From: an uncultured Bdellovibrionales bacterium
GTDB lineage: Bacteria > Patescibacteriota > Minisyncoccia > Moranbacterales > UBA1568
Length of the DNA: 56,579 bases
Assembly (NCBI GenBank): GCA_964488025.1
Contig: CAZATJ010000001.1
Location: 73,104-129,682, forward strand
Reading direction: 5' to 3'
Part shown: piece after piece, positions 1-56,579 of the stretch
How the letters are laid out: the number at the start of each line of letters is the position of its first letter
Position numbering within the stretch: the first letter of the stretch is position 1
Notes under the pieces: model-generated
The model's database searches: none
Seen by the model: the letters and a program-made list of their open reading frames with translations, nothing else
What the model was told of the DNA's origin: nothing
Program-made: the position numbers and the translations under genes

Positions 1-258
1 GATCCCGAACTTGGGGTGTCGATTGTCGACCTGGGGCTCATCTATGGTATTGTCGTTTCCAAAGAGGGCGTCTGCACTATCACCATGACCTTGACCACTA
101 TCGGCTGCCCGCTTTTCGGCCAAATCCAGAAGGAAATTGAGGATCGCGTCATGGAACTCGAAGTGATAGAAGAAGTTATTGTGGATCTCACTTTCGACCC
201 CCCTTGGTCAGCCGACAAAATGACCGAGGAAGCAAAAATTCAGCTCGGACTCGATTAA
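1..258 (+). CDS. DUF59/SufT-like metal-sulfur cluster assembly protein, 5'-truncated by window edge
   Basis: Frame is open from base 1 (DPELGVSIVDLGLIY...TMTLTTIGCP...FDPPWS); the DPE, DLGLIY, LTxxGCP and PPW motifs are typical of DUF59. Confidence 0.9.
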   Translation, partial: DPELGVSIVDLGLIYGIVVSKEGVCTITMTLTTIGCPLFGQIQKEIEDRVMELEVIEEVIVDLTFDPPWSADKMTEEAKIQLGLD

Positions 259-291
259 AAAAACCGCCCCTCGATACGCTCCGGGGCGGTT
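257..291 (-). terminator. Intrinsic terminator between convergent genes
   Basis: AACCGCCCC (262-270) / GGGGCGGTT (283-291) stem; the A-run at 257-263 gives a U-tract on the minus strand downstream of korB. Confidence 0.75.
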
Positions 292-295
292 CTGT

Positions 296-1153
296 CTAGC
301 GATAAGTTTGCAGAAGATCGGCAAGTACCTGTTCGTCTCTTCCTCGCTCATAGAGCGGCTCCGTGCCTCCTCGTACTACCGTTTCATAGGTCGGTCGTCC
401 TGTCTTCTGATAGAGAATGCCCAGCGCCATCCGCTCCATATCAAATGCCAAAGCGAGTGCCTTCATCTTGTCTTCTTTGTCATGTGCCTCATCAAGATAA
501 AAAGTGTTCTGCTTGAACCACTGGTAGGTATTCTGTTTATTAAAGACAACACACGGCTGAAAGACATCCACCAAAGCATACCCCTGGTGTTGTATCGCTG
601 CCTTGATAATTTCCTTTGATTGCATGATATCCCCGGCAAAGACACGCGCCACGAAGGTCGCACCAAGCGTAATCGCGGTCGCAAGCGGATTGAACGGCTC
701 CATCACGACGCCTCCCACCTGCACCGGCGTCTTCATTCCTTTTTCAGATGTCGGTGACGCCTGACCCTTAGTCAGTCCATACACCATATTGTTATGGACG
801 ATGTTAGTAATATCGGGATTGCGCCTGATGGCATGGAGAAAGTGATTTCCTCCCTCACCATAGGTATCACCATCACCGCTCTCGGCAATGACCGTGAGTT
901 TCGGATTGGCGATTTTGATAGCGGTTGCTGGTGGAAGCGCCCGACCATGAAGGCCATTGAAGTAATGGACACGCAAGTAATGCGGTGTCTTAGCCGCCTG
1001 CCCGATACCGGAACACATCACCACATCCTGAGGGAGGATGTCGAGTTCCGAGAGTGCCATCTTCACGATATTGATGATAGGAAAATTACCACAGCCCGGA
1101 CACCAGGCCATGTCAGTCTCTTTCGGCATGTCGTACAATTTCTTGTCAATCAT
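296..1153 (-). CDS. korB: 2-oxoacid:ferredoxin oxidoreductase beta subunit
   Basis: WCPGCG, SGIGQ, HGR and TPP-binding GDGD...N motifs, GQASPT; follows the alpha subunit. Confidence 0.93.
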
Positions 1154-1171
1154 AGAAATAGCTTTTAGCCA

Positions 1172-2875
1172 TCAACTGATAGCGGTAAGTTTCCGAACAA
1201 CTTCCTCGACAGAGAACGGGTCACCATCATACTTCAAAATATTTTCCGAAATTTCCACATCATATTCCAACTTGAGAAGATTAGCAAACTGTCCGGTAGC
1301 GTTATTTTCCATCACAATAATCTTTTTCTTCGCAAAAAATTTCTTGGCCTTGACTGGAAGCGGATACACCTGATGGAAATGGAGCGCCGCTATATTTTCT
1401 CGCTTGGTAAGTGGCAGCGCTTCCTCAATTACGCCGCGATTTGACCCCCAAATCACCACGAGCACATCGGCTCCGGCGACATCACCGATCTCGGTCGGCA
1501 TGAGCGCCTCCTGGCGGATACCCGAGAACTTGGACAGGCGCTTCTCGTGCATAGCCAAACGCACCGTCGCACTTTCAGTAATATGGGCCGCCTCATCATG
1601 CTCATCGCTATCGACGCCGACCAAACCCTCGCCATAGCCCGGTACTCCGCGAGGCGATATGCCATTTTTCATCAAAGCATAGCGCTGATATTCAGGCTTG
1701 GTAATCACGATATGATTCTTCATTTTAACACGTTGCAGATTCTCCTCCGGAAAACTAGAGAGGGAATCCAAAAGATACTGATCTGTCAGAATAAACACCG
1801 GTATCTGATAGGTGTCGGCGATATGAAAGGCCTGCTGTGCTACCAAAAAACATTCTTCCGGAGTCCCCGGAGCGAAAATAGCGCGCGGAAACTCGCCGTG
1901 GCCAGCGTACAACACCAGGTTAAGATCAGCCTGTTCAGTGCGGGTCGGCAGTCCGGTAGCCGGTCCCGGACGCTGTCCGATGTGTACCACAATCGGCGTC
2001 TCAATCATACCGGAGAGACTCACCCCTTCGGTCATAAGGTCAAACCCTCCACCCGAAGTAGTCACGATTGCCCGCGCCCCAGCGTACCAGGCCCCCAGCC
2101 CCTGATTGATGGCAGCAATCTCATCTTCCGCCTGATCCACCGCTATCCCAAACCGTTCGCCCTGTTCCGCCAAAAAAGTCAACAATCCGGTTCCGGGCGA
2201 CATCGGGTAGGAAGAAACATAGTTACAACCGGCAGAGAGCGTTCCAAGTCCAAGCGCCGTAACACCATCCATAAGTAGCTCCTGTTTCACTTTTTCCTCA
2301 CGCTTCAATTCCACCTCGATACCGGCATCATACGCTACGTGTCTTCCGAAACCATATCCCTTTTCGGCCGCCTCGATATTTTTGGCTACCACTTCCTCCC
2401 CCTTGCGGGAAAAATGCTCCCGTAAATAGTCTTCGAAAATTTTCTTATCGGCGTTGAGAATGCCCAGTGCTACCCCGACCGCCACCGTGCTGGTATAGAG
2501 AGGATTGCCCAATTCATTGGCAAACTGCGTGAATGGGATATTGATGACCGGACACGTCGTCATGGTACACACTTTTTCCCGCTCGCCAAGTATGATAGTA
2601 TCCTTGCTGATACGGTGTTCTAGATGCGGCAGAACATCCTTATCCATGGCAAATAAGAGATCAATACGCTCCACAAAAGCCCTCCGTGGCGTGTTGGTCA
2701 CGCGGATTTCGGTCGAGTTGCTGCCACCACGGATGCGCGACATGTACTCCTTGATAGCGAAGACGTGGTAGCCTTCGCGCTTGAGTACCGAGACAAGAAG
2801 TGCCTCAACGGTCTGCACCCCCTGTCCGGCCGCCCCACCCAAAACGATTGAAACATCTCCGGAAAATCTTTTCAT
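1172..2875 (-). CDS. korA: 2-oxoacid:ferredoxin oxidoreductase alpha subunit (gamma-alpha fusion)
   Basis: GGAAGQGVQT, EYMSRIRGG, YPMSP, EDEIAA, TSGGG, RPGPATGLPT motifs; substrate specificity cannot be determined from sequence. Confidence 0.93.
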   Translation of the reverse strand: MKRFSGDVSIVLGGAAGQGVQTVEALLVSVLKREGYHVFAIKEYMSRIRGGSNSTEIRVTNTPRRAFVERIDLLFAMDKDVLPHLEHRISKDTIILGEREKVCTMTTCPVINIPFTQFANELGNPLYTSTVAVGVALGILNADKKIFEDYLREHFSRKGEEVVAKNIEAAEKGYGFGRHVAYDAGIEVELKREEKVKQELLMDGVTALGLGTLSAGCNYVSSYPMSPGTGLLTFLAEQGERFGIAVDQAEDEIAAINQGLGAWYAGARAIVTTSGGGFDLMTEGVSLSGMIETPIVVHIGQRPGPATGLPTRTEQADLNLVLYAGHGEFPRAIFAPGTPEECFLVAQQAFHIADTYQIPVFILTDQYLLDSLSSFPEENLQRVKMKNHIVITKPEYQRYALMKNGISPRGVPGYGEGLVGVDSDEHDEAAHITESATVRLAMHEKRLSKFSGIRQEALMPTEIGDVAGADVLVVIWGSNRGVIEEALPLTKRENIAALHFHQVYPLPVKAKKFFAKKKIIVMENNATGQFANLLKLEYDVEISENILKYDGDPFSVEEVVRKLTAIS

Positions 2876-2918
2876 GTCCGTTTTTCTTTTGACTCCATTA
2901 TAACACGTCCCCTCCCTC

Positions 2919-3671
2919 CTAAGAAAAGAATCCGGCCAGCTGGGTCACGATAACCAAAGCGGCCAGCGCTACCATGACACCGATGATGGAATATTGCACG
3001 ATTTTCTTACCAGTATTGATGCGTTCCTCGTCCCCGGCCGAAGTGAGATACATAAGTCCGCCGACAACCAGCATGATAATGCCGACCACCCCGACCACAG
3101 AAAGAAGGAAATTGAGCACACTGGTCGCGATTTCGGCCAGTGTCTTCGAGGTAGCAACCGCTCCAGCGGCAATCGGTCCCCAACCAAGAACCTCCCCAAT
3201 CTGCTTCAAGAAAGAAGGAGCGGCAATACCAAGCGCCAGACCAATCAAAGCTGCCGTAATGACGCTCTTGGCCGTTGTGAGTCGACCTTCATCTCCGGCC
3301 GCGGTCATATAGAGAATCCCACCGATGACGATGAAAATGAGAGAAAGAATGGCGATGATAGCCTGAAGCGATCCGAGCAGCGAATCAAGCACTCCTTCGA
3401 CCGTGGTGAATGCGACAGGATTATTGACTTGCACGGCAACTATCTGCGGTGCCGTTGGTGCCGTCTGTCTACAACAAGTGGTAAGACTGTCATTACAGAG
3501 GCCGATTGGTGTTTCATCTGGAAACCCAGAACACGTCGCTGACGGACGACAGGTCTCACCGGCACCAATACAAGCAACCGCCAGGGCTGGCGGTGCCGAA
3601 AAAAAAGCAATGGATGAAAACGAAAAAATGCTCAAAAAGAAGAACAGGGTCATTAGATATCGGTACGACAT
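2919..3671 (-). CDS. VirB2/TrbC-like pilin with two pilin domains and an N-terminal six-Cys head
   Basis: Signal peptide, Cys-rich segment, then two hydrophobic hairpins each containing Y(M/L)T(A/S)AGDE. Confidence 0.8.
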   Translation of the reverse strand: MSYRYLMTLFFFLSIFSFSSIAFFSAPPALAVACIGAGETCRPSATCSGFPDETPIGLCNDSLTTCCRQTAPTAPQIVAVQVNNPVAFTTVEGVLDSLLGSLQAIIAILSLIFIVIGGILYMTAAGDEGRLTTAKSVITAALIGLALGIAAPSFLKQIGEVLGWGPIAAGAVATSKTLAEIATSVLNFLLSVVGVVGIIMLVVGGLMYLTSAGDEERINTGKKIVQYSIIGVMVALAALVIVTQLAGFFS

Positions 3672-3696
3672 AGTTTTTCACAATTCCTCTAAAAAA

Positions 3697-4293
3697 TTAA
3701 GCGAAGAAATTAGCAATCTGGGTGACAATCACTAAGGCGGACAGCGCTACTATGATACCGATGATGGAATAGGTGACGATTTTTTTGCCCGCTTCGGCTT
3801 TGCTTTCATCACCGGCCGCCGTCAAATACGTCATGCCGCCCACTACGAGCATAATGACCGCGATGACTCCAACGATGGAAAGAAGGAAGTTGAGCACCTT
3901 GAGCGCTACCGAACTGAGTGTCGGAGCAGCCACCAAAGCCGCGTCCACCGCACCCCAACCAAGTACACCGGCAATTTCTTTCAAGAATGATGGGGCGGCA
4001 ATACCAAGCGCCAGACCGATCAAAGCTGCCGAGATGGCGCTCTTAGCCAGTGTCATGCGCGACTCATTCCCAGCCGAGGTGATATACAGCACCGCCCCGA
4101 TAATAATAAATATGATTGCCAAAACCACGATAATCCCCTGCATGGCACTGAGTGCCGAACTGAGCACTCCCTCTAAAGTGTTGAACTTGAGAGGGTTGGC
4201 ATAGCTCGCTGCGGAAACGCTCCCGACGAGAGAAAAAAAGACTACCGATGTTACGACACCACTGAACCAAATCCGAAACCTATCGTAAAGCAT
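3697..4293 (-). CDS. VirB2/TrbC-like pilin with two pilin domains
   Basis: YITSAGNE and YLTAAGDE hairpins; close paralogue of 2919-3671. Start moved to ATG 4293 to avoid overlap with the upstream gene. Confidence 0.8.
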   Translation of the reverse strand: MLYDRFRIWFSGVVTSVVFFSLVGSVSAASYANPLKFNTLEGVLSSALSAMQGIIVVLAIIFIIIGAVLYITSAGNESRMTLAKSAISAALIGLALGIAAPSFLKEIAGVLGWGAVDAALVAAPTLSSVALKVLNFLLSIVGVIAVIMLVVGGMTYLTAAGDESKAEAGKKIVTYSIIGIIVALSALVIVTQIANFFA

Positions 4294-4309
4294 AAGAAGT
4301 TTCTTGGAA

Positions 4310-4702
4310 TTAAAATGTCGATGAACCACCAAAGGCCGCGATAACAGCCGTCAGAATGACCAAACCGGAAAGGGCTACAATCACCCCGATAATCGAATAT
4401 TTCATGTTGCGCTTGGCGGTCGAAATCTGATCGTCGTCACCGGCCGACGTCAGATACTGGATGCCGGAAATAACAAAAGCAATAACTGCCAAAAAGCCAA
4501 GAATGCCAAAAAGCCAGTTCATCACCACCCCAAGAACGTAGGAGACCGATGAAGCTGAAAGACCACTCGTCGTCGGAAGACAGACGCCGCTTCCAGTCGT
4601 ATCGAAATAATCTGTCGGGCAGACCACCGCCTGCGCTGGCGAGGAAACAAGCATCAGCCCTCCGAACGCAAAGAAAAAAATGAAAACCAGTGTTCGAAAC
4701 AT
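4310..4702 (-). CDS. VirB2/TrbC-like pilin with a two-Cys N-terminal loop
   Basis: Signal peptide ending AQA, CPTDYFDTTGSGVC loop, YLTSAGDDD hairpin. Confidence 0.8.
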   Translation of the reverse strand: MFRTLVFIFFFAFGGLMLVSSPAQAVVCPTDYFDTTGSGVCLPTTSGLSASSVSYVLGVVMNWLFGILGFLAVIAFVISGIQYLTSAGDDDQISTAKRNMKYSIIGVIVALSGLVILTAVIAAFGGSSTF

Positions 4703-4766
4703 AGTATTTTTTATTTTGTTTGAACTTTAAAAAGAAAGACCTACCTTTATGGTACTCGTTTTGACC

Positions 4767-4806
4767 AAAAAAAACAATCCCGTTCGGACGACTCCAAACA
4801 GGATTG
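4767..4806 (-). terminator. Intrinsic terminator after the putative major pilin
   Basis: Minus strand CAATCCTGTTTGGA-GTCG-TCCGAACGGGATTG (14 bp including G-U pairs) followed by a T-run. Confidence 0.8.
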
Positions 4807-4824
4807 CCTTTTGGTAATGTGCCA

Positions 4825-5193
4825 CTAGAACGTTGTGCTTCCGCCAGTAAAAAATGCCTGGGCAGCACTGAAAATCACGAGACCGAGCATAGCGACAATA
4901 ACGCCGACGATCGAATAGACCATGGCATTCTTGGCCTTGCTGATCTGATCCTCATCACCAGCTGCGGTGAGATAGAGGATCCCGGAGATAACGAAACCGA
5001 TGATCGCCAAGAAACCGATGATGCCGAACAACCAATACATCAGCTGCTGAACGAGAAGGGTGATGCTGGTACCCGTCAGTCCGGATTTTGCAGCGTTAGC
5101 CTGCCCTACGCTTACCTGAGCGCCTGCGACTGCCGGAGCCAAGGCAACCGCTGCCGAGACCGCTCCGTACAAAGCGTTTTTAATTTTATTCAT
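4825..5193 (-). CDS. VirB2/TrbC-like pilin, probable major subunit
   Basis: Ala-rich signal peptide, YLTAAGDED hairpin, perfect Shine-Dalgarno upstream and own terminator downstream. Confidence 0.82.
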   Translation of the reverse strand: MNKIKNALYGAVSAAVALAPAVAGAQVSVGQANAAKSGLTGTSITLLVQQLMYWLFGIIGFLAIIGFVISGILYLTAAGDEDQISKAKNAMVYSIVGVIVAMLGLVIFSAAQAFFTGGSTTF

Positions 5194-5199
5194 AAATTC

Positions 5200-5240
5200 T
5201 CACCTCCTTTCAGTGTCTTTATCCGAATCATTCGGATAAA
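5200..5240 (-). promoter_or_regulatory. Perfect SD (AAAGGAGGTGA) preceded by a 23-bp palindrome
   Basis: tcacctccttt at 5200-5210; TTTATCCGAAT-C-ATTCGGATAAA at 5218-5240. Confidence 0.7.
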
Positions 5241-5261
5241 AGTTTTCTTTTTGCTTTTTGT

Positions 5262-5564
5262 TTAGGCGAACCAACTTCCTATCTGCGATAAAAATATCAA
5301 TGCCGAGAACGCGATCACCGTACCGATAACACAGGCGAGTGCCGCCTGCTTAGCCAACCTGATACGCCTCTCATCACCTTCGGCCGTCAGATACCAGGTG
5401 CCCGCTATAACTACCCCAATTATACCAACAACTCCCGCAATTGACAATAAAAAATTAAGTATATTAACGAGCGCTTCCGACAAAGGCGTGGCGTCGGTAA
5501 TTGATCCGGCCGCCCGAGCCTTCCAAATGAAGGAGAGGTATTCCATATGCTTGAGAGAAAACAA
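5262..5564 (-). CDS. VirB2/TrbC-like pilin (short; start uncertain)
   Basis: LNFLLSIAGVVGII...WYLTAEGDE hairpin shared with neighbours. Confidence 0.72.
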   Translation of the reverse strand: MFSLKHMEYLSFIWKARAAGSITDATPLSEALVNILNFLLSIAGVVGIIGVVIAGTWYLTAEGDERRIRLAKQAALACVIGTVIAFSALIFLSQIGSWFA

Positions 5565-6020
5565 TCAACGGTTGGCATTAGAACTGACATCGCAGGAAAA
5601 CTCAAAAGTCCCGCCCTTAATCAGTCCGCCGAGTGGTTTGCTCATATCGCTCGTATCCACCAGAATGGTCAGGATAACATTAACGATGAGCCAGGCTGAG
5701 AGCATTACTCCAAATCCGATAAGAGCGGCCATAATCCCCCCCTTGGCCGTCTGCATCATCCCAGGATTCCCCGCGGACGTCACGTAGAGTACTGCCATAG
5801 CGAACAGCACGGTGATGGCGATAACCGTCATGATACCCAATCCCCAGGTAATGAAACTATTTCCCCCGACGATGATGTGACACACCGTGCAAGGAGCCGT
5901 TTCCGCCGAGGTGCCGGAACTCTTGCCGCAGGGAACGAGACCAGCGGCTTCTGTCCGGTCAGGTACTACGATTAAAGACACCGAAAAAAAGAAAAGGAGA
6001 ATTATCAGAAAACGCTTCAT
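5565..6020 (-). CDS. VirB2/TrbC-like pilin with GLVPCG...PCTVCH head
   Basis: Signal peptide, four Cys, YVTSAGNP hairpin. Confidence 0.78.
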   Translation of the reverse strand: MKRFLIILLFFFSVSLIVVPDRTEAAGLVPCGKSSGTSAETAPCTVCHIIVGGNSFITWGLGIMTVIAITVLFAMAVLYVTSAGNPGMMQTAKGGIMAALIGFGVMLSAWLIVNVILTILVDTSDMSKPLGGLIKGGTFEFSCDVSSNANR

Positions 6021-6073
6021 GACTTTTGCATGCTTAGTGTTTCACTTATTTGCATTTTACCACGGAAAGAAAG

Positions 6074-6103
6074 AAAAGAACACCTTGTACAAGATGTTCT
6101 TTT
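6074..6103 (-). terminator. typA terminator
   Basis: AAAAGAACA(C)CTTG-TA-CAAG(A)TGTTCTTTT inverted repeat just downstream of the typA stop. Confidence 0.7.
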
Positions 6104-6122
6104 GCTGAATATCTCTCCTTTC

Positions 6123-7910
6123 CTATTTTTTTCTCCCTGCTTTGGTACGATCCGTTTCGGTAAGAAGCTGCTTACGCAGACGGGTGCTGCGTGGGGTCAC
6201 CTCAAGATACTCATCGGCAAGAATAATTTCCAATCCTCGTTCGATGGTTATTTCGAGCGGTGGCGTAAGTTTGATAGCCTCATCGGTTCCGGAAGAACGC
6301 ATGTTGCTCATCGCTTTCCCCTTAATCGGATTGACTGCCATGTCGGTTCCCTTCGTGACATTCCCCACCACCATACCCTCGTACACTTCCGCCGAAGGAG
6401 CAATATAGAGCACTCCCCGTTCCTGAAGATTATTCAATGAAAAAGCGAGGGCTTTCCCGGTCGCCATCGAAACCATCGATCCCACTTCACGTGACTTTAT
6501 CTCTCCAGCGAAAGGGCGAAATCCCAAGACACGCGAATACAGCGTTCCTTCGCCACGGGTATCCACCATAAATTCACCACGATAGCCGAGCAGCCCCCGC
6601 GTTGGCACTTCAAAAATGAGCCGAGTATAGCCACCCGATCCCTCCTTCATTTCCATCATGATACCTTTGCGTTTCCCCATTTTCTCGATAACCGTGCCGG
6701 AAACTTCAAGCGGGCACTCGACAGTCACTTCCTCAAACGGTTCCGATTTCACGCCATCGACATCCTTGATGATGACCTGCGGTTGAGACACCTGGACCTC
6801 ATACCCTTCGCGCCGCATATTCTCAAGCAAAATGGCAACATGCAATTCTCCGCGCCCATAAACCTTGTAGTGATCATCAGCAAAATCGATCTTCAGCCCC
6901 ACATTTATTTCCAGTTCTTTTTCTAGACGTTCACGAAGCTGCTTGTTGGTCACGTATTTTCCCTCACGTCCGGCAAACGGAGAATCATTGACGAGAAAAT
7001 TAAGCGAAATAGTCGGCTCATCGATAGCGATAATCGGAAGGAGTTCCTGGAAATGCGTCGCACAAATCGTATCACCAATATCAATGCCTGGAAGTCCGGC
7101 AATCATAACGATATCTCCCGCTTCGGCGATAGAGGATTCGACTCGCTCCAGGCCGCGAAAAGTGAAGAGTTTCACGATTCGTCCCGTCTCGCTCTTTCCA
7201 GAGATGCTCCGCACCAGTACCTGGTCATTCACCCGAAGCGTTCCCTCATATACCCGAGCCACCGCCAAACGGCCGACGAAATTATCGTATCCAAGATTGA
7301 ATGGTTGGGCACGAAGCGGTTTCTCGGTTTCATGTGCCGCTGGCAATACCTTGGCAAGAATAGTGTCCAAAAGTGGCGAAAGATCCTTGCCTTGGTCTGC
7401 GAGTGAAAGCTTGGCGATACCCTCACGAGCGATGGCATAGACCACCTTGAAATCAAGCTGATCATCATCAGCTCCTAGATCGAGAAATAGCTCATACACC
7501 ATCTCCTCAACAATTTCCGGACGGGCCGCCGGTTTATCAATCTTGTTTAACACCACGATTGGGCGAAGGCCCAGCTCAAGAGACTTCTTCAAAACAAAGC
7601 GCGTCTGCGGCATCGGCCCCTCCTGGGCATCCACGACCAACACAACACTGTCGATAGAGCGCAACACCCGCTCCACCTCGGAACCGAAATCCGCATGCCC
7701 AGGGGTATCGACAATATTAATTTTCGTATCCTTATAGAAAAGAGCGGCGTTTTTAGCATAAATAGTAATCCCCCGCTCCTGCTCCAAGGCATTAGAATCC
7801 ATAGAAACGCTGTCAGACGTTATCATCCCAGTCTGACGCATCAAAGCATCCGTCAGGGTTGTCTTTCCATGATCCACATGAGCGATGATGGCGATATTTC
7901 TAATTTCCAT
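6123..7910 (-). CDS. typA: Translational GTPase TypA/BipA
   Basis: [34 protein letters not shown]; start placed at MEIRN (ATG 7910) rather than the ORF-track start 8027. Confidence 0.96.
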   Translation of the reverse strand: MEIRNIAIIAHVDHGKTTLTDALMRQTGMITSDSVSMDSNALEQERGITIYAKNAALFYKDTKINIVDTPGHADFGSEVERVLRSIDSVVLVVDAQEGPMPQTRFVLKKSLELGLRPIVVLNKIDKPAARPEIVEEMVYELFLDLGADDDQLDFKVVYAIAREGIAKLSLADQGKDLSPLLDTILAKVLPAAHETEKPLRAQPFNLGYDNFVGRLAVARVYEGTLRVNDQVLVRSISGKSETGRIVKLFTFRGLERVESSIAEAGDIVMIAGLPGIDIGDTICATHFQELLPIIAIDEPTISLNFLVNDSPFAGREGKYVTNKQLRERLEKELEINVGLKIDFADDHYKVYGRGELHVAILLENMRREGYEVQVSQPQVIIKDVDGVKSEPFEEVTVECPLEVSGTVIEKMGKRKGIMMEMKEGSGGYTRLIFEVPTRGLLGYRGEFMVDTRGEGTLYSRVLGFRPFAGEIKSREVGSMVSMATGKALAFSLNNLQERGVLYIAPSAEVYEGMVVGNVTKGTDMAVNPIKGKAMSNMRSSGTDEAIKLTPPLEITIERGLEIILADEYLEVTPRSTRLRKQLLTETDRTKAGRKK

Positions 7911-7971
7911 ATCCGTTCTCTTATCTGTTACGTTGAAAATATAAGTGGTGTCCACCTTGAAACAATAACAG

Positions 7972-8046
7972 GTATTCACCCCAGGGCAAGCCCTCCGCCC
8001 AAAAACGAAAACAAGTTTTCGTTTCACTCGCTTCGTTTGGTAATAA
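7972..8046 (-). repeat. Left copy of an inverted repeat pair (partner 10149-10237)
   Basis: Minus strand TTATTACCAAACGAAGCGAGTGAAACGAAA...GTGAATAC; 27/30 identical to the block at 10149-10178. Confidence 0.8.
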
Positions 8047-8049
8047 TCG

Positions 8050-8128
8050 AAAAAAGGCGTTGGAGCGCCTTTTCAAAGACTGGAAAACTGAGCCAGCTCA
8101 TCATACCAGAAAAACTCCCTTCTGGCAA
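8050..8128 (-). promoter_or_regulatory. Sigma70-like promoter followed closely by a terminator-like hairpin upstream of typA
   Basis: TTGCCA (8123-8128), 17 bp, TATGAT (8100-8105) with TGn extension; AAAAGGCG/CGCCTTTTTT hairpin at 8050-8073. Confidence 0.6.
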
Positions 8129-8167
8129 GATGTGCCGTAGAACAAGTTATTCCCCGAACCGAGACTG

Positions 8168-9580
8168 CTAACGAGCCAGGGCATTGATCCGACTGGCAGC
8201 CGTATCAAAGCCGCTCCGCCAAGATTTTTCTCCCCGCACGATACTGTCAATAGTATCGATGAGAATACCATCCATAGCATCCGAGTCACCCTGGTACCAG
8301 TTCTTGGCAATCAGGTTTCCGTTGGCAAAAGCCGAAAAAATTAAGTCATCTTGCTGTTCCGCCACCAAGTCTCGGCGGGCAGCTGGCTTATGAGTTGCTT
8401 CCAAATATTCTTTGGTCGGATCGATATTAAGAGGAAATTCCTGACTCATTTTGGAAATACCATTCACCAGACTCATCTTCTTATCCTTCCCGACAAATGC
8501 GAGGAATTTCAGAAACTGCCAAGCCTCGAAAGCACGGAGTTCATTCTGCTTTTCAGGGCTCAACACCACCGCGTTCTTAGCGGGGGGGGAAGAATCCGGA
8601 AGAGATGGTTTATTTTTTGCCACTACATAGCCCCAATAATTGGCAAGGTTCACCGGTGCCGCCGCATCAAATTGCGGCAAAGGCGCCACGCCGATATTCA
8701 GCTTGGCATTCTTTTGCTTGATGGCATCATACTGCCAGGAATAATTGACCATCATAGCAAGATTCCCCTTGTAAAAAGCATCAATGGAATAGTCTTGACG
8801 GGCATTCCAAGAGTACACGTCTGAGCCGACCCGTGAAAACTTCGTGTAAAAATCAAAAGCCTTTTCACTCTTCTCATCAAAAAAACTTACCGGGTCTTTC
8901 GCTCCCTGTCCACCAATGGAAGCTCCGAGTTGCAGCATAAGCGTAATCAGGATATCAGAAGAACGATTGATATTAGCACCAGTGCCGAGGGCAATACCGG
9001 AACGCGTGATGGTACCGAATTGATCAATACTGTTGAGCGTACGCGCTGCCATCGCCACTTCATCCCACGTCTCCGGAGGCTTGGTAATCCCGGCCGCGTT
9101 AAAAAGATCCTTGTTGTAATACAGAGCAAGCGAGTCAACCGAAAGCGGAACGCCATAGATTTCATTTCCGGTTCCGATAAAATCAGTCGCCGCTACATCA
9201 ACCAGTCTGTTACGGTATTCCCGTTCATTGATGAGGATATCTGGGGCCGGGGCCGTCTTGTCCTCAAATACTCCCCGCCAAGAATTTCGAATCATGAAAA
9301 TATCCGGACCCTTTCCCGCTGCCAGAGCATTGATAAGGTCTTCCTTGTATGTCTCAACGGGCAATTTCCGATAGGTGATATTTTTCACGTTCGGATTTAT
9401 CTTCTTATAGGCGAGAATGGCTTTGCTGTAGGCATCAGTATCATCAAAAACCCCCCAAATTTCAAGAGAGATACTGTAGGGCTGAGGCTTAGCGTCCTTT
9501 AAACCGCAACCGGACAAAGAAAATGTCCCAGCAAGAAGAAAACAGGAAAGCAGCATTTTTTTTACCAAAGAATCTCTCAT
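8168..9580 (-). CDS. Extracellular solute-binding lipoprotein (family 1, sugar-type)
   Basis: Lipobox LSGC, GPDIF, LYYNKDLF..AGI..PP.TWDE, F..G..AM motifs; no permease adjacent; start placed at ATG 9580. Confidence 0.85.
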   Translation of the reverse strand: MRDSLVKKMLLSCFLLAGTFSLSGCGLKDAKPQPYSISLEIWGVFDDTDAYSKAILAYKKINPNVKNITYRKLPVETYKEDLINALAAGKGPDIFMIRNSWRGVFEDKTAPAPDILINEREYRNRLVDVAATDFIGTGNEIYGVPLSVDSLALYYNKDLFNAAGITKPPETWDEVAMAARTLNSIDQFGTITRSGIALGTGANINRSSDILITLMLQLGASIGGQGAKDPVSFFDEKSEKAFDFYTKFSRVGSDVYSWNARQDYSIDAFYKGNLAMMVNYSWQYDAIKQKNAKLNIGVAPLPQFDAAAPVNLANYWGYVVAKNKPSLPDSSPPAKNAVVLSPEKQNELRAFEAWQFLKFLAFVGKDKKMSLVNGISKMSQEFPLNIDPTKEYLEATHKPAARRDLVAEQQDDLIFSAFANGNLIAKNWYQGDSDAMDGILIDTIDSIVRGEKSWRSGFDTAASRINALAR

Positions 9581-9584
9581 AAAG

Positions 9585-10133
9585 CTATTTTTTAACGACA
9601 AAGGCGTAGTGAAAACCCCCGACACTGAGTTCCGTTTCAACGGACAAGTTGACTGCCGCGATAAGTTTCTTCAATTCTTCAGGCTGTATCCGCAGCCGTT
9701 TCTCCGGACCGACCAATGACTCATCCGGGTTCCATTCCATAATGAGCACCCGCCCGCCAGGCTTGAGCACCCGCACCACCTCACGTAACATGATATCTTT
9801 TTTCTGATTCTGAAGTAAAACATCCTTAAGTACCACCCAATCCATACTTTCAGGTGCCAGTCCTGATCCCTGTTCATTCTCAAGATTGACTCGCTTGGTA
9901 GAAATATTACCTAAACCAAGCATCTTGGCGCGACTGGCGACCGCTTCTAACGCTGAAGGCAAGACATCAAGTGCATACACCATCCCCCCTTCGGTTCCGA
10001 CTCGCTTGGAAAATTCAAAAGAAAAATATCCGGAACCGCATCCAAAATCAGCAACCTGGCTTCCGGATTCGATAGCCAGCTGACTCACAACCGATTTCGG
10101 ATCAACAAAACTGAGATTTTGGGAAGCAGTCAT
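9585..10133 (-). CDS. Class I SAM-dependent methyltransferase
   Basis: VADFGCGSG motif I, YALDV, RVLKPGGRVLIMEW. Confidence 0.88.
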   Translation of the reverse strand: MTASQNLSFVDPKSVVSQLAIESGSQVADFGCGSGYFSFEFSKRVGTEGGMVYALDVLPSALEAVASRAKMLGLGNISTKRVNLENEQGSGLAPESMDWVVLKDVLLQNQKKDIMLREVVRVLKPGGRVLIMEWNPDESLVGPEKRLRIQPEELKKLIAAVNLSVETELSVGGFHYAFVVKK

Positions 10134-10148
10134 AGATTGTGACGGTCT

Positions 10149-10237
10149 TTATTACTAAACGAAGTGAGCGAAACGAAAGCAAACTTTTGTTTCTATCTGC
10201 CAGCTGGCGGAGAATGCGAGTAAAATCAAGTGAATAC
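10149..10237 (+). repeat. Right copy of the inverted repeat pair (partner 7972-8046)
   Basis: TTATTACTAAACGAAGTGAGCGAAACGAAAG-CAAA-CTTTTGTTTC...GTGAATAC. Confidence 0.8.
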
Positions 10238-10315
10238 TTATTATTTTTTCGAATATTCCCATTATACAACAAAAACCCTTGATTTGAAAACCATTTTCCT
10301 GTACAACAGAACAAT

Positions 10316-10402
10316 GGAAGCGTGCCAGAGAGGTTGAATGGACCGCACTCGAAATGCGGCATACGGGTAACCGTATCGGAGGTTCGAATCCTCCCGCTTC
10401 CG
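10316..10402 (+). tRNA. tRNA-Ser(CGA)
   Basis: GGAAGCG/CGCTTCC acceptor stem, CCGCA-CTCGAAA-TGCGG anticodon arm, long variable arm, GGTTCGAATCC T-arm; CCA not encoded. Confidence 0.96.
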
Positions 10403-10415
10403 CAGTGAACAAAGT

Positions 10416-10446
10416 AAAAACCACCTATTCTTAATAGGTGGTTTTT
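10416..10446. terminator. Bidirectional terminator
   Basis: AAAAACCACCTATT-CTT-AATAGGTGGTTTTT. Confidence 0.8.
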
Positions 10447-10465
10447 CGACGAAGGATTTCTAATC

Positions 10466-11092
10466 CTAATATTGGGTCGGTATGCCGCTTGGCATGCCTG
10501 CGGGCAATTTGTCTTTATACTGTTCCATCATCTTCAGGCTTTCTTTCATCATGGCGCATTGATCAATAAAGACGACGTCTGTCGGCACGGAAAAATCTGC
10601 TCCTGCAGCCGCGACACAGCTCACATTATTGGCAGCATCGAAGGTCTGAGAATAATCTTCAATTTTCGGTGTTCCACCTGTCCCTCCCTGCACATCAGGC
10701 AAGGATCCTTTCAATTCATCCAGGCAAACCTTACTCATTTTGGTTCCCTGCTTGGTGTCACCCATCCAGGTGTACTGCATATCGCCATCGAAGAGCGCAT
10801 GCACTTTCGTACCATTTACTTCCGATTCCGACTTAAATTTCTGACCACTCACAAAAACAGAAGAGGTGACGCTCTCTCCGGCCTCACCAGCTACATAGGT
10901 GCAACGCATTGCTTGTCCGAGACCCATGGCATCTTTGATAGACCCAATGACCGAGGGTGACTGTTCTTCTGCCGTTTTCACTCCCTGTCCGGCATTTTCA
11001 GACCGTGAAACATCAGTTTTCTGAGACAGAAAAAACCATCCCCCTCCACCAAGAACCAGCACCAGAATAACCGCTCCCAATATCCCTTTCAT
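10466..11092 (-). CDS. Signal-anchored hypothetical protein
   Basis: N-terminal TM helix, soluble domain with four Cys; no family assigned with confidence. Confidence 0.75.
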   Translation of the reverse strand: MKGILGAVILVLVLGGGGWFFLSQKTDVSRSENAGQGVKTAEEQSPSVIGSIKDAMGLGQAMRCTYVAGEAGESVTSSVFVSGQKFKSESEVNGTKVHALFDGDMQYTWMGDTKQGTKMSKVCLDELKGSLPDVQGGTGGTPKIEDYSQTFDAANNVSCVAAAGADFSVPTDVVFIDQCAMMKESLKMMEQYKDKLPAGMPSGIPTQY

Positions 11093-11280
11093 AGGATTGT
11101 GTCTTAAAAAATAACTCTTTTCCCTCCAATCATACCACTTTTTGATGCTCTTTCGAAGCCCGTCAGCAGTACCACGGTTCGAAAAAGAACACCTCAGTAA
11201 TCAGAACTATACCGGAACAATGGCTTTACAATGAGCCAAAAACGTGATATCGTGACGAACAAAGACCTGTACAAACACCC

Positions 11281-11802
11281 ATGTCCGCTTTTTTTGAAGG
11301 ATTTTCTCCCACTCTTATACGGAACGTCATGGTTTTCCTCGTGGCAGGCTGGTTTGTTTTAGCGGGTCTCGTAATTTTTCTTCTGGTTCGGGTGCACCGG
11401 ATACGAGTAAAAATGGACATTTTCTTTTCCGGAAAAAAGGCTCAGAATCTCGAAAAAGTTCTTCTCGACCAATTAGCAGAAACCCGTGAGCTTGACCAGG
11501 AAATACAGGAACTTTTCGAGATCTCCAACCAGCTTCGCGAACTGTGTCTGAAAAGCCTCCACAAGACAAATGTCGTCCGTTTCAATCCTTTCAAGGAAGT
11601 TGGTGGCAACCAAAGCTTCAGCCTCGTTCTGCTTGATGGGAAAAATTCCGGCGTTGTCCTCTCATCGCTCCACACTCGCGAAGGAACAAGAGTGTACGCG
11701 AAGCCAGTTCTTTCAGGGGATGCCAGCGGATTTCCTTTGACCGATGAGGAGAAACTCGCTATCGAGCAGGCTATCAGCGGTAAATCGGTTCCCCAAGTAT
11801 AA
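11281..11802 (+). CDS. DUF4446 family protein
   Basis: N-terminal TM helix, coiled coil, VVRFNPF.EVGGNQSFS..LLD...SGVVLSSLH.REGTRVYAKP. Confidence 0.85.
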   Translation: MSAFFEGFSPTLIRNVMVFLVAGWFVLAGLVIFLLVRVHRIRVKMDIFFSGKKAQNLEKVLLDQLAETRELDQEIQELFEISNQLRELCLKSLHKTNVVRFNPFKEVGGNQSFSLVLLDGKNSGVVLSSLHTREGTRVYAKPVLSGDASGFPLTDEEKLAIEQAISGKSVPQV

Positions 11803-11841
11803 TCCCTCTTATTTTTTTCTCTCACTTTTTTTAGAAACGAT

Positions 11842-13635
11842 ATGACTCAAGACATGACCCCAGAGACAACTCCGCCAGCCGTTCAAAGCATTAGTCTACC
11901 CCCTTCTGTCACTGTCAAAAAATTGGCGGAATTGTTGCAACTTCCCGTAGCGGCCGTCATCACTGAACTGATGAAAAATGGCATTCTCGCTACCATCAAT
12001 GAAGAAATCGATTATGATACCGGGAGTATCATCGCGGCAGAGCTCGGATTCGAAACCAAGCCAGCACTTGAAGAGGTGCTCGAAGGAAGTCTGACACTCG
12101 AGGGCTTGAACAAGCTTTTGGCGGAAGAAAAAAATTCTGGAAAAAACCTTTCTCCCCGGGCGCCGATAGTCACGATTCTTGGTCACGTCGACCACGGAAA
12201 AACAACGCTCCTCGATACTATCCGCAAAGCGAGCGTTGCTCTCGGTGAAGCGGGTGGCATTACCCAACATATCAGCGCTTACCAAGCTAAGAAACACAAG
12301 GAGCTCATCACTTTTATCGACACTCCGGGACACGAAGCTTTTGCCGCCATGCGTAAGCGCGGCCTCTCCATCGCCGATATCGCCATCTTGGTCGTTGCGG
12401 CCGATGACGGCGTCCGCCCCCAGACCAAGGAAGTGATCGAATACCTGAAAGAACATAAGCTGCCCGTCATTGTCGCCATCAATAAAATAGACAAACCGGA
12501 AGCGAAACCGGAACGAGTGAAACAGGAACTAGCCGAACATGGCGTCCTCTTTGAAGAGTGGGGTGGTGATACCATGTGCGTCGAAATCAGCGCCAAAAGC
12601 AACATCAACATCGACAAGCTCCTCGACAGCATCCTTTTGGTTGCTGAAGTTGAGGATTTTCGTGCCGACCAGAAAAGAGATGGCTTGGCCGTGATTCTTG
12701 AATCACACCTTGATCCCCAAAAGGGTCCCGTGGCTACTGCCTTGGTACGAACCGGTACGCTTAAGGTCGGACAAGATATCGTCGCCGGTGGATCTTTCGG
12801 GCGCATTCGCCGTATCGAAGATTTCTCCGGAAAGAATCTCCAGAGCGCCGGTCCGTCGGTGCCAGCGACGATTTATGGCTTTAATAACACCCCCCAAACC
12901 AACGATGTCGTACAAGTCGTCAGTGGAAAAGGACAGGCAAGACTCCGCTCCAAAGAGGCTCTTCTTAAGGACGCAACCAAAAGCAAACTAGGGAAAATCC
13001 AGAGCGAGGAAGAGAAGGAAATAAAAAAACTCTCTGTCGTACTCAAGGCCGATGTCCAAGGCTCGCTCGAGGCGATAGAACAGATTCTTGCCACCCTCCA
13101 CTCCGATGAGGTAATGCTGGAAATGATTGACTCGGGAGTCGGGAGCATTACTGAGTCCGATGTCCGTACCGCCGCAAATGCCGGGGCTCTCTTGGTCGGG
13201 TTCAACAGTGAACCAACGTCGGTTGCCAAGCGTCTCGCGGAAGGAAATAAAGTGGAGATTGTCACCTACAATATTATTTACAAGTTGGTTGACTCCCTAA
13301 AAGAACGGCTGACCGCGCTCCTGCCGCCGGAAATTGTCCGCACCGATTTTGGACGCCTTTCGGTACTCGCTATTTTCAAAACTGGCAAACGGGACATGAT
13401 TGTGGGTGGTCGTGTCAGCGAAGGAAAGATGGTTCGCGGATCACTCATTGAAATAAAGCGCGATGACGAAATTATTGGAAACGGAGAAATGCAAAACCTT
13501 CAGCAAAACAAACAGAACGCGGATGAGGTCGGACAAGGAAACGAATGTGGTGTCGTCTTCGAAGGAAACGTGAAGATTCAGACTGGTGATACTCTCATTT
13601 GCTACAAAGAAGAAGCGAAGAAACGGACATTATAA
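11842..13635 (+). CDS. infB: Translation initiation factor IF-2 (short N-terminus)
   Basis: [35 protein letters not shown]. Confidence 0.97.
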
Positions 13636-13647
13636 AGCCAAAAGTTC

Positions 13648-13754
13648 AAATTTCAAATACCAAATCAAATCCTCATTTTCAATGACTAAGGTTCGCTTCG
13701 TGAGTATTTTGTTTTAATCATTGATTTGATATTGATATTGGGATTTTGAAATTT
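13648..13754. repeat. AT-rich imperfect inverted repeat built from about 7-nt units
   Basis: AAATTTCAAATACCAAATCAAAT...CAATGACTAA versus TTAATCATTG...ATTGATTTGATATTGATATTGGGATTTTGAAATTT. Confidence 0.7.
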
Positions 13755-13761
13755 ATCTTCT

Positions 13762-15300
13762 ATGTTTCAAAAAATTCCCCTTCCAGTACGAAGCACGCTG
13801 AAAGCCCTCAATGAGGCCGGTTTTGAAGCGTACATTGTCGGAGGATGCGTCCGCGACCTTCTGCTTGATCGCACGCCAAAGGATTGGGACATTACTACCT
13901 CCGCTCTTCCGGAGAACATTCTCGCGCTCTTCCCTGACAGCTTCTATGAAAATGATTTCGGCACCGTCGGCGTAAAAGTCGAAAGTTTTACCACAAAACC
14001 TCTGCTCTCTTCCGAAGAGCCACCAGAACAGAACACTGAAAAAGAAGGAAGTGGGAAAGATATCATTGAGGTGACCACCTACCGGACCGAATCAGCATAC
14101 GAAGACAAGCGCCGTCCGAACAGCGTCATTTTCACCTCCTCGCTTTCGGAGGATCTGGCTCGACGGGATTTCACCATCAATGCCATGGCCTACGGCAAAG
14201 GAAGTACCAGCGACTGGGTTTTGATAGATCCATTTTCCGGAGAGAAGGATCTGAAACGCCGGATTATCCGCACTGTGGGCGATCCGAAAAATCGCTTTGA
14301 TGAAGATGCTTTGCGTCTCATGCGTGCTATCCGATTTTTGTCAGAGCTTCGTCGTCCGGAAGAGAAAAAAGAAACACAGAATTGGCAAGTCGAAGAAAAA
14401 ACACTGGAAGCGATAGTGGCACTTTCTGACAATCTCCGTCACGTCTCGCAGGAGCGCCTCCGTGATGAACTGACCAAGATTCTCCTCTCCAAAAACCCGG
14501 CCTTCGGTATCGACATGCTGCATCAAACAAATCTTCTCCGCTTCATCTTGCCGGAGCTTGAACTTGGCATCGGTGTCACCCAGAATTTGCACCATATCTA
14601 TACTGTCTGGGAACATAATCTCCGCGCCCTAGCCACCTGTCCATCGGAAAAACTCTCGGTGCGGCTAGCCTGCCTCCTCCACGATGTCGGCAAGCCCCAG
14701 ACCAAACGAGGCGTCGGTTATCATTCCACCTTTTACAATCATGATCATGTCGGTGCCCGCATTACCGAAAAAGCGCTCACCCGATTACGTTTTCCAAAAA
14801 CGGTTGTCAAACAAGCAACGCTCCTCGTCGATAATCACCTCTTCTACTACAATGTCGGAGAGGTCACCGAGGCATCCGTACGCCGTCTCATCCAACGGGT
14901 CGGCCTCCAGAACATGGGCGACTTGATGGCGGTACGCATCGGTGATAGACTGGGTTCTGGCGTTCCTAAGGGAAAAACCTACAAATTACGCCATCTGGAA
15001 TACATGATTGAAAAGGTCTCAAAAGATCCCCTTTCCGCCAAGATGCTCGCTATCAAAGGAAATGATCTCATGGAAACGCTCTCCCTTCCGGCCTCGCCAA
15101 AAATCGGGATGCTCTTGGATATCCTGCTCGCGGAAGTCATCGAGCATCCGGAAAAAAATACCCGGCAGATTCTTTTGGCACGAGCACAGGAACTCAAAGA
15201 CCATGATCTTCTCTCTCTGCGAAAACTCGCCCAAAAGAAAATCGTCGAGACAAAAAAAGAGGAGGAGGATCAGATTAAAAAACGTCACTGGGTGGAGTAA
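13762..15300 (+). CDS. cca: CCA-adding tRNA nucleotidyltransferase/poly(A) polymerase family with HD domain
   Basis: VGGCVRDLLL...KDWDI, RRDFTINAMA, EDALRLMRA, LLHDVGKP. Confidence 0.92.
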   Translation: MFQKIPLPVRSTLKALNEAGFEAYIVGGCVRDLLLDRTPKDWDITTSALPENILALFPDSFYENDFGTVGVKVESFTTKPLLSSEEPPEQNTEKEGSGKDIIEVTTYRTESAYEDKRRPNSVIFTSSLSEDLARRDFTINAMAYGKGSTSDWVLIDPFSGEKDLKRRIIRTVGDPKNRFDEDALRLMRAIRFLSELRRPEEKKETQNWQVEEKTLEAIVALSDNLRHVSQERLRDELTKILLSKNPAFGIDMLHQTNLLRFILPELELGIGVTQNLHHIYTVWEHNLRALATCPSEKLSVRLACLLHDVGKPQTKRGVGYHSTFYNHDHVGARITEKALTRLRFPKTVVKQATLLVDNHLFYYNVGEVTEASVRRLIQRVGLQNMGDLMAVRIGDRLGSGVPKGKTYKLRHLEYMIEKVSKDPLSAKMLAIKGNDLMETLSLPASPKIGMLLDILLAEVIEHPEKNTRQILLARAQELKDHDLLSLRKLAQKKIVETKKEEEDQIKKRHWVE

Positions 15301-15307
15301 TCAAATT

Positions 15308-15360
15308 CGGGGTGTGGTATAACGGTATTACGCACGATTCGGGTTCGTGTAATCCGGGTT
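15308..15360 (+). pseudogene. 3'-truncated tRNA-Pro(CGG) paralogue
   Basis: CGGGGTG acceptor 5' strand, D-arm and the same CACGA-TTCGGGT-TCGTG anticodon arm as the next gene; sequence breaks in the T-loop and has no local 3' acceptor strand. Confidence 0.8.
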
Positions 15361-15390
15361 TCCGCCCAAGGCGGACCAGCCTCGGGCTGG
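15361..15390. repeat. Double-hairpin REP-like element
   Basis: TCCGCC-CAA-GGCGGA directly followed by CCAGCC-TCG-GGCTGG. Confidence 0.8.
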
Positions 15391-15401
15391 CAGTTCAAAA
15401 A

Positions 15402-15472
15402 CGGGGTATAGTATAGTGGTAGTACGCACGATTCGGGTTCGTGTGGTTCCGGTTCGATTCCGGGTACCCCGA
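15402..15472 (+). tRNA. tRNA-Pro(CGG)
   Basis: CGGGGTA/TACCCCG acceptor stem, anticodon loop TTCGGGT, CCGGTTCGATTCCGG T-arm. Confidence 0.94.
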
Positions 15473-15503
15473 CTGAGCTCACGCTGAAGAAAAAACATGC
15501 ACT

Positions 15504-15818
15504 ATGAAAATTCTCATCAAAAGCATCCCGGAAAATCCAGCCTCGCTCATGCGTCGAGCAGGCTATGTCTTTCAGCGACAAGAAAATGCGGAGATGAGTT
15601 TTGTGCGCGTTTTTTCACAATCGGGATATCCGCGTTTTCATTGTTATACTCAGGTTTCCGGAACCGATCTCACCATCAATCTGCATCTTGATCAGAAAAA
15701 GCACACTTACGGAACGGGCTCGACGAGACATCATGGAGAATATGATGATAACGGCCCAGTCAAAGAGGAAACAGAAAGGCTCATCAAGCTTTTCGGTGAG
15801 CAAGCGAGTATTCTATAA
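15504..15818 (+). CDS. Small hypothetical protein
   Basis: Clean ATG-TAA ORF filling the gap between two tRNAs; GYPRFH...HLDQK...GEYD segment looks protein-like. Confidence 0.75.
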   Translation: MKILIKSIPENPASLMRRAGYVFQRQENAEMSFVRVFSQSGYPRFHCYTQVSGTDLTINLHLDQKKHTYGTGSTRHHGEYDDNGPVKEETERLIKLFGEQASIL

Positions 15819-15825
15819 AAATACA

Positions 15826-15911
15826 GCCGAGATGGTGGAACGGTAGACACACTAGCCTTAGGAGCTAGCGGGAGCAATCCCATGAGAGTTCGAGTCTCTC
15901 TCTCGGCACCA
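15826..15911 (+). tRNA. tRNA-Leu(TAG), CCA encoded
   Basis: GCCGAGA/TCTCGGC acceptor stem, CTAGC-CTTAGGA-GCTAG anticodon arm, long variable arm, ends ACCA. Confidence 0.96.
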
Positions 15912-15932
15912 TCGAACAGAAAAAATATCCGT

Positions 15933-15975
15933 AATAAAAGCCGCCTCGATTATTCCTTCCAAGGCGGCTGTTATT
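15933..15975. terminator. Terminator between tRNA-Leu and the convergent operon
   Basis: AATAAAAGCCGCCT / AGGCGGCTGTTATT. Confidence 0.72.
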
Positions 15976-15995
15976 TATTGAGGCGCAAAGAAAAT

Positions 15996-18875
15996 TTATT
16001 TTCGCTTACCAGAAGAAGAAAAAATGGCTTGTTCAGGAAGCAGTGTCAGAACAAATCGAGCGGTGAAAAGAACCAAAATAGCGCTGAGGAGAACCCTGAA
16101 CGAGAACATAAGTGATGTCGGAATATAGGAAGAAATGGCAGCCAGATATTTTTTGGTTCCCTGAAGCGTCCCCTGGGCGAAACCGGACTCCTTGAGCTCC
16201 ACCTGAATAGAGGCTGAAAAGTGAATTTCCGTCGACTCAAGCGGCGAAATATTCCAAATATCACGCAATGCCCGTCGAACATCTTGTGATTGGGTGATTG
16301 AGGTCGCCAAAGCAATATTATAAACATCCGGCGGCGATTTGAGCGCAGAAAAGGTAATTCCCATAGGAAAAGCCTCATTTATGAGGATATTATCCACCGT
16401 CCATTGACGAGGAGGAGCCCCCAGAGCGAGAAAGTTTGGCAGGTAAGCCGCCCTAAATGAGAAATCTTCACCGGAAAAACCCTCAAAGACCGAGTCGCTG
16501 TATGCGCTGCAAAAACCGCCGCTACATGCCAAAGAAGCCGCTCCATCAACATCCTTGTACTGCCCGACGAGTTTCGGCCAAGCCGTGCCTAAATCGGCGG
16601 ATTCGATGGAAAGCACCGGAGCGATAACATGGAACGTGCGAGCAAGTGCCACTGTTTTTCCGGTGACTGTATCATTGGCGGTCAGAGTCACCGTGTACGT
16701 CTCTCCTGCTTCCCCAGTTACCGGAAAAAAGTTGACGAAATTCTGCTGCCCAATCGTGATATTTCCAAAAGCATCTTCTTCACAATCTTGGGAAACAACT
16801 AAGCGATTACAAAGAAGTTCCGCTCCATTGATAGTCCACTGAAAATTTGTCAAATTAGTCGGGTCAACTCTCAGTCCGATGACTTCATTTTTGATAATGC
16901 GACAAGCCACCCTATCAAGCGGATCATCATTGCAAATAATATCCGGGCTTAGGGCAACCTGCATCGTCGATCCTATCAAAACAGGATTCACTTTATAAGC
17001 GGAAATTTTCTGTCCGGTAGAAGTGAATTTTACCACCACATCGCTTTTCCCCTTGCGAACAGCCCCACTCGAAAAGTTCTCCGATGCCTTTACCGTAAAA
17101 CGCAGATACCCGATACCACCAATCAGATAGCTCCCTAATGTGTTCCCAGCCAGAAGCGTGGTTGCATTGTTTAAAATATCGAGCTTGAGTCGTACTGAGT
17201 CAAGCGCCGCGCCCTTAACATTACCGAGCAGCTTCAGCGCCTGAAGATCACTCGTCACATTTGCGGAAATAAGAGACCCGCTATTTCTGAATTGGGCGTT
17301 ATTACTCAGTTCCACGTCCCACTCAAACAGTATTTCACTTAAGCTACGACCAGGGTTTCCCACGCTGGCCTGAGCAACGACGAAGTCGCCGCCACCCTCC
17401 GGCAGTCCGGTCGTCGCATCAACCGACTCATCATTAATCGGGGTATCAGGAGTCGCTGAAACACCGATATCCAAGATAGTGGCCTGACCACCTTGCGTCG
17501 GATCAACCAGGTTTCTTTCCAGACATCTGTTGAGATCAAAATCGGCCGAGAGCATTGTCACCGTATACCCCTTAATCGACTCTACAAATGACCCGAGTCC
17601 GGTCGCAAGGGTTATTGGACAATCCTTTTTGGAAAAAGCCCACATAATCATCGCTGAAGAATCGTCATATTTCGTTGCAAACATTGATGTTCCTTCAATC
17701 GCCACCCCTATCTGATCGCCGGCGGAATAATTCCAAGTGATACTACTCTGACTCAACCCAACAGTATTAGCCTCATCCTTATTTCCGTTATCAGCCGTAT
17801 CCGAATCGGCAGGATTCGTTCCCCAGAACTCTTCTTCATTTGCGCCAAATATCCCATCCCCATTGGTAAATCCTGGTACTATCGGAAAAAGATGCTGACA
17901 AGCGCGAGTGATCCCGCCTCCGCTGCTGCATGATGTGAGAGGAGAACCGCTCGAACAAAGGAAGGATTCTGTCTCTGCTATATTCGATGGTACACAATAG
18001 GGGACTCCGACACCACAAGCAGCTCCCCCGCTACTACATACAGGCAGCCCAGCCGCATGACAGACGGTCCCATCGACAAACTCAAATGCCGGACCGGAAG
18101 TGCCAGGGGTCGGTGGAACAGGAACAGTAGGATCTGAACCGCCATCTCCCGGAATGACTATATCTATCGGATTCACCTCGGTATCGCCCTGCAAACACAC
18201 GGCTATAGTGCCACTGGGACAATCGAAACTGACATTGCCTGATTCTCCGAGCTCATATTTTTTTCCAGATTTCGGATCATCAACGTAACAGTGATCATTG
18301 GTACCAACCCGATTATCCCCGCCATACCGAGCCTTGTAGCCATCGTTATCAGTATCCGATCCATAGCTGGCCTCAGCTTTGTCAAAACCATTCTGAGCGA
18401 TAATCTTCGCGGCATCTACCTTCCAATCGTTTACAGTGATTCTCCCATCGCCATCACTATCACACAAAGCAAGATTCCCTCCACCGATATTACATTCGAC
18501 ACGCTTAAGATACCAGGTGTAATACAAATCCGTCTCGTTGGTGGAAAAGTACATTGGAAAAGCTTTGGCAGTGATTTTTTCTCCCGGCTTGGGGTCGCTT
18601 GGATTGAAAAAGAGGGAAACCTCGGGTGCTGGTTTTTTATTATCGGCGGTGTTGAAACTTTCCCCCTGACTCTGGATACTTCCAGTATCAAGATGGTATC
18701 TTTTTTCCATATCGGAAAACACCGAAGAAGGAGAAGGTATCTTGGGACCACTGAAAAGTCCGGCAGAGGCCGGAAGGGTGCTCATGACAAAAAAATGCAA
18801 AAGGACAAGGACATTCAGGAGCACTTTTTGTTTTTTTCGAAAAAATCCAATCATATATTTACGAAGAGATGTCAA
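15996..18875 (-). CDS. Large Cys-rich surface protein with Ca-binding DxDxDG-type motifs and C-terminal membrane anchor
   Basis: Signal/TM helix, DSDGDGRITVND, DTDNDG, Cys cluster, GTNPADSDT, C-terminal TM helix followed by GKRK. Confidence 0.85.
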   Translation of the reverse strand: MTSLRKYMIGFFRKKQKVLLNVLVLLHFFVMSTLPASAGLFSGPKIPSPSSVFSDMEKRYHLDTGSIQSQGESFNTADNKKPAPEVSLFFNPSDPKPGEKITAKAFPMYFSTNETDLYYTWYLKRVECNIGGGNLALCDSDGDGRITVNDWKVDAAKIIAQNGFDKAEASYGSDTDNDGYKARYGGDNRVGTNDHCYVDDPKSGKKYELGESGNVSFDCPSGTIAVCLQGDTEVNPIDIVIPGDGGSDPTVPVPPTPGTSGPAFEFVDGTVCHAAGLPVCSSGGAACGVGVPYCVPSNIAETESFLCSSGSPLTSCSSGGGITRACQHLFPIVPGFTNGDGIFGANEEEFWGTNPADSDTADNGNKDEANTVGLSQSSITWNYSAGDQIGVAIEGTSMFATKYDDSSAMIMWAFSKKDCPITLATGLGSFVESIKGYTVTMLSADFDLNRCLERNLVDPTQGGQATILDIGVSATPDTPINDESVDATTGLPEGGGDFVVAQASVGNPGRSLSEILFEWDVELSNNAQFRNSGSLISANVTSDLQALKLLGNVKGAALDSVRLKLDILNNATTLLAGNTLGSYLIGGIGYLRFTVKASENFSSGAVRKGKSDVVVKFTSTGQKISAYKVNPVLIGSTMQVALSPDIICNDDPLDRVACRIIKNEVIGLRVDPTNLTNFQWTINGAELLCNRLVVSQDCEEDAFGNITIGQQNFVNFFPVTGEAGETYTVTLTANDTVTGKTVALARTFHVIAPVLSIESADLGTAWPKLVGQYKDVDGAASLACSGGFCSAYSDSVFEGFSGEDFSFRAAYLPNFLALGAPPRQWTVDNILINEAFPMGITFSALKSPPDVYNIALATSITQSQDVRRALRDIWNISPLESTEIHFSASIQVELKESGFAQGTLQGTKKYLAAISSYIPTSLMFSFRVLLSAILVLFTARFVLTLLPEQAIFSSSGKRK

Positions 18876-19525
18876 CGAATAACGAGAAGGAATACATCGG
18901 TCAAGAAAAAGAAGAGCCAGCTGGCCGCCCAGGAATACCAGAGCGATTGAGAAAAATAGGCGATAAGACCGGCAAAAGGACTAAAAATGATGAGCGGAGC
19001 GCTCTGCCAGGAAATGTCACCCGAAAGAAAGAGCAGTCCGACAAAAAAGATTGCTTGAAAAAACACTGCCCAAATTCCGAAAGATCGGAGCCAGAGCAAT
19101 TGTACCAGGCCGCGGAAGAATGCCTCATACAAGAGCGTTGCCAACGAGGCAAAAACTAATTCGTACAAGAGAAACCAGAGAAAACTTTTCTGCACGCTCA
19201 CCGGGAAGAAGTATTCCTCTGTCAGGTTTGTATACCGACTGAGGAAAAAAACCGCTACCAGTGCCAGTGCCACGGAAATCATTCCGGACAATATGCCAAG
19301 AAATATTTTCCCCTCCTGCCAGCCCCAATTTTTCAAGGACTCTTTCAATACTATTCTACTATATAATATCGGAACCACCAAGAAAAAGGTAATACTGACC
19401 AAGAGCGTCTGAAATATTGGATTGATTTTTTCGCTCTGGCTGAAAAACCCCAAGAAAAACACCGAAAACACCACCAGGAGCCCGGTAACAATGAAACGCT
19501 TATTGAGAAAAATTTCTTTCGTCAT
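18872..19525 (-). CDS. CPBP (Abi/Rce1)-like multi-pass membrane protein with degenerate motifs
   Basis: YEAFFRG resembles EExxFRG; the protein contains no His; ATGA overlap with the downstream gene. Confidence 0.7.
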   Translation of the reverse strand: MTKEIFLNKRFIVTGLLVVFSVFFLGFFSQSEKINPIFQTLLVSITFFLVVPILYSRIVLKESLKNWGWQEGKIFLGILSGMISVALALVAVFFLSRYTNLTEEYFFPVSVQKSFLWFLLYELVFASLATLLYEAFFRGLVQLLWLRSFGIWAVFFQAIFFVGLLFLSGDISWQSAPLIIFSPFAGLIAYFSQSLWYSWAASWLFFFLTDVFLLVIR

Positions 19526-19530
19526 ATCGT

Positions 19531-20013
19531 TTATATTACTTTTTGTACTGACACGCCCTGATATTGAGGCTCATTGGCCGCCTCCTGCGCCTCCGCTGCT
19601 CGCGTCTTCTGATACTCGCGGATCATCTGGGCGTTGGTCTGCATCCCTGTTATTTCCGACAACTCTTTTCTCGCCTGATCAGCAAGTTTCTTGGCCTGAT
19701 AATAAGCATAGAGCACGCAGATGGTCGAGAAAGGAATCAGATTCACCGCCGGAATCACATCGAACAGTGAAAGGAAGAAAATAACAATCCGTACTTTCCA
19801 TTTTCCCTTTCCCCACAAGAAAACGAACAGATAGACCGTGATGAAAAGGCCGAGGAGGTTGCCGACAATGGGAATGAAGTCAAGTAGGCCATCCTTCATA
19901 ATGGCAAACGCCAAGGCCGGAATGAATGGGGTAAAGTCGCCATTCTTAATCGCCTTGCGCGCCTGAAACGCCATCCGCGCCGCCTCCTTTATGACATCAT
20001 ATCGTGCCCCCAT
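19531..20013 (-). CDS. Hypothetical membrane protein
   Basis: Central hydrophobic helices with FIPIVG and VIPAVN segments; tightly packed in the operon. Confidence 0.75.
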   Translation of the reverse strand: MGARYDVIKEAARMAFQARKAIKNGDFTPFIPALAFAIMKDGLLDFIPIVGNLLGLFITVYLFVFLWGKGKWKVRIVIFFLSLFDVIPAVNLIPFSTICVLYAYYQAKKLADQARKELSEITGMQTNAQMIREYQKTRAAEAQEAANEPQYQGVSVQKVI

Positions 20014-20043
20014 AGACAGAATCCCTTTTCAAAAAATATCCAG

Positions 20044-22041
20044 CTAATTCCCCGCGTCAAAATCCCGTTTGGCTTCCTCGATTTCCAAAAGCTGCCGTGG
20101 GTCGGAAGTAATAATCTGATCCTCGCTGTAAGACGCGATTACTTTGATGGCAGCATGTTTGGTACCGGCAAAAAAGATGCCTTCTCCAACATTGCTCTCC
20201 AAAAGGAGAAACTTCTCGTGATCGGTCAGGAAAAAGGTTTCGGCAATCAGATCAATCGAGGACGGCGATTGCCGCAACAGAAGCTGGAGTGACGAGTTGG
20301 TAATAATCGGCTTGCCGTAACGCGACGACATGAAGTCGCTGATATCCTGCGTGATAGTCGTCAGCCCCGTGTAGTATTTGCGACAACGCTTGGCGATACC
20401 GAAGAGGAATCCGGCAGCGTCTTCATGCTGCATCATCACCCAGGCCTCGTCCACCACAATCACCCGTTTCTTCATGTGCGTCCGAATCTCATTCCACACG
20501 AACTGGAGAATGATATACATGGCAATCGGTCGCAACTCCTCCTCGAGATCGCGGATATTAAATGCCACCAGCTGATTATTCATTTCGATGTTGGTCTGCT
20601 TATCGAGAAATCCTCCGAAAATCCCTTCCGTATAACGCTCAAGACGGATGGAAAGCGATTCGGCTCCATCCATATTCTGAAGCACCGCGTAGAGGTCGGA
20701 CATGGTCGGAAATGACGAAGCATCCAACTGGGAATAATCACTGACCTGGGTAATGTCACGAATAGCATACGTTTCCCGGATGGCCCGGTCGAGAATGGAG
20801 TCCTCTTCCGGAGTCACCGAACCAAGCATAAGGTGGAGAAGTCCAATCAGGTTGGCAACCGCGCTCCGAAATACCCCCTGAACATCCTCATCATCCACCC
20901 TCCTTGGCAGATCGAATGGGTTGAGGTGGGCATCGGAATTGAGAGAAATATTGAGAAAAGTGCCTCCCACCGCATCACAGAGATGTTTGTATTCATTTTC
21001 CGGATCGATAATAATGACACTCGCACCGAACATCATGGAGCGGAGCACCTCGAGCTTCACGGTATAACTTTTTCCGGCACCGGATTTGGCGAAAACGACC
21101 ATGTTGGCATTTTCCATCTTGAAACGATCGAATAGTATCAGTCCGTTATTATGGCGATTGATTCCGAAAAGCACCCCTTGATTGGATGAAAGGTCGGAAG
21201 AGACAAAGGGAAAGGTAGTCGAAAGAGGCTCGGTATTCAGGTTATTAGCCACATCAAGGACATCGTTCGCGAGTGGCCGAGTCGCGGCGAAACCCTGATC
21301 CATTCGGAGTACCGCGGCCTTGGTATACACTAACTGAGCTTCAAGAATCGATTGAATAGCACTACACTTGTCCGTCAGGTCGCCTTCGTCCTTACCGAAA
21401 ATGGTCATATATATGCCGAAACGGAAAAATTTTTCCGTCCCCTGCAAGAGGCTGTTCCGTAAATTTTCTATATCTTCAAGTGCCGTTTCAAGCATTGGAT
21501 CGCGAATCTTCCCGTCCTCTGCCTCGATATGAATCTGTGACTGGACCTGGGTTGCCGATTTGCGAAGATTCTTCATAATCTCTCCGGTATCAATCGGATG
21601 AATGAAGAGCGCCGCATCCATGCTAAAGTCGATATTGATAATCGGCGAAAACCAGTTTGTCGAAAGAAACCGCGGATAAGCGACAACAAAATAGGTGCGC
21701 GAAAGGACATTGCCGATCTGCATGGTATTAGGACCAAGTTTGACGGCCGGAGGAGCGATCAGGTCTTTCAGCGTGGCGATGCCCTGGTGATAGAGAGCGT
21801 CTGTCTCTTTGGAGGCTTCAACATTCTTTCCTGATAAAGAAAGACTACTCACCGAGGTGATAGATGCCGGTGCCACATACGGCATCGGATTGATTGGTTC
21901 GGGAGTTTTCTCCGAGATAGCCACTGCCTCCTCGGGCAGCGACTGCGATACCGCCGATTTTTTGGACGGTACGAACGACGGTGACACCAGGTCCCACAAG
22001 TCGGCTTTCGCGCTTTTTTTGAGAGTGATTCTCTTATCCAT
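20044..22041 (-). CDS. virB4: VirB4-like type IV secretion ATPase
   Basis: Walker A AKSGAGKS, IIDPENEY, Walker B VVDEAW, RKY..GLTTITQD. Confidence 0.92.
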   Translation of the reverse strand: MDKRITLKKSAKADLWDLVSPSFVPSKKSAVSQSLPEEAVAISEKTPEPINPMPYVAPASITSVSSLSLSGKNVEASKETDALYHQGIATLKDLIAPPAVKLGPNTMQIGNVLSRTYFVVAYPRFLSTNWFSPIINIDFSMDAALFIHPIDTGEIMKNLRKSATQVQSQIHIEAEDGKIRDPMLETALEDIENLRNSLLQGTEKFFRFGIYMTIFGKDEGDLTDKCSAIQSILEAQLVYTKAAVLRMDQGFAATRPLANDVLDVANNLNTEPLSTTFPFVSSDLSSNQGVLFGINRHNNGLILFDRFKMENANMVVFAKSGAGKSYTVKLEVLRSMMFGASVIIIDPENEYKHLCDAVGGTFLNISLNSDAHLNPFDLPRRVDDEDVQGVFRSAVANLIGLLHLMLGSVTPEEDSILDRAIRETYAIRDITQVSDYSQLDASSFPTMSDLYAVLQNMDGAESLSIRLERYTEGIFGGFLDKQTNIEMNNQLVAFNIRDLEEELRPIAMYIILQFVWNEIRTHMKKRVIVVDEAWVMMQHEDAAGFLFGIAKRCRKYYTGLTTITQDISDFMSSRYGKPIITNSSLQLLLRQSPSSIDLIAETFFLTDHEKFLLLESNVGEGIFFAGTKHAAIKVIASYSEDQIITSDPRQLLEIEEAKRDFDAGN

Positions 22042-22052
22042 GAGAGATGAAA

Positions 22053-22742
22053 TTATGAGAGTTCGATATCTCCCACGTTCTTCAGATCGGTGGTCGTAAA
22101 GAGCGAAGGATTATAGCTGTTATACAGAAGTTCAATAACCTCCTCGGTCTTAAGTTGTGTTACTTTGACACCCGTGGCAGAAAGCGCCTGTGCGATATGA
22201 TCTACGCGTTGAAACAATTGACTCTTGTAGGTTTCGAAAATTCCCCCCTTGGAGTGAGTCGCCTGTTTCGGGCTGAAAATACCCCCCAGTTTCGTGAAGA
22301 GACCGCCCGCCTTATCTTCGGCCGAAGAAAAAGGAACAATAATGTAGAAAAACTTGGACATAATATTGGAAACTTCGCTCAGATTTTTGATGAAGCCCCT
22401 ATACTCGCCAATCTGAAAACGAAGCAGTTCATTTTCCTGCTGCCGCTCCTCCGCATCCAACTGTTCCATATAGGGAGTGATATTAAATCGGCGCGACTGG
22501 ATGACAATCTGCACAGGAAAATCAAGCGAATTCAAAAATGACTGGTACTGAGCGATGATAGCCTCCTGCTCTTGGCTTGACTTGAGATCGAAGTTGAGCG
22601 AAGAAACTAAAAGTACCGCCCGAAGCGCCCCCGTCTTGAGAACGATAATGCCGTCCCGCAACTCTTCCACATCGACATACTGTTGCGTGCTGGAAGCGCC
22701 GGCGCTTTTCTTTTTTGGTTTCAAAAATTCCATACAAACCAA
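22053..22742 (-). CDS. T4SS-associated protein preceding VirB4 (VirB4 N-terminal/TraC-like)
   Basis: Position between PrgI and VirB4; SLNFDLKS..EQEAII..YQSFLNSLDFPVQI..QSRR segment. Confidence 0.7.
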   Translation of the reverse strand: MVCMEFLKPKKKSAGASSTQQYVDVEELRDGIIVLKTGALRAVLLVSSLNFDLKSSQEQEAIIAQYQSFLNSLDFPVQIVIQSRRFNITPYMEQLDAEERQQENELLRFQIGEYRGFIKNLSEVSNIMSKFFYIIVPFSSAEDKAGGLFTKLGGIFSPKQATHSKGGIFETYKSQLFQRVDHIAQALSATGVKVTQLKTEEVIELLYNSYNPSLFTTTDLKNVGDIELS

Positions 22743-22841
22743 CTATCAATTATCAATCAGCAATAAACTCTTCGCCCTCACTCCTCCTCGTTTTCTGTTG
22801 ACTGCTTTTTGGCTATCCGTTATCTGTTGATTGTTATTTGT
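22743..22841. repeat. About 7-nt periodic AT-rich imperfect inverted element
   Basis: ACTATCA ATTATCA ATCAGCA on the left; GTTATCT GTTGATT GTTATTT GTTTATT on the right. Confidence 0.5.
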
Positions 22842-23249
22842 TTATTGTCTACTGTCTATGATGCGGGCCAACTCCTTCAGTGTATCACGATTTAATTCCT
22901 TGCTTGCCTGAGGTACCAAAACATCATTCTTGCTTTCATCATCACGCGACTTCACGGAAATCATTCTCGGCACTGGCCGTTCCCATACCGAAAGCTTGGG
23001 ACGAAACAAAAACAGAAACGCATACCCGATATAGGATGTCATAGGAAAACCATTCGGCTTATAAAACGCCAGAAGCAAAAAAAATAACACGACCGGAACG
23101 GAAAGGACGATTGCCAGCGCGCCTCCGAAAATCATAAAGAGAAGGGCCACTACTGCACCGGCCGCTATCAGCCACCCCAACTGCTTCCAGGTGAGCGGTC
23201 CGGCGATCTTGTCTTCGACATCAATAAATTGTGGAACAGAGGACATCAT
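22842..23249 (-). CDS. prgI: PrgI family protein
   Basis: VPQFIDVEDKIAGPLTWKQ, two TM helices, YKPNG, upstream of VirB4. Confidence 0.85.
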   Translation of the reverse strand: MMSSVPQFIDVEDKIAGPLTWKQLGWLIAAGAVVALLFMIFGGALAIVLSVPVVLFFLLLAFYKPNGFPMTSYIGYAFLFLFRPKLSVWERPVPRMISVKSRDDESKNDVLVPQASKELNRDTLKELARIIDSRQ

Positions 23250-23346
23250 ACGGGCAGCTTTTAGTTTATAGCTTCATTAGTTTTTAGTTTTTGAAATCCA
23301 AAAACCCATCGGTGCCTTGCTTGCTCTATACCCCACATCTACTTCA

Positions 23347-24336
23347 TCATTCTCCATCTTTTCCCAGACTGACCGGACGGATATGAAAAGGGTTTGACCG
23401 TGAAGCCGCGGGATGAGATACGGCAGGGCGTGAAACCGCCTCTGCTTCGGCTTTCTCTGCCGGCAACACATGATGAGAAGAAAAAGTCAACGCCCCTGAC
23501 TGCTCGGGCGAAAAAGTATTCGGCTGAAAAGAAGCTTTTTGCGGCGCTCTGGGCGGTTGAAATTGACCCTGCCCAGAAACGGCTGACTGTTGAGGAACAA
23601 AGGGTGGGAAAACGATTATACTTTGCTCCGTATCGATCTCAACCGGAAAATTTTCTTCAACAGATTTCAGTACCAGGTTGACTCGTTCGCGCTCTTCCGG
23701 AGACAAACGCTTGCCATTTTCCGAACGAAAGAGGAAATTCCCCCGCAGAACACTGTCGTGATGTCCCACTCCCAGTTCATCGCGGTAGTACTTGATCCAA
23801 TAGAGAAGCGACGGCCGCACCGGTTCCGCCTGTGACCGTATCTTAATCCGTTCCTGCGTAATGAGCTGGTTCCCCAGTTGTTCATACTTGGAGAGGGCCT
23901 GGAGGAGCGGGAGTTTTACCGTCACCACTACCCGTTTCGGTGTCACGTTTTCCGATGCCTCCTCCACTTTCGGTCTCGGCTTGATGGTTAGAATTTCCTT
24001 TTGAATAAAAATAAGGGTTTGCTCTGCCTTGTCACCTATCACTTCTTGTAATCCTGAGCGCAGACCAACCTCATCAATTTCTCCAAAAAAGAACCAGCGG
24101 ATAAGGACGCTGACACCTTCGATAGAAGCATCATCACAACCTAGTTTTCCCTGAAGTTCTGTCAATTTAAGAGGGAGTTCTTCGGATGTTAATATAGCTT
24201 TTTTCTCCTCTGGTAACAAATCAAAACGAGACCAGACATTTTGAATTTCAGTCTTTGACATTGTCCCGCCATTTATCTCCTCAGATGCAAGCAGAGGATA
24301 ATAAATAGGCTTATTTGTAATTGTTTTTCCAAACAT
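23347..24336 (-). CDS. Hypothetical protein in the T4SS operon
   Basis: Long ORF co-oriented between the VirB6-like gene and prgI; start uncertain. Confidence 0.75.
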   Translation of the reverse strand: MFGKTITNKPIYYPLLASEEINGGTMSKTEIQNVWSRFDLLPEEKKAILTSEELPLKLTELQGKLGCDDASIEGVSVLIRWFFFGEIDEVGLRSGLQEVIGDKAEQTLIFIQKEILTIKPRPKVEEASENVTPKRVVVTVKLPLLQALSKYEQLGNQLITQERIKIRSQAEPVRPSLLYWIKYYRDELGVGHHDSVLRGNFLFRSENGKRLSPEERERVNLVLKSVEENFPVEIDTEQSIIVFPPFVPQQSAVSGQGQFQPPRAPQKASFQPNTFSPEQSGALTFSSHHVLPAEKAEAEAVSRPAVSHPAASRSNPFHIRPVSLGKDGE

Positions 24337-24352
24337 ACCTCATAGAATTTTA

Positions 24353-26410
24353 CTATCTCCCGTGTTCCTTTTTCACTCGTTGCATTTTCTCCCTCAGTCT
24401 TGCGCCTTCATCCGTTTGTTTCCCCTGAACTTCTGGAGAAATACCATTTTCAGTCCATTTATCCCTATCAACTTTTGACATCTTTTTAAATGCTTCCTGA
24501 TAAAACTTCGGCTCATCATCTACTTTTTCTTTCAAATAATTCTTCAGGTCGTTATCTGTTGCAATAGCCGAATGAATACTCCCTTGTTTCGCCAAATCAT
24601 CAGCACCCAATCTCCCAATAAGATCCTCATACACTTCAGTACGTGTCTCACCTTCTTTTTGAGGATTAAGCGGACCCGCCGCTCTCTTTTCATTCATCTT
24701 TCTCGCAATTTCATAATCAACTCGCACCTTAAGATTTCCCTCTCTCTTCAATCTACTGTTATAGGCGTCGTGTGAATCCCTCATCTTTTGATCAATAATT
24801 CCGTTGCCATCCTTATCTATCTTAACTTTTCCAGTAGCATCCTTTTCATAAAATGCATTCCTGATATTTCCGTCCTGCGCTGTGTTTATACCACCAATAG
24901 CCTCTGATCGCGCGCTATCCAAGATTTTTGCTACCGCATCATTATTGTCGCCAACTGCCGAAATAGCCTTGGCCAAAGTATCAGCGCTACGAATACCCTT
25001 GCTTTCAGCCAAAGACAGAGCAGCTGCCTCCCTTTCAACTCTATCATTTGATTGGAGATTATTAACATGAGTCGAATCGCTAACCTGATTTTCTTTATTT
25101 TTCTTAACCTGTTCATTAACTTGTTTCTGATGTGCTTTTTCTCGTTCAGTAGCAACTCCACCTCGCCACCCTTTCTCAGAGCCAGCCCCCTTTGTCGCTC
25201 CCTTAGCAAAAGTCTCGATGCCGCTTGGACGCGCCAAGTATCTTCCAACCCTAGATTCAGAGAATCGAGCCTTCGCTCCCTGACCGACACCTGATGCAAA
25301 CTTCCGAGCAGGATAAGTTATGCCGCCACTTGTCTTCTTCCCGGCCCATTTGGCGAATTTTTGTCCTAAACCAGTGACTGTTCCCGCGCCGGCGATAGAC
25401 ATAGAGGTCCCTATCCCGATAGCAAACCACATCATGATGACCGGAACCGTAAACATAGCCATGGAACTGACGATGTTCGTCCCGTCCTTGATTGAATTAC
25501 CCAGGGCTATTTCAAAAAATTGACTCTTTGTGTCGTCTCTACCTATTTCTGCAAAAAAACGAGTGGCAATAAGAAGCATAAGCATGGCTGCTGGCCCGAA
25601 GAGCGCATACTTGGCGAGGTTGTCCCACCACTTACTGCTAAACTGTTGCATCCCCGGGATCACCGAGGCGGCGAACCCGACCGAGGAAAAAATGAGGAGA
25701 ATGACTAGAGCGACCAATCGCACCACCATAAGCACGGCCATCACCAGCATGGAGATCATGAAAAGAAAGAGCATCACAATGGCCATAATCAGGTGTGCCA
25801 TACTCGTACTCCACAGTGATTTTGAATCAGGAATAAGAGCTTCTTGTATTCGTGAGGCTCCAAGAAAATTGCCGAAAACAGTTTCTCCCCCCTCTACAGT
25901 TGCCATCTGATTGACGAAGTAGTACATGGGAACATTGGTCACATCGATGATAACGCGCGTAATGGGAAAACTGAAATTGATAAAGAGGGCGGCCAGCACG
26001 ATGCTGAGCAAGGTCTTTTTGTAATTGGCGGCCACTTGAAAGACAATAGTAAAGGCCGTATAGAGAAGGGTCAGGATGAAGAACAGGTTAAAAAAGTCCC
26101 GAATAAATTTCCAGCTCGTATAAACGCTTTCCTTGTTGAGAATACCGCTCGGCCCAGAAATATAATCGGGGTTGATAGCCCACTCAAAAAGGGTGACCGC
26201 CATAGAAGTCATCCAGCCGAGCAGAACAAAAATCGAATACAAGATCATTTTGAAAGGGTACAGCGCCCCATCAGCAGCGGTATCCAATACCCATCCAAAA
26301 GTTGCGCCAATCCCCGCATGGGCCGCCTGAGGGAAAGCAAATCCCGCTACCAGTAAGAGCAATAGAACAAAGGTGAGTTGAAATTTCTTTTTGTTTTTTT
26401 CAGACAACAT
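24353..26410 (-). CDS. VirB6/TrbL-like multi-pass membrane protein with long charged C-terminal tail
   Basis: W..IRDFFNLFFI..LL..AF, LFINFSFPITRVIID, RLVAL.ILLIFS, WW..L....FGP; hydrophilic C-terminal third. Confidence 0.8.
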   Translation of the reverse strand: MLSEKNKKKFQLTFVLLLLLVAGFAFPQAAHAGIGATFGWVLDTAADGALYPFKMILYSIFVLLGWMTSMAVTLFEWAINPDYISGPSGILNKESVYTSWKFIRDFFNLFFILTLLYTAFTIVFQVAANYKKTLLSIVLAALFINFSFPITRVIIDVTNVPMYYFVNQMATVEGGETVFGNFLGASRIQEALIPDSKSLWSTSMAHLIMAIVMLFLFMISMLVMAVLMVVRLVALVILLIFSSVGFAASVIPGMQQFSSKWWDNLAKYALFGPAAMLMLLIATRFFAEIGRDDTKSQFFEIALGNSIKDGTNIVSSMAMFTVPVIMMWFAIGIGTSMSIAGAGTVTGLGQKFAKWAGKKTSGGITYPARKFASGVGQGAKARFSESRVGRYLARPSGIETFAKGATKGAGSEKGWRGGVATEREKAHQKQVNEQVKKNKENQVSDSTHVNNLQSNDRVEREAAALSLAESKGIRSADTLAKAISAVGDNNDAVAKILDSARSEAIGGINTAQDGNIRNAFYEKDATGKVKIDKDGNGIIDQKMRDSHDAYNSRLKREGNLKVRVDYEIARKMNEKRAAGPLNPQKEGETRTEVYEDLIGRLGADDLAKQGSIHSAIATDNDLKNYLKEKVDDEPKFYQEAFKKMSKVDRDKWTENGISPEVQGKQTDEGARLREKMQRVKKEHGR

Positions 26411-26584
26411 AGTTTACATAAAAATCAGACTCCTCCATGATGAGAACTCATCAGAAAAGAGCAGTGTCTATTTCGAAAACTTTCCCCAGTATTATAACAT
26501 AAGCAAGTCAAAAACAAAAAGAGGATCCCCGTCTCGAGATTCTCTTTTTAATTCTGATTCAAAAGCTGATGGAGTCAACTCCCT

Positions 26585-27838
26585 CTAATAGATGAATCCC
26601 TTGATCACCCGGCTCGTAGCCGAGAGCGTGCGCCGACTCGTCTTGCCCCAGCCAACGTAGTTCATTTCGGACACGGTAATCATGCCGCCGCTCACCTTTT
26701 CTACCAGTGCCACATGACCGTAGAAACGGTTTTCGGTTGTCACCACCATGGCTCCGACCGCCGGAGTCCGGCCGGTCTTGTAGCCCATCGCTCTGGCGTT
26801 ATACAGCCAGGCTCCGGCGTTACCCCTCCACGGCACATAGCGTTTCTGAGCCACATACCAAGTGCAGTAGCCATACGGAAAGCGGTGTCCCGCCCCTGCT
26901 TTTCCTTCGAGTTTGCGGAAGTTGGGGGAAATATCGGTCGCCGTACCGCCAGTCGAGGTGGCGTACTGTCGCCGTTCAATTCCGGTATCGGGAACGGTCG
27001 GGCGGGAAACTTCTTCTTTCCGGCCGTCGGGAATGATTATAAGGTCTCCCGCTTCTACTTCCCCATTGGCAGGCAATTCATTGAAAGCGATGATTTTTTC
27101 CTTTTCGGCCTTGTACTTACTGGCGATGGAGTCAATCGTATCCCCCGACTGCACCGCGTAAGAAATTCCAGCTACTGGCAGGATGAATATATTATCCCCC
27201 GGCCTGATCTGATCGACATTGTCGAGATCATTGGCCCACAGAATCGTGTTGACCGTAATGCCGTTCTTGGCCGCGATACCGCTCACAGTGTCCCCCGACT
27301 CGATGGTGTAGATCTTAACACCGCCATCTTCCTCGGGATCACGCGCAATGGCCGATCCCGTCTGCGTGGAAAGCATGGCCTGATTATCAAATGTCCCCGC
27401 CTCTATTTCAAAAAGCGAAGTATCGGTTTTCTGTTCAGGATCGATGGGGCTGGTCACGTTAGCAAGTGGCACCAGCGAGAGATTCTCCTTTTTGCTTACC
27501 TGGGCGGCGATACGGTGCTTTGGAGCAAGAGCTTCCTCAACCGAATTTTGGCCATTAATATAGCCGAATAACATGCTTTCAGAATCTTTTCCTCCAGTGA
27601 AGTTGCTCGCCGATACCAAAAGAGCACTCGAAGTCACAATAGAAAAAGCCGAATAGCTCCGAAAAAGACGCACCGCCCGATATCCCGAGACCTCCTTGAT
27701 GAACCGGAGGGTCTTGGTTTGTAGGTGGTGGATACGCGTATGCAGATCGCGGAAAAGCTTGGTACGAATAAAACGACTGCCTTTCAATCGGTCAAAGTCC
27801 TGAGAACGGCTTAACCGAAACCAATCGGTCAAAAACAT
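26585..27838 (-). CDS. LysM-LysM-CHAP peptidoglycan hydrolase
   Basis: Two LysM repeats (YTIESGDTVSGIA, YAVQSGDTIDSIA); CHAP FPYGYCTWYV...GNA..W...GHVALVE. Confidence 0.9.
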   Translation of the reverse strand: MFLTDWFRLSRSQDFDRLKGSRFIRTKLFRDLHTRIHHLQTKTLRFIKEVSGYRAVRLFRSYSAFSIVTSSALLVSASNFTGGKDSESMLFGYINGQNSVEEALAPKHRIAAQVSKKENLSLVPLANVTSPIDPEQKTDTSLFEIEAGTFDNQAMLSTQTGSAIARDPEEDGGVKIYTIESGDTVSGIAAKNGITVNTILWANDLDNVDQIRPGDNIFILPVAGISYAVQSGDTIDSIASKYKAEKEKIIAFNELPANGEVEAGDLIIIPDGRKEEVSRPTVPDTGIERRQYATSTGGTATDISPNFRKLEGKAGAGHRFPYGYCTWYVAQKRYVPWRGNAGAWLYNARAMGYKTGRTPAVGAMVVTTENRFYGHVALVEKVSGGMITVSEMNYVGWGKTSRRTLSATSRVIKGFIY

Positions 27839-27873
27839 CCATCGCGACTTTTACCCTAATTTTTACAAAGGTT

Positions 27874-27902
27874 AGTATAGCTTGCAGCAGGTCTTCCGTC
27901 AA
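27874..27902 (-). promoter_or_regulatory. Sigma70-like promoter of the hydrolase/T4SS operon
   Basis: TTGACG (27897-27902), 17 bp, TATACT (27874-27879). Confidence 0.65.
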
Positions 27903-27985
27903 GGTAAAAATGGCTAATTTTCACATATATTGGCTTATTATAAGCATTATTTTACTGTATAACTTTTGCCTATGCTACAATATGA

Positions 27986-28969
27986 ATGTCTTCTAATATT
28001 TTGAACCAGAGAATGATGACCGCCTTCGAAAAACCGAAAAATCAGATCGAAGTCTTAGCTAAGAACTTCTGCGAGCACCTGGAAATCGAACTCAGCCGCT
28101 CCCCGCGGACACTTGAGAGCTATTCTCGATCTCTCGAACTCTTTTTTGAATGGGGCGCCATCACCAAACCCGCGGATATCACCGCGGAAAAGGTTCATGG
28201 CTATCGCCTCTCTCTTAACCGCCGGCTGAATCGCCAAGGAGAGAGTCTCAAAAAAAACACCCAAGCCTACCACGCTATCGTACTCCGCACTTTTCTCAAA
28301 TACCTAGCCAAACAGGATATAAAGACGCTTCCGGCTGAAAAAATCGAGGTAGGGAAAACCGAAGATCGCCAGATTGATTTCCTTGAATACGATGAAGTAA
28401 TGCGTCTCATTGATGCCGCCAGAGGGGAAACGCCCAAAAGCCTGCGCGACCAAGCCATGCTCGAACTCCTCTTTTCTTCGGGTCTGCGAGTTTCCGAACT
28501 GGTCAATCTCGACCGAAACCACGTCAATCTGGAAAAAGAAGAATTCAGTGTCCGAGGCAAGGGGCGCAAGCTTCGCATCGTCTTTATTTCTCCCGCGGCG
28601 AAAGGAGCTCTCCAGAATTACCTGGCTGTTCGTGGCGACGTCGATCCGGCCCTCTTCATTTCCTTCCCCAAGAAAGGCCTCACCAATCAGAAAAATAGTA
28701 AGCGTGAAACCCGGCGCCTTACCACAAGGAGCGTTGCCCGCATCGTCAAATACTACGCCACCAAAGCCGGCATCCTCAAAGACGTCCACCCGCACACGCT
28801 CCGTCATTCGTTCGCAACCGACTTGCTCATCAATGGCGCCGATATCAGATCGGTTCAGGCCATGCTCGGCCATGCCTCTATCACCACCACTCAGATCTAC
28901 ACTCATGTTACCAACGAACGCCTGAAAGAGGTGCACCAGGAATTTCATGCCAAACGAAAAAAGAAATAA
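27986..28969 (+). CDS. xerC: XerC/XerD-like tyrosine recombinase
   Basis: RD.AMLELLFSSGLRVSEL, HPHTLRHSFAT, LGH, TTQIYTH; true start may be slightly downstream. Confidence 0.88.
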   Translation: MSSNILNQRMMTAFEKPKNQIEVLAKNFCEHLEIELSRSPRTLESYSRSLELFFEWGAITKPADITAEKVHGYRLSLNRRLNRQGESLKKNTQAYHAIVLRTFLKYLAKQDIKTLPAEKIEVGKTEDRQIDFLEYDEVMRLIDAARGETPKSLRDQAMLELLFSSGLRVSELVNLDRNHVNLEKEEFSVRGKGRKLRIVFISPAAKGALQNYLAVRGDVDPALFISFPKKGLTNQKNSKRETRRLTTRSVARIVKYYATKAGILKDVHPHTLRHSFATDLLINGADIRSVQAMLGHASITTTQIYTHVTNERLKEVHQEFHAKRKKK

Positions 28970-29013
28970 TAAAAAACGGCTCCTATTTCCGCGGTCGCGA
29001 TTATATGAGCCAT

Positions 29014-31272
29014 CTACTGTTTCGTCAAAGGCGCTACGCCGAGCATCATCTTTTTTACCCCGGAACGCTTGAAGGCAATGGTGGCCAGTGTTCCCGCGAT
29101 AGAAATAATCAGTCCTGCTCCAAACTGCGGGTGCTCCACCATGTCTCCTGGTCGCACTTCCCCGGCTGCCAAAGGCTTACCTGTTTCCCTGCCCTCTTCC
29201 TGTCGTTTTAAAGCTTCACGCAGTGAACCGACCTTTTTGGACGCTACCGGAAACGAGTGAAATGATTTCTTAAAGTGGCGTTTTCCCATCATACCGGAAC
29301 GTTTCATTTCCTTCTCATCAATCAGATGGCTGGGAATCTCTGCTATGAATCGTGAGGGTGGGTTGACCTGAGTCGAACCGAAAATCGTCCGCTGTTCGGT
29401 ATAGAGAAGACAAACCCGTTCTTTGGCTCGCGTCAGCCCCACATACATGAGCCGGCGCTCTTCCTCCATTTCCGTTGGAGACAAAGCACTCCGTGAATGC
29501 GGAAACACGCCCTCTTCCAGACCGAGAATGAACACCACCGGAAACTCCAATCCCTTGGCACTGTGTACCGTCATGACGTGAACTGCCTCGCTTTCCCGAT
29601 TAATCTCATCAGTATCCGACGACAAAGCTACCTCCTCAAGAAAACGTTCCAATGCCTGATCCAGACTGACATCACTGAATTTCTGTGCCACCGAAAGTAA
29701 TTCCCGCACATTTTCCTGCCGCACCTCGCCCTCACTCGTCCCATCAGCCAAACTGTCGAAATAACCACTTTCCCGAGTAAGCAAGTTCAGAAGTTCCGTA
29801 AGTTTCAGATTCGCCCTGGTTTCTATGATGGAGCGGATTTTCAAAAACACATCGGCGAACAGCTTGATGGCCTTTAATTTCCCATCGCGAAGTTCACTGG
29901 TTTCTGGAGACATCATATAAGCAGCTTCCATGACGCTCACCCGGTGGGTCCGAGAAAAGGCAATCCAGCGATCAAGAGTCGCTCGGCCGATACCGCGCCT
30001 CGGTTCATTGACGATCCGTTCCAAAGCCAAAATATCCTTCGGATTCTGAAGGAGTTTCACATAGGCGATGACATCCTTAATTTCCTTACGCTGGTAAAAC
30101 TTCAGCCCGCCGACAATCCGATAATTGATCGAGTGCCGAAGAAACATTTCCTCCACGATGCGCGACTGGGCATTGGTCCGATAGAGCACCGCGAATTCGT
30201 TTGCCGTACGGCCCTGCTTCATTTCTTCCTGTATCATCTCAGCCACGAAGCGCGCCTCTGCCTCCTCATCTTCCGCCGGACAGAGCGTGATTAATTCGCC
30301 CTCGAGTGTTTCCGTCCAGAGTTTCTTATGACGCTGGTTGACGTTCTTTTGGATGACGCCATCAGCGGCATCGAGAATCACCTGGGTCGAACGATAATTC
30401 TGATCGAGTACGATGACAGCCGCCTCCGGATAGTCTTTTTCAAAATTGAGAATATTGCGAATGTCTGCCTGGCGCCAACCATAAATCGACTGGTAATCGT
30501 CCCCAATAACAAAAATATTGCCATGCTTCCGGGAAATGAGGTGCACCAACGTATACTGCAGTGAATTGGTATCTTGATATTCGTCCACCATCACATAGCG
30601 AAAGAGTTCCTGATATTTTTCAAGTACCTGAGGATACTCCTGAAACAATTTCACCGTCAGACGAATCATGTCGTCGAAATCAAGGGCATTGGTCGTTTGC
30701 AGCTCCTTCTGATAGCGCTCGTACACTTTAGCTGCCAGTTCCTCATAATAACTCCCGGTCTGCATGAGATATTTTTCCGGATCCATCTGAGCATTCTTAG
30801 CCTTCGATATGGCTTCGAGGAGCGAACGCGGCCGCACCTGATCCGGATCCATCTCAAGCTCCTTCATGATTTTTCTCACGATGGATTGCTGGTCCTGGTC
30901 ATCGATAATATTGAAATTGCGGCCGTAGCCCAAATGACTCAGAACCTCGATTTCCCGACGCAGCACTTTGGCACAGATGTTGTGAAACGTGCCGATATGC
31001 GGCGGTAACACCACGGCTCCATACTCCGCTGCCTCACTCTGAGAGAGGAGTTTCTCAATACGCTCCCGCATTTCCTGAGCAGCCTTGTTAGTGAACGTCA
31101 CCGCCAGAATACGCTCCGGATGAACTTTTTTCTCATCAATCAGATAGGCAATCCGATGAGTGAGAGTCTTGGTCTTGCCCGATCCTGCCCCAGCCAAAAT
31201 CAACACCGCCCCCTCAGTGGTCAGTATCGCCCGTAACTGCTCTGGATTCAATCCTTTTTCCCAAAATTTCAT
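29014..31272 (-). CDS. pcrA: UvrD/PcrA superfamily I helicase
   Basis: AGAGSGKT, TFTNKAA, VDEYQD, GDDYQSIY, TVHSAKGLEF, EERRLMYVGLTRA. Confidence 0.95.
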   Translation of the reverse strand: MKFWEKGLNPEQLRAILTTEGAVLILAGAGSGKTKTLTHRIAYLIDEKKVHPERILAVTFTNKAAQEMRERIEKLLSQSEAAEYGAVVLPPHIGTFHNICAKVLRREIEVLSHLGYGRNFNIIDDQDQQSIVRKIMKELEMDPDQVRPRSLLEAISKAKNAQMDPEKYLMQTGSYYEELAAKVYERYQKELQTTNALDFDDMIRLTVKLFQEYPQVLEKYQELFRYVMVDEYQDTNSLQYTLVHLISRKHGNIFVIGDDYQSIYGWRQADIRNILNFEKDYPEAAVIVLDQNYRSTQVILDAADGVIQKNVNQRHKKLWTETLEGELITLCPAEDEEAEARFVAEMIQEEMKQGRTANEFAVLYRTNAQSRIVEEMFLRHSINYRIVGGLKFYQRKEIKDVIAYVKLLQNPKDILALERIVNEPRRGIGRATLDRWIAFSRTHRVSVMEAAYMMSPETSELRDGKLKAIKLFADVFLKIRSIIETRANLKLTELLNLLTRESGYFDSLADGTSEGEVRQENVRELLSVAQKFSDVSLDQALERFLEEVALSSDTDEINRESEAVHVMTVHSAKGLEFPVVFILGLEEGVFPHSRSALSPTEMEEERRLMYVGLTRAKERVCLLYTEQRTIFGSTQVNPPSRFIAEIPSHLIDEKEMKRSGMMGKRHFKKSFHSFPVASKKVGSLREALKRQEEGRETGKPLAAGEVRPGDMVEHPQFGAGLIISIAGTLATIAFKRSGVKKMMLGVAPLTKQ

Positions 31273-31366
31273 ACGGTGAATCGATTTTTTATAACGAGAA
31301 CCCTCCTATTCTAACACAGAGCCCATCTTCTCTCTATCCTCGGCCATCTGTGCTAAAATACCGTAT

Positions 31367-33001
31367 ATGAAAAACTTTTTCACCAGATTCATCGAGAGTA
31401 TCGAAAACGCCCCACTCACCTTCGGCTCTTTCATAATGGCATTTTTCGCTCTCATTATCGCCCGCTTGACGGTAGAAAACACCCTGGCCTATTTCGGCGA
31501 ACAGTCGTTTTTCTTTCTTTTCTTCGAATTCACTCATACTTTTCTCTTCTTTCTCTGTTCTTTCCTCATCATGCTCCCCCTGGTCCGCTTCGCCGGAGCC
31601 AGTAATTTGAAAAAGGCTGCCAATATCCTCCTTTTTGGCTTTCTCATCATCCTCACCCCGCCCATCATCGACCGATGGATTATGGGGGCTGGCAACTATT
31701 GGAGTTTCTACGAATTCGACGGACTCATCGGGCTCTTTCAACGTTTCTTCACTCTCTTTGGTGATACGCCTGATATCGGCATCACCTATGGTGTGCGAAT
31801 CGAGGTCGTGCTTACCACCCTCGCTCTCGGTCTCTATGCCTACTTGAAATCCAAACATATACGAAAGGTATTTCTCGTCGGATTCTTGGCCTATACCGCG
31901 CTCTTCATACTCGGCACCTTCCCCTCCTGGGTCACCTTTCCGGTTCTTGTCTTTCAAAAAGGGCTTCTTGCCATAAACGGTAATGATACCGCCGCTCTCT
32001 TCCTCTCGCCAGAACACATCCTCGGACGCGATCTGACCGATTTTAGAAGCGTCCTCAATTTTAAGATGAGTCTCGTCTATGCCCTGCTGGTAAGCTTTCT
32101 TTCCCTTCTCTTCCTGTTTCGGAAATACCCCGCTTACCTCTTCGCCCTCTCCAAAAACGCTCGTTTTCCGCAGCTCACCTATCACGCCGGATTATTATTT
32201 CTCGGCATGATCCTGGCTTATTATTTCGCCGAAGGCCATCTCGAATTTGAATTCTTTCACTTCCTCGGCATCCTCGTCCTTCTTATCGCCGTCGAATGTG
32301 CCTGGCTCGCTTCGGTGGTCGCCAATGATACCTACGATACGGCCATCGACACGATCACCAATCCTCATCGGCCGCTTATTGAAAATACCATTCCACCAGA
32401 AACCTACCGAACCATGGGTATTCTCTTCTTTCTGACATCGCTTTTGTTTGCCGGTATCGTCAGTTTTTCTGCGCTGCTGATTCTCTTATCCTATCAAGCG
32501 CTGGCCTGGCTCTATTCCGCTCCACCGCTCCGTCTCAAAAAATACCCCGTTCTAGCGACTCTCATCGCGGCAGCGGCCGGTATCCTCGTTCTGGTAGCCG
32601 GATTCATGGCCGTAGCTCCCGAATATACTCTCGAAAAACTCCCCCTCCCAATTCTTGTCTCCCTCTTTATCGCTTACCTCCTCGCCCTCCCCATCAAAGA
32701 CTTCAAGGATATCGCCGGTGACAAAAAAGATCACATTTACACCATCCCGGTACTTCTGGGAGCAACTCTGGGGAAACAGGTCATCGGCAGTCTCCTCTTT
32801 CTCCTCTTTACCATCAGTCCGCTCGTCCTGCATATGCGATCACTCTTCCTGCCGGCTATCTTCTACGGCGCGCTTGCTTTCTTCGCCCTGCAGAAAGGCA
32901 CCGACGACGAAATGTCCTTTTTCGCTTTTCGCAGGCTGCCCGCCATCATTCTTACTATCACCATCTTCTACGGCCTGACCATCGCCCTGTTTCTCTTCTA
33001 A
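31367..33001 (+). CDS. UbiA-family prenyltransferase fused to an N-terminal multi-TM domain
   Basis: NDTYDTAID..TNPHRPL, YSAPPLRLK, KDFKDIAGD; about 250 additional hydrophobic residues at the N-terminus. Confidence 0.85.
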   Translation: MKNFFTRFIESIENAPLTFGSFIMAFFALIIARLTVENTLAYFGEQSFFFLFFEFTHTFLFFLCSFLIMLPLVRFAGASNLKKAANILLFGFLIILTPPIIDRWIMGAGNYWSFYEFDGLIGLFQRFFTLFGDTPDIGITYGVRIEVVLTTLALGLYAYLKSKHIRKVFLVGFLAYTALFILGTFPSWVTFPVLVFQKGLLAINGNDTAALFLSPEHILGRDLTDFRSVLNFKMSLVYALLVSFLSLLFLFRKYPAYLFALSKNARFPQLTYHAGLLFLGMILAYYFAEGHLEFEFFHFLGILVLLIAVECAWLASVVANDTYDTAIDTITNPHRPLIENTIPPETYRTMGILFFLTSLLFAGIVSFSALLILLSYQALAWLYSAPPLRLKKYPVLATLIAAAAGILVLVAGFMAVAPEYTLEKLPLPILVSLFIAYLLALPIKDFKDIAGDKKDHIYTIPVLLGATLGKQVIGSLLFLLFTISPLVLHMRSLFLPAIFYGALAFFALQKGTDDEMSFFAFRRLPAIILTITIFYGLTIALFLF

Positions 33002-33026
33002 AAACACACTCCTGCTCTCAAAATGA

Positions 33027-33064
33027 AACTATCATCTTTGGACGATCGTCCAAAGATGATAGTT
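33027..33064. repeat. Perfect 38-bp palindrome between convergent genes (likely terminator)
   Basis: AACTATCATCTTTGGACGA|TCGTCCAAAGATGATAGTT, no loop. Confidence 0.85.
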
Positions 33065-33090
33065 GTTTTTTTGGCCTTTTTCTGCTGTTA

Positions 33091-33885
33091 CTAGAGAACC
33101 TTTGACAGATTTCCCCAATCTTCGATCGACAATGCTTGGGCTCGAATATCTGTTCGCAGACCAAACATTTGCAATGCCTTTTCCACTGTTTCCCGGGGCA
33201 GCACCAAACTGGTCGCAAGATTATTGGCAAGCGTCTTGCGCCGTGCGGCAAAGCCGGCACGTACCAAGCGGAAAACTTTCCGGTCATTCTCCGAATCATA
33301 GCGGCGTTTCGGAACGATATGTACTACCGCGCTATCGACTTTCGGCACCGGTTCAAAAACTTCCTTCGGAACGGACAATTTTTTTTCTACCGTCGCATAG
33401 TACTGGGCCATCACTGAGAGGAGACTCATACTCCCTGGTCTGGCAGACAAACGCTCGGCTACTTCTTTCTGCACCATAAGTGTCAATGATTGAGGTTGTG
33501 TTTCTAGCGACAAAAGCGTACGGATGATGGGTGCCGTAATATAGTATGGAATATTCGCAATAATTTTATAAGGATGATCAAAAAATCCCGCTTCCTGCAA
33601 AAGCTCTGCGAGATGGGCGTCCAAAATATTCCCCTCGAGGATGGAGACTTTTTTAGAGTCCGTGAACTGACTCTGCAGTCGTGTCGCGAGCTCGTGATCG
33701 AGTTCAATTGCCAGCAATTTTTCTACCCGAGAAGCCAACTTCATGGTCAGGGCCCCGGTACCAGGCCCGACTTCCAACACCCAGTCATGTGGTGTCACCT
33801 CGGCCACGGAAAAAATCCCCTCAATGATGGCTTCGTCTTTCAGAAAATTCTGCCCCAGTGATTTTCTTGCGACCACTTTTTTCAT
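33091..33885 (-). CDS. rsmA: 16S rRNA m6,2A dimethyltransferase RsmA/KsgA
   Basis: KSLGQNFL, VLEVGPGTG, ANIPYYIT, MVQKEVAER, PKVDSA. Confidence 0.96.
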   Translation of the reverse strand: MKKVVARKSLGQNFLKDEAIIEGIFSVAEVTPHDWVLEVGPGTGALTMKLASRVEKLLAIELDHELATRLQSQFTDSKKVSILEGNILDAHLAELLQEAGFFDHPYKIIANIPYYITAPIIRTLLSLETQPQSLTLMVQKEVAERLSARPGSMSLLSVMAQYYATVEKKLSVPKEVFEPVPKVDSAVVHIVPKRRYDSENDRKVFRLVRAGFAARRKTLANNLATSLVLPRETVEKALQMFGLRTDIRAQALSIEDWGNLSKVL

Positions 33886-33931
33886 AGATTTTTTTTGCTA
33901 ACGAAGCTAGTGAAGCTATAGAAGCTATGAG

Positions 33932-34900
33932 CTAATTTATAATTTCTTCCATTTTCACATTAATCACCCCAGCGCCGACCGAGGCGATCTTCTGAAAAGC
34001 CACTTTGTCGAGATCAATAATCCGTCCTGGCACGAATGGCCCGCGATCATTGATGACCACGATGACGCTTTTTCCATTTTCCAGATTGGTCACTTTAACA
34101 TAACTTCCCTTAGGAAGCCAGGGATTGGCTGCTGCCATCGTTCCGGTCCAGGCATACCACGACGCCCCTCCCGTATGACTTTTCCCGAGTTTCACATAGG
34201 TTCCCTGGGTGACTATCTCCGACACAGGATCCTTCACCCGCTCCGTGCGGATGAGTTTCCGATTCACTTCCTTGCCATCATACTTGCTCACCCGATAGAC
34301 GAACCGCTCAAGCCCCTTTTCTCCTTTCTGAGTTATTACTGTCTTCCGCCATGACAGACTGTCGTCCTCATTGGTTTTCTTTTCGAAAGCGATGGACTTC
34401 TCCATCATTTCCTCTTCAATCTCCACCCGCGTAACGACAATCACTAGATTGCGCGAAGCGAATATTTCTTTTCCAGGTTCAACGATATCATCCGGATCGA
34501 GAATGACCCCCGCTTCCGAAAGTGCCTCGCCGACGGATGTTGCCAGAACAGAAACTGTTCTTTCTGCTCCATCCGCCCGTACGACGATATCGTGCGTCCT
34601 CCCCACAAAAATGCTCATTCCGGGAACCAGCGTGGTTTCCGGCGGTGGAAAAGAATATTCTTTCTCACGCAATGAGAGTCCGTGCGTCTCCAAAAATTCA
34701 CCCACCGTTTTTTCCGGAACATTCCGAAAGGAAAGCCACAGCCCATTATCGGAAAGGAAAATTTCCTTCGGCACGCCAGTAAAATGATCTGGTTTCGGCC
34801 ACAAGAAAAAGACACTCCCACCGACAAAGGCGAGAGAAAGGATAAGAAGAAAAGGAAAGAACCTCTTCAGTTTCATTTTTATTATCCGTTTGCTCCGCAT
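33932..34900 (-). CDS. DUF348-G5-RlpA (double-psi beta-barrel) cell-wall enzyme
   Basis: TM anchor, ubiquitin-like DUF348 repeats, G5 (TQKGEKG), C-terminal ASWY...VKVTN.ENGKSVIV.INDRGP...IIDL. Confidence 0.85.
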   Translation of the reverse strand: MRSKRIIKMKLKRFFPFLLILSLAFVGGSVFFLWPKPDHFTGVPKEIFLSDNGLWLSFRNVPEKTVGEFLETHGLSLREKEYSFPPPETTLVPGMSIFVGRTHDIVVRADGAERTVSVLATSVGEALSEAGVILDPDDIVEPGKEIFASRNLVIVVTRVEIEEEMMEKSIAFEKKTNEDDSLSWRKTVITQKGEKGLERFVYRVSKYDGKEVNRKLIRTERVKDPVSEIVTQGTYVKLGKSHTGGASWYAWTGTMAAANPWLPKGSYVKVTNLENGKSVIVVINDRGPFVPGRIIDLDKVAFQKIASVGAGVINVKMEEIIN

Positions 34901-34905
34901 GATGG

Positions 34906-36426
34906 CTATTCCTTAAAACGATACTGGAGCGCCTCGGCGATGTGCGGCAGAGCTATCTGTTCCGACTCCTCAAGATCAGCAATCGTGCGCGCTACCTTGA
35001 GCACCCGCATGTACCCGCGAGCCGAAAGTTTGAGCCGATTCACCGCATCACGCAAGACGTTCCGCGACACTTCGTCAAGAACACATACTTCCTTGACTGT
35101 TTGACTGGTCATCTCGGCATTGGTTCGAAATATTTTTTCCGAAAAACGTTTCTTCTGAAATTCACGTGCCCGTTCGACTCTCTTACGAATATCGATGCTC
35201 CTCTCGCCATGTTGGCCATCCTCATCAAGCTTCTCTATTTTCAATCGCGGCACCTCGACATGAAGGTCGATACGATCCATAATCGGTCCAGATATTTTCA
35301 GCCGGTAACGATTGGCCTGGGCCGGAGCGCAGGCACATACCCGTTCCGGATCTCCGGCATACCCACAGGGACACGGATTCATGGCCGCAACAAGCATAAA
35401 GCGGGCCGGAAAACGAAGTGAGCCTTTGGCTCGGGACACCGTTACCTCGCCATCCTCGAGCGGTTGGCGCAAATTTTCAAGTACCGTCCGTGAAAACTCG
35501 GCAAACTCATCAAGAAACAACACTCCCCGATGAGCCAGGCTGATTTCCCCGGGCTTCGGATATGTACCGCCACCGACCAGCGACACCGAACTGGCCGTAT
35601 GGTGTGGAGCCCGAAAAGGGCGCTTCGATACTAAAGCATCGCCACGAGCCAGTTTCCCCGCGACTGAAAAAATCTTGGTCACCTCAAGGCTCTCATCAAA
35701 ATCAAGCCTCGGAAGAATCGTTGGGAGCGTCTTGGCCAACAGCGTCTTCCCACTTCCGGGTGGTCCGACAAAAAGCACATTATGTCCCCCGGCGGCGGCA
35801 ATTTCCAGTGCCCGTTTGGCATGCTCCTGCCCGCGGACATGCGCCATATCGGATTCAGCATCCTCTTCTCTTAATTCCTCCTCCGGTCGTATATAGGGCG
35901 CAATAATTGTCTCCCTCCGCAAATGCTTGATGAGGTCGAAAAGATTCTTCACCGGAATAACGTTGATACCAGAAACCAGTGATGCCTCCTTGGCATTCTC
36001 TTCCGGAACATACACTTCTTCAAAACCGTTTTCTCTGGCAAAAAGAGCGATTGGCAACACGCCATGGATTCGCCGCACCATACCGTCGAGAGCCAGTTCT
36101 CCGACGAAGAGCCGCTGATTATGATTGAATGTTATCTGTTCGGTGGCCAAAAGGAATCCGAGCGCCATGGGCAAATCATAGATCGGTGTATTCTTGGGCA
36201 GATCAGCGGGAGCTAAATTAACCGTGATACGACCGCTCTGATGGGGCGGCTTGAAGCCGCTATTTTTCAGAGCAGCACTGACCCGATCGCGAGATTCCTT
36301 GATAGCCGTATCAGGCAGACCGACCAAAGTAAAATTATGCAGTCCCTGAGGAAGGACATCTACCTCCACCTCGACCAGAACACTCTCCAAACCAAGGGTT
36401 GCCGCAGAATAGACTTTTGCTGACAT
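34906..36426 (-). CDS. comM: YifB/ComM Mg-chelatase-like AAA+ ATPase
   Basis: VGLPD.A.KESR.RV, GPPGSGKT, RPFRAPHH, GEISLAHRGVLFLDEF, NPCPCG. Confidence 0.94.
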   Translation of the reverse strand: MSAKVYSAATLGLESVLVEVEVDVLPQGLHNFTLVGLPDTAIKESRDRVSAALKNSGFKPPHQSGRITVNLAPADLPKNTPIYDLPMALGFLLATEQITFNHNQRLFVGELALDGMVRRIHGVLPIALFARENGFEEVYVPEENAKEASLVSGINVIPVKNLFDLIKHLRRETIIAPYIRPEEELREEDAESDMAHVRGQEHAKRALEIAAAGGHNVLFVGPPGSGKTLLAKTLPTILPRLDFDESLEVTKIFSVAGKLARGDALVSKRPFRAPHHTASSVSLVGGGTYPKPGEISLAHRGVLFLDEFAEFSRTVLENLRQPLEDGEVTVSRAKGSLRFPARFMLVAAMNPCPCGYAGDPERVCACAPAQANRYRLKISGPIMDRIDLHVEVPRLKIEKLDEDGQHGERSIDIRKRVERAREFQKKRFSEKIFRTNAEMTSQTVKEVCVLDEVSRNVLRDAVNRLKLSARGYMRVLKVARTIADLEESEQIALPHIAEALQYRFKE

Positions 36427-36450
36427 AAAACCGCTCCTTAGAGGACGATA

Positions 36451-36855
36451 TTACTCTTTTCGATATACTTTTCTCCACAATAAAAATACCACACTTGCCG
36501 AGAGAACGATATCTGCTGCGTTAAAGAGCGGGAAATACGGCAACGTCAAGTAATCGAAAACACACCCATGCCACAGGCGCTCTATCAGATTGCTTCCGCC
36601 AGCCGCTATGATCAAAAGCCACAGCAGAGAAAACGGTTCTTTTTCCACTTTCTGCCAAACAAGAAAAAAAAGTAAGAGCACTCCGACGACAAGCACAGAC
36701 AAAATCATCGAGGGCACTGGTATGCCCAGTGGCCCGCCAACATTACAGAGAACATTCCCCGTCAGAGAAATACGAGCCCAATACGCAATTCCTTGGAACA
36801 AACAAAGAAAAAAGGCCAAAAAAAGAAAGTTTTGGAATATTCTTTTTGGCTGCAT
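36451..36855 (-). CDS. lspA: Signal peptidase II
   Basis: GGSNLIERL..G.VFDY...FNAADI with both catalytic Asp residues. Confidence 0.82.
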   Translation of the reverse strand: MQPKRIFQNFLFLAFFLCLFQGIAYWARISLTGNVLCNVGGPLGIPVPSMILSVLVVGVLLLFFLVWQKVEKEPFSLLWLLIIAAGGSNLIERLWHGCVFDYLTLPYFPLFNAADIVLSASVVFLLWRKVYRKE

Positions 36856-36864
36856 AGAAAAAAA

Positions 36865-37209
36865 TCAAAGGGCAGTCCGGGCAGCAGGATAAGCTTCCAA
36901 ACGGTCAAGGGCAATCTCCTTGCCGGTTTCCTCGCAAATGCCGTAGACTCCCTGTTCCATCTTTATCAGAGCATCATTAACATCCTTGAGTTGAGCCTCT
37001 AGATTCTGTTCCAAACCCAAATTATCAACGTATTCTTCGACTTCGGAAGCATTCTCATCCGGATCAGTGCCCATATCTTCGATACGGGTCTCATACCCTC
37101 CCACGGCGCCCGTCGGAGTAGCAAAACGTGACAACTCACTTTCCAGATGATTCTTTTCTGACAGTAATTTTTCCTTCAGTTTTTCGAGTGTCTGAATATC
37201 CAATGACAT
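36865..37209 (-). CDS. TraR/DksA-family protein with one remaining Cys
   Basis: Coiled coil with DPDENA tip, AL.KM..G.YGICEETG.EI...RLEAYPAA. Confidence 0.85.
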   Translation of the reverse strand: MSLDIQTLEKLKEKLLSEKNHLESELSRFATPTGAVGGYETRIEDMGTDPDENASEVEEYVDNLGLEQNLEAQLKDVNDALIKMEQGVYGICEETGKEIALDRLEAYPAARTAL

Positions 37210-37321
37210 ACACCTATCAGTATCAAAAAATTAAATCGTTCATTGTTCCATGAGTATAGCAAAAGAAATGCTTCGCCGTCCAGACTTAAAAAATTTTGCT
37301 CTCTCGCCCCTCCTCCTGACC

Positions 37322-37711
37322 CTAGAAAAAGATATGCTCAAGATGTCGAATAAAGGCCTTTTTGAGATGAGAGTCGTACAGAATAGAAAGGGCATCAAAA
37401 TGATATGGTCTCGCCTGACACCGCTCCTCCCTCAGATAACACTGAGCAATCCGTTCCAGTTTACGCAATTTATCTGAAGTGATGTTGGCTTCAGGAAGTA
37501 TGCCGCTTTCTTCTGACCCGAGACGACTCTTCACTTCGATAAATACCAATTCTTGGCCTTTTTCAGCCACAATATCGATTTCCCCAAGACGCCGACCGCG
37601 AGCATTACAATAGTTCGTCCGCAGTATCCTGTAACCTTTATCTTTGAGATAGCGGCACCCCAGATCCTCACCGAGAGACCCGAGACCGGAAGCGAGATGG
37701 AATGTTCCCAT
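37322..37711 (-). CDS. yraN: YraN family PD-(D/E)xK nuclease
   Basis: G..GED....YL..KGY.IL..N, GEIDIVA, FIEVKSR, K..KL...A..YL, FD. Confidence 0.92.
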   Translation of the reverse strand: MGTFHLASGLGSLGEDLGCRYLKDKGYRILRTNYCNARGRRLGEIDIVAEKGQELVFIEVKSRLGSEESGILPEANITSDKLRKLERIAQCYLREERCQARPYHFDALSILYDSHLKKAFIRHLEHIFF

Positions 37712-37747
37712 AGCTCTAACCTACCGGAAAAATCATAAAATGACAAC

Positions 37748-38312
37748 AAAAAAACCCATCTCTGGGAATTCAAATCCTGCCCCAATCCGCTTTATCCGAC
37801 CACCCTGATTAAAATAATGTTGGTGTCCGGGCGTACGACGCCCAAATAATAAAATCTTGGCTGTACGCCCGAACGTTGCATGTGCCAACAGATATCTAGG
37901 TTACGTAGCTCCGGGTGAGAAAGCATCGGTAATCCAATTGAAATCTGTGTTTTGTGCAGATGCATTTTCGCAGTAGTCCTAACGTTTCTACTACTTCTCC
38001 CTTCACCGTTCTCTGGCACTTGGCCTTTGCGATATTTATAAAGAACTTGTTTTTCTGTTTCTTTTTGTTTTTCTCTCGAAATACTTTTTTTATTGCGTAT
38101 TTCTTGAGGAACTTTTTGTTTTTGTTTTAGTCCCCATGTTAGGATGGGGCGGCTGTGGTACATTGCCACAACTCTTGAACAGTGAAAGAATCCCCTCTAC
38201 AATGAAAAACATTGCCATAGGAGACTCTTTCACCGTTCAGATAACGGTTCACCATCCGCCAACTGGCGGTAACGATAAAGGAAGCGGGTTGTCAAAGAAA
38301 TCTCAATGTCAC
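37748..38312 (-). ncRNA. Candidate large structured ncRNA (unidentified)
   Basis: Near-consensus promoter, about ten predicted helices including a 5'/3' closing helix, U-tract hairpin at the end, no convincing ORF. Confidence 0.55.
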
Positions 38313-38318
38313 AAATCA

Positions 38319-38347
38319 ATTATAGCAGAAAAGTAGCTCTTGGTCAA
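38319..38347 (-). promoter_or_regulatory. Strong sigma70-like promoter
   Basis: TTGACC (38342-38347), 17 bp, TATAAT (38319-38324) with TGn extension. Confidence 0.8.
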
Positions 38348-38484
38348 TCGGTACTCATGAAAAAACCCTTAGATAAAACTTTTTTCCCCTTAAAAAATAT
38401 CTTTACTCGAAAAACAGCGGGAAGCTGAATAAAATTAAGTCGATGACTTATTTTTTCATATTAAAAAATCCTTTTCCCAAGCCG

Positions 38485-39540
38485 TTACTTCCGCTTTTTA
38501 TCAAGAATCGCCCGCAAAGTATCCTTGCTCGTACCAATGAACCATTCATTATCCCGAAGCGTGAAGTCAAATGAAGTACCCTGTGCCTCATCAATATTGA
38601 CGAAACGAACTGTGTCGGTGTTATAGACTCCGGAACGAAAGACCACTTCACGTGCCACGGTGCTACCAGGAAATAAGAGCGGGCGGAAAAGCAAAGGGAA
38701 GGTTTTTTCCTTTTGAATCAACAACTTTTCCCCAATCGAAGCATCAACCAGCGTCAGCCTAAGACCCAACCTTGCTTTCCCGCCATCATCATACAAAAAA
38801 AGAGAGAACGGCTCCCCAAGGACAGCCACCACCTCTTCCGAAAGCCCAAGATCCATCAAAAAGGCGAATCGGCTAAAAGCAATCGGGTTGTTATTTTTAT
38901 CCGTCAGAAAAAATTCAACCGGTTGTGCCATGCGAGCAGCCGCTATTTTAGCGCCCGTCTGATCCAAAAGAATCCTGAAAGATTGAGCCGTGACCGTTTC
39001 GGTGTCGATAGAAAGATAATTTGGAGCGTCAGCAACAAATGGTGGCTGAGGCAAAGGAGTTTCCATCGCTGGCTCCGGAACTGATATGCTTTCACTGACA
39101 GGTTCCGAAGAAACAACTTTTTCTCCTCTCCATCGCAACAAATACCACGTTCCGAAACCTCCGATACCCAGAAGAAGGATCAGCCCGATAAAAACCATCA
39201 AGATCTTCTTCTTTGAACCAGTGAAGGATGAAAAAAAACCTTTCAATAGAGCCTTTTTGGTGGATGTCGGGGAAGAGGCCTCTGGTTGGGTTATTTTTCC
39301 TGAAGGAATGCCCGTTTCCGAAAAAGACTGCTCTGGCTCCCGGATACCCTCTTCCGATGTCATACCATTAAGAAAAGGGCTTGTTCTTTGTGGCGGACTG
39401 TTTTTTTTACTCGGGACATGAGGAAAAAGACTCGCCTTCTCCGTACCTTTCTGATTCATCACGCTCACGGCACTAAGAATATTCCGCGACACCATCTGTC
39501 GCGAGGTTTCTTTTTCTGAAGAATGCGAAAAAAGATTCAT
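38485..39540 (-). CDS. Single-pass membrane hypothetical protein
   Basis: Low-complexity Ser/Pro N-terminus, one TM helix, folded C-terminal domain. Confidence 0.78.
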   Translation of the reverse strand: MNLFSHSSEKETSRQMVSRNILSAVSVMNQKGTEKASLFPHVPSKKNSPPQRTSPFLNGMTSEEGIREPEQSFSETGIPSGKITQPEASSPTSTKKALLKGFFSSFTGSKKKILMVFIGLILLLGIGGFGTWYLLRWRGEKVVSSEPVSESISVPEPAMETPLPQPPFVADAPNYLSIDTETVTAQSFRILLDQTGAKIAAARMAQPVEFFLTDKNNNPIAFSRFAFLMDLGLSEEVVAVLGEPFSLFLYDDGGKARLGLRLTLVDASIGEKLLIQKEKTFPLLFRPLLFPGSTVAREVVFRSGVYNTDTVRFVNIDEAQGTSFDFTLRDNEWFIGTSKDTLRAILDKKRK

Positions 39541-39615
39541 ACAGCTTATACAAAAACACCAGGGAGGCTCATGCCTCCCTTAGTATACAAGAAAATTTCC
39601 ATCTCCGATAGAGAG

Positions 39616-41736
39616 TTACGCCTGTTCTTGTTCCAGACGCTTCTTTGCTGCCTTATGGGAAAGATTAATCCTTCCCTGATTATCAATTTCTTTGACAATC
39701 ACCGGCAAGATATCACCGACCTTCACCATGTCTTCGACACGATCAACGCGTTCATCGGAAAATTCAGAAATATGCACCAATCCCTCCTGATTCGGCAAGA
39801 CTTCAACAAAGGCCCCAAAATTCATAAGTCTCGTCACTCGTCCCTGAAAGAGCTCTCCAGCTTTGACCTCGCGAGTGATATTATTCACCCACTCGACAGC
39901 CTTTTTGGCGCTCGTTTCATCGGTCGAAGTGATAAAGACTGAACCATCATCCTCGATATCGATAGAAACACCGGTCTCATCGATAATCTGATTAATCATC
40001 TTTCCTCCAGGGCCGATAACATCTCGGATCTTCTCCGGATTGATATGGAGCGTAATGATGCGCGGTGCATAGGGCGACATGACTTCTCGTGGTGCCGGAA
40101 GCACTTCAAGCATCTTACCCATAATGAACATCCGGGCTTCTTTGGCTTGAGCAATAGCGATACCGAGCATTTTTGGCGTCAGACCATCAATCTTCACGTC
40201 CATCTGCATCGCCGTGATACCATCCTTCGTTCCAGCAACCTTAAAGTCCATGTCTCCATAGTGATCTTCCAGTCCCTGAATGTCAGACAATACTTTGTAC
40301 GAACCGTCTTTTCCAGTCATCACTCCCATGGCGATACCAGCCACCGGTTTTTTAATCGGCACGCCGGCATCCATAAGCGACAGCGTCGAACCGCACGTCG
40401 ATGCCATTGAAGAAGAGCCATTCGATTCCAGGACTTCCGAGACCAGCAAGATGGTGTAGGGAAAATCTTCTTTGCTTGGTAATACCGGAAGGAGGGCTTT
40501 TTCTGCCAGAGCTCCGTGTCCAACCTCGCGACGACCAGGACCGCGCATCGGCTTCACTTCGCCTACGGAATACGGAGGGAAGTTGTAGAAATGCATATAC
40601 CGTTTCTTTTCATCGGTTTCCATGGTATCAACAACCATTTCATCGCCAGGGGCGCCCAATGTCGTCACGGTCAAGGCCTGTGTTTCTCCCCGAGTAAAAA
40701 TTCCGGTTCCATGAGTGCGCGGGAGTACGCCAACCTTACACCAGATAGGACGGATCTCCGTCAAAGCGCGCCCATCAGGACGAGCCTCTTTTTCCAGAAT
40801 ATTGCGATGAACCGCCTCATCGGACACTTCATCCGTAATTAGTGACAACAATTCTGAGAGATTCTTCTGTTCAGGATATTTTAGAGCAGCATAATCAGCG
40901 ATTTTCGCGTTCACCTCAGCCGTCTTTGCCTCCATAGCCTGCTTCGGCAAAAGATACAGAGCTTCAGCTAACCCTGATTCCATAGCCACTCTGCGAATAT
41001 CAGCTTCGAATTCCTCGGAACCGCGAAGCATGGCGGCCGGTCGTTTTTCCTTGCCGGCTTCCTTTCGGATATTCTCGATGAATGTCGCGATCTTCTGAAT
41101 AGCCTCAAAACCGAACTGGAAAGCCTCTGCCATTTTTTCTTCAGTAATTTCATTGGCGCCCGCCTCAATCATGTTAATTTTGTCCTTGGTCCCAGACAAA
41201 AGTAAATCCAAGGCGCTATTTTTACGCTCTTCGCTCGTAGGATTGAGAACAAAACCGCCGGCATCAACGATACCGACCCGTACTGCCCCAATCGGACCAT
41301 TCCAAGGAATATCTGAAAGGGCCAACGCTGCCGAGGCGCCGATCATGGCTACCACATCCGGATCGTTCTCTCCATCAATGGAAAGCGTCGTCACAATCAC
41401 TTGGACCTCATTGCGCATCCTATTATCAAAGAGCGGCCGTACGGTACGGTCAACCGCGCGACCAGAAAGCACCGCATCATCCGATGGTCGGCCTTCGCGC
41501 TTGATGAAGCGCGATCCTTTTATTTTTCCTGCGGCATAATAACGCTCTTCATAATCCACCATGAGTGGGAAATAGCCCGTAATCTTGGACATTTCCTTAC
41601 TCATCACCGCGGTCGCGAGTACCACAGTATCGCCATAGCGCGCCGTCACTGACCCGCTCGCCTGCTTAGCAAGCGTCCCCGTCTCAATAACGAGCTCTCG
41701 TCCCCCCAGTTGGAGAGACCATTTTTGCTCTTGCAT
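39616..41736 (-). CDS. pnp: Polyribonucleotide nucleotidyltransferase
   Basis: Two RNase PH domains (RREVGHG, ESNGSSSMA, GDMDFKVAG), KH and S1; start placed at ATG 41736. Confidence 0.97.
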   Translation of the reverse strand: MQEQKWSLQLGGRELVIETGTLAKQASGSVTARYGDTVVLATAVMSKEMSKITGYFPLMVDYEERYYAAGKIKGSRFIKREGRPSDDAVLSGRAVDRTVRPLFDNRMRNEVQVIVTTLSIDGENDPDVVAMIGASAALALSDIPWNGPIGAVRVGIVDAGGFVLNPTSEERKNSALDLLLSGTKDKINMIEAGANEITEEKMAEAFQFGFEAIQKIATFIENIRKEAGKEKRPAAMLRGSEEFEADIRRVAMESGLAEALYLLPKQAMEAKTAEVNAKIADYAALKYPEQKNLSELLSLITDEVSDEAVHRNILEKEARPDGRALTEIRPIWCKVGVLPRTHGTGIFTRGETQALTVTTLGAPGDEMVVDTMETDEKKRYMHFYNFPPYSVGEVKPMRGPGRREVGHGALAEKALLPVLPSKEDFPYTILLVSEVLESNGSSSMASTCGSTLSLMDAGVPIKKPVAGIAMGVMTGKDGSYKVLSDIQGLEDHYGDMDFKVAGTKDGITAMQMDVKIDGLTPKMLGIAIAQAKEARMFIMGKMLEVLPAPREVMSPYAPRIITLHINPEKIRDVIGPGGKMINQIIDETGVSIDIEDDGSVFITSTDETSAKKAVEWVNNITREVKAGELFQGRVTRLMNFGAFVEVLPNQEGLVHISEFSDERVDRVEDMVKVGDILPVIVKEIDNQGRINLSHKAAKKRLEQEQA

Positions 41737-41760
41737 AGACTTTTTGTCCTGCAAGCAAGC

Positions 41761-41889
41761 TAATAAACACGCGACCGAAGCTCTCAATGTTTGAGCCACA
41801 CTCGTGTACCTATTAACCGTTACTTACAGAACAGAAACAATAATTAAACGACTCCCTCCACTCTATCCTTATTTTATCTCTTTTGTCAA
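41761..41889 (-). promoter_or_regulatory. pnp promoter and long leader hairpin
   Basis: TTGACA (41884-41889), 18 bp, TAGAGT (41860-41865); minus strand TAATAGGTACACG...CGTGTTTATTA stem at 41761-41815. Confidence 0.55.
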
Positions 41890-41929
41890 AGAAGCCCCAC
41901 ACGGTTTCTTGCGAAAGAGTGTGGGGCTC
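41888..41929 (-). terminator. Terminator after the NYN gene
   Basis: GAGCCCCACAC...GTGTGGGGCTTCTTT on the minus strand. Confidence 0.72.
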
Positions 41930-41949
41930 CGAGAATTTCCAAACCTCCT

Positions 41950-42447
41950 CTAAATCAGGAACTGCTTCTTGTTCTCTGAAAGATTCGTGAAGTCATCGGC
42001 CTGCTCAATCAGTTTGCCCGAAGCCGATTCAGCAAAGGCCATCACCTCTACCCGACAACCACTGGTATTCTGAAGATACTCGACCAGCGAGGTATAATCG
42101 CCATCTCCCGACACAATGACAATAGCATCAAGTTTGGGTGCCATTTTTATCGCATCAATGGCGATACCTACGTCCCAATCACCTTTTTTCGAACCATCCG
42201 GAAAAATCTGCAGATCCTTGGTCTTCACTTCGTAACCGCTCTTTTCCAATGCTTCGAAAAACTTCTCCTCTGTCGCTTCGACCGTCTTGATGCCGTAGGC
42301 GATAGCCCGGATCGGTTTGCGGTCGCTGATGGCCGACAAAAGCACATTCTTAAAATTGACCTTCTTGCTGTACAGCACACGAGCGCTATAATACATATTC
42401 TGTATGTCGACAAACACTCCGACTCTCTGTTCTGCAAACTTTGCCAT
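41950..42447 (-). CDS. NYN-domain (LabA/DUF88) putative ribonuclease
   Basis: VFVDIQN, KGDWDVGIAIDA, VSGDGDY acidic motifs; start placed at ATG 42447. Confidence 0.9.
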   Translation of the reverse strand: MAKFAEQRVGVFVDIQNMYYSARVLYSKKVNFKNVLLSAISDRKPIRAIAYGIKTVEATEEKFFEALEKSGYEVKTKDLQIFPDGSKKGDWDVGIAIDAIKMAPKLDAIVIVSGDGDYTSLVEYLQNTSGCRVEVMAFAESASGKLIEQADDFTNLSENKKQFLI

Positions 42448-42640
42448 AAATGTCTTCGAGTGAAACGAGAAGCTACATTTATGAGCATCCCGCTTCAATT
42501 CTTTTATAAAAACTTATCTTCACTCATTAAACGTGAGCCGCAGGCGGATCCGAGACACCAGCTCCCGTTTTCTCCCATCAAAATCGGAATTGGTGCGGGA
42601 TAGTCATACTTTGTAACTCACTCTCCAAAAACAAAAGGGC

Positions 42641-42904
42641 TTAGAGCCCCAAAGTCTTTATGAGAGTCTTGTACGACTTCTCGTTTGTTTTCTCCAGATA
42701 CGAAAGAAGCTTCTTGCGCTTGGAAACCATCTTAAGCAATCCGCGCCGAGAATGAAAATCTTTTTTGTTCTTCTTCAGGTGGGTCGTGAGACGCTTGATT
42801 TCTTCGGTAAATTTGGCAACCTGATATTCCGGAGAACCAGTGTCCTTATCATGTCGCTTTACTCCCCCTGTCACCTTTTCCTTTTGCTTGTGCGTCAGTG
42901 CCAT
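42641..42904 (-). CDS. rpsO: 30S ribosomal protein S15
   Basis: HDKDTGSPEYQVA...HL..NKKDFHSRRGLLKMV.KR.KLL.YL. Confidence 0.97.
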   Translation of the reverse strand: MALTHKQKEKVTGGVKRHDKDTGSPEYQVAKFTEEIKRLTTHLKKNKKDFHSRRGLLKMVSKRKKLLSYLEKTNEKSYKTLIKTLGL

Positions 42905-43099
42905 AGCATTCTGTCAGCAGTGTATTCGTCTTCACTCCGCAAAAGTCCTGGGGACAAGGGCGAGTCAAAACCAATCCACGCTCGTGATAAAAATTAACAA
43001 TGGAAGAGTAACACGCTTCCGAACTTTTGGCAACCTCAGTGTTCTGTAGACAAAAAAACGCTTCTCCTATAGCCTAGAAACATACCCTTTCCCTCATTT

Positions 43100-43927
43100 A
43101 TGCCAAAGAAAAAACTGATTATCGTAAAACTTGGCGGGAGTGTCGTGACCCTGAAGCACCTCCCCTCTCCAGCGGTCAGACGCGCCCATATACAGCGTGT
43201 TGCCGCCATGCTCCGCAAACGGTATGATCCGAGCCGTCACGCGCTGATTCTCATTCATGGGGCCGGCTCATTCGGCCATGGACATGCCTACCGGCATAAA
43301 CTCGCCCTCGGTACCAAAGACCACCCAGAAAAAACTTTTCGAGCGGTCGAGAACCAATCCCTCGATGCTCTCCTCAATTCAGAAATAACAACGATTTTTA
43401 TCGCCTCCGGACTCCCGGTGGTCGGCATGCCCACCAGGACACTCGCCATCAATAGACAAGGGAAGCTCGCGTCGCTTTCGATAAACACTATCTCGGCCGC
43501 CCTTGAGACAGGCGCTATTCCCCTGCTCCATGGCGACATGATTTTCGATACCGCCTGGGGCCTTTCCATTTGTTCCGGCGATGTTCTTGTTTCAGAATTG
43601 GCGCGCATTTTTTCGGTAGAAAACGTATTCTTTGCTTCCGATGTTGACGGCATCTTTTCCGCGGATCCCCATCGCTTTCCGGATGCGGTTCTGATTGAGA
43701 AAATGCCTCTCTCTGAAATCGCCCGTGGTATTATCAGACTCGATTCATCCCACAACATCGATGTTACCGGTGGACTTTCAAAAAAATTTTCGCTCTTTCG
43801 TACAAACACTTCACTCAAAAATATCTACCTCTTCAACGGCCTCGTAGCCAAAAATTTTTCTTACATCTTTGATCAGAAGCTTTTTTTTGGCACAACCATC
43901 CGAATAAAAAAAACGGGGCGAGGGTAG
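43100..43927 (+). CDS. Isopentenyl phosphate kinase (amino-acid kinase fold)
   Basis: KLGGSVVT, HGAGSFGH (IPK signature His), HGD, SGD, SDVDG, DVTGG. Confidence 0.85.
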   Translation: MPKKKLIIVKLGGSVVTLKHLPSPAVRRAHIQRVAAMLRKRYDPSRHALILIHGAGSFGHGHAYRHKLALGTKDHPEKTFRAVENQSLDALLNSEITTIFIASGLPVVGMPTRTLAINRQGKLASLSINTISAALETGAIPLLHGDMIFDTAWGLSICSGDVLVSELARIFSVENVFFASDVDGIFSADPHRFPDAVLIEKMPLSEIARGIIRLDSSHNIDVTGGLSKKFSLFRTNTSLKNIYLFNGLVAKNFSYIFDQKLFFGTTIRIKKTGRG

Positions 43928-43937
43928 ATACGCCCCG
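43906..43937 (-). terminator. Terminator after the Nudix-like gene
   Basis: CGGGGCG/CGCCCCG stem with an A-run at 43906-43913 (U-tract on the minus strand). Confidence 0.65.
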
Positions 43938-43954
43938 CTCCGCAGCTTGATTGC

Positions 43955-44419
43955 TCACCCACAAGAGCAAGTCCTGAGATCTGTCTGGTACTTGTCGAAA
44001 AGCGCCAGCACTTCACGAACGCCGTCCCGACAGCGCGCCAAGAGTTCTTGACGGGTCAGCCATCCGAGTGGACGAATTTCGATGTCAGCATGGACACCGC
44101 GCATGTTCTCCGGCCCTTTCACATATTGGGCGACATAGACATGAGCCAACGTGTCGTAGACCGGGACACACCCAATCCAGTTTGGTATCGGGAGAAAAAA
44201 CCGCACCTGATCCGTGGCATCGACCTCTTCGACAATCAGGCGATGCACTGTTCGCAGTTGCCGCTCTTCTGCTTCCTGTGTCTCCCATGGGAATGAATAG
44301 TCTTTACAGCCCACAATCTTGCCAATCTCCGGCTTGGATTGGAGCTCCTGCACACAGTAGAGCTGGCCTTCCCGATTGAACAAGAGCAGGGCAGCGCTCT
44401 GCGATCGATATTCCGCCAT
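43955..44419 (-). CDS. Nudix-fold protein with atypical Nudix box
   Basis: SAALLLFN.EG.L, FPWETQE..E...TVHRLIVEEV, LGW; SD-like GGGAG upstream. Confidence 0.65.
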   Translation of the reverse strand: MAEYRSQSAALLLFNREGQLYCVQELQSKPEIGKIVGCKDYSFPWETQEAEERQLRTVHRLIVEEVDATDQVRFFLPIPNWIGCVPVYDTLAHVYVAQYVKGPENMRGVHADIEIRPLGWLTRQELLARCRDGVREVLALFDKYQTDLRTCSCG

Positions 44420-44483
44420 GACTGACTCCCGTGTTGAAAATCGTGTTCCTACTCTAGCCTCTTTTTTCCCATTCTGTCAATAC

Positions 44484-44511
44484 AAAACGACTCCCCAAGG
44501 AAGAGTCGTTT
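44484..44511 (-). terminator. gyrA terminator
   Basis: AAACGACTC / GAGTCGTTT inverted repeat. Confidence 0.65.
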
Positions 44512-44527
44512 GTCGGTTTCAATAGTA

Positions 44528-46975
44528 TTACAGTACTGTAAACGCGGCCACTTTATCTCCCGATTGTGGTTTCATAACCCGAACACCCTGAGTCACGCGA
44601 CCCAGCCGTGGTACGCTCTTGAACGGAATACGAATGATGGTACCCTTCTCCGAAGTCAGGATAAGGTCATCTTCGATATTTTCCATACTCACCACTTTGG
44701 CACCGATAAGCTTTCCGGTTTTCGGGGTGACCTTCATGGTCTTGATACCAGATCCACCACGTTTCTGAACCTTATAGGACTTCAATTCACTTCGTTTCCC
44801 ATAGCCGTTCTGGGAGAGGATCAGGAGTTCAACATCTTTTTCACTTCGTACCACGTCCATACCAACCAGGACGTCAACATTTTTCAGCTTGATTCCACGC
44901 ACACCAGCCGCATTGCGTCCCATTGGACGAACATCGGATTCTTTAAACCGAATAGCTTGACCATCATTGGTCGTCAACACCACTTCGTCACTCCCTGTTG
45001 ATGGCGATACCCAACCGAGTGTGTCGCCCTTTTCTAGAGTAATGGCAATCAGACCGCTGCGCCGGACATTCTCGAAATCCTCAAGCTTCGTTTTCTTGAT
45101 CGTTCCCTTCTCGGTCGCCATGAACAAATATTTGAAACCACTCCCCTTATTGAGAGCTACCACGGCGGTGATTTTTTCTTCTTGAGATAATTGCAAGAAG
45201 TTCACAATTGCCTGCCCCTTGGATGTTCGAGATGACTCTGGAATTTCGTAAGCCTTGGTCTGAAACACCTTGCCAGAGTTGGTGAAGAACATGAGGTTAT
45301 CGTGCGACTCGATCGACAGCACCATCGAAATCTTGTCTTCCTCCTTGGTCGTAGCACCGATCACGCCCTTGCCTCCACGCTTCTGCACCCGATAGACACT
45401 TGGGTTCATCCGCTTGATATACCCATCCTCGGTAAGCGTGATGATAGCCTCCTCGTTCGGGATCAGATCCTCCTGTCGAAATTCTCCAATAGCCCCTTTG
45501 ATAACCTTGGTCTTGCGCTCATCGCCAAAACGATCACGCACTTCGATCAATTCACTCTTGACCAGAGCAAGAATCTTTTTTCGATGCTTCAAGAGGTCCT
45601 CGAGATAGGCAATCAGTTTGTACTTTTCTTCTAGCTCATCTTCAATTTTCTTCCGTTCCAATCCAGCCAGTGTCTGCAAACGCATTTCCAAAATAGCGGT
45701 GGCCTGCAATTCAGAGAGCTTGAACTTTTTCATCAAGTTCATGTGAGCTTCTTCTTTGGTCGAAGACTTGCGAATGGTTTCAATGACCGCGTCGATATGA
45801 TCAAGGGCGATTTTCAACCCCTCCAAAATATGAGCTCGGTCCTTCGCCTTTTTCAAATCATATTCCGTGCGACGCACTACCACAATTTCTCGATGCTTTA
45901 TGTAGTGTTCGAGGATTGATTTGAGGGTCAGCACCTGTGGATCGACGCCATCAACGAGCGCCAGCATATTGACGTTAAAGTTCTTCTGCAAATCAGTCAT
46001 TTGGAACAACTGATTCAGCACCTTTTGAGGGTATGCTTCTTTTTTCAGATCAACAACGACGCGGACACCATCTTTGTCAGATTCATCGCGAAGGTCTTTG
46101 ATGCCCGGTAATTTATTTTCTTTGTACAACTCGGCAATCTTCATGATGAGATTGGCTTTGTTGGTCGCGTAGGTCATTTCAGTGATAACGATCTGAAACA
46201 TTCCCGACTTCATTTCGACAATTTCTGCTTTGGCCCGAGCCATGATAGGACCCTTCCCGGTAGCGTAAGCCTCGCGAATATCCTTCGTGTTGTAAATGAT
46301 GCCGCCCGTCGGAAAGTCTGGCCCCTTGATAAACTCCATCAAATCATCGACGGTCGCTTCCGGATGCTCAATCAGGTGGCAGATGCCGTCAACCAGTTCG
46401 TTTAAATTGTGCGGCGGAATATTCGTCGCCATGCCAACAGCAATGCCGACGGTGCCATTCAAAAGCAGCTGTGGCAGTTTGGCGGGGAGCACCAGCGGCT
46501 CTTCGTGCATGCCGTCAAAATTGGGAATAAAATCCACCGTATCCTTATCGATATCGATCAACATCTCTTCCGCGATAGCCTTCAGTTTGGCCTCGGTATA
46601 GCGATAGGCCGCCGCGCTATCACCATCCATAGAGCCGAAGTTTCCCTGACCCCATACCAGCGGATAACGCAGAGAAAAATCCTGAGCCAAACGAACCATC
46701 GTATCGTACACGGCCGTGTCACCATGAGGATGATATTTTCCCAACACCTCTCCAACTACCGTCGCCGACTTACGAAATTTTGCCGTGGAACGAAGTCCAG
46801 TCGACCACATGGAATAAAGAATGCGTCGATGAACCGGCTTCAGACCATCACGCACATCAGGGAGGGCACGTGCCACAATAACGCTCATGGCATAGTCAAG
46901 GTACGACTGACGTACTTCGTCCGTAATCGAACGCAGCTCTATCTTCCCATCATGAAATTCTTGTTTCGCTTCCAT
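44528..46975 (-). CDS. gyrA: DNA gyrase subunit A
   Basis: [24 protein letters not shown], GyrA-box QKRGGKG, beta-pinwheel repeats. Confidence 0.97.
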
Positions 46976-47036
46976 AATTCCAAACGCTACGGGTAATATT
47001 TCTCAACTATTCCTTACCATCGCTTGCACAGATATT

Positions 47037-47369
47037 CTATTGCGACGGAACCGGCGTTTCTTTATCCCGTCCCTCCATCTGCTGATTAAAAAACGTCTCT
47101 CCATCGCCATTTTTTTCATCGACACGAAGCGGGGTTGAACGCTCGAAGAGATCATTCAGGGAAGGAGCACCACCCACGGCACTCTTCCCTTGTTCCGCGG
47201 CTTCGGGAATGTCGCCGATAACGGTCGTAATATTGTCCTCAACAGAAATAAACCAGATACCCGCGATAAGAATCATGCTTATCGAAACGCAGGCCACAAC
47301 ATAACGCCTCCGGATATGGTCCGGTTCTTTGCGTATAGCCTCAATTTTTTCCTGCAGGGAAAATTCCAT
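47037..47369 (-). CDS. Small single-pass membrane hypothetical protein
   Basis: IE.IRKEPDHIRRRYV followed by a TM helix; co-oriented in the operon. Confidence 0.7.
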   Translation of the reverse strand: MEFSLQEKIEAIRKEPDHIRRRYVVACVSISMILIAGIWFISVEDNITTVIGDIPEAAEQGKSAVGGAPSLNDLFERSTPLRVDEKNGDGETFFNQQMEGRDKETPVPSQ

Positions 47370-47380
47370 AATAATGTCTT

Positions 47381-48040
47381 TTACACCCCTCTTTCAAGAA
47401 GCACTATTTCCAACTGTTTTCCTTCCATTTCCTTTTTCTTGATATTGAGCCTGGGAAGGGTTTCTTTCGGGCAGTTTCCAATAGCATCACAAAAGGCCTT
47501 CTCCGTTTCAAGTGGAAGTGTTAGGCCAGCAATTTTGTAGTGCATCGGGATAACCAGTTTCGGCTCGATCTTTCGCACCAATTCAGAAGCCAGCTTGGCA
47601 TCAAGCGCTCCGGCACCGCCGACAGGAAGAAAAAGGATATCCACACCATTCAACTTATCGAGGGTTTCTGGGGAAAGATCATGACCCAAGGCCCCCAAAA
47701 ACGCCACATGAATATCCTCACTCTCGAAAATATAGATGGTATTTTGCCCACGCAGGGCGCCTTCCTTATCATCTTGGAACGTCGGAAATCCGAGGGCCGC
47801 TATTCCTTTCGCCGAATATTCCCCCGGAGCATCGATGACTGTCGGCTCACCCTTCAGGCTCTCTTTCACTCCTTCGGTATTGCCATGAGAAAGAAAAACA
47901 ATATCAGCCTGACCCTGAGGAGCGCGCAGTCCCGATCCTTTTTCCAAAAGATCGGTCCAGATTACGACATCTTCCGTAGCTCGTCCGGCTGGCTTGGTAC
48001 TAATTTTGAAACAATAATCCCCGTAATACTGAATATTCAT
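47381..48040 (-). CDS. Metallo-beta-lactamase-fold protein (Lactamase_B_3-like), metal ligands degenerate
   Basis: IQYYGDYCFKI, PGEYS.KG, NTIYIF, DILFLPVGG, P.LVIPMHY. Confidence 0.82.
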   Translation of the reverse strand: MNIQYYGDYCFKISTKPAGRATEDVVIWTDLLEKGSGLRAPQGQADIVFLSHGNTEGVKESLKGEPTVIDAPGEYSAKGIAALGFPTFQDDKEGALRGQNTIYIFESEDIHVAFLGALGHDLSPETLDKLNGVDILFLPVGGAGALDAKLASELVRKIEPKLVIPMHYKIAGLTLPLETEKAFCDAIGNCPKETLPRLNIKKKEMEGKQLEIVLLERGV

Positions 48041-48233
48041 AGAATGCCTTATACTTTACAGTATGTTCATAGTAGCAGAAATTTCCTCCCTCGACAAGCC
48101 TTATTTTCACCTTTTCAAGCCATGCTTGAAGCGAGACAGCCGATCCACCCTGATTATTACCACCCGTAAAATCTGGTGGATGGCCGTTATTTTTACCAGG
48201 TTACCAAAAATTCCATCATTCCATCATGAGGGG

Positions 48234-48262
48234 TTGCAAAAATCATTCATTTGCGCTACAAT
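48234..48262 (+). promoter_or_regulatory. rpsA promoter
   Basis: TTGCAA (48234-48239), 17 bp, TACAAT (48257-48262); about 190-nt leader follows. Confidence 0.6.
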
Positions 48263-48456
48263 CGACAAAAGCTTCAGAAAAGCTTTCGGGCTAATTGGCT
48301 AACACAATTGAATACGAGGAGCTTATCCTCGCTTTCTCCGCTGTTTTCCAAGGCGCCATCGTGGTGTTTTTTGTTTTTAGAGAGTCATTTCCCACAGTTT
48401 CAAGCGCTTTTAAATACTAACAGCTGGGTGAAGCGCCCCTGCGAACATGAAATCAT

Positions 48457-49668
48457 ATGTCACAAACCACTGAAGAAGTTGTCATTTCTTCCCCTATGGA
48501 AGAACTTTTGAACCAGCATCTCGTCGAAATCCCGGAAGTTGGCGATGTTATCCCGGGCACTGTCATGTATGTCGCCCCGAGCTACGCCCTGATTGACCTT
48601 GGTCCTCTCGGTACCGGTATCGTTTTAGGAAAAGAAATGCGCGATGGCCTTGGTCCTGACGGCAAACTCAAGGTTGGCACGACTGTCACCGCCACGCTCA
48701 TGAGCTATGAGAATGAGGATGGCTATATCGAACTTTCCATCCGCGAGGCTTCCTATGAAAAATCGTGGGAAGATATCGAACACAAGCTGACTAACCGCGA
48801 AGTCATCGCCACCAAGGTATCAGAAGCTAATAAGGGCGGTCTGATGGTAGAAATAAACGGTATCGTTGGCTTTCTTCCGGTTTCCCAACTGGCGAGTGAA
48901 CACTATCCCCGTGTCGAAGACGGCGACAAGAATAAGATTCTCGACCTGCTCAAAAAACTGATTGGTCAAGAAATTCAGGTGCGCATCCTCGACGCCGATC
49001 GCGAGAGCGAAAAGCTTATCGTATCGGAAAAGGCTGCCCAGAGCGAAAAAGAACGCGAATTAATCAACCTGCTCAAGGTGGGAGACGTCGTTTCCGGTGA
49101 GGTCAGCGGCGTCGTGGATTTCGGCGCCTTCGTTAAGTTTTCTTCCCCGGTAAGTGAAGACGGCAAAAAGCCAAGTGAGAAGCTCGAGGGTTTGGTTCAT
49201 ATTTCCGAACTGGCCTGGCAACTCATCGATGACCCGCGCGATATGATCAAAACCGGCGACCACGTCGAAGCTAAAATTATCGGCATCGAGGAAACCCGTA
49301 TTTCTCTTTCCATGAAAGCCCTCAAAAAAGATCCGTGGGATGCCGTACTCGAGAAATACAAAGTGAACGACATCGTGTCCGGAAAAGTCGACAAAATCAA
49401 TCACTTTGGCGCCTTCGTCTACCTCGACAAAGACATCCATGGCCTGGCTCACGTCAGCGAGTTTCAGGAAATTTATCCCAACAAGAAGATTGAAGACGTC
49501 TTCAAGGAAGGAGAGACTTACACTTGGAGCATCCTCTCTATCGAGCCCAAGAGTCACCGCATGGGACTTTTGCCGGTAAAAGATAAGGCTGCTACCAAGG
49601 TTGTCAAAGAAATTGTGAAAGAAACCGCCAAAGAAAAACCAGCGACGGAAGAAGAGCCCAAGGCGTAA
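48457..49668 (+). CDS. rpsA: 30S ribosomal protein S1 (four S1 domains)
   Basis: Repeated S1 motifs (NKGGL.V....GFLP.SQ, DFGAFV, GLVHISEL, HFGAFV). Confidence 0.92.
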   Translation: MSQTTEEVVISSPMEELLNQHLVEIPEVGDVIPGTVMYVAPSYALIDLGPLGTGIVLGKEMRDGLGPDGKLKVGTTVTATLMSYENEDGYIELSIREASYEKSWEDIEHKLTNREVIATKVSEANKGGLMVEINGIVGFLPVSQLASEHYPRVEDGDKNKILDLLKKLIGQEIQVRILDADRESEKLIVSEKAAQSEKERELINLLKVGDVVSGEVSGVVDFGAFVKFSSPVSEDGKKPSEKLEGLVHISELAWQLIDDPRDMIKTGDHVEAKIIGIEETRISLSMKALKKDPWDAVLEKYKVNDIVSGKVDKINHFGAFVYLDKDIHGLAHVSEFQEIYPNKKIEDVFKEGETYTWSILSIEPKSHRMGLLPVKDKAATKVVKEIVKETAKEKPATEEEPKA

Positions 49669-49671
49669 AAC

Positions 49672-49705
49672 ACAAAAACATCCTGTTCACGCGGGATGTT
49701 TTTGT
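49672..49705 (+). terminator. rpsA terminator
   Basis: ACAAAAACATCCTG / CGGGATGTTTTTGT. Confidence 0.75.
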
Positions 49706-49756
49706 AACTACTGCTTGTCTTTATATCCCAAGTATTCCTATTCCTTAAACACATTT

Positions 49757-50341
49757 ATGTCTCGTCAAAAAAAACAAATCATTGTTATTGGAGGGCCGAC
49801 CGGAAGCGGTGAGAGCACCATCACCAATGCTCTTGTTGAACGCTTTCCAAACTTTACTCGATTGGTCACTGCCACGACACGTGCTCCGCGAGAAGGAGAA
49901 AAAAATGAGGTTGATTACTACTTTTTTAGTAAAGAGCAATTCCTGAAAGAAAAGGCGTCTGGAAATATATTGGAATTCACTCACATAGCCAATCGCGATA
50001 TCTATTACGGAAGCTATAAACCGGATTTGGAACAAAAATTAGCTGACGGAAAAACAATCATCATTAACCCAGACATCGTAGGAGCAAAATACTACAAGAG
50101 TAATTTCGGAGCTCTCACTATCTTTATTGAACCAGAGAGTATAGAGATCCTTTCGCAACGACTCAAGAAGCGCAATCCAAACATATCCGAAGAAGAACTC
50201 TCACAGCGTCTTGAGAACGCACGCCAAGAATTAGAGCATGAGAAACTATTCTATGATGTCATCATCAAAAACGAAGAAGACAAACTCGATGAGGCAATTG
50301 AAAAGGTGGCGGCCATCATCAAAAAACATTCCGAACAATAA
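49757..50341 (+). CDS. gmk: Guanylate kinase-like protein with P-loop Lys replaced by Glu
   Basis: TATTRAPREGE...DYYF, LE, YYGS, IFI.PES.E.L..RL..R, R...A..E; P-loop reads GPTGSGEST. Confidence 0.85.
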   Translation: MSRQKKQIIVIGGPTGSGESTITNALVERFPNFTRLVTATTRAPREGEKNEVDYYFFSKEQFLKEKASGNILEFTHIANRDIYYGSYKPDLEQKLADGKTIIINPDIVGAKYYKSNFGALTIFIEPESIEILSQRLKKRNPNISEEELSQRLENARQELEHEKLFYDVIIKNEEDKLDEAIEKVAAIIKKHSEQ

Positions 50342-50348
50342 AGATTCG

Positions 50349-51323
50349 GTGACACCGTTCGTGCGACGCTTCTTGAAACGTGTCCAAAACACCGTTACCA
50401 AGTACCAACTCTGGAATCGGAAAGAATCCTTTATTATCGGGGTTTCCGGCGGTGCTGATAGTCTGTGTCTCCTCGACGTTTTGTACCTCCTGTCGCAGAA
50501 ATACGACTTCACGCTGCACGTCGCTCATGTGAACTACCGTCTCCGTGGTCGCGACTCCGAACTCGATGAGATGCTCGTAAGAGAACGAGCGAATACGTAT
50601 GGGCTTCCCTTTTCCGTTCTTCATCCCAAAAAAACTTCTCCTTCCAACTTGGAGGAAAGACTGCGCGACATTCGCTACCGATTTTTTGAGAAGGTACGCA
50701 CGAAAAAAAAGGCGACGCTCATCGCCGTCGCTCATCACCAAGATGACCAGGCCGAAACATTTCTTCTCCGTCTCCTCCGCGGTTCCGGTATGCGAGGACT
50801 CTCTGCCATGCGGCCGAAAAATAATTTCGTCATCCGACCACTCATCGAAATGAGCCGGGAGGAAATCTTGCGTTATCTCAAGGAACGGAATATTTCCTAC
50901 CGCACCGACAAGAGCAATGACGACTCGAAATATATTCGTAATCGTTTACGGAATCGCCTCATCCCGCTCATTGAAAAAGAATACCAGCCCAGAATCAAAA
51001 AAATTCTCGCTGACACGGCGGCACTTATCGCCTCGGACTATCAGCTCCTCGAGACACTGACCCCATTCTCCATGCAGCAAAAAAATGGCACTCTGGAATT
51101 TTCCGCAAAAGAATTCCGCACTCTTTCTGAACCCATCATGAGACGGGAACTGCGCGCGGCCCTCAAACCATACTACCAAGGAAGGTCAGCTCCCAAAGGG
51201 GTAATCGATGAGATGGAGAAACTCCTCAGAAGCGTCAAAAGTAAACATCAGGTATTCGAAGTCGCCGGGTTGAAAATCGAACGCAAAGGTGATACAGTAA
51301 GACTACTCAATTTTTCATCATAA
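50349..51323 (+). CDS. tilS: tRNA(Ile)-lysidine synthase
   Basis: SGGADS PP-loop, HVNYRLRG, AHHQDDQAETFL.RL.RGSG, RPL, NRLRN; GTG start at 50349. Confidence 0.93.
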   Translation: MTPFVRRFLKRVQNTVTKYQLWNRKESFIIGVSGGADSLCLLDVLYLLSQKYDFTLHVAHVNYRLRGRDSELDEMLVRERANTYGLPFSVLHPKKTSPSNLEERLRDIRYRFFEKVRTKKKATLIAVAHHQDDQAETFLLRLLRGSGMRGLSAMRPKNNFVIRPLIEMSREEILRYLKERNISYRTDKSNDDSKYIRNRLRNRLIPLIEKEYQPRIKKILADTAALIASDYQLLETLTPFSMQQKNGTLEFSAKEFRTLSEPIMRRELRAALKPYYQGRSAPKGVIDEMEKLLRSVKSKHQVFEVAGLKIERKGDTVRLLNFSS

Positions 51324-51343
51324 TTACCTATTCTGCTACTTTT

Positions 51344-53191
51344 ATGGAAAAAATGCTCAAAAATCTCTCTACTCTGATACTACTCTTCCTGCTCGTTTCG
51401 GGCATCATTATCCTGTATCAATCCCCTGAAAATAAGCCCGCCGAAGTATCATTGAGCGAGCTGGTATCGCAAATCAACCAGGATCAGGTCAAAGAAATAA
51501 CCGTCAAAAACAATGAACTTTCCATCGTCCTTAAAGATGGTAAGAAGGAAAAGGCTGGAAAAGAGCCAGAAAGTTCCCTTTCCGAGACTCTTAGTAATTA
51601 CGGTATCGACAAGGAAAAGCTGAATGGGGTCTCCCTCAATATTACCGAGGATTCCGGGCTCGGATTCTGGCTCACCGCTATCCTGCCCTTTCTTCTCCCC
51701 TTTATCCTTATTTCCGCCTTTATCTGGTTCATGATGCGCCAAGCCCAGCGTGGCAACTCTCAGGCGCTTTCCTTCGGTATGAGCCGTGCCCGCATGATTG
51801 ATCCCAAAGACAAGAAGAAAAAAACCACCTTTGCCGATGTCGCCGGGGCCATAGAGGCCAAAACCGAACTGGAAGAGATCGTGGAGTTCCTGAAACACCC
51901 GAAAAAGTTCCTCAATATGGGAGCAAAAATCCCGAAAGGGGTGCTGCTTCTCGGTCCTCCAGGAACCGGTAAAACGCTCATGGCCAAAGCAGTCGCTGGC
52001 GAAGCTGGCGTCCCCTTTTTCAATATTAGTGGCAGTGAATTCGTCGAGATGTTCGTAGGAGTCGGAGCCAGTCGTGTCCGCGACCTTTTCAAGCAGGCCA
52101 AAAAAAACGCCCCTGCTATCGTTTTTATCGATGAAATTGATGCCGTCGGTCGCCATCGCGGTGCTGGTATGGGCGGTGGACACGATGAACGGGAACAAAC
52201 ACTCAATCAAATTCTCGTTGAAATGGATGGTTTCGAGACAGATACGAGTGTCATCGTTATTGCCTCTACCAACCGCCCCGACGTGCTCGATCCGGCGCTC
52301 CTTCGCCCAGGGCGTTTCGACCGCCGTGTCACCATGGATTTGCCTGATATTGGTGAGCGAGAGCAAATACTCGCTATCCACGTTAAAAATAAGCCCATCG
52401 AAGAAGGCGTCCCTATGCGCACTATTGCTGAACGCACTCCCGGATTCTCTGGCGCTGACCTGGCTAACCTCGTCAATGAGGCTGCTATCCTGGCGACCAG
52501 ACGAAATAAGAAAATTATCAGCATGCCGGAACTGACCGAGTCGATCGAAAAAGTCATTCTCGGTCCCGAGCGTCGCAGCCGTGTCATCAATAAGAAAGAG
52601 AAGGAAATCATCGCCTACCATGAGGGCGGTCATGCTCTGGTCGGCGCCAGTCTCCCCCATGCCGATCCTGTCCATAAAGTCTCCATCATCTCGCGCGGTC
52701 ATGCTGGTGGTTACACGCTGGCCGTTCCGGAAGAGGAAAAAAGCCTTCATTCCTACAATTACTTCATCGACGAACTCGCGGTATTTCTCGGGGGTTACGC
52801 CAGCGAAAAACTCGTGTTCGGCGATATCACTACCGGTCCATCGAACGACCTGGAGCGCGCCACGCAAATGGCTCGCAATATGGTGACCCGCTACGGCATG
52901 AGCCGTCTCGGCGCCCGGACATTCGGAAAAAAAGAAGAGCTCATCTTTCTTGGTCGTGAAATGCACGAAGAACGTAATTATTCCGAAAAAACCGCCCAGG
53001 ATATCGATATCGAAGTCACTCACCTCATTGATGAGGCCTTCAAGCGTGCTACCGCCATTCTCACGGAAAAACGAACCACCTTAAACGCTATCGCCTCGGC
53101 CCTGCTTGAAAAAGAAACCCTCGAAAAAGACGAATTCGCCGCCATCGTCGCCGGAAAAGTCACCATTCAAGCCCCCAAAGAAATCCTTTAA
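51344..53191 (+). CDS. ftsH: ATP-dependent zinc metalloprotease FtsH
   Basis: Two TM helices, [28 protein letters not shown]. Confidence 0.97.
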
Positions 53192-53225
53192 ATATATTTC
53201 TTCGGATTTCTCTCTTTCATTCTCT

Positions 53226-54101
53226 ATGGAAAAGATATCATTCCTTGATATTCTCTCTCGGGGCTGGAGCCTCTCGCTCTCCCGCATCAGCCTCTTCCTC
53301 TTCGGAATCCTCATTGCTCTTCCTATCGGACTAGAGGTTTTCATCAAACCCTCATCGGAAGAGTCCTTCTTCACTCTTCTCTCGCAGTACGCCACGTTTC
53401 ACCCATTCGGCACGCTCTTCCTTATTCTTAGTCTTTTTTTTACCTCACTCCTTGGAAAAAGTGGGCTGATCATCATGCTCAACAAAACGGAACAGGATAA
53501 TCAAGCCGCAAAAAAAATGCCCACGCTTACCGAATTTTTGAAGGCTTTCAAGAGGGCGATTCAGCTTGATATTTCCGTTATCGGATTTTTCATACTGCTC
53601 ACCATCGTCCTCTCCCTGCCGGCACTCTTGGCGACCTACACCCTGGGAACGGTTCCTGACATCCTCGCCTTTCTCTCTCTGCTGGTCTTTGTTCCGATAA
53701 TCATCGTCGCTTTCTTTATCCGGGAATTTTCTTACTTCTACTTTCTTCTCTCCCCTCTCAAACTCACCTCCTCTCTCGGGGCCGGTGCCAATCTTTTCAT
53801 GAACAAACGTTTTCTTTCGATCACTTTTGGATTCTTTTCCCTCCTCATTACCATACTCTTTACTTTTTCTTTCAATCTCGTTATGCTAGGTATTGTCGTC
53901 GTTTTTCAAAAAATCGTTCCTTCCCTATCAGAAAATATCGTCCTCCTTATAGTCAGCCTTCTTTACTTCTCCTGGTACGGGGTATTCCGTCAAACGCTCT
54001 GGTTTCTGTTCTTCAAAAGCCTGGCGGCACCGAAAGATGACCTCCCGGAAAAGGAAGAAATTCTCCTTGAGAAAAAAGTCTCTGAAATTCCTTCGATATA
54101 G
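53226..54101 (+). CDS. Multi-pass membrane hypothetical protein
   Basis: Six or more hydrophobic helices; start placed at ATG 53226 after the ftsH stop. Confidence 0.75.
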   Translation: MEKISFLDILSRGWSLSLSRISLFLFGILIALPIGLEVFIKPSSEESFFTLLSQYATFHPFGTLFLILSLFFTSLLGKSGLIIMLNKTEQDNQAAKKMPTLTEFLKAFKRAIQLDISVIGFFILLTIVLSLPALLATYTLGTVPDILAFLSLLVFVPIIIVAFFIREFSYFYFLLSPLKLTSSLGAGANLFMNKRFLSITFGFFSLLITILFTFSFNLVMLGIVVVFQKIVPSLSENIVLLIVSLLYFSWYGVFRQTLWFLFFKSLAAPKDDLPEKEEILLEKKVSEIPSI

Positions 54102-54121
54102 AAACAAGAGAAGAATCCTAC

Positions 54122-54198
54122 GGGTGTATAGCTCAGCTGGTTAGAGCGTCACATTGACATTGTGAAGGTCTCTGGTTCGAATCCAGATACACCCACCA
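54122..54198 (+). tRNA. tRNA-Val(GAC), CCA encoded
   Basis: GGGTGTA/TACACCC acceptor stem, TCACA-TTGACAT-TGTGA anticodon arm, GGTTCGAATCC T-arm. Confidence 0.96.
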
Positions 54199-54255
54199 CT
54201 TTCAACAATAGCAGGGTTGTGCGTGGATTCTCACCGAACAAAAAGTCAAGGTTAT

Positions 54256-54299
54256 AAAAAACAGAAAAACTCGGAGTGCTCCGAGCTTTTCTGTTTTTT
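54256..54299. terminator. Bidirectional terminator
   Basis: AAAAACAGAAAA-A-CTCGGAG-TG-CTCCGAG-C-TTTTCTGTTTTT. Confidence 0.8.
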
Positions 54300-54306
54300 A
54301 TCACTG

Positions 54307-55386
54307 TTAACAACCACCGCTACAGTAAACTCCCCCGTCCCTCGCCGGTGGTGGCGGTTTGGCATATGTATTGACCAGCACGTCAGTCCGTTGACTCACC
54401 TCCTTGGTAAATTTCGCCGCTGGACCAAGGGCTCTGTCCACCTCGTTAAGTTTTCCTACAATCTTATTATCAACGCTTCTGATTTCCTTTCGAATACTCG
54501 CTTGAATCTTTCCTACTCCGCGCTGCACGAGATTGGAGATCGTCTTGTTCACCAGTGCCGACATCACTCCGGAAAGAAATTCTCCCGGGTTCTGGGCCGC
54601 CGCAATAATATTGTTTCCGATATTTTGAACATTGTTGGATATCCCCATTACCGTCGCCGCCGGAGCGATGGTAACACCGTTTTGTTCCACTCCGGTAAAT
54701 CCCGAAGACTGAGCCTTCGTTTTCGCCAGTTCTTGGGCATTCGCCAGTTCTTGAGCATAGGCTGTCTGAGAAACCATCTGGAATCCAAAAGGGTTATTCA
54801 TCGGATTCGACACAAAGGCATTGAAACCCCTGAAGTCCCCTTCCTGAAACATGATCTGCGGGTTCGGCGTATACTCGTCCAGATTATAGGTCAAAGACGG
54901 GAAACTCGCGCCAGACTCGTCCGGAATCCCCGCGTTACTGACCAGATAATTAACATAATTCCCACTCACGTTTCCGGCTACATCCCCGATACCGACATAG
55001 TTCGCCGATGCGTATTTTCCGCGAGTCGTCAAAGTAAAAAAATCATTCATGTAAAGCCGTGCTTGCTGAGCCGGTGTCTCGTAGAGATAATTATTCCAAT
55101 CAGTGATAAAAAGGGCCTTACTCGAAGATGAGCCGCCAATCATCTGCCCAACCTTACTGTTCAATATCTCAGTAGCCGCTATTTTAAGAGTTCCCATTAT
55201 CGCACCCTCGATCTGACGCTTGATAGTATCCATGATTTGTCCCATCAGCTCAGCCCCTATGGACTCCCCCCACGCACCAGCTCGAGCCGGTGATGGAACA
55301 AAAACCACAGAAGCAACCACGAAAAAAATAAGCAGACCTTTTGCTAAAAATATCCGAGAAAAAATATTTTTTACCACCGTACTCAT
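54307..55386 (-). CDS. Secreted/membrane-anchored hypothetical protein
   Basis: Signal peptide ending ARA, helical body, C-terminal YCSGGC. Confidence 0.78.
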   Translation of the reverse strand: MSTVVKNIFSRIFLAKGLLIFFVVASVVFVPSPARAGAWGESIGAELMGQIMDTIKRQIEGAIMGTLKIAATEILNSKVGQMIGGSSSSKALFITDWNNYLYETPAQQARLYMNDFFTLTTRGKYASANYVGIGDVAGNVSGNYVNYLVSNAGIPDESGASFPSLTYNLDEYTPNPQIMFQEGDFRGFNAFVSNPMNNPFGFQMVSQTAYAQELANAQELAKTKAQSSGFTGVEQNGVTIAPAATVMGISNNVQNIGNNIIAAAQNPGEFLSGVMSALVNKTISNLVQRGVGKIQASIRKEIRSVDNKIVGKLNEVDRALGPAAKFTKEVSQRTDVLVNTYAKPPPPARDGGVYCSGGC

Positions 55387-55393
55387 AACATTT

Positions 55394-56416
55394 TTATAGA
55401 TCTATAGGAATTTCTTTTATTCCCAGTTCATTCAATTTCCCAGAAACCTCCGATGAAAAATCGGAAACCACTCCGAGAAAACCTTGTATCTTTGAAAGTG
55501 ATGCAATCTGCCCGATGGGATCGTTTTCACTGTTTGGCTTGACTTCATTCTTGAGCTCCATGGTATACCTTGCCATTCTCATCGCTTTTATATGAACATC
55601 AAGCATCCCCTCAGGAACCTCGACATCCTTTGTCTCATCAAGAATTTTTTTTCCTTTATTTGCCAAATCTTCAACATACTTACTGTTTCCTAACATAAGC
55701 GCAGAAAGAGATTCCGTACCGAGAGAGGTGAGCATCGTGTCAAGGTCGGTATCATTGTGAAGTTTCTTCGGAGAATTATTGGCCAAAATATAGGCCATGA
55801 CGGTCAGATATTCTACGGCATCTTCTTTCTCCTGTTCGGTACGCTTATCCCCTTTCAATTTATTTGATAACTTTTTTATTTTTATCCCATCGACACTTAC
55901 CTCTGGCAACACGACTTCTTGATCGGTCTGACTCATAATATTCTCCACCGACGCATTAATATCATCAATCGTCACCTCGCCATTGGTGCCAGACGAACTC
56001 TCCTTAACGATACTAGCAATTTCCTCGGAAACCTGATCCGTCATATTTACCGTTTTGGTACCTAATTGGGTTTCGGCACTTTCCCGAGTATCAATACCGG
56101 CAGAGAGCTTATCTCCGGGCGCGGCCTTCATCGGATCATACCCGCTCTCCACCTCCACACCATCCATATACCCATCACCATCAGTATCTTTGTTCAACGG
56201 ATCAGTCTTGTAGAGTGCTTCCTCATCATTACTGAGTCCGTCCTGATCCGAATCTTGAAAAATATTTTTACCCGTAACAGTGTCATCAGCAAAAACAAAA
56301 AAAGTCACACTCAAAAAGAGGAGACTAAAAAAAAGAAACATGGTAACCCGCGCGTTGGTCTCTGAAATACCCGACAGAAAATAGCGCAACATAAAAAATA
56401 ATTTTGATTTTTTCAA
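55394..56416 (-). CDS. Signal-anchored protein with bacterial TSP3-type Ca-binding repeats
   Basis: DSDQDGLSNDEE.LYKTDPLNKDTDGDGYMDGVEV..GYDP; start uncertain. Confidence 0.82.
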   Translation of the reverse strand: MKKSKLFFMLRYFLSGISETNARVTMFLFFSLLFLSVTFFVFADDTVTGKNIFQDSDQDGLSNDEEALYKTDPLNKDTDGDGYMDGVEVESGYDPMKAAPGDKLSAGIDTRESAETQLGTKTVNMTDQVSEEIASIVKESSSGTNGEVTIDDINASVENIMSQTDQEVVLPEVSVDGIKIKKLSNKLKGDKRTEQEKEDAVEYLTVMAYILANNSPKKLHNDTDLDTMLTSLGTESLSALMLGNSKYVEDLANKGKKILDETKDVEVPEGMLDVHIKAMRMARYTMELKNEVKPNSENDPIGQIASLSKIQGFLGVVSDFSSEVSGKLNELGIKEIPIDL

Positions 56417-56579
56417 ACACCGTCCTTCAAATGCGGATCACTACTGCATCTCTGAAAATAGTATATCATTTTTTAAAAATAATACCAATAGTTTTTTAAA
56501 GACACATCCCTCATAATCAACTCCATAAAAAAATTTTATTCCCCCATGCTCGAGAATTTCCTTGTAAAGACACTTCCAA

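Follow-up and report, generated by a model that had tools for sequence, protein, structure and literature searches.

The window, by which we mean the whole 56,579-nucleotide stretch of DNA analyzed here, comes from the 918-kb genome (53 contigs) of an ultrasmall, groundwater-type bacterium of the Moranbacteria (CPR) and carries six co-oriented, tightly spaced genes of the PF18895 (T4SS_pilin) family on its minus strand (2919–6020). The final gene of this array (2919–3671, minus strand) encodes a 250-amino acid, head-bearing double pilin (herein referred to as the head pilin), delimited from its open reading frame translation, its match to PF18895 and an AF2 model. Immediately upstream lies a paralogous double pilin that lacks a cysteine head (3697–4332, minus strand; PF18895 82.4 bits over two stretches) and shares 62% identity with the body of the head pilin, and beyond it are four single-hairpin pilin paralogs (4310–4702, 4825–5193, 5262–5564, and 5565–6020; together 4310–6020, minus strand), all of which score above the PF18895 cut-off and which have 2, 0, 0, and 3 + 1 cysteines in their heads, in that order.

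The array is situated 16 kb from a T4SS cluster on the same strand that includes a VirB4-type T4SS ATPase (20044–22041, minus strand; PF19044 TraG P-loop, 1.1e-27; AAA_10) and a cell-wall hydrolase with LysM and CHAP domains that heads the T4SS-like cluster (26585–27838, minus strand; PF01476, PF05257). No relaxase is in view in the window at this monoderm-type T4SS. The DNA of the stretch is identical across contigs from four metagenome runs of one study and is hence not an assembly artefact; strain-level variation of the head was sought in these four runs, in which the contigs are identical, and no RNA runs that contain the stretch were found.

The head-bearing double pilin and its array

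The N-terminus of the head pilin reads, in translation, MSYRYLMTLFFFLSIFSFSSIAFFSAPPALA up to the boundary between signal peptide and mature protein and VACIGAGETCRPSATCSGFPDETPIGLCNDSLTTCCRQ after it. Residues 1–31 (3579–3671, minus strand) form a hydrophobic signal peptide that ends in A-L-A, with the putative cleavage site placed by the AXA rule, and are followed by a six-cysteine, beta-defensin-like head module (residues 34–67; 3471–3572, minus strand). The linker from the head to the first helix (residues 68–90; 3402–3470, minus strand), RQTAPTAPQIVAVQVNNPVAF..., is rich in Pro, Ala, and Val, is modeled as coil by AF2 and includes an N-P motif that is invariant in the family. The remainder of the chain comprises a first VirB2-like helical hairpin (residues 91–161; 3189–3401, minus strand; turn YMTAAGDEGR), which corresponds to the first PF18895 stretch, an exposed linker that AF2 models as coil at pLDDT 61–76 (residues 162–177; 3141–3188, minus strand), and a second VirB2-like helical hairpin (residues 178–249; 2925–3140, minus strand; turn YLTSAGDEER), which corresponds to the best PF18895 stretch (residues 175–243). 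Overall, the head pilin matches PF18895 with 67.8 bits in two stretches (cut-off 26.6) and NCBIfam NF045849 (pilin-like conjugal transfer protein) with 35 bits, under the cut-off of 40. To judge from these matches, the head pilin consists of two VirB2-like hairpins that are covalently joined and belong to the T4SS type of Patescibacteria (Moranbacteria); its named relatives are from Candidatus Moraniibacteriota/Moranbacteria MAGs.

Arrays of 2–11 VirB2-like pilin genes in Patescibacteria are already known (Quinonero-Coronel et al. 2025; PMC12102498), as is a series of essential pilins in Southlakia epibionticum, the genetically tractable relative (PMC10633639). The head pilin resembles these PF18895 pilins in having a signal peptide, hairpins with a conserved turn and a place in a diverged tandem array, and in its association with a monoderm-type T4SS (VirB4 and CHAP hydrolase); however, it differs from the published examples in carrying two hairpins in one chain and a predicted three-disulfide head at its N-terminus. 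Neither of the two studies mentions cysteine-rich or defensin-like pilin heads (PMC12102498; PMC10633639), and a count of the words "defensin" and "disulfide" in the former gives 0 for each.

A six-cysteine module family with beta-defensin likeness

The six cysteines of the head all fall within residues 34–67, with none elsewhere in the protein; by simple arithmetic, six cysteines placed at random along 250 residues would share one 34-residue span with a probability of ~6e-6. The first-pass annotation had described a C-x6-C-x5-C-x11-C-x6-CC arrangement directly after the signal peptide, and the translation agrees, with C34 to C67 corresponding exactly to 3572 to 3471 and a GxC element (IGLC) preceding C4. 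Modules of this kind (defined in homologs as C-x(2-9)-C-x(2-7)-C-x(5-16)-C-x(2-9)-CC) are not confined to the window: 68 of the 120 best homologs bear one to four of them ahead of the double pilin, for a total of 93 modules, the alignment of which (A1) was used to build a module profile and as the input for an AF2 run on the module.

Conservation of the cysteines among homologs, which the first-pass annotation had named as a point to check, is nearly complete. The six cysteine columns are invariant in A1, all six cysteines are retained in 338 of the 339 profile matches from all proteins collected, and these 339 matches include no natural four-cysteine variant that has lost one cysteine pair. 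Conservation extends to positions around the cysteines, with glycine two residues before C2 (55%) and R/K after it (57%), G-E after C3 (46% and 57%), glycine two residues before C4 (67%; the GxC element) and glycine before the CC pair (62%). Against a leave-one-out family profile, the module in the window scores 28.5 bits, and none of 1,000 shuffles with the cysteines fixed (6.3 ± 5.1 bits) reaches this value, so that membership of the head in the family rests on more than the spacing of its cysteines. The head is a clean single-module example, and the 918-kb genome contains no other match to the module profile. Its own 6-5-11-6 spacing is unique among the 93 modules, and a search of 5.8e9 proteins for close relatives of this head type returned only the protein itself.

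The spacing of the head (6, 5, 11, 6) falls within the beta-defensin framework, C-x(4-8)-C-x(3-5)-C-x(9-13)-C-x(4-7)-CC, and the likeness is apparent in both directions of profile comparison. The module in the window matches PF00711 (Defensin_beta) with 12.5–12.6 bits (E 0.15–0.16), under the cut-off of 21, whereas the homologs P0002, P0007, and P0011 pass it (22.0–22.8 bits), P0009 falls just under (20.8 bits), and all four pass PF13841 (Defensin_beta_2; 24.5–26.5 bits, cut-off 22.2). Among the 93 modules, PF13841 matches 37 (best E 2.3e-7), PF00711 27, the mammalian alpha-defensin family 11, and DEFB136 6; no non-defensin Pfam family matches more than three. In the reverse direction, the A1 profile finds 53 PDB sequences at E ≤ 10, all of them defensins or beta-defensin-fold peptides (the matches that are not named as defensins are APETx2, helianthamide, and tick carboxypeptidase inhibitor, known peptides of this fold), the best being 6mjv (2.8e-6), mouse BD8 (2.8e-5), avian BD3, hBD2, and hBD3. 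Four beta-defensins score 21–29 bits against the A1 profile; their non-cysteine-shuffled versions average 4–5 bits, and 0–1 of 500 reach the real score. The first-pass annotation had cautioned that a likeness in spacing is by itself no proof of homology. By these sequence comparisons, the similarity between the modules and beta-defensins exceeds cysteine spacing, with ~20 bits coming from non-cysteine positions, those in common being the G ahead of C2, the R/K that follows it, the E that follows C3, the GxC at C4 and the G ahead of CC. Among 1.84e9 proteins, the top profile match is a 2051-amino acid polyprotein with 16 repeats from the crab Petrolisthes cinctipes (E 8e-32; UniRef name "Beta/alpha-defensin C-terminal domain-containing protein"), followed by a krill protein and a protein with seven modules from an Altiarchaeota MAG.

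Compared with the trans-defensins (vertebrate beta-defensins and the C-terminal domains of big defensins; PF00711, PF13841, PF14862; PDB 1e4q, 1e4r, 2nlq, 1bnb, 6qbk), the head thus has a six-cysteine framework that ends in CC with spacing in range, the G, GxC, and E positions, reciprocal profile matches and a predicted three-stranded antiparallel sheet that superposes at ~2 Å. It differs from them in being bacterial, in being acidic rather than strongly cationic (net charge −3 in the window, a mean of −0.9 and a maximum of +1 in the family, vs. +5 to +7 in the matched beta-defensins) and in forming the N-terminal domain of a polytopic membrane/pilus protein rather than a free secreted peptide. 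We hence describe the head as a predicted beta-defensin-like domain that departs from the defining features of beta-defensins in two respects: this copy lies under the HMM threshold, and in place of a cationic amphipathic free peptide there is a module of charge −3 that is continuous with the four-helix part.

Two other classes of cysteine-rich domain were considered for the head and rejected. Assignment to the cis-defensins (CS-alpha-beta) is not compatible with the models of the head, neither of which includes a helix, or with its sequence, which has no CXXXC/CXC motif of a cysteine-stabilized helix; Gamma-thionin matches three of the 93 modules and the scorpion CS-alpha-beta family two (E 0.04–0.08). 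The known bacterial cis-defensins (AdDLP, actifensin/actinomycesin, and xanthusin; PMC11561630) are likewise small, disulfide-rich, defensin-type modules encoded by bacteria, but they belong to the other superfamily and are free secreted peptides, not pilin heads. A zinc ribbon or other metal site was rejected on the grounds that the head would be extracytoplasmic behind its signal peptide, is devoid of His and CxxC pairs and has disulfide peptides as its best family matches.

According to a 2024 survey, only cis-defensins have been reported from bacteria and trans-defensins are found in vertebrates and some invertebrates (PMC11561630). Our literature searches found no paper that links beta-defensins to CPR, Patescibacteria, DPANN, or T4SS pilins, and none that reports a beta-defensin-type fold in bacteria. 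A large prokaryotic family that has the beta-defensin framework, profile and predicted fold bears directly on the origin of this fold, and one explanation of the likeness is true homology, in which the module is related to the animal beta-/big-defensin domain, either by descent from an ancient common ancestor or by horizontal gene transfer linking animals with ultrasmall prokaryotes. In favor of homology, the profile similarity is significant and specific, with PDB matches restricted to defensins and peptides of the beta-defensin fold and with beta-defensin families dominating the Pfam matches of the modules; non-cysteine positions contribute to the score, the predicted fold is the same, the top library match is a crustacean defensin polyprotein and an Altiarchaeota MAG carries the module as well. 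However, the common non-cysteine residues are mostly glycines and turn residues that are demanded by the fold itself, such that convergence on a 35-residue, three-disulfide scaffold is plausible, and convergence has a precedent in the two defensin superfamilies, which are held to be evolutionarily unrelated (PMC11561630). The charge, the fusion to a membrane protein and the taxonomy are also unlike those of animal defensins, and on this evidence we regard homology as possible but doubtful. It is likewise a tentative and rather unlikely proposition that a large and older branch of the trans-defensin superfamily exists in CPR/Altiarchaeota/DPANN, where it would serve as an exchangeable host-recognition cassette on pilins. 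If this proposition were true, a major arm of animal innate immunity would have originated as a co-opted microbial surface-recognition fold.

Predicted structure, placement, and disulfide formation

AF2 modeling of the mature full-length protein, for which a second alignment (A2) was used, gave an overall pLDDT of 85.8 and two helical hairpins (mature residues 60–92/97–130 and 147–179/184–218; pLDDT 84–97). The segment of ~20 residues between head and helices (mature residues 39–59) is without secondary structure in this model and includes N53 and P54, both invariant in A2. VirB2/TraA pilins insert with the ends of the hairpin facing outward and the turn facing the cytoplasm or the pilus lumen. 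A cleaved signal peptide likewise puts the N-terminus of the head pilin outside, and we therefore infer that the head decorates the outer surface of the cell or of a pilus.

Which of these two surfaces applies depends on whether the head pilin is assembled into a filament. The fused four-helix protein might simply stay in the membrane, as a cytoplasmic-membrane anchor that displays the head and serves the other pilins, for example, as a cap or as a platform for their assembly. A two-hairpin fusion is not known from characterized VirB2/TraA pili, and we know of no pilus that has been seen in Moranbacteria. The five other pilin paralogs of the array could make the shaft, and when the full-length model was compared with the PDB by Foldseek, the matches were confined to generic helical bundles (talin, ferritin, and BAR domains; rmsd >10 Å) and were uninformative about the pilin part. 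Neither of the two studies of Patescibacteria pilins contains an image of a pilus of the PF18895 type (PMC12102498; PMC10633639). Against this reading, each half of the protein scores as a genuine PF18895 domain and has the conserved turn motif, and the fused form is found in all 33 of 33 good-quality relatives, across 16 genera, which suggests a fixed structural role alongside the other pilins; we therefore consider a purely membrane-anchored protein to be an unlikely, though serious, alternative to a pilus subunit.

For the head itself, AF2 modeling of the module alone (from A1) gave a pLDDT of 77 and three strands (10–13, 24–29, and 36–40), and the same three strands are found in the mature full-length model (from A2) at a pLDDT of 84–90. 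The first-pass annotation had proposed a small, disulfide-rich, beta-defensin-like module on a pilin and had suggested structure prediction followed by a Foldseek comparison; the two PF18895 stretches, the profile matches and the predicted fold are all in accord with the proposal, and the comparison returned beta-defensins as its top seven PDB matches. These comprise hBD1 (five mutant entries), hBD2, and bovine BNBD-12, with target-normalized TM scores of 0.54–0.67 and rmsd values of 2.0–2.2 Å over 31–36 columns at 26–32% identity; the Foldseek E-values of the head against the PDB (≥0.27) are weak because the domain is tiny. A search of the viral library BFVD with the head yielded nothing meaningful. 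On these grounds, a three-stranded sheet of the beta-defensin type is the predicted fold of the head, with the qualification that AF2 was trained on beta-defensin structures and that the cysteine pattern may hence draw it toward this fold.

A different fold would be a knottin-like or alpha-defensin-like topology (1-6/2-4/3-5), or a disulfide-stapled linker with no defined fold. It could be accommodated to the extent that the Foldseek E-values are weak and that the module profile also reaches alpha-defensins in the PDB (E 0.009–1). The agreement of two independent AF2 runs from different alignments on the same three strands (pLDDT 77–90) nevertheless makes such a fold quite improbable, as do the top seven structural matches, which are beta-defensins without exception and superpose at ~2 Å over 35 columns with an identity (26–32%) that is enough to include the six cysteines. 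As a domain of 40 residues that can be synthesized and solved, the head offers a simple experimental handle.

The genome also encodes three membrane-anchored, DsbA-like proteins of the thioredoxin fold with CPxC motifs (FECPQC, FQCPAC, and FECPFC), all of which score above the PF13462 cut-off, and VKOR (PF07884) is absent from it. Extracellular disulfide formation in the head is hence plausible, with a putative wiring of the beta-defensin type (C1–C5, C2–C4, and C3–C6).

Head exchange and the probable role of the head

The body of the fused double pilin is a constant of these relatives and the head is not. Across relatives the head ranges from nothing to several modules in combination with other domains, with head regions of ~500 residues, and even within one genus the number of modules varies from zero to three or more, some same-genus orthologs being headless. 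In 36 head-bearing homologs, non-cysteine identity averages 19% in the head vs. 66% in the body. Within one head type, however, head identity is 88–96%, as conserved as the body, which argues that the divergence between heads is not simple drift. Indeed, at least five independent groups of homologs have bodies that are 88–100% identical and heads of unrelated types (14–24% non-cysteine identity).

The clearest case is provided by the homologs P0004 and P0006, the pilin bodies of which are 100% identical from the conserved NP motif onward. Their contigs, from two different samples, represent one syntenic locus with the order single pilin, headless double pilin, head pilin, Band_7, NusA, and pyrophosphatase. 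The DNA of the two contigs is 93–100% identical along the array, falls abruptly to ~43% over the first ~68 codons of the head pilin and then returns to 97%, and the patch of low identity covers the signal peptide and head exactly. Such a sharply bounded patch indicates that head and signal peptide were swapped together as a cassette by recombination. In these relatives, as distinct from the genome of the window, the head with its signal peptide is therefore a recombination cassette between near-identical pilins, and the combination of near-identical pilin bodies at one locus, unrelated head types and sharp DNA boundaries is the new observation made here. Recombining variable domains on surface filaments are familiar from the variable regions of type IV pilins and the tips of phage tail fibers. 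The head pilins likewise combine a conserved, shaft-forming part with discrete sequence types, and near-identical backbones show sharp recombination boundaries; the filament family (VirB2-type) and the fold of the variable part are different.

We consider it probable that the head pilin is a fused, VirB2-like double pilin with an exchangeable surface head for the recognition of, or adhesion to, the host envelope. Following Sec export and cleavage of the signal peptide, a 34-residue module would lie at the mature N-terminus, most likely held by three disulfides that membrane-anchored, DsbA-like oxidoreductases would form. A flexible linker of ~20 residues would tie this head to the outer face of the four-helix membrane/pilus part, thereby placing the module on the surface of the cell or pilus, where it would form a compact, protease-resistant scaffold that presents variable loops. 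Its purpose would most likely be to recognize the envelope of the host cell specifically, or to adhere to it, in episymbiosis. Variable loops on a rigid disulfide scaffold, discrete conserved types, exchange as a cassette and dispensability in some species together are the signature of a surface-exposed specificity determinant. For a presumed epibiotic lineage with T4SS pilins that are essential in its one genetically tractable relative (PMC10633639), a module for host-envelope recognition or adhesion is the most economical reading. A T4SS pilin that is encoded in an array and carries a compact, swappable head offers a concrete candidate for a specificity determinant in host recognition by Patescibacteria.

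That the head is instead a weapon, binding host lipid II or host membrane lipids and weakening the envelope locally for a breach by the T4SS, is improbable: its defensin-like fold class, its position on a secretion-system filament in a lineage of the obligate-epibiont type with essential T4SS pilins (PMC10633639) and the CHAP/LysM hydrolase in the window, which points to envelope attack, would all be in keeping with such a role, but the modules are acidic or neutral (none above +1), the headless orthologs within a genus indicate that the head is not needed for basic function, and discrete, swapped types suit recognition better than a generic lipid target. The charge in particular makes the role of a classical cationic, membrane-killing defensin unlikely and weakens one option of the first-pass annotation, in which the module might perturb a host envelope. 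For the exchangeable recognition head that we favor, escape from pilus-targeting phages may be an alternative or additional driver of head variation.

Occurrence of the module outside fused double pilins

The profile built from 93 of the beta-defensin-like, six-cysteine modules also matched proteins that are not pilins, namely P0123, a 512-aa protein from an Altiarchaeota MAG that carries seven modules separated by Pro-rich linkers, and P0126, a large surface protein (1,063 aa, from a Logan contig) with 11 modules and a hydrophobic, basic C-terminal tail that resembles a sorting signal. Because these two nonpilin proteins carry it, the module is a general extracellular building block among ultrasmall prokaryotes. 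Two modules of the same type are also present in P0130 and P0135, which are single-hairpin pilins of a different CPR subfamily (marked by a TAIGCIP... motif), and the head therefore extends beyond pilins composed of two fused VirB2-like hairpins. A further protein, P0121 from the crab Petrolisthes cinctipes (2,051 aa), is filled almost entirely by beta-defensin-like repeats in tandem, which number at least 16 and fall into three types that alternate, a polyprotein architecture that is unusual among defensins.

Head diversity among relatives and paralogs

Some orthologs within the genus of the window pilin bear heads of 400–560 residues (loci L004, L008, and L014, in genomes G021, G002, and G016, respectively), in which defensin-like modules are combined with other cysteine-containing repeats; the recurrent "...Y.LEC.N..G.S..." units among these look Ig- or PKD-like. 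Two other loci (L031, CAYYET010000020.1 and L032, CAZTBI010000005.1) encode a Moranbacteria-type head or double pilin with 54–65% identity, and their source MAGs, both titled "uncultured Bdellovibrionales bacterium," are probably mislabelled or mixed bins.

Two further paralogs in the pilin array (window 4310–4702 and 5565–6020, both on the minus strand) have cysteine patterns of their own kind behind the signal peptide: one carries a two-cysteine loop (VVCPTDYFDTTGSGVCLPT), and the other an LVPCG...C-x2-C pattern with a single cysteine close to the C-terminus. These patterns are differing head solutions inside a single operon.

Genomic setting and mosaic structure

At three loci (C2:93137–93628, C7:36028–36528, and C6:35579–36034; L042–L044), the 0.9-Mb Moranbacteria genome to which the window belongs encodes a DsbA-like protein that has a thioredoxin fold, a CPxC site, and a membrane anchor; VKOR is absent from this genome. 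Within the T4SS-like cluster, two large minus-strand ORFs of 959 and 685 aa (window 15996–18875 and 24353–26410) gave no Pfam match at E ≤ 1e-5.

Pairwise comparison of the syntenic loci L045 and L046 showed DNA that is 93–100% identical outside sharply bounded divergent patches, two of which come in addition to the head cassette. The first (L045 122–535) takes in the upstream spacer of the first single pilin together with that pilin's N-terminal ~90 codons, and the second (L045 2092–3954) covers two opposite-strand genes downstream, encoding a 244/206-aa protein without assigned identity and a Band_7 protein; the neighborhood as a whole looks mosaic.

Follow-up and report, generated by a model that had tools for sequence, protein, structure and literature searches.

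A large structured non-coding RNA gene in Moranbacteria-type CPR genomes and a candidate new class of bacterial RNA

Large, highly structured bacterial RNAs are, to our knowledge, rare, and those that are understood are ribozymes, the cores of ribonucleoproteins (RNPs) or self-assembling cages. OLE RNA (RF01071) stands alone, is about 600 nt long and contains many covarying helices; it belongs to one bacterial group (Bacillota), its function is unclear, and it is considered together with the lineage-restricted membrane protein OapA. The highly expressed 6S RNA gene ssrS of E. coli lies directly upstream of protein genes on the same strand and ygfA is co-transcribed behind it, the RNA itself (about 185 nt) forming an open-promoter-like bubble. 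E. coli SRP RNA folds by co-transcriptional strand displacement, and terminator/antiterminator attenuators work by alternative pairing. ROOL (RF03087) and GOLLD (RF01998) are large ornate RNAs with disordered linkers whose covarying kissing loops, first called "tertiary" from covariation, were found by cryo-EM to be intermolecular bridges (PMC12286853). RNase P RNA (RF00010) occurs in CPR bacteria in diverged forms that default Rfam thresholds miss, and its model thresholds were lowered for 10 of 35 CPR genomes by Lui et al. 2021 (PMC8172020).

The largest gap (0.77 kb) in the window, that is, in the whole 56.6-kb stretch of DNA that was analysed, houses a predicted RNA unit of about 565 nt on the minus strand, from promoter to terminator (38312→37748). 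An earlier note made from the letters alone had read it as an undescribed ornate non-coding RNA with its own promoter and terminator, and the analysis supported that reading: no Rfam family was matched, a 97-pair structure covaried, promoter and terminator were conserved, and no open reading frame was. The unit is thus very probably a novel stand-alone structured non-coding RNA gene.

Both ends of the unit proposed in the note, a TTGACC-17-TGn-TATAAT promoter on the minus strand and a CCCA-GAGA-TGGG hairpin plus U7 at 37766-37748, held up. The sigma-70-type promoter (38319-38347, minus strand) has 11 of 12 consensus matches plus the TG, with the -35 element TTGACC at 38347-38342, a spacer of 17 nt and the extended -10 element TGcTATAAT at 38327-38319; transcription would start near 38312. 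It ranks among the best promoters in the window, where the TTTCTGSTAnnAT type occurs at two other genes as well, and the pattern TTGAC...TGnTAnnnT was kept in 57 of 60 homologues. The intrinsic terminator (37748-37766, minus strand) consists of CCCA at 37766-63, a GAGA loop, UGGG at 37758-55 and U7 at 37754-48. Its hairpin is weak (-5.0 kcal/mol here; -3.5 to -9.5 kcal/mol among the 40 homologues computed); CCC/GGG and GGCC/GGCC stems substitute for each other across homologues, a covarying exchange, and the T-run was found in 59 of 60.

Homologues were reached through yraN and, independently of synteny, by DNA pattern, using nhmmer and a covariance model built on the 217-position 3' domain (R1). 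They were present in 60 distinct Moranbacteria-type assemblies (CPR), as a single copy per assembly and with an RNA length of 500-637 nt. Only one, L018 (48.8 bits), is a divergent outlier, and searches of genome and metagenome contigs with its YraN gave no close relatives. The covariance model, applied to about 200 loci from other CPR lineages or other phyla, detected no element next to yraN; locus L011, from Moranbacteria, likewise has yraN without the RNA element. When genome contigs were searched for an exact 19-mer, the matches were due to chance (one of them fell within rpsD in a Berkelbacteria MAG), and within the window no further copies of GAACGGUGAA or its complement were found above chance. 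As judged from these sequences, the family is known so far only from Candidatus Moranbacteria-type CPR bacteria.

The order of the surrounding block is conserved: pnp, an orphan membrane protein gene, the RNA, yraN, a dksA-like gene, lspA and comM. The yraN gene (UPF0102 nuclease-fold protein; 37322-37711, minus strand) lies 36 nt 3' of the terminator, and no promoter was found between the terminator and its ATG. It is downstream of the RNA in 56 of 59 loci; it is not there in L146, where dnaG follows the RNA, or in L129, which like L009 has an extra gene between the RNA and yraN. Because the downstream synteny is broken in two genomes, the RNA is not tied to yraN. Expression of yraN-dksA-lspA-comM probably involves read-through of the weak terminator, much as ygfA is reached from ssrS; in this likeness to the 6S RNA gene, a stable-RNA gene that is itself probably read through, the locus shares the arrangement of the genes but not the RNA, since neither a 6S-like structure nor an Rfam match to 6S RNA was present.

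Directly upstream lies up351 (38485-39540, minus strand), which encodes a single-pass membrane protein of an orphan family found only in Moranbacteria; in all loci long enough to show it, up351 has this position next to the RNA. As the entire gene block is syntenic, this adjacency may mean nothing. No Pfam family was assigned to up351, the one weak match (FliL-like) being limited to the transmembrane helix. In an AF2 model the C-terminal domain was confidently predicted and may lie outside the cell; a Foldseek comparison of the model with the PDB gave nothing below E=0.1. On these three results the idea of up351 as an identifiable RNA-binding partner was dropped.

Traces of expression were sought in assembled metatranscriptome contigs. 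Short contigs of the RNA body from relatives were found in at least nine runs, from freshwater, sediment, sludge, ice, soil and wastewater. The X27/X28 contigs run across the promoter into the flanking genes, and in these DNA carry-over and read-through are inseparable. Four contigs stop near 38166-38169, and a mature 5' end at that point was considered; this processing idea was dropped because the X27/X28 contigs pass through helix H1 and the promoter.

The minus strand folds with a minimum free energy of -188.6 kcal/mol (z -8.07 against shuffles), compared with z -3.32 for the plus strand, in agreement with the strand bias that the note had perceived. Across the homologues 89.6% of the cells of the 97 proposed pairs are paired and 69 of the 97 pairs are changed on both sides, against 35–43% paired in slid controls. 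For the 3' domain taken separately (49 pairs) the corresponding values are 92.7% paired and 33 pairs changed on both sides, with 27-42% in slid controls. Shuffle controls leave the phylogenetic signal in, and weight was therefore placed on the slid controls and on counts of independent variants. The same homologues showed covariation without a conserved open reading frame. The longest sense reading frame has a median of 64 aa (range 23-167), indel lengths do not come in threes (832/409/150 by remainder modulo 3), and the 15-codon reading frame pointed out in the note is not conserved, its AUG reading ACG in most homologues.

The covarying structure comprises a 5' domain (H1, H2 and H3), a centre in which H4 is flanked by two A/C-rich single strands, and a 3' domain with, in order, H5, H6, H8/Pa enclosing Pb/Pc, the Pd/Pe arm and the invariant CACCAACA; dozens of unpaired nucleotides are invariant across the family. 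All elements are on the minus strand. The molecule begins with a leader (38239-38312) whose length and sequence vary in the alignment and most of which is absent from a far clade. Within it lie a YUUGACAA box that is semi-conserved, a hairpin that is lineage-specific (CCGCC 38269-65 / GGCGG 38260-56) and a segment, X0 (ACCGUU, 38248-43), able to pair with the first half of X1 in the H1 helix below. This pairing, which is the helix assigned by the note to 38232-38248, shows a compensatory AUCAUU/AAUGGU change in L125; it is present in some lineages only and competes with the base of H1.

H1 is a long hairpin (38177-38238) of 19 pairs, 14 of them changed on both sides and 92.3% paired. Covariation supports it as a helix and corrects its bounds from 38183-38232 to 38238-38177. 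Its ascending strand (38238-38220) contains X1, GAACGGUGAAAGA (38238-26), and its descending strand (38195-38177) contains X1', UCUUUCACUGUUC (38189-77); in the distal stem (38215-10 / 38204-38199; helix 2) 5 of 6 pairs covary. H2 (38152-38172, stem 38172-66 / 38158-52) has all 7 pairs changed on both sides, includes the top MI pair (38168-38156) and carries a conserved CAAUGUA loop. In H3 (38132-38149, stem 38149-45 / 38136-32) 4 of 5 pairs covary. Linker 1 (ACUAAAACAAAAACAAAAAGU, 38109-38131) is an A/C-rich single strand with invariant A/C columns, and its 3' end has received hairpin insertions in some lineages (L008, L172, L141 and the L154 clade). H4 (38075-38108), with all 5 basal pairs changed on both sides and 88.6% paired, has a CUC/GAG base, a longer GAAAUAC/GUAUUUC extension in the source genome and an A-rich loop. 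The second A/C-rich single strand, linker 2 (AAAAACAAAAAGAAACAGAAAAACAAGUUCUUUAUAAAUAUCGCAAA, 38026-38074), keeps a GUUCUUU box in the alignment and is the second site of hairpin insertion (L005, L006, L147, L097, L091, L131 and L138). The A-rich single-stranded stretch that the note had described is present, as these two linkers, and both are conserved in sequence.

The 3' domain opens with H5 and a joiner (37995-38025; H5 stem 38025-23 / 38017-15). The joiner is conserved (AGAGAACGGUGAAGGGAGAA) and holds, 3' of H5, the segment X2, GAACGGUGAAGGG (38011-37999). H6 (37970-37994, stem 37994-88 / 37976-70) has 7 of 7 pairs covarying. Two long-range helices follow. H8 (37963-56 / 37885-78) has a single covarying pair among mostly invariant positions; Pa (37948-43 / 37893-88) has two, carried by 23 and 18 sequences. 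The region that they form (37878-37963) has a conserved ACAAAAC bulge and encloses Pb (37935-29 / 37904-37899; 5 of 6 pairs covarying) and Pc (37924-21 / 37911-08; 4 of 4 covarying), the latter with the near-invariant loop UCUCACCCG (37920-12). A 3' arm (37818-37873) consists of Pd (37873-64 / 37835-26; 8 of 9 pairs changed on both sides, 98.9% paired) and an inner stem, Pe (37861-57 / 37845-40), with an AU-rich loop; CACCAACA (37825-18), on its 3' side, is invariant in 60 sequences. Between this core and the terminator lies a variable purine-rich tail (37767-37817), from a few nucleotides to about 90 nt long in relatives.

The helices that the note had drawn at 38152-38172, 38130-38150, 38073-38108 and 37973-37994 were all supported by covariation, as H2, H3 (38149-38132), H4 (38108-38075) and H6 (37994-37970). 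A local hairpin at 37943-37961 was unsupported, its strands being taken up by H8 and Pa. The nested arm survived in part: CGGGCGUAC/GUACGCCCG is backed by covariation, and the outer UGUUGG/CCAACA pairing is invariant in the main family, overlaps Pa by 3 nt and is replaced by UGUUGU/ACAACA in the divergent L018 alone. A helix closing the whole domain (38268-38290 with 37784-37804) could form here (-26.4 kcal/mol) and is not conserved. When it was compared by RNAduplex with shuffled tails and non-cognate partners the median z was -0.2, the cognate pairing ranked in the top three in 2 of 40, and the helix was rejected; one clade is almost without the 3' tail.

Two long-range contacts join these domains. 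The loop of H3, (U)CCUAAC (38144-38138), pairs with that of H6, GUUAGG(A) (37983-37977), in a kissing helix of 6–7 bp that ties the 5' domain to the 3' domain. It is 99.2% paired with 4 of 6 pairs covarying, and at least three separate compensatory variants were counted (CCUAAC/GUUAGG ↔ UCUGGU/ACCAGA ↔ UCUGAC/GUCAGA). The second contact concerns GAACGGTGAA, which, as the note had said, occurs in the RNA exactly twice. X2 is the second copy of GAACGGUG and is complementary to X1', the 3' half of the descending strand of H1, which accordingly has two partners, X1 and X2. X1':X2 is 95.4% paired (slid controls 44-67%) with 6 of 13 pairs covarying. In the lower 8 bp of X1' there are 4 mismatched cells in 472 for X2 against 27 in 472 for X1; the upper half has 31 such cells for X2 and 4 for X1. 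By these counts X2 is kept complementary to the lower part of X1' more strictly than X1 is, and the upper part is reserved for X1. The nearest-neighbour model prefers plain H1, by a median of 13.1 kcal/mol over the full X2 helix and of 11.5 kcal/mol over a split form. We suggest that the mature fold may split X1' between X1 and X2, either as the end state of folding by strand displacement or in the manner of a switch, the nearest-neighbour cost of about 11 kcal/mol being paid by tertiary contacts or protein. As in E. coli SRP RNA and in attenuators, one strand has an early, near partner (X1) and a late, far one (X2); unlike in those systems, conservation and covariation over 59 sequences extend to both partners, each favoured on its own half of X1', and neither a terminator nor a ribosome-binding site takes part. 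The three-strand arrangement is an unusually clean natural case for the study of RNA strand displacement.

Comparison with known families was negative throughout. Rfam 15 at the gathering threshold returned tRNAs and no family at the RNA for the whole window, and no family at the RNA in ten homologous loci; at E<=10, on 37600-38500 and 37885-38035, the matches were due to chance (mir-368, CrcZ A-tracts). ARAGORN found only four tRNAs in the window, with no tmRNA-like element at the RNA, and RF00023 was not matched. No group I or group II intron matched in Rfam, and the element sits between complete genes. OLE, ROOL, GOLLD, raiA, HEARO and the other large RNAs of Rfam gave no covariance-model match. 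RNase P models RF00010 and RF00011 were absent from the matches both at the gathering threshold and with the cut-off relaxed to E<=10 (901 nt and the 151-nt 3' core; ten loci at the gathering threshold). A full-text literature search returned nothing on any Moranbacteria non-coding RNA. The tests run therefore bear out the note, which had been unable to place the RNA with tmRNA, RNase P, SRP, 6S, group I/II introns or riboswitches, and they support its reading of the RNA as undescribed. Since the RNA matches no described family, it is a candidate for a new class of large bacterial RNA.

The likeness to OLE RNA is one of format: both RNAs stand alone, measure about 600 nt and contain many covarying helices, both are limited to one bacterial group and unclear in function, and each adjoins the gene for a lineage-restricted membrane protein. 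The two differ in that there is no similarity by sequence or covariance model, the hosts are CPR Moranbacteria rather than Bacillota, and up351 has no OapA-like family assignment. How the Moranbacteria RNA works can be put forward only tentatively, and the reading that we prefer may well turn out wrong: that it acts in trans as a scaffold, an abundant RNA that is architectural or part of an RNP. A partner would bind to a candidate surface made up of the invariant loops (CUCACCCG, CAAUGUA and CACCAACA) together with the (AAN)n-like A/C tracts, and by analogy with OLE RNA and OapA the adjacent lineage-specific membrane protein would be a candidate for that partner.

It is also conceivable, though we consider it unlikely, that the RNA, in the manner of OLE, ROOL and GOLLD, assembles with itself into an RNA-only complex, a dimer or a larger homo-oligomer. 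The H3/H6 helix and perhaps X2:X1' would then be intermolecular bridges, and the A-rich linkers would be flexible or lie in the interior. There is a precedent in the kissing loops of ROOL and GOLLD (PMC12286853), which like this RNA are large and ornate, with kissing loops between distant parts and linkers that tolerate variation. Both long-range contacts here are non-nested and join two otherwise separate domains, pairing of X2 in cis is energetically costly, and insertions are tolerated at the two linker sites as they would be in exposed or disordered segments. Against this, covariation is blind to whether a pairing forms in cis or in trans, and the linkers are conserved in sequence, contrary to the disordered ones of ROOL and GOLLD (PMC12286853). 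The present RNA also differs from ROOL and GOLLD in that it has no tRNA-gene or phage-like neighbourhood and occupies a single fixed chromosomal locus in a housekeeping block. We are similarly doubtful of an extended form of this idea, in which the RNA is the first CPR-specific "ornate" large RNA class and builds an RNA-only or RNA-scaffolded assembly in which H3/H6 and X2:X1' join homo-oligomers as bridges or by domain swapping. The role of the duplicated GAACGGUG strand would then be to convert a self-closed H1 monomer into an assembly-competent form, and that of the conserved A/C tracts to bring in a partner, perhaps at the membrane by way of the neighbouring orphan protein.

The note had also offered a complex leader of the yraN-comM run. 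A cis-acting leader or attenuator of yraN-dksA-lspA-comM would use X0, X1, X1' and X2 (1:2 plus 3:4 against 2:3) to sense a signal and set the passage of the terminator. The RNA and yraN share a strand, only 36 nt separate the U-tract from the yraN ATG, the hairpins of the terminators are weak, the topology of the mutually exclusive pairings is that of a classic attenuator, and the order RNA-yraN is common. The switching strands (38248-37999) are, however, 230-480 nt upstream of the terminator, with the variable tail between it and the core, and with both terminator and ribosome-binding site outside all of the alternative pairings there is no expression platform. The gene order in L146 and L129/L009, the occurrence of yraN without the element in other CPR lineages and in L011, and a conserved tertiary architecture of about 450 nt, far beyond the needs of known leaders, argue in the same direction, and such a leader as the main function of the RNA is quite improbable.

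Among large bacterial RNAs, size, tertiary contacts and many invariant unpaired nucleotides typify ribozymes. All three are present here, and an invariant multi-helix core could serve catalysis (processing, ligation or self-cleavage); yet the Rfam searches gave no known ribozyme motif, there was no sign of a processing site, the ends of the metatranscriptome contigs were inconsistent between runs, and a new ribozyme appears a poor prospect. That the element is a very divergent housekeeping RNA, above all RNase P RNA, is hardly credible: it is of similar size and likewise runs from promoter to terminator, and GGUGAAGGG and CUCACCCGGAGC resemble CR-II and CR-III, motifs of the specificity domain of RNase P, but no model was matched, GGUGAAGGG pairs with X1', the CACCCGG motif is a hairpin loop rather than a joining region beside P11, neither a P4-type long-range helix nor CR-I (GGAAAGUCC-like) or CR-V (ACAGAA..GGCUUA-like) sequence was found in 38312-37748, and the covariation map has no such topology. 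The specificity-domain idea was rejected on these covariance-model results and structural contexts.

A stand-alone RNA that may act in trans thus remains the preferred reading, and the sequence set, the covariance model and the pair-by-pair structure are ready for in-vitro work. The same locus was found in about 60 ultra-small Moranbacteria genomes, and all sampled members of the clade keep an RNA of about 0.5-0.6 kb. Moranbacteria genomes are about 1 Mb and have very little non-coding DNA. A new class of RNA in CPR bacteria would open a testable question on the biology of organisms not yet cultivable on their own.

A real, stand-alone gene for a structured RNA, of a family absent from Rfam 15 and from the literature searched, is strongly supported at 38312-37748 on the minus strand. 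The gene lies in the window's largest non-coding gap (37712-38484), bordered by yraN (37322-37711, minus strand) and by up351, a 351-aa ORF (38485-39540, minus strand). The promoter and terminator claimed in the earlier note were both found on the minus strand: a near-consensus promoter, TTGACC-17-TGcTATAAT (38347-38319; 11/12 matches plus the TG; the top match across the 2 kb scanned), and, approximately 565 nt downstream, a short CCCA-GAGA-UGGG hairpin followed by U7 (37766-37748). The minus-strand RNA of 565 nt had a minimum free energy of -188.6 kcal/mol (z = -8.07 relative to dinucleotide shuffles); for the plus strand the same comparison gave z = -3.32. The extended promoter motif, TTG..N..TTTCTGSTAnnAT, was observed three times in the window against 0.05 expected by chance, the two further promoter-like sites being located at 8100-8128 and 48069-48097 (both minus strand), upstream of ORFs 6123-8027 and 47381-48040, respectively; it is probably the strong-promoter consensus of the lineage. 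Terminator hairpins computed for 40 homologues were weak (-3.5 to -9.5 kcal/mol) and no promoter was found directly before yraN, so the downstream genes are probably fed by read-through past the RNA terminator.

The whole window was screened against Rfam 15 at the gathering threshold, and four tRNAs only were identified. At E<=10 the RNA region gave chance matches only (miRNA hairpins, CrcZ A-tracts), the 3' core alone gave no relevant match, ten homologous loci gave zero matches and ARAGORN found no tmRNA, in agreement with the original failure to match the RNA to known families. No paper on Moranbacteria ncRNA was returned by a full-text literature search.

The window's YraN places the organism among the Candidatus Moranbacteria-type CPR bacteria. 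Homologues were collected by taking yraN loci from the genome contig collection and applying nhmmer, which recovered the non-coding stretch ahead of yraN, in the same orientation, from all close relatives down to 45-50% YraN identity. A DNA pattern of two invariant boxes, not dependent on synteny, identified about 60 additional assemblies. The combined set comprised 60 distinct sequences, one from each assembly, with lengths of 500-637 nt. The gene order pnp - up351 - RNA - yraN - dksA-like - lspA - comM, on a single strand, was retained almost everywhere; the otherwise fixed order downstream of the RNA was broken in two MAGs. At locus L146 (~1196-3019, minus strand) dnaG follows the RNA, and in the MAG carrying L129 (1-349) and L009 (69-473) an extra gene, divided across the two contigs and encoding a secreted or membrane protein, sits between the RNA and yraN. 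At L011, a Moranbacteria locus where dnaJ precedes yraN, the RNA was absent. R1, a covariance model built for the 3' domain (217 positions, 49 pairs), detected one divergent member, L018 (48.8 bits). Applied to about 200 loci that represent other CPR lineages and other phyla in genome and metagenome collections, it detected no element next to yraN. In L018, the most divergent member, a perfect 17-bp hairpin (GACGUUCCAAUCGUGAA/UUCACGAUUGGAACGUC; 1-60) occupies the place of helix H1, and UGUUGU/ACAACA replaces the UGUUGG/CCAACA of the main family, a possible compensatory change and the only such hint for this otherwise invariant pairing.

Many of the homologue assemblies are labelled 'Bdellovibrionales' while carrying Moranbacteria-type genes. 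Public MAGs titled 'uncultured Bdellovibrionales/Pseudobdellovibrionaceae' (L005, L006, L013, L016-L019 and many of L085-L164) bear the RNA together with Moranbacteria-type pnp, yraN and comM, at up to 93% protein identity, and these labels are probably wrong.

Helices were derived from an APC-corrected mutual-information map combined with a search for stacked canonical pairs, and were then scored by pair counting. When the 3' domain was aligned with the CM, 92.7% of cells were paired, with changes on both sides in 33/49 pairs, against 27-42% paired when partners were slid by 1-3 columns. The RNA aligned over its whole length with plain MAFFT gave 97 pairs, 69 of them changed on both sides, with 89.6% of cells paired (slid controls, 35-43%), which bore out the proposed structured RNA. 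Helices H1 (19 bp plus a distal stem), H2, H3, H4, H6, Pb, Pc, Pd and Pe are well supported; support for H5, H8 and Pa is weaker, since there is little variation in them. The loops of H3 and H6 form a helix of 6-7 bp (99.2% paired) that changes as one unit, from the main form UCCUAAC/GUUAGGA to UUCUGGU/ACCAGAA in a far clade, AUCUGAC/GUCAGAU in L104 and CUCUAAC/GUUAGAC in L151. The local hairpin formerly placed at 37943-37961 gave way to H8 and Pa. A helix closing the 5' and 3' ends is plausible in the window's own RNA, but across the family cognate ends paired no better than shuffled or non-cognate ones, and the 3' tail is almost missing in one clade. The suggested 15-codon ORF was not upheld, its AUG being ACG in most relatives; in general no conserved ORFs were found in the family, and indel lengths were not multiples of three.

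The repeat of GAACGGUGAA was confirmed: one copy, X1 (38238-26), forms the ascending strand of H1, and the other, X2 (38011-37999), belongs to the 3' domain. Both are on the minus strand and complementary to X1' (38189-77, minus strand). X1':X2 was 95.4% paired, with 6/13 pairs covarying (slid controls, 44-67%). For the lower 8 of the 13 bp (CACUGUUC) X2 had 4 mismatched cells out of 472 and X1 had 27, while for the upper 5 bp X1 had 4 out of 295 and X2 had 31. In clades with an altered lower half (CUGCUGCUU) X2 matches perfectly (AAGCGGUAG) and X1 retains an internal loop. Selection therefore preserves X1' as a partner of X2 in its lower half and of X1 in its upper half. Nearest-neighbour energies nevertheless favour the plain H1 hairpin, whose median advantage is 13.1 kcal/mol relative to the full X2 helix and 11.5 kcal/mol relative to the split form; on this model, X2 pairing would have to be paid for by tertiary contacts, protein or in-trans pairing, or else would be a transient or switched state. 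The helix proposed at 38232-38248 corresponds to the upstream box X0 (ACCGUU; 38248-43, minus strand) with the freed half of X1; it is possible in many lineages, but X1' pairing competes. With X0, X1, X1' and X2 taken as 1 to 4, the topology is 1:2 plus 3:4 versus 2:3.

A hairpin module of 60-75 nt (GGUGUUGGCUACACAG..GGAUGGAA..CUGUGUAGCUAAC and variants), absent from the window, sits at two different A-rich linker sites depending on lineage: in linker 2 in L005 (~2650-2720), L006, L147, L097, L091, L131 and L138, and in linker 1 in L008 (~2590-2660), L172, L141 and the L154 clade. The module has the look of a hairpin cassette that is mobile or has been copied. In L113, the variable 3' tail (columns ~801-870 of the full-RNA alignment, A3) contains about seven tandem GUGAUAA heptamers.

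Metatranscriptome assemblies of freshwater, sediment, sludge, ice, soil and wastewater samples contained short contigs with 80-99% identity to the RNA body. Relatives of the RNA are thus represented in RNA libraries; assembled contigs do not give transcript ends. Contigs from four metatranscriptome runs ended near 38166; a processing site there was rejected, since contigs from runs X27 and X28 extend across H1 and the promoter into the flanks.

The orphan single-pass membrane protein up351 has no Pfam family, and the 85 proteins of its own family are named from Moranbacteria only. Its N-terminus is disordered; AlphaFold placed a TM helix at about residues 95-122 and modelled the C-terminal α/β domain with confidence. 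Comparison of the fold with the PDB gave nothing below E = 0.1. It stands immediately upstream of the RNA gene in each locus reaching far enough, and is a co-distributed neighbour of the RNA, short of a demonstrated partner.

Of four rivals to a role in trans, a homo-oligomer ranked first: in ROOL and GOLLD, kissing loops that covary join separate molecules (Kretsch et al., PMC12286853), so this reading is a possible one for the Moranbacteria RNA, with its covarying H3/H6 loop-loop helix. A ribozyme ranked second and a leader third. A divergent housekeeping RNA ranked last: CPR RNase P RNAs, although diverged, are still detected by RF00010 at low thresholds (Lui et al., PMC8172020), whereas the RNA of the window was not, and its look-alike motifs lie in a different structural context. 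Our best guess is that the RNA acts in trans, with a putative role as an architectural or RNP RNA.
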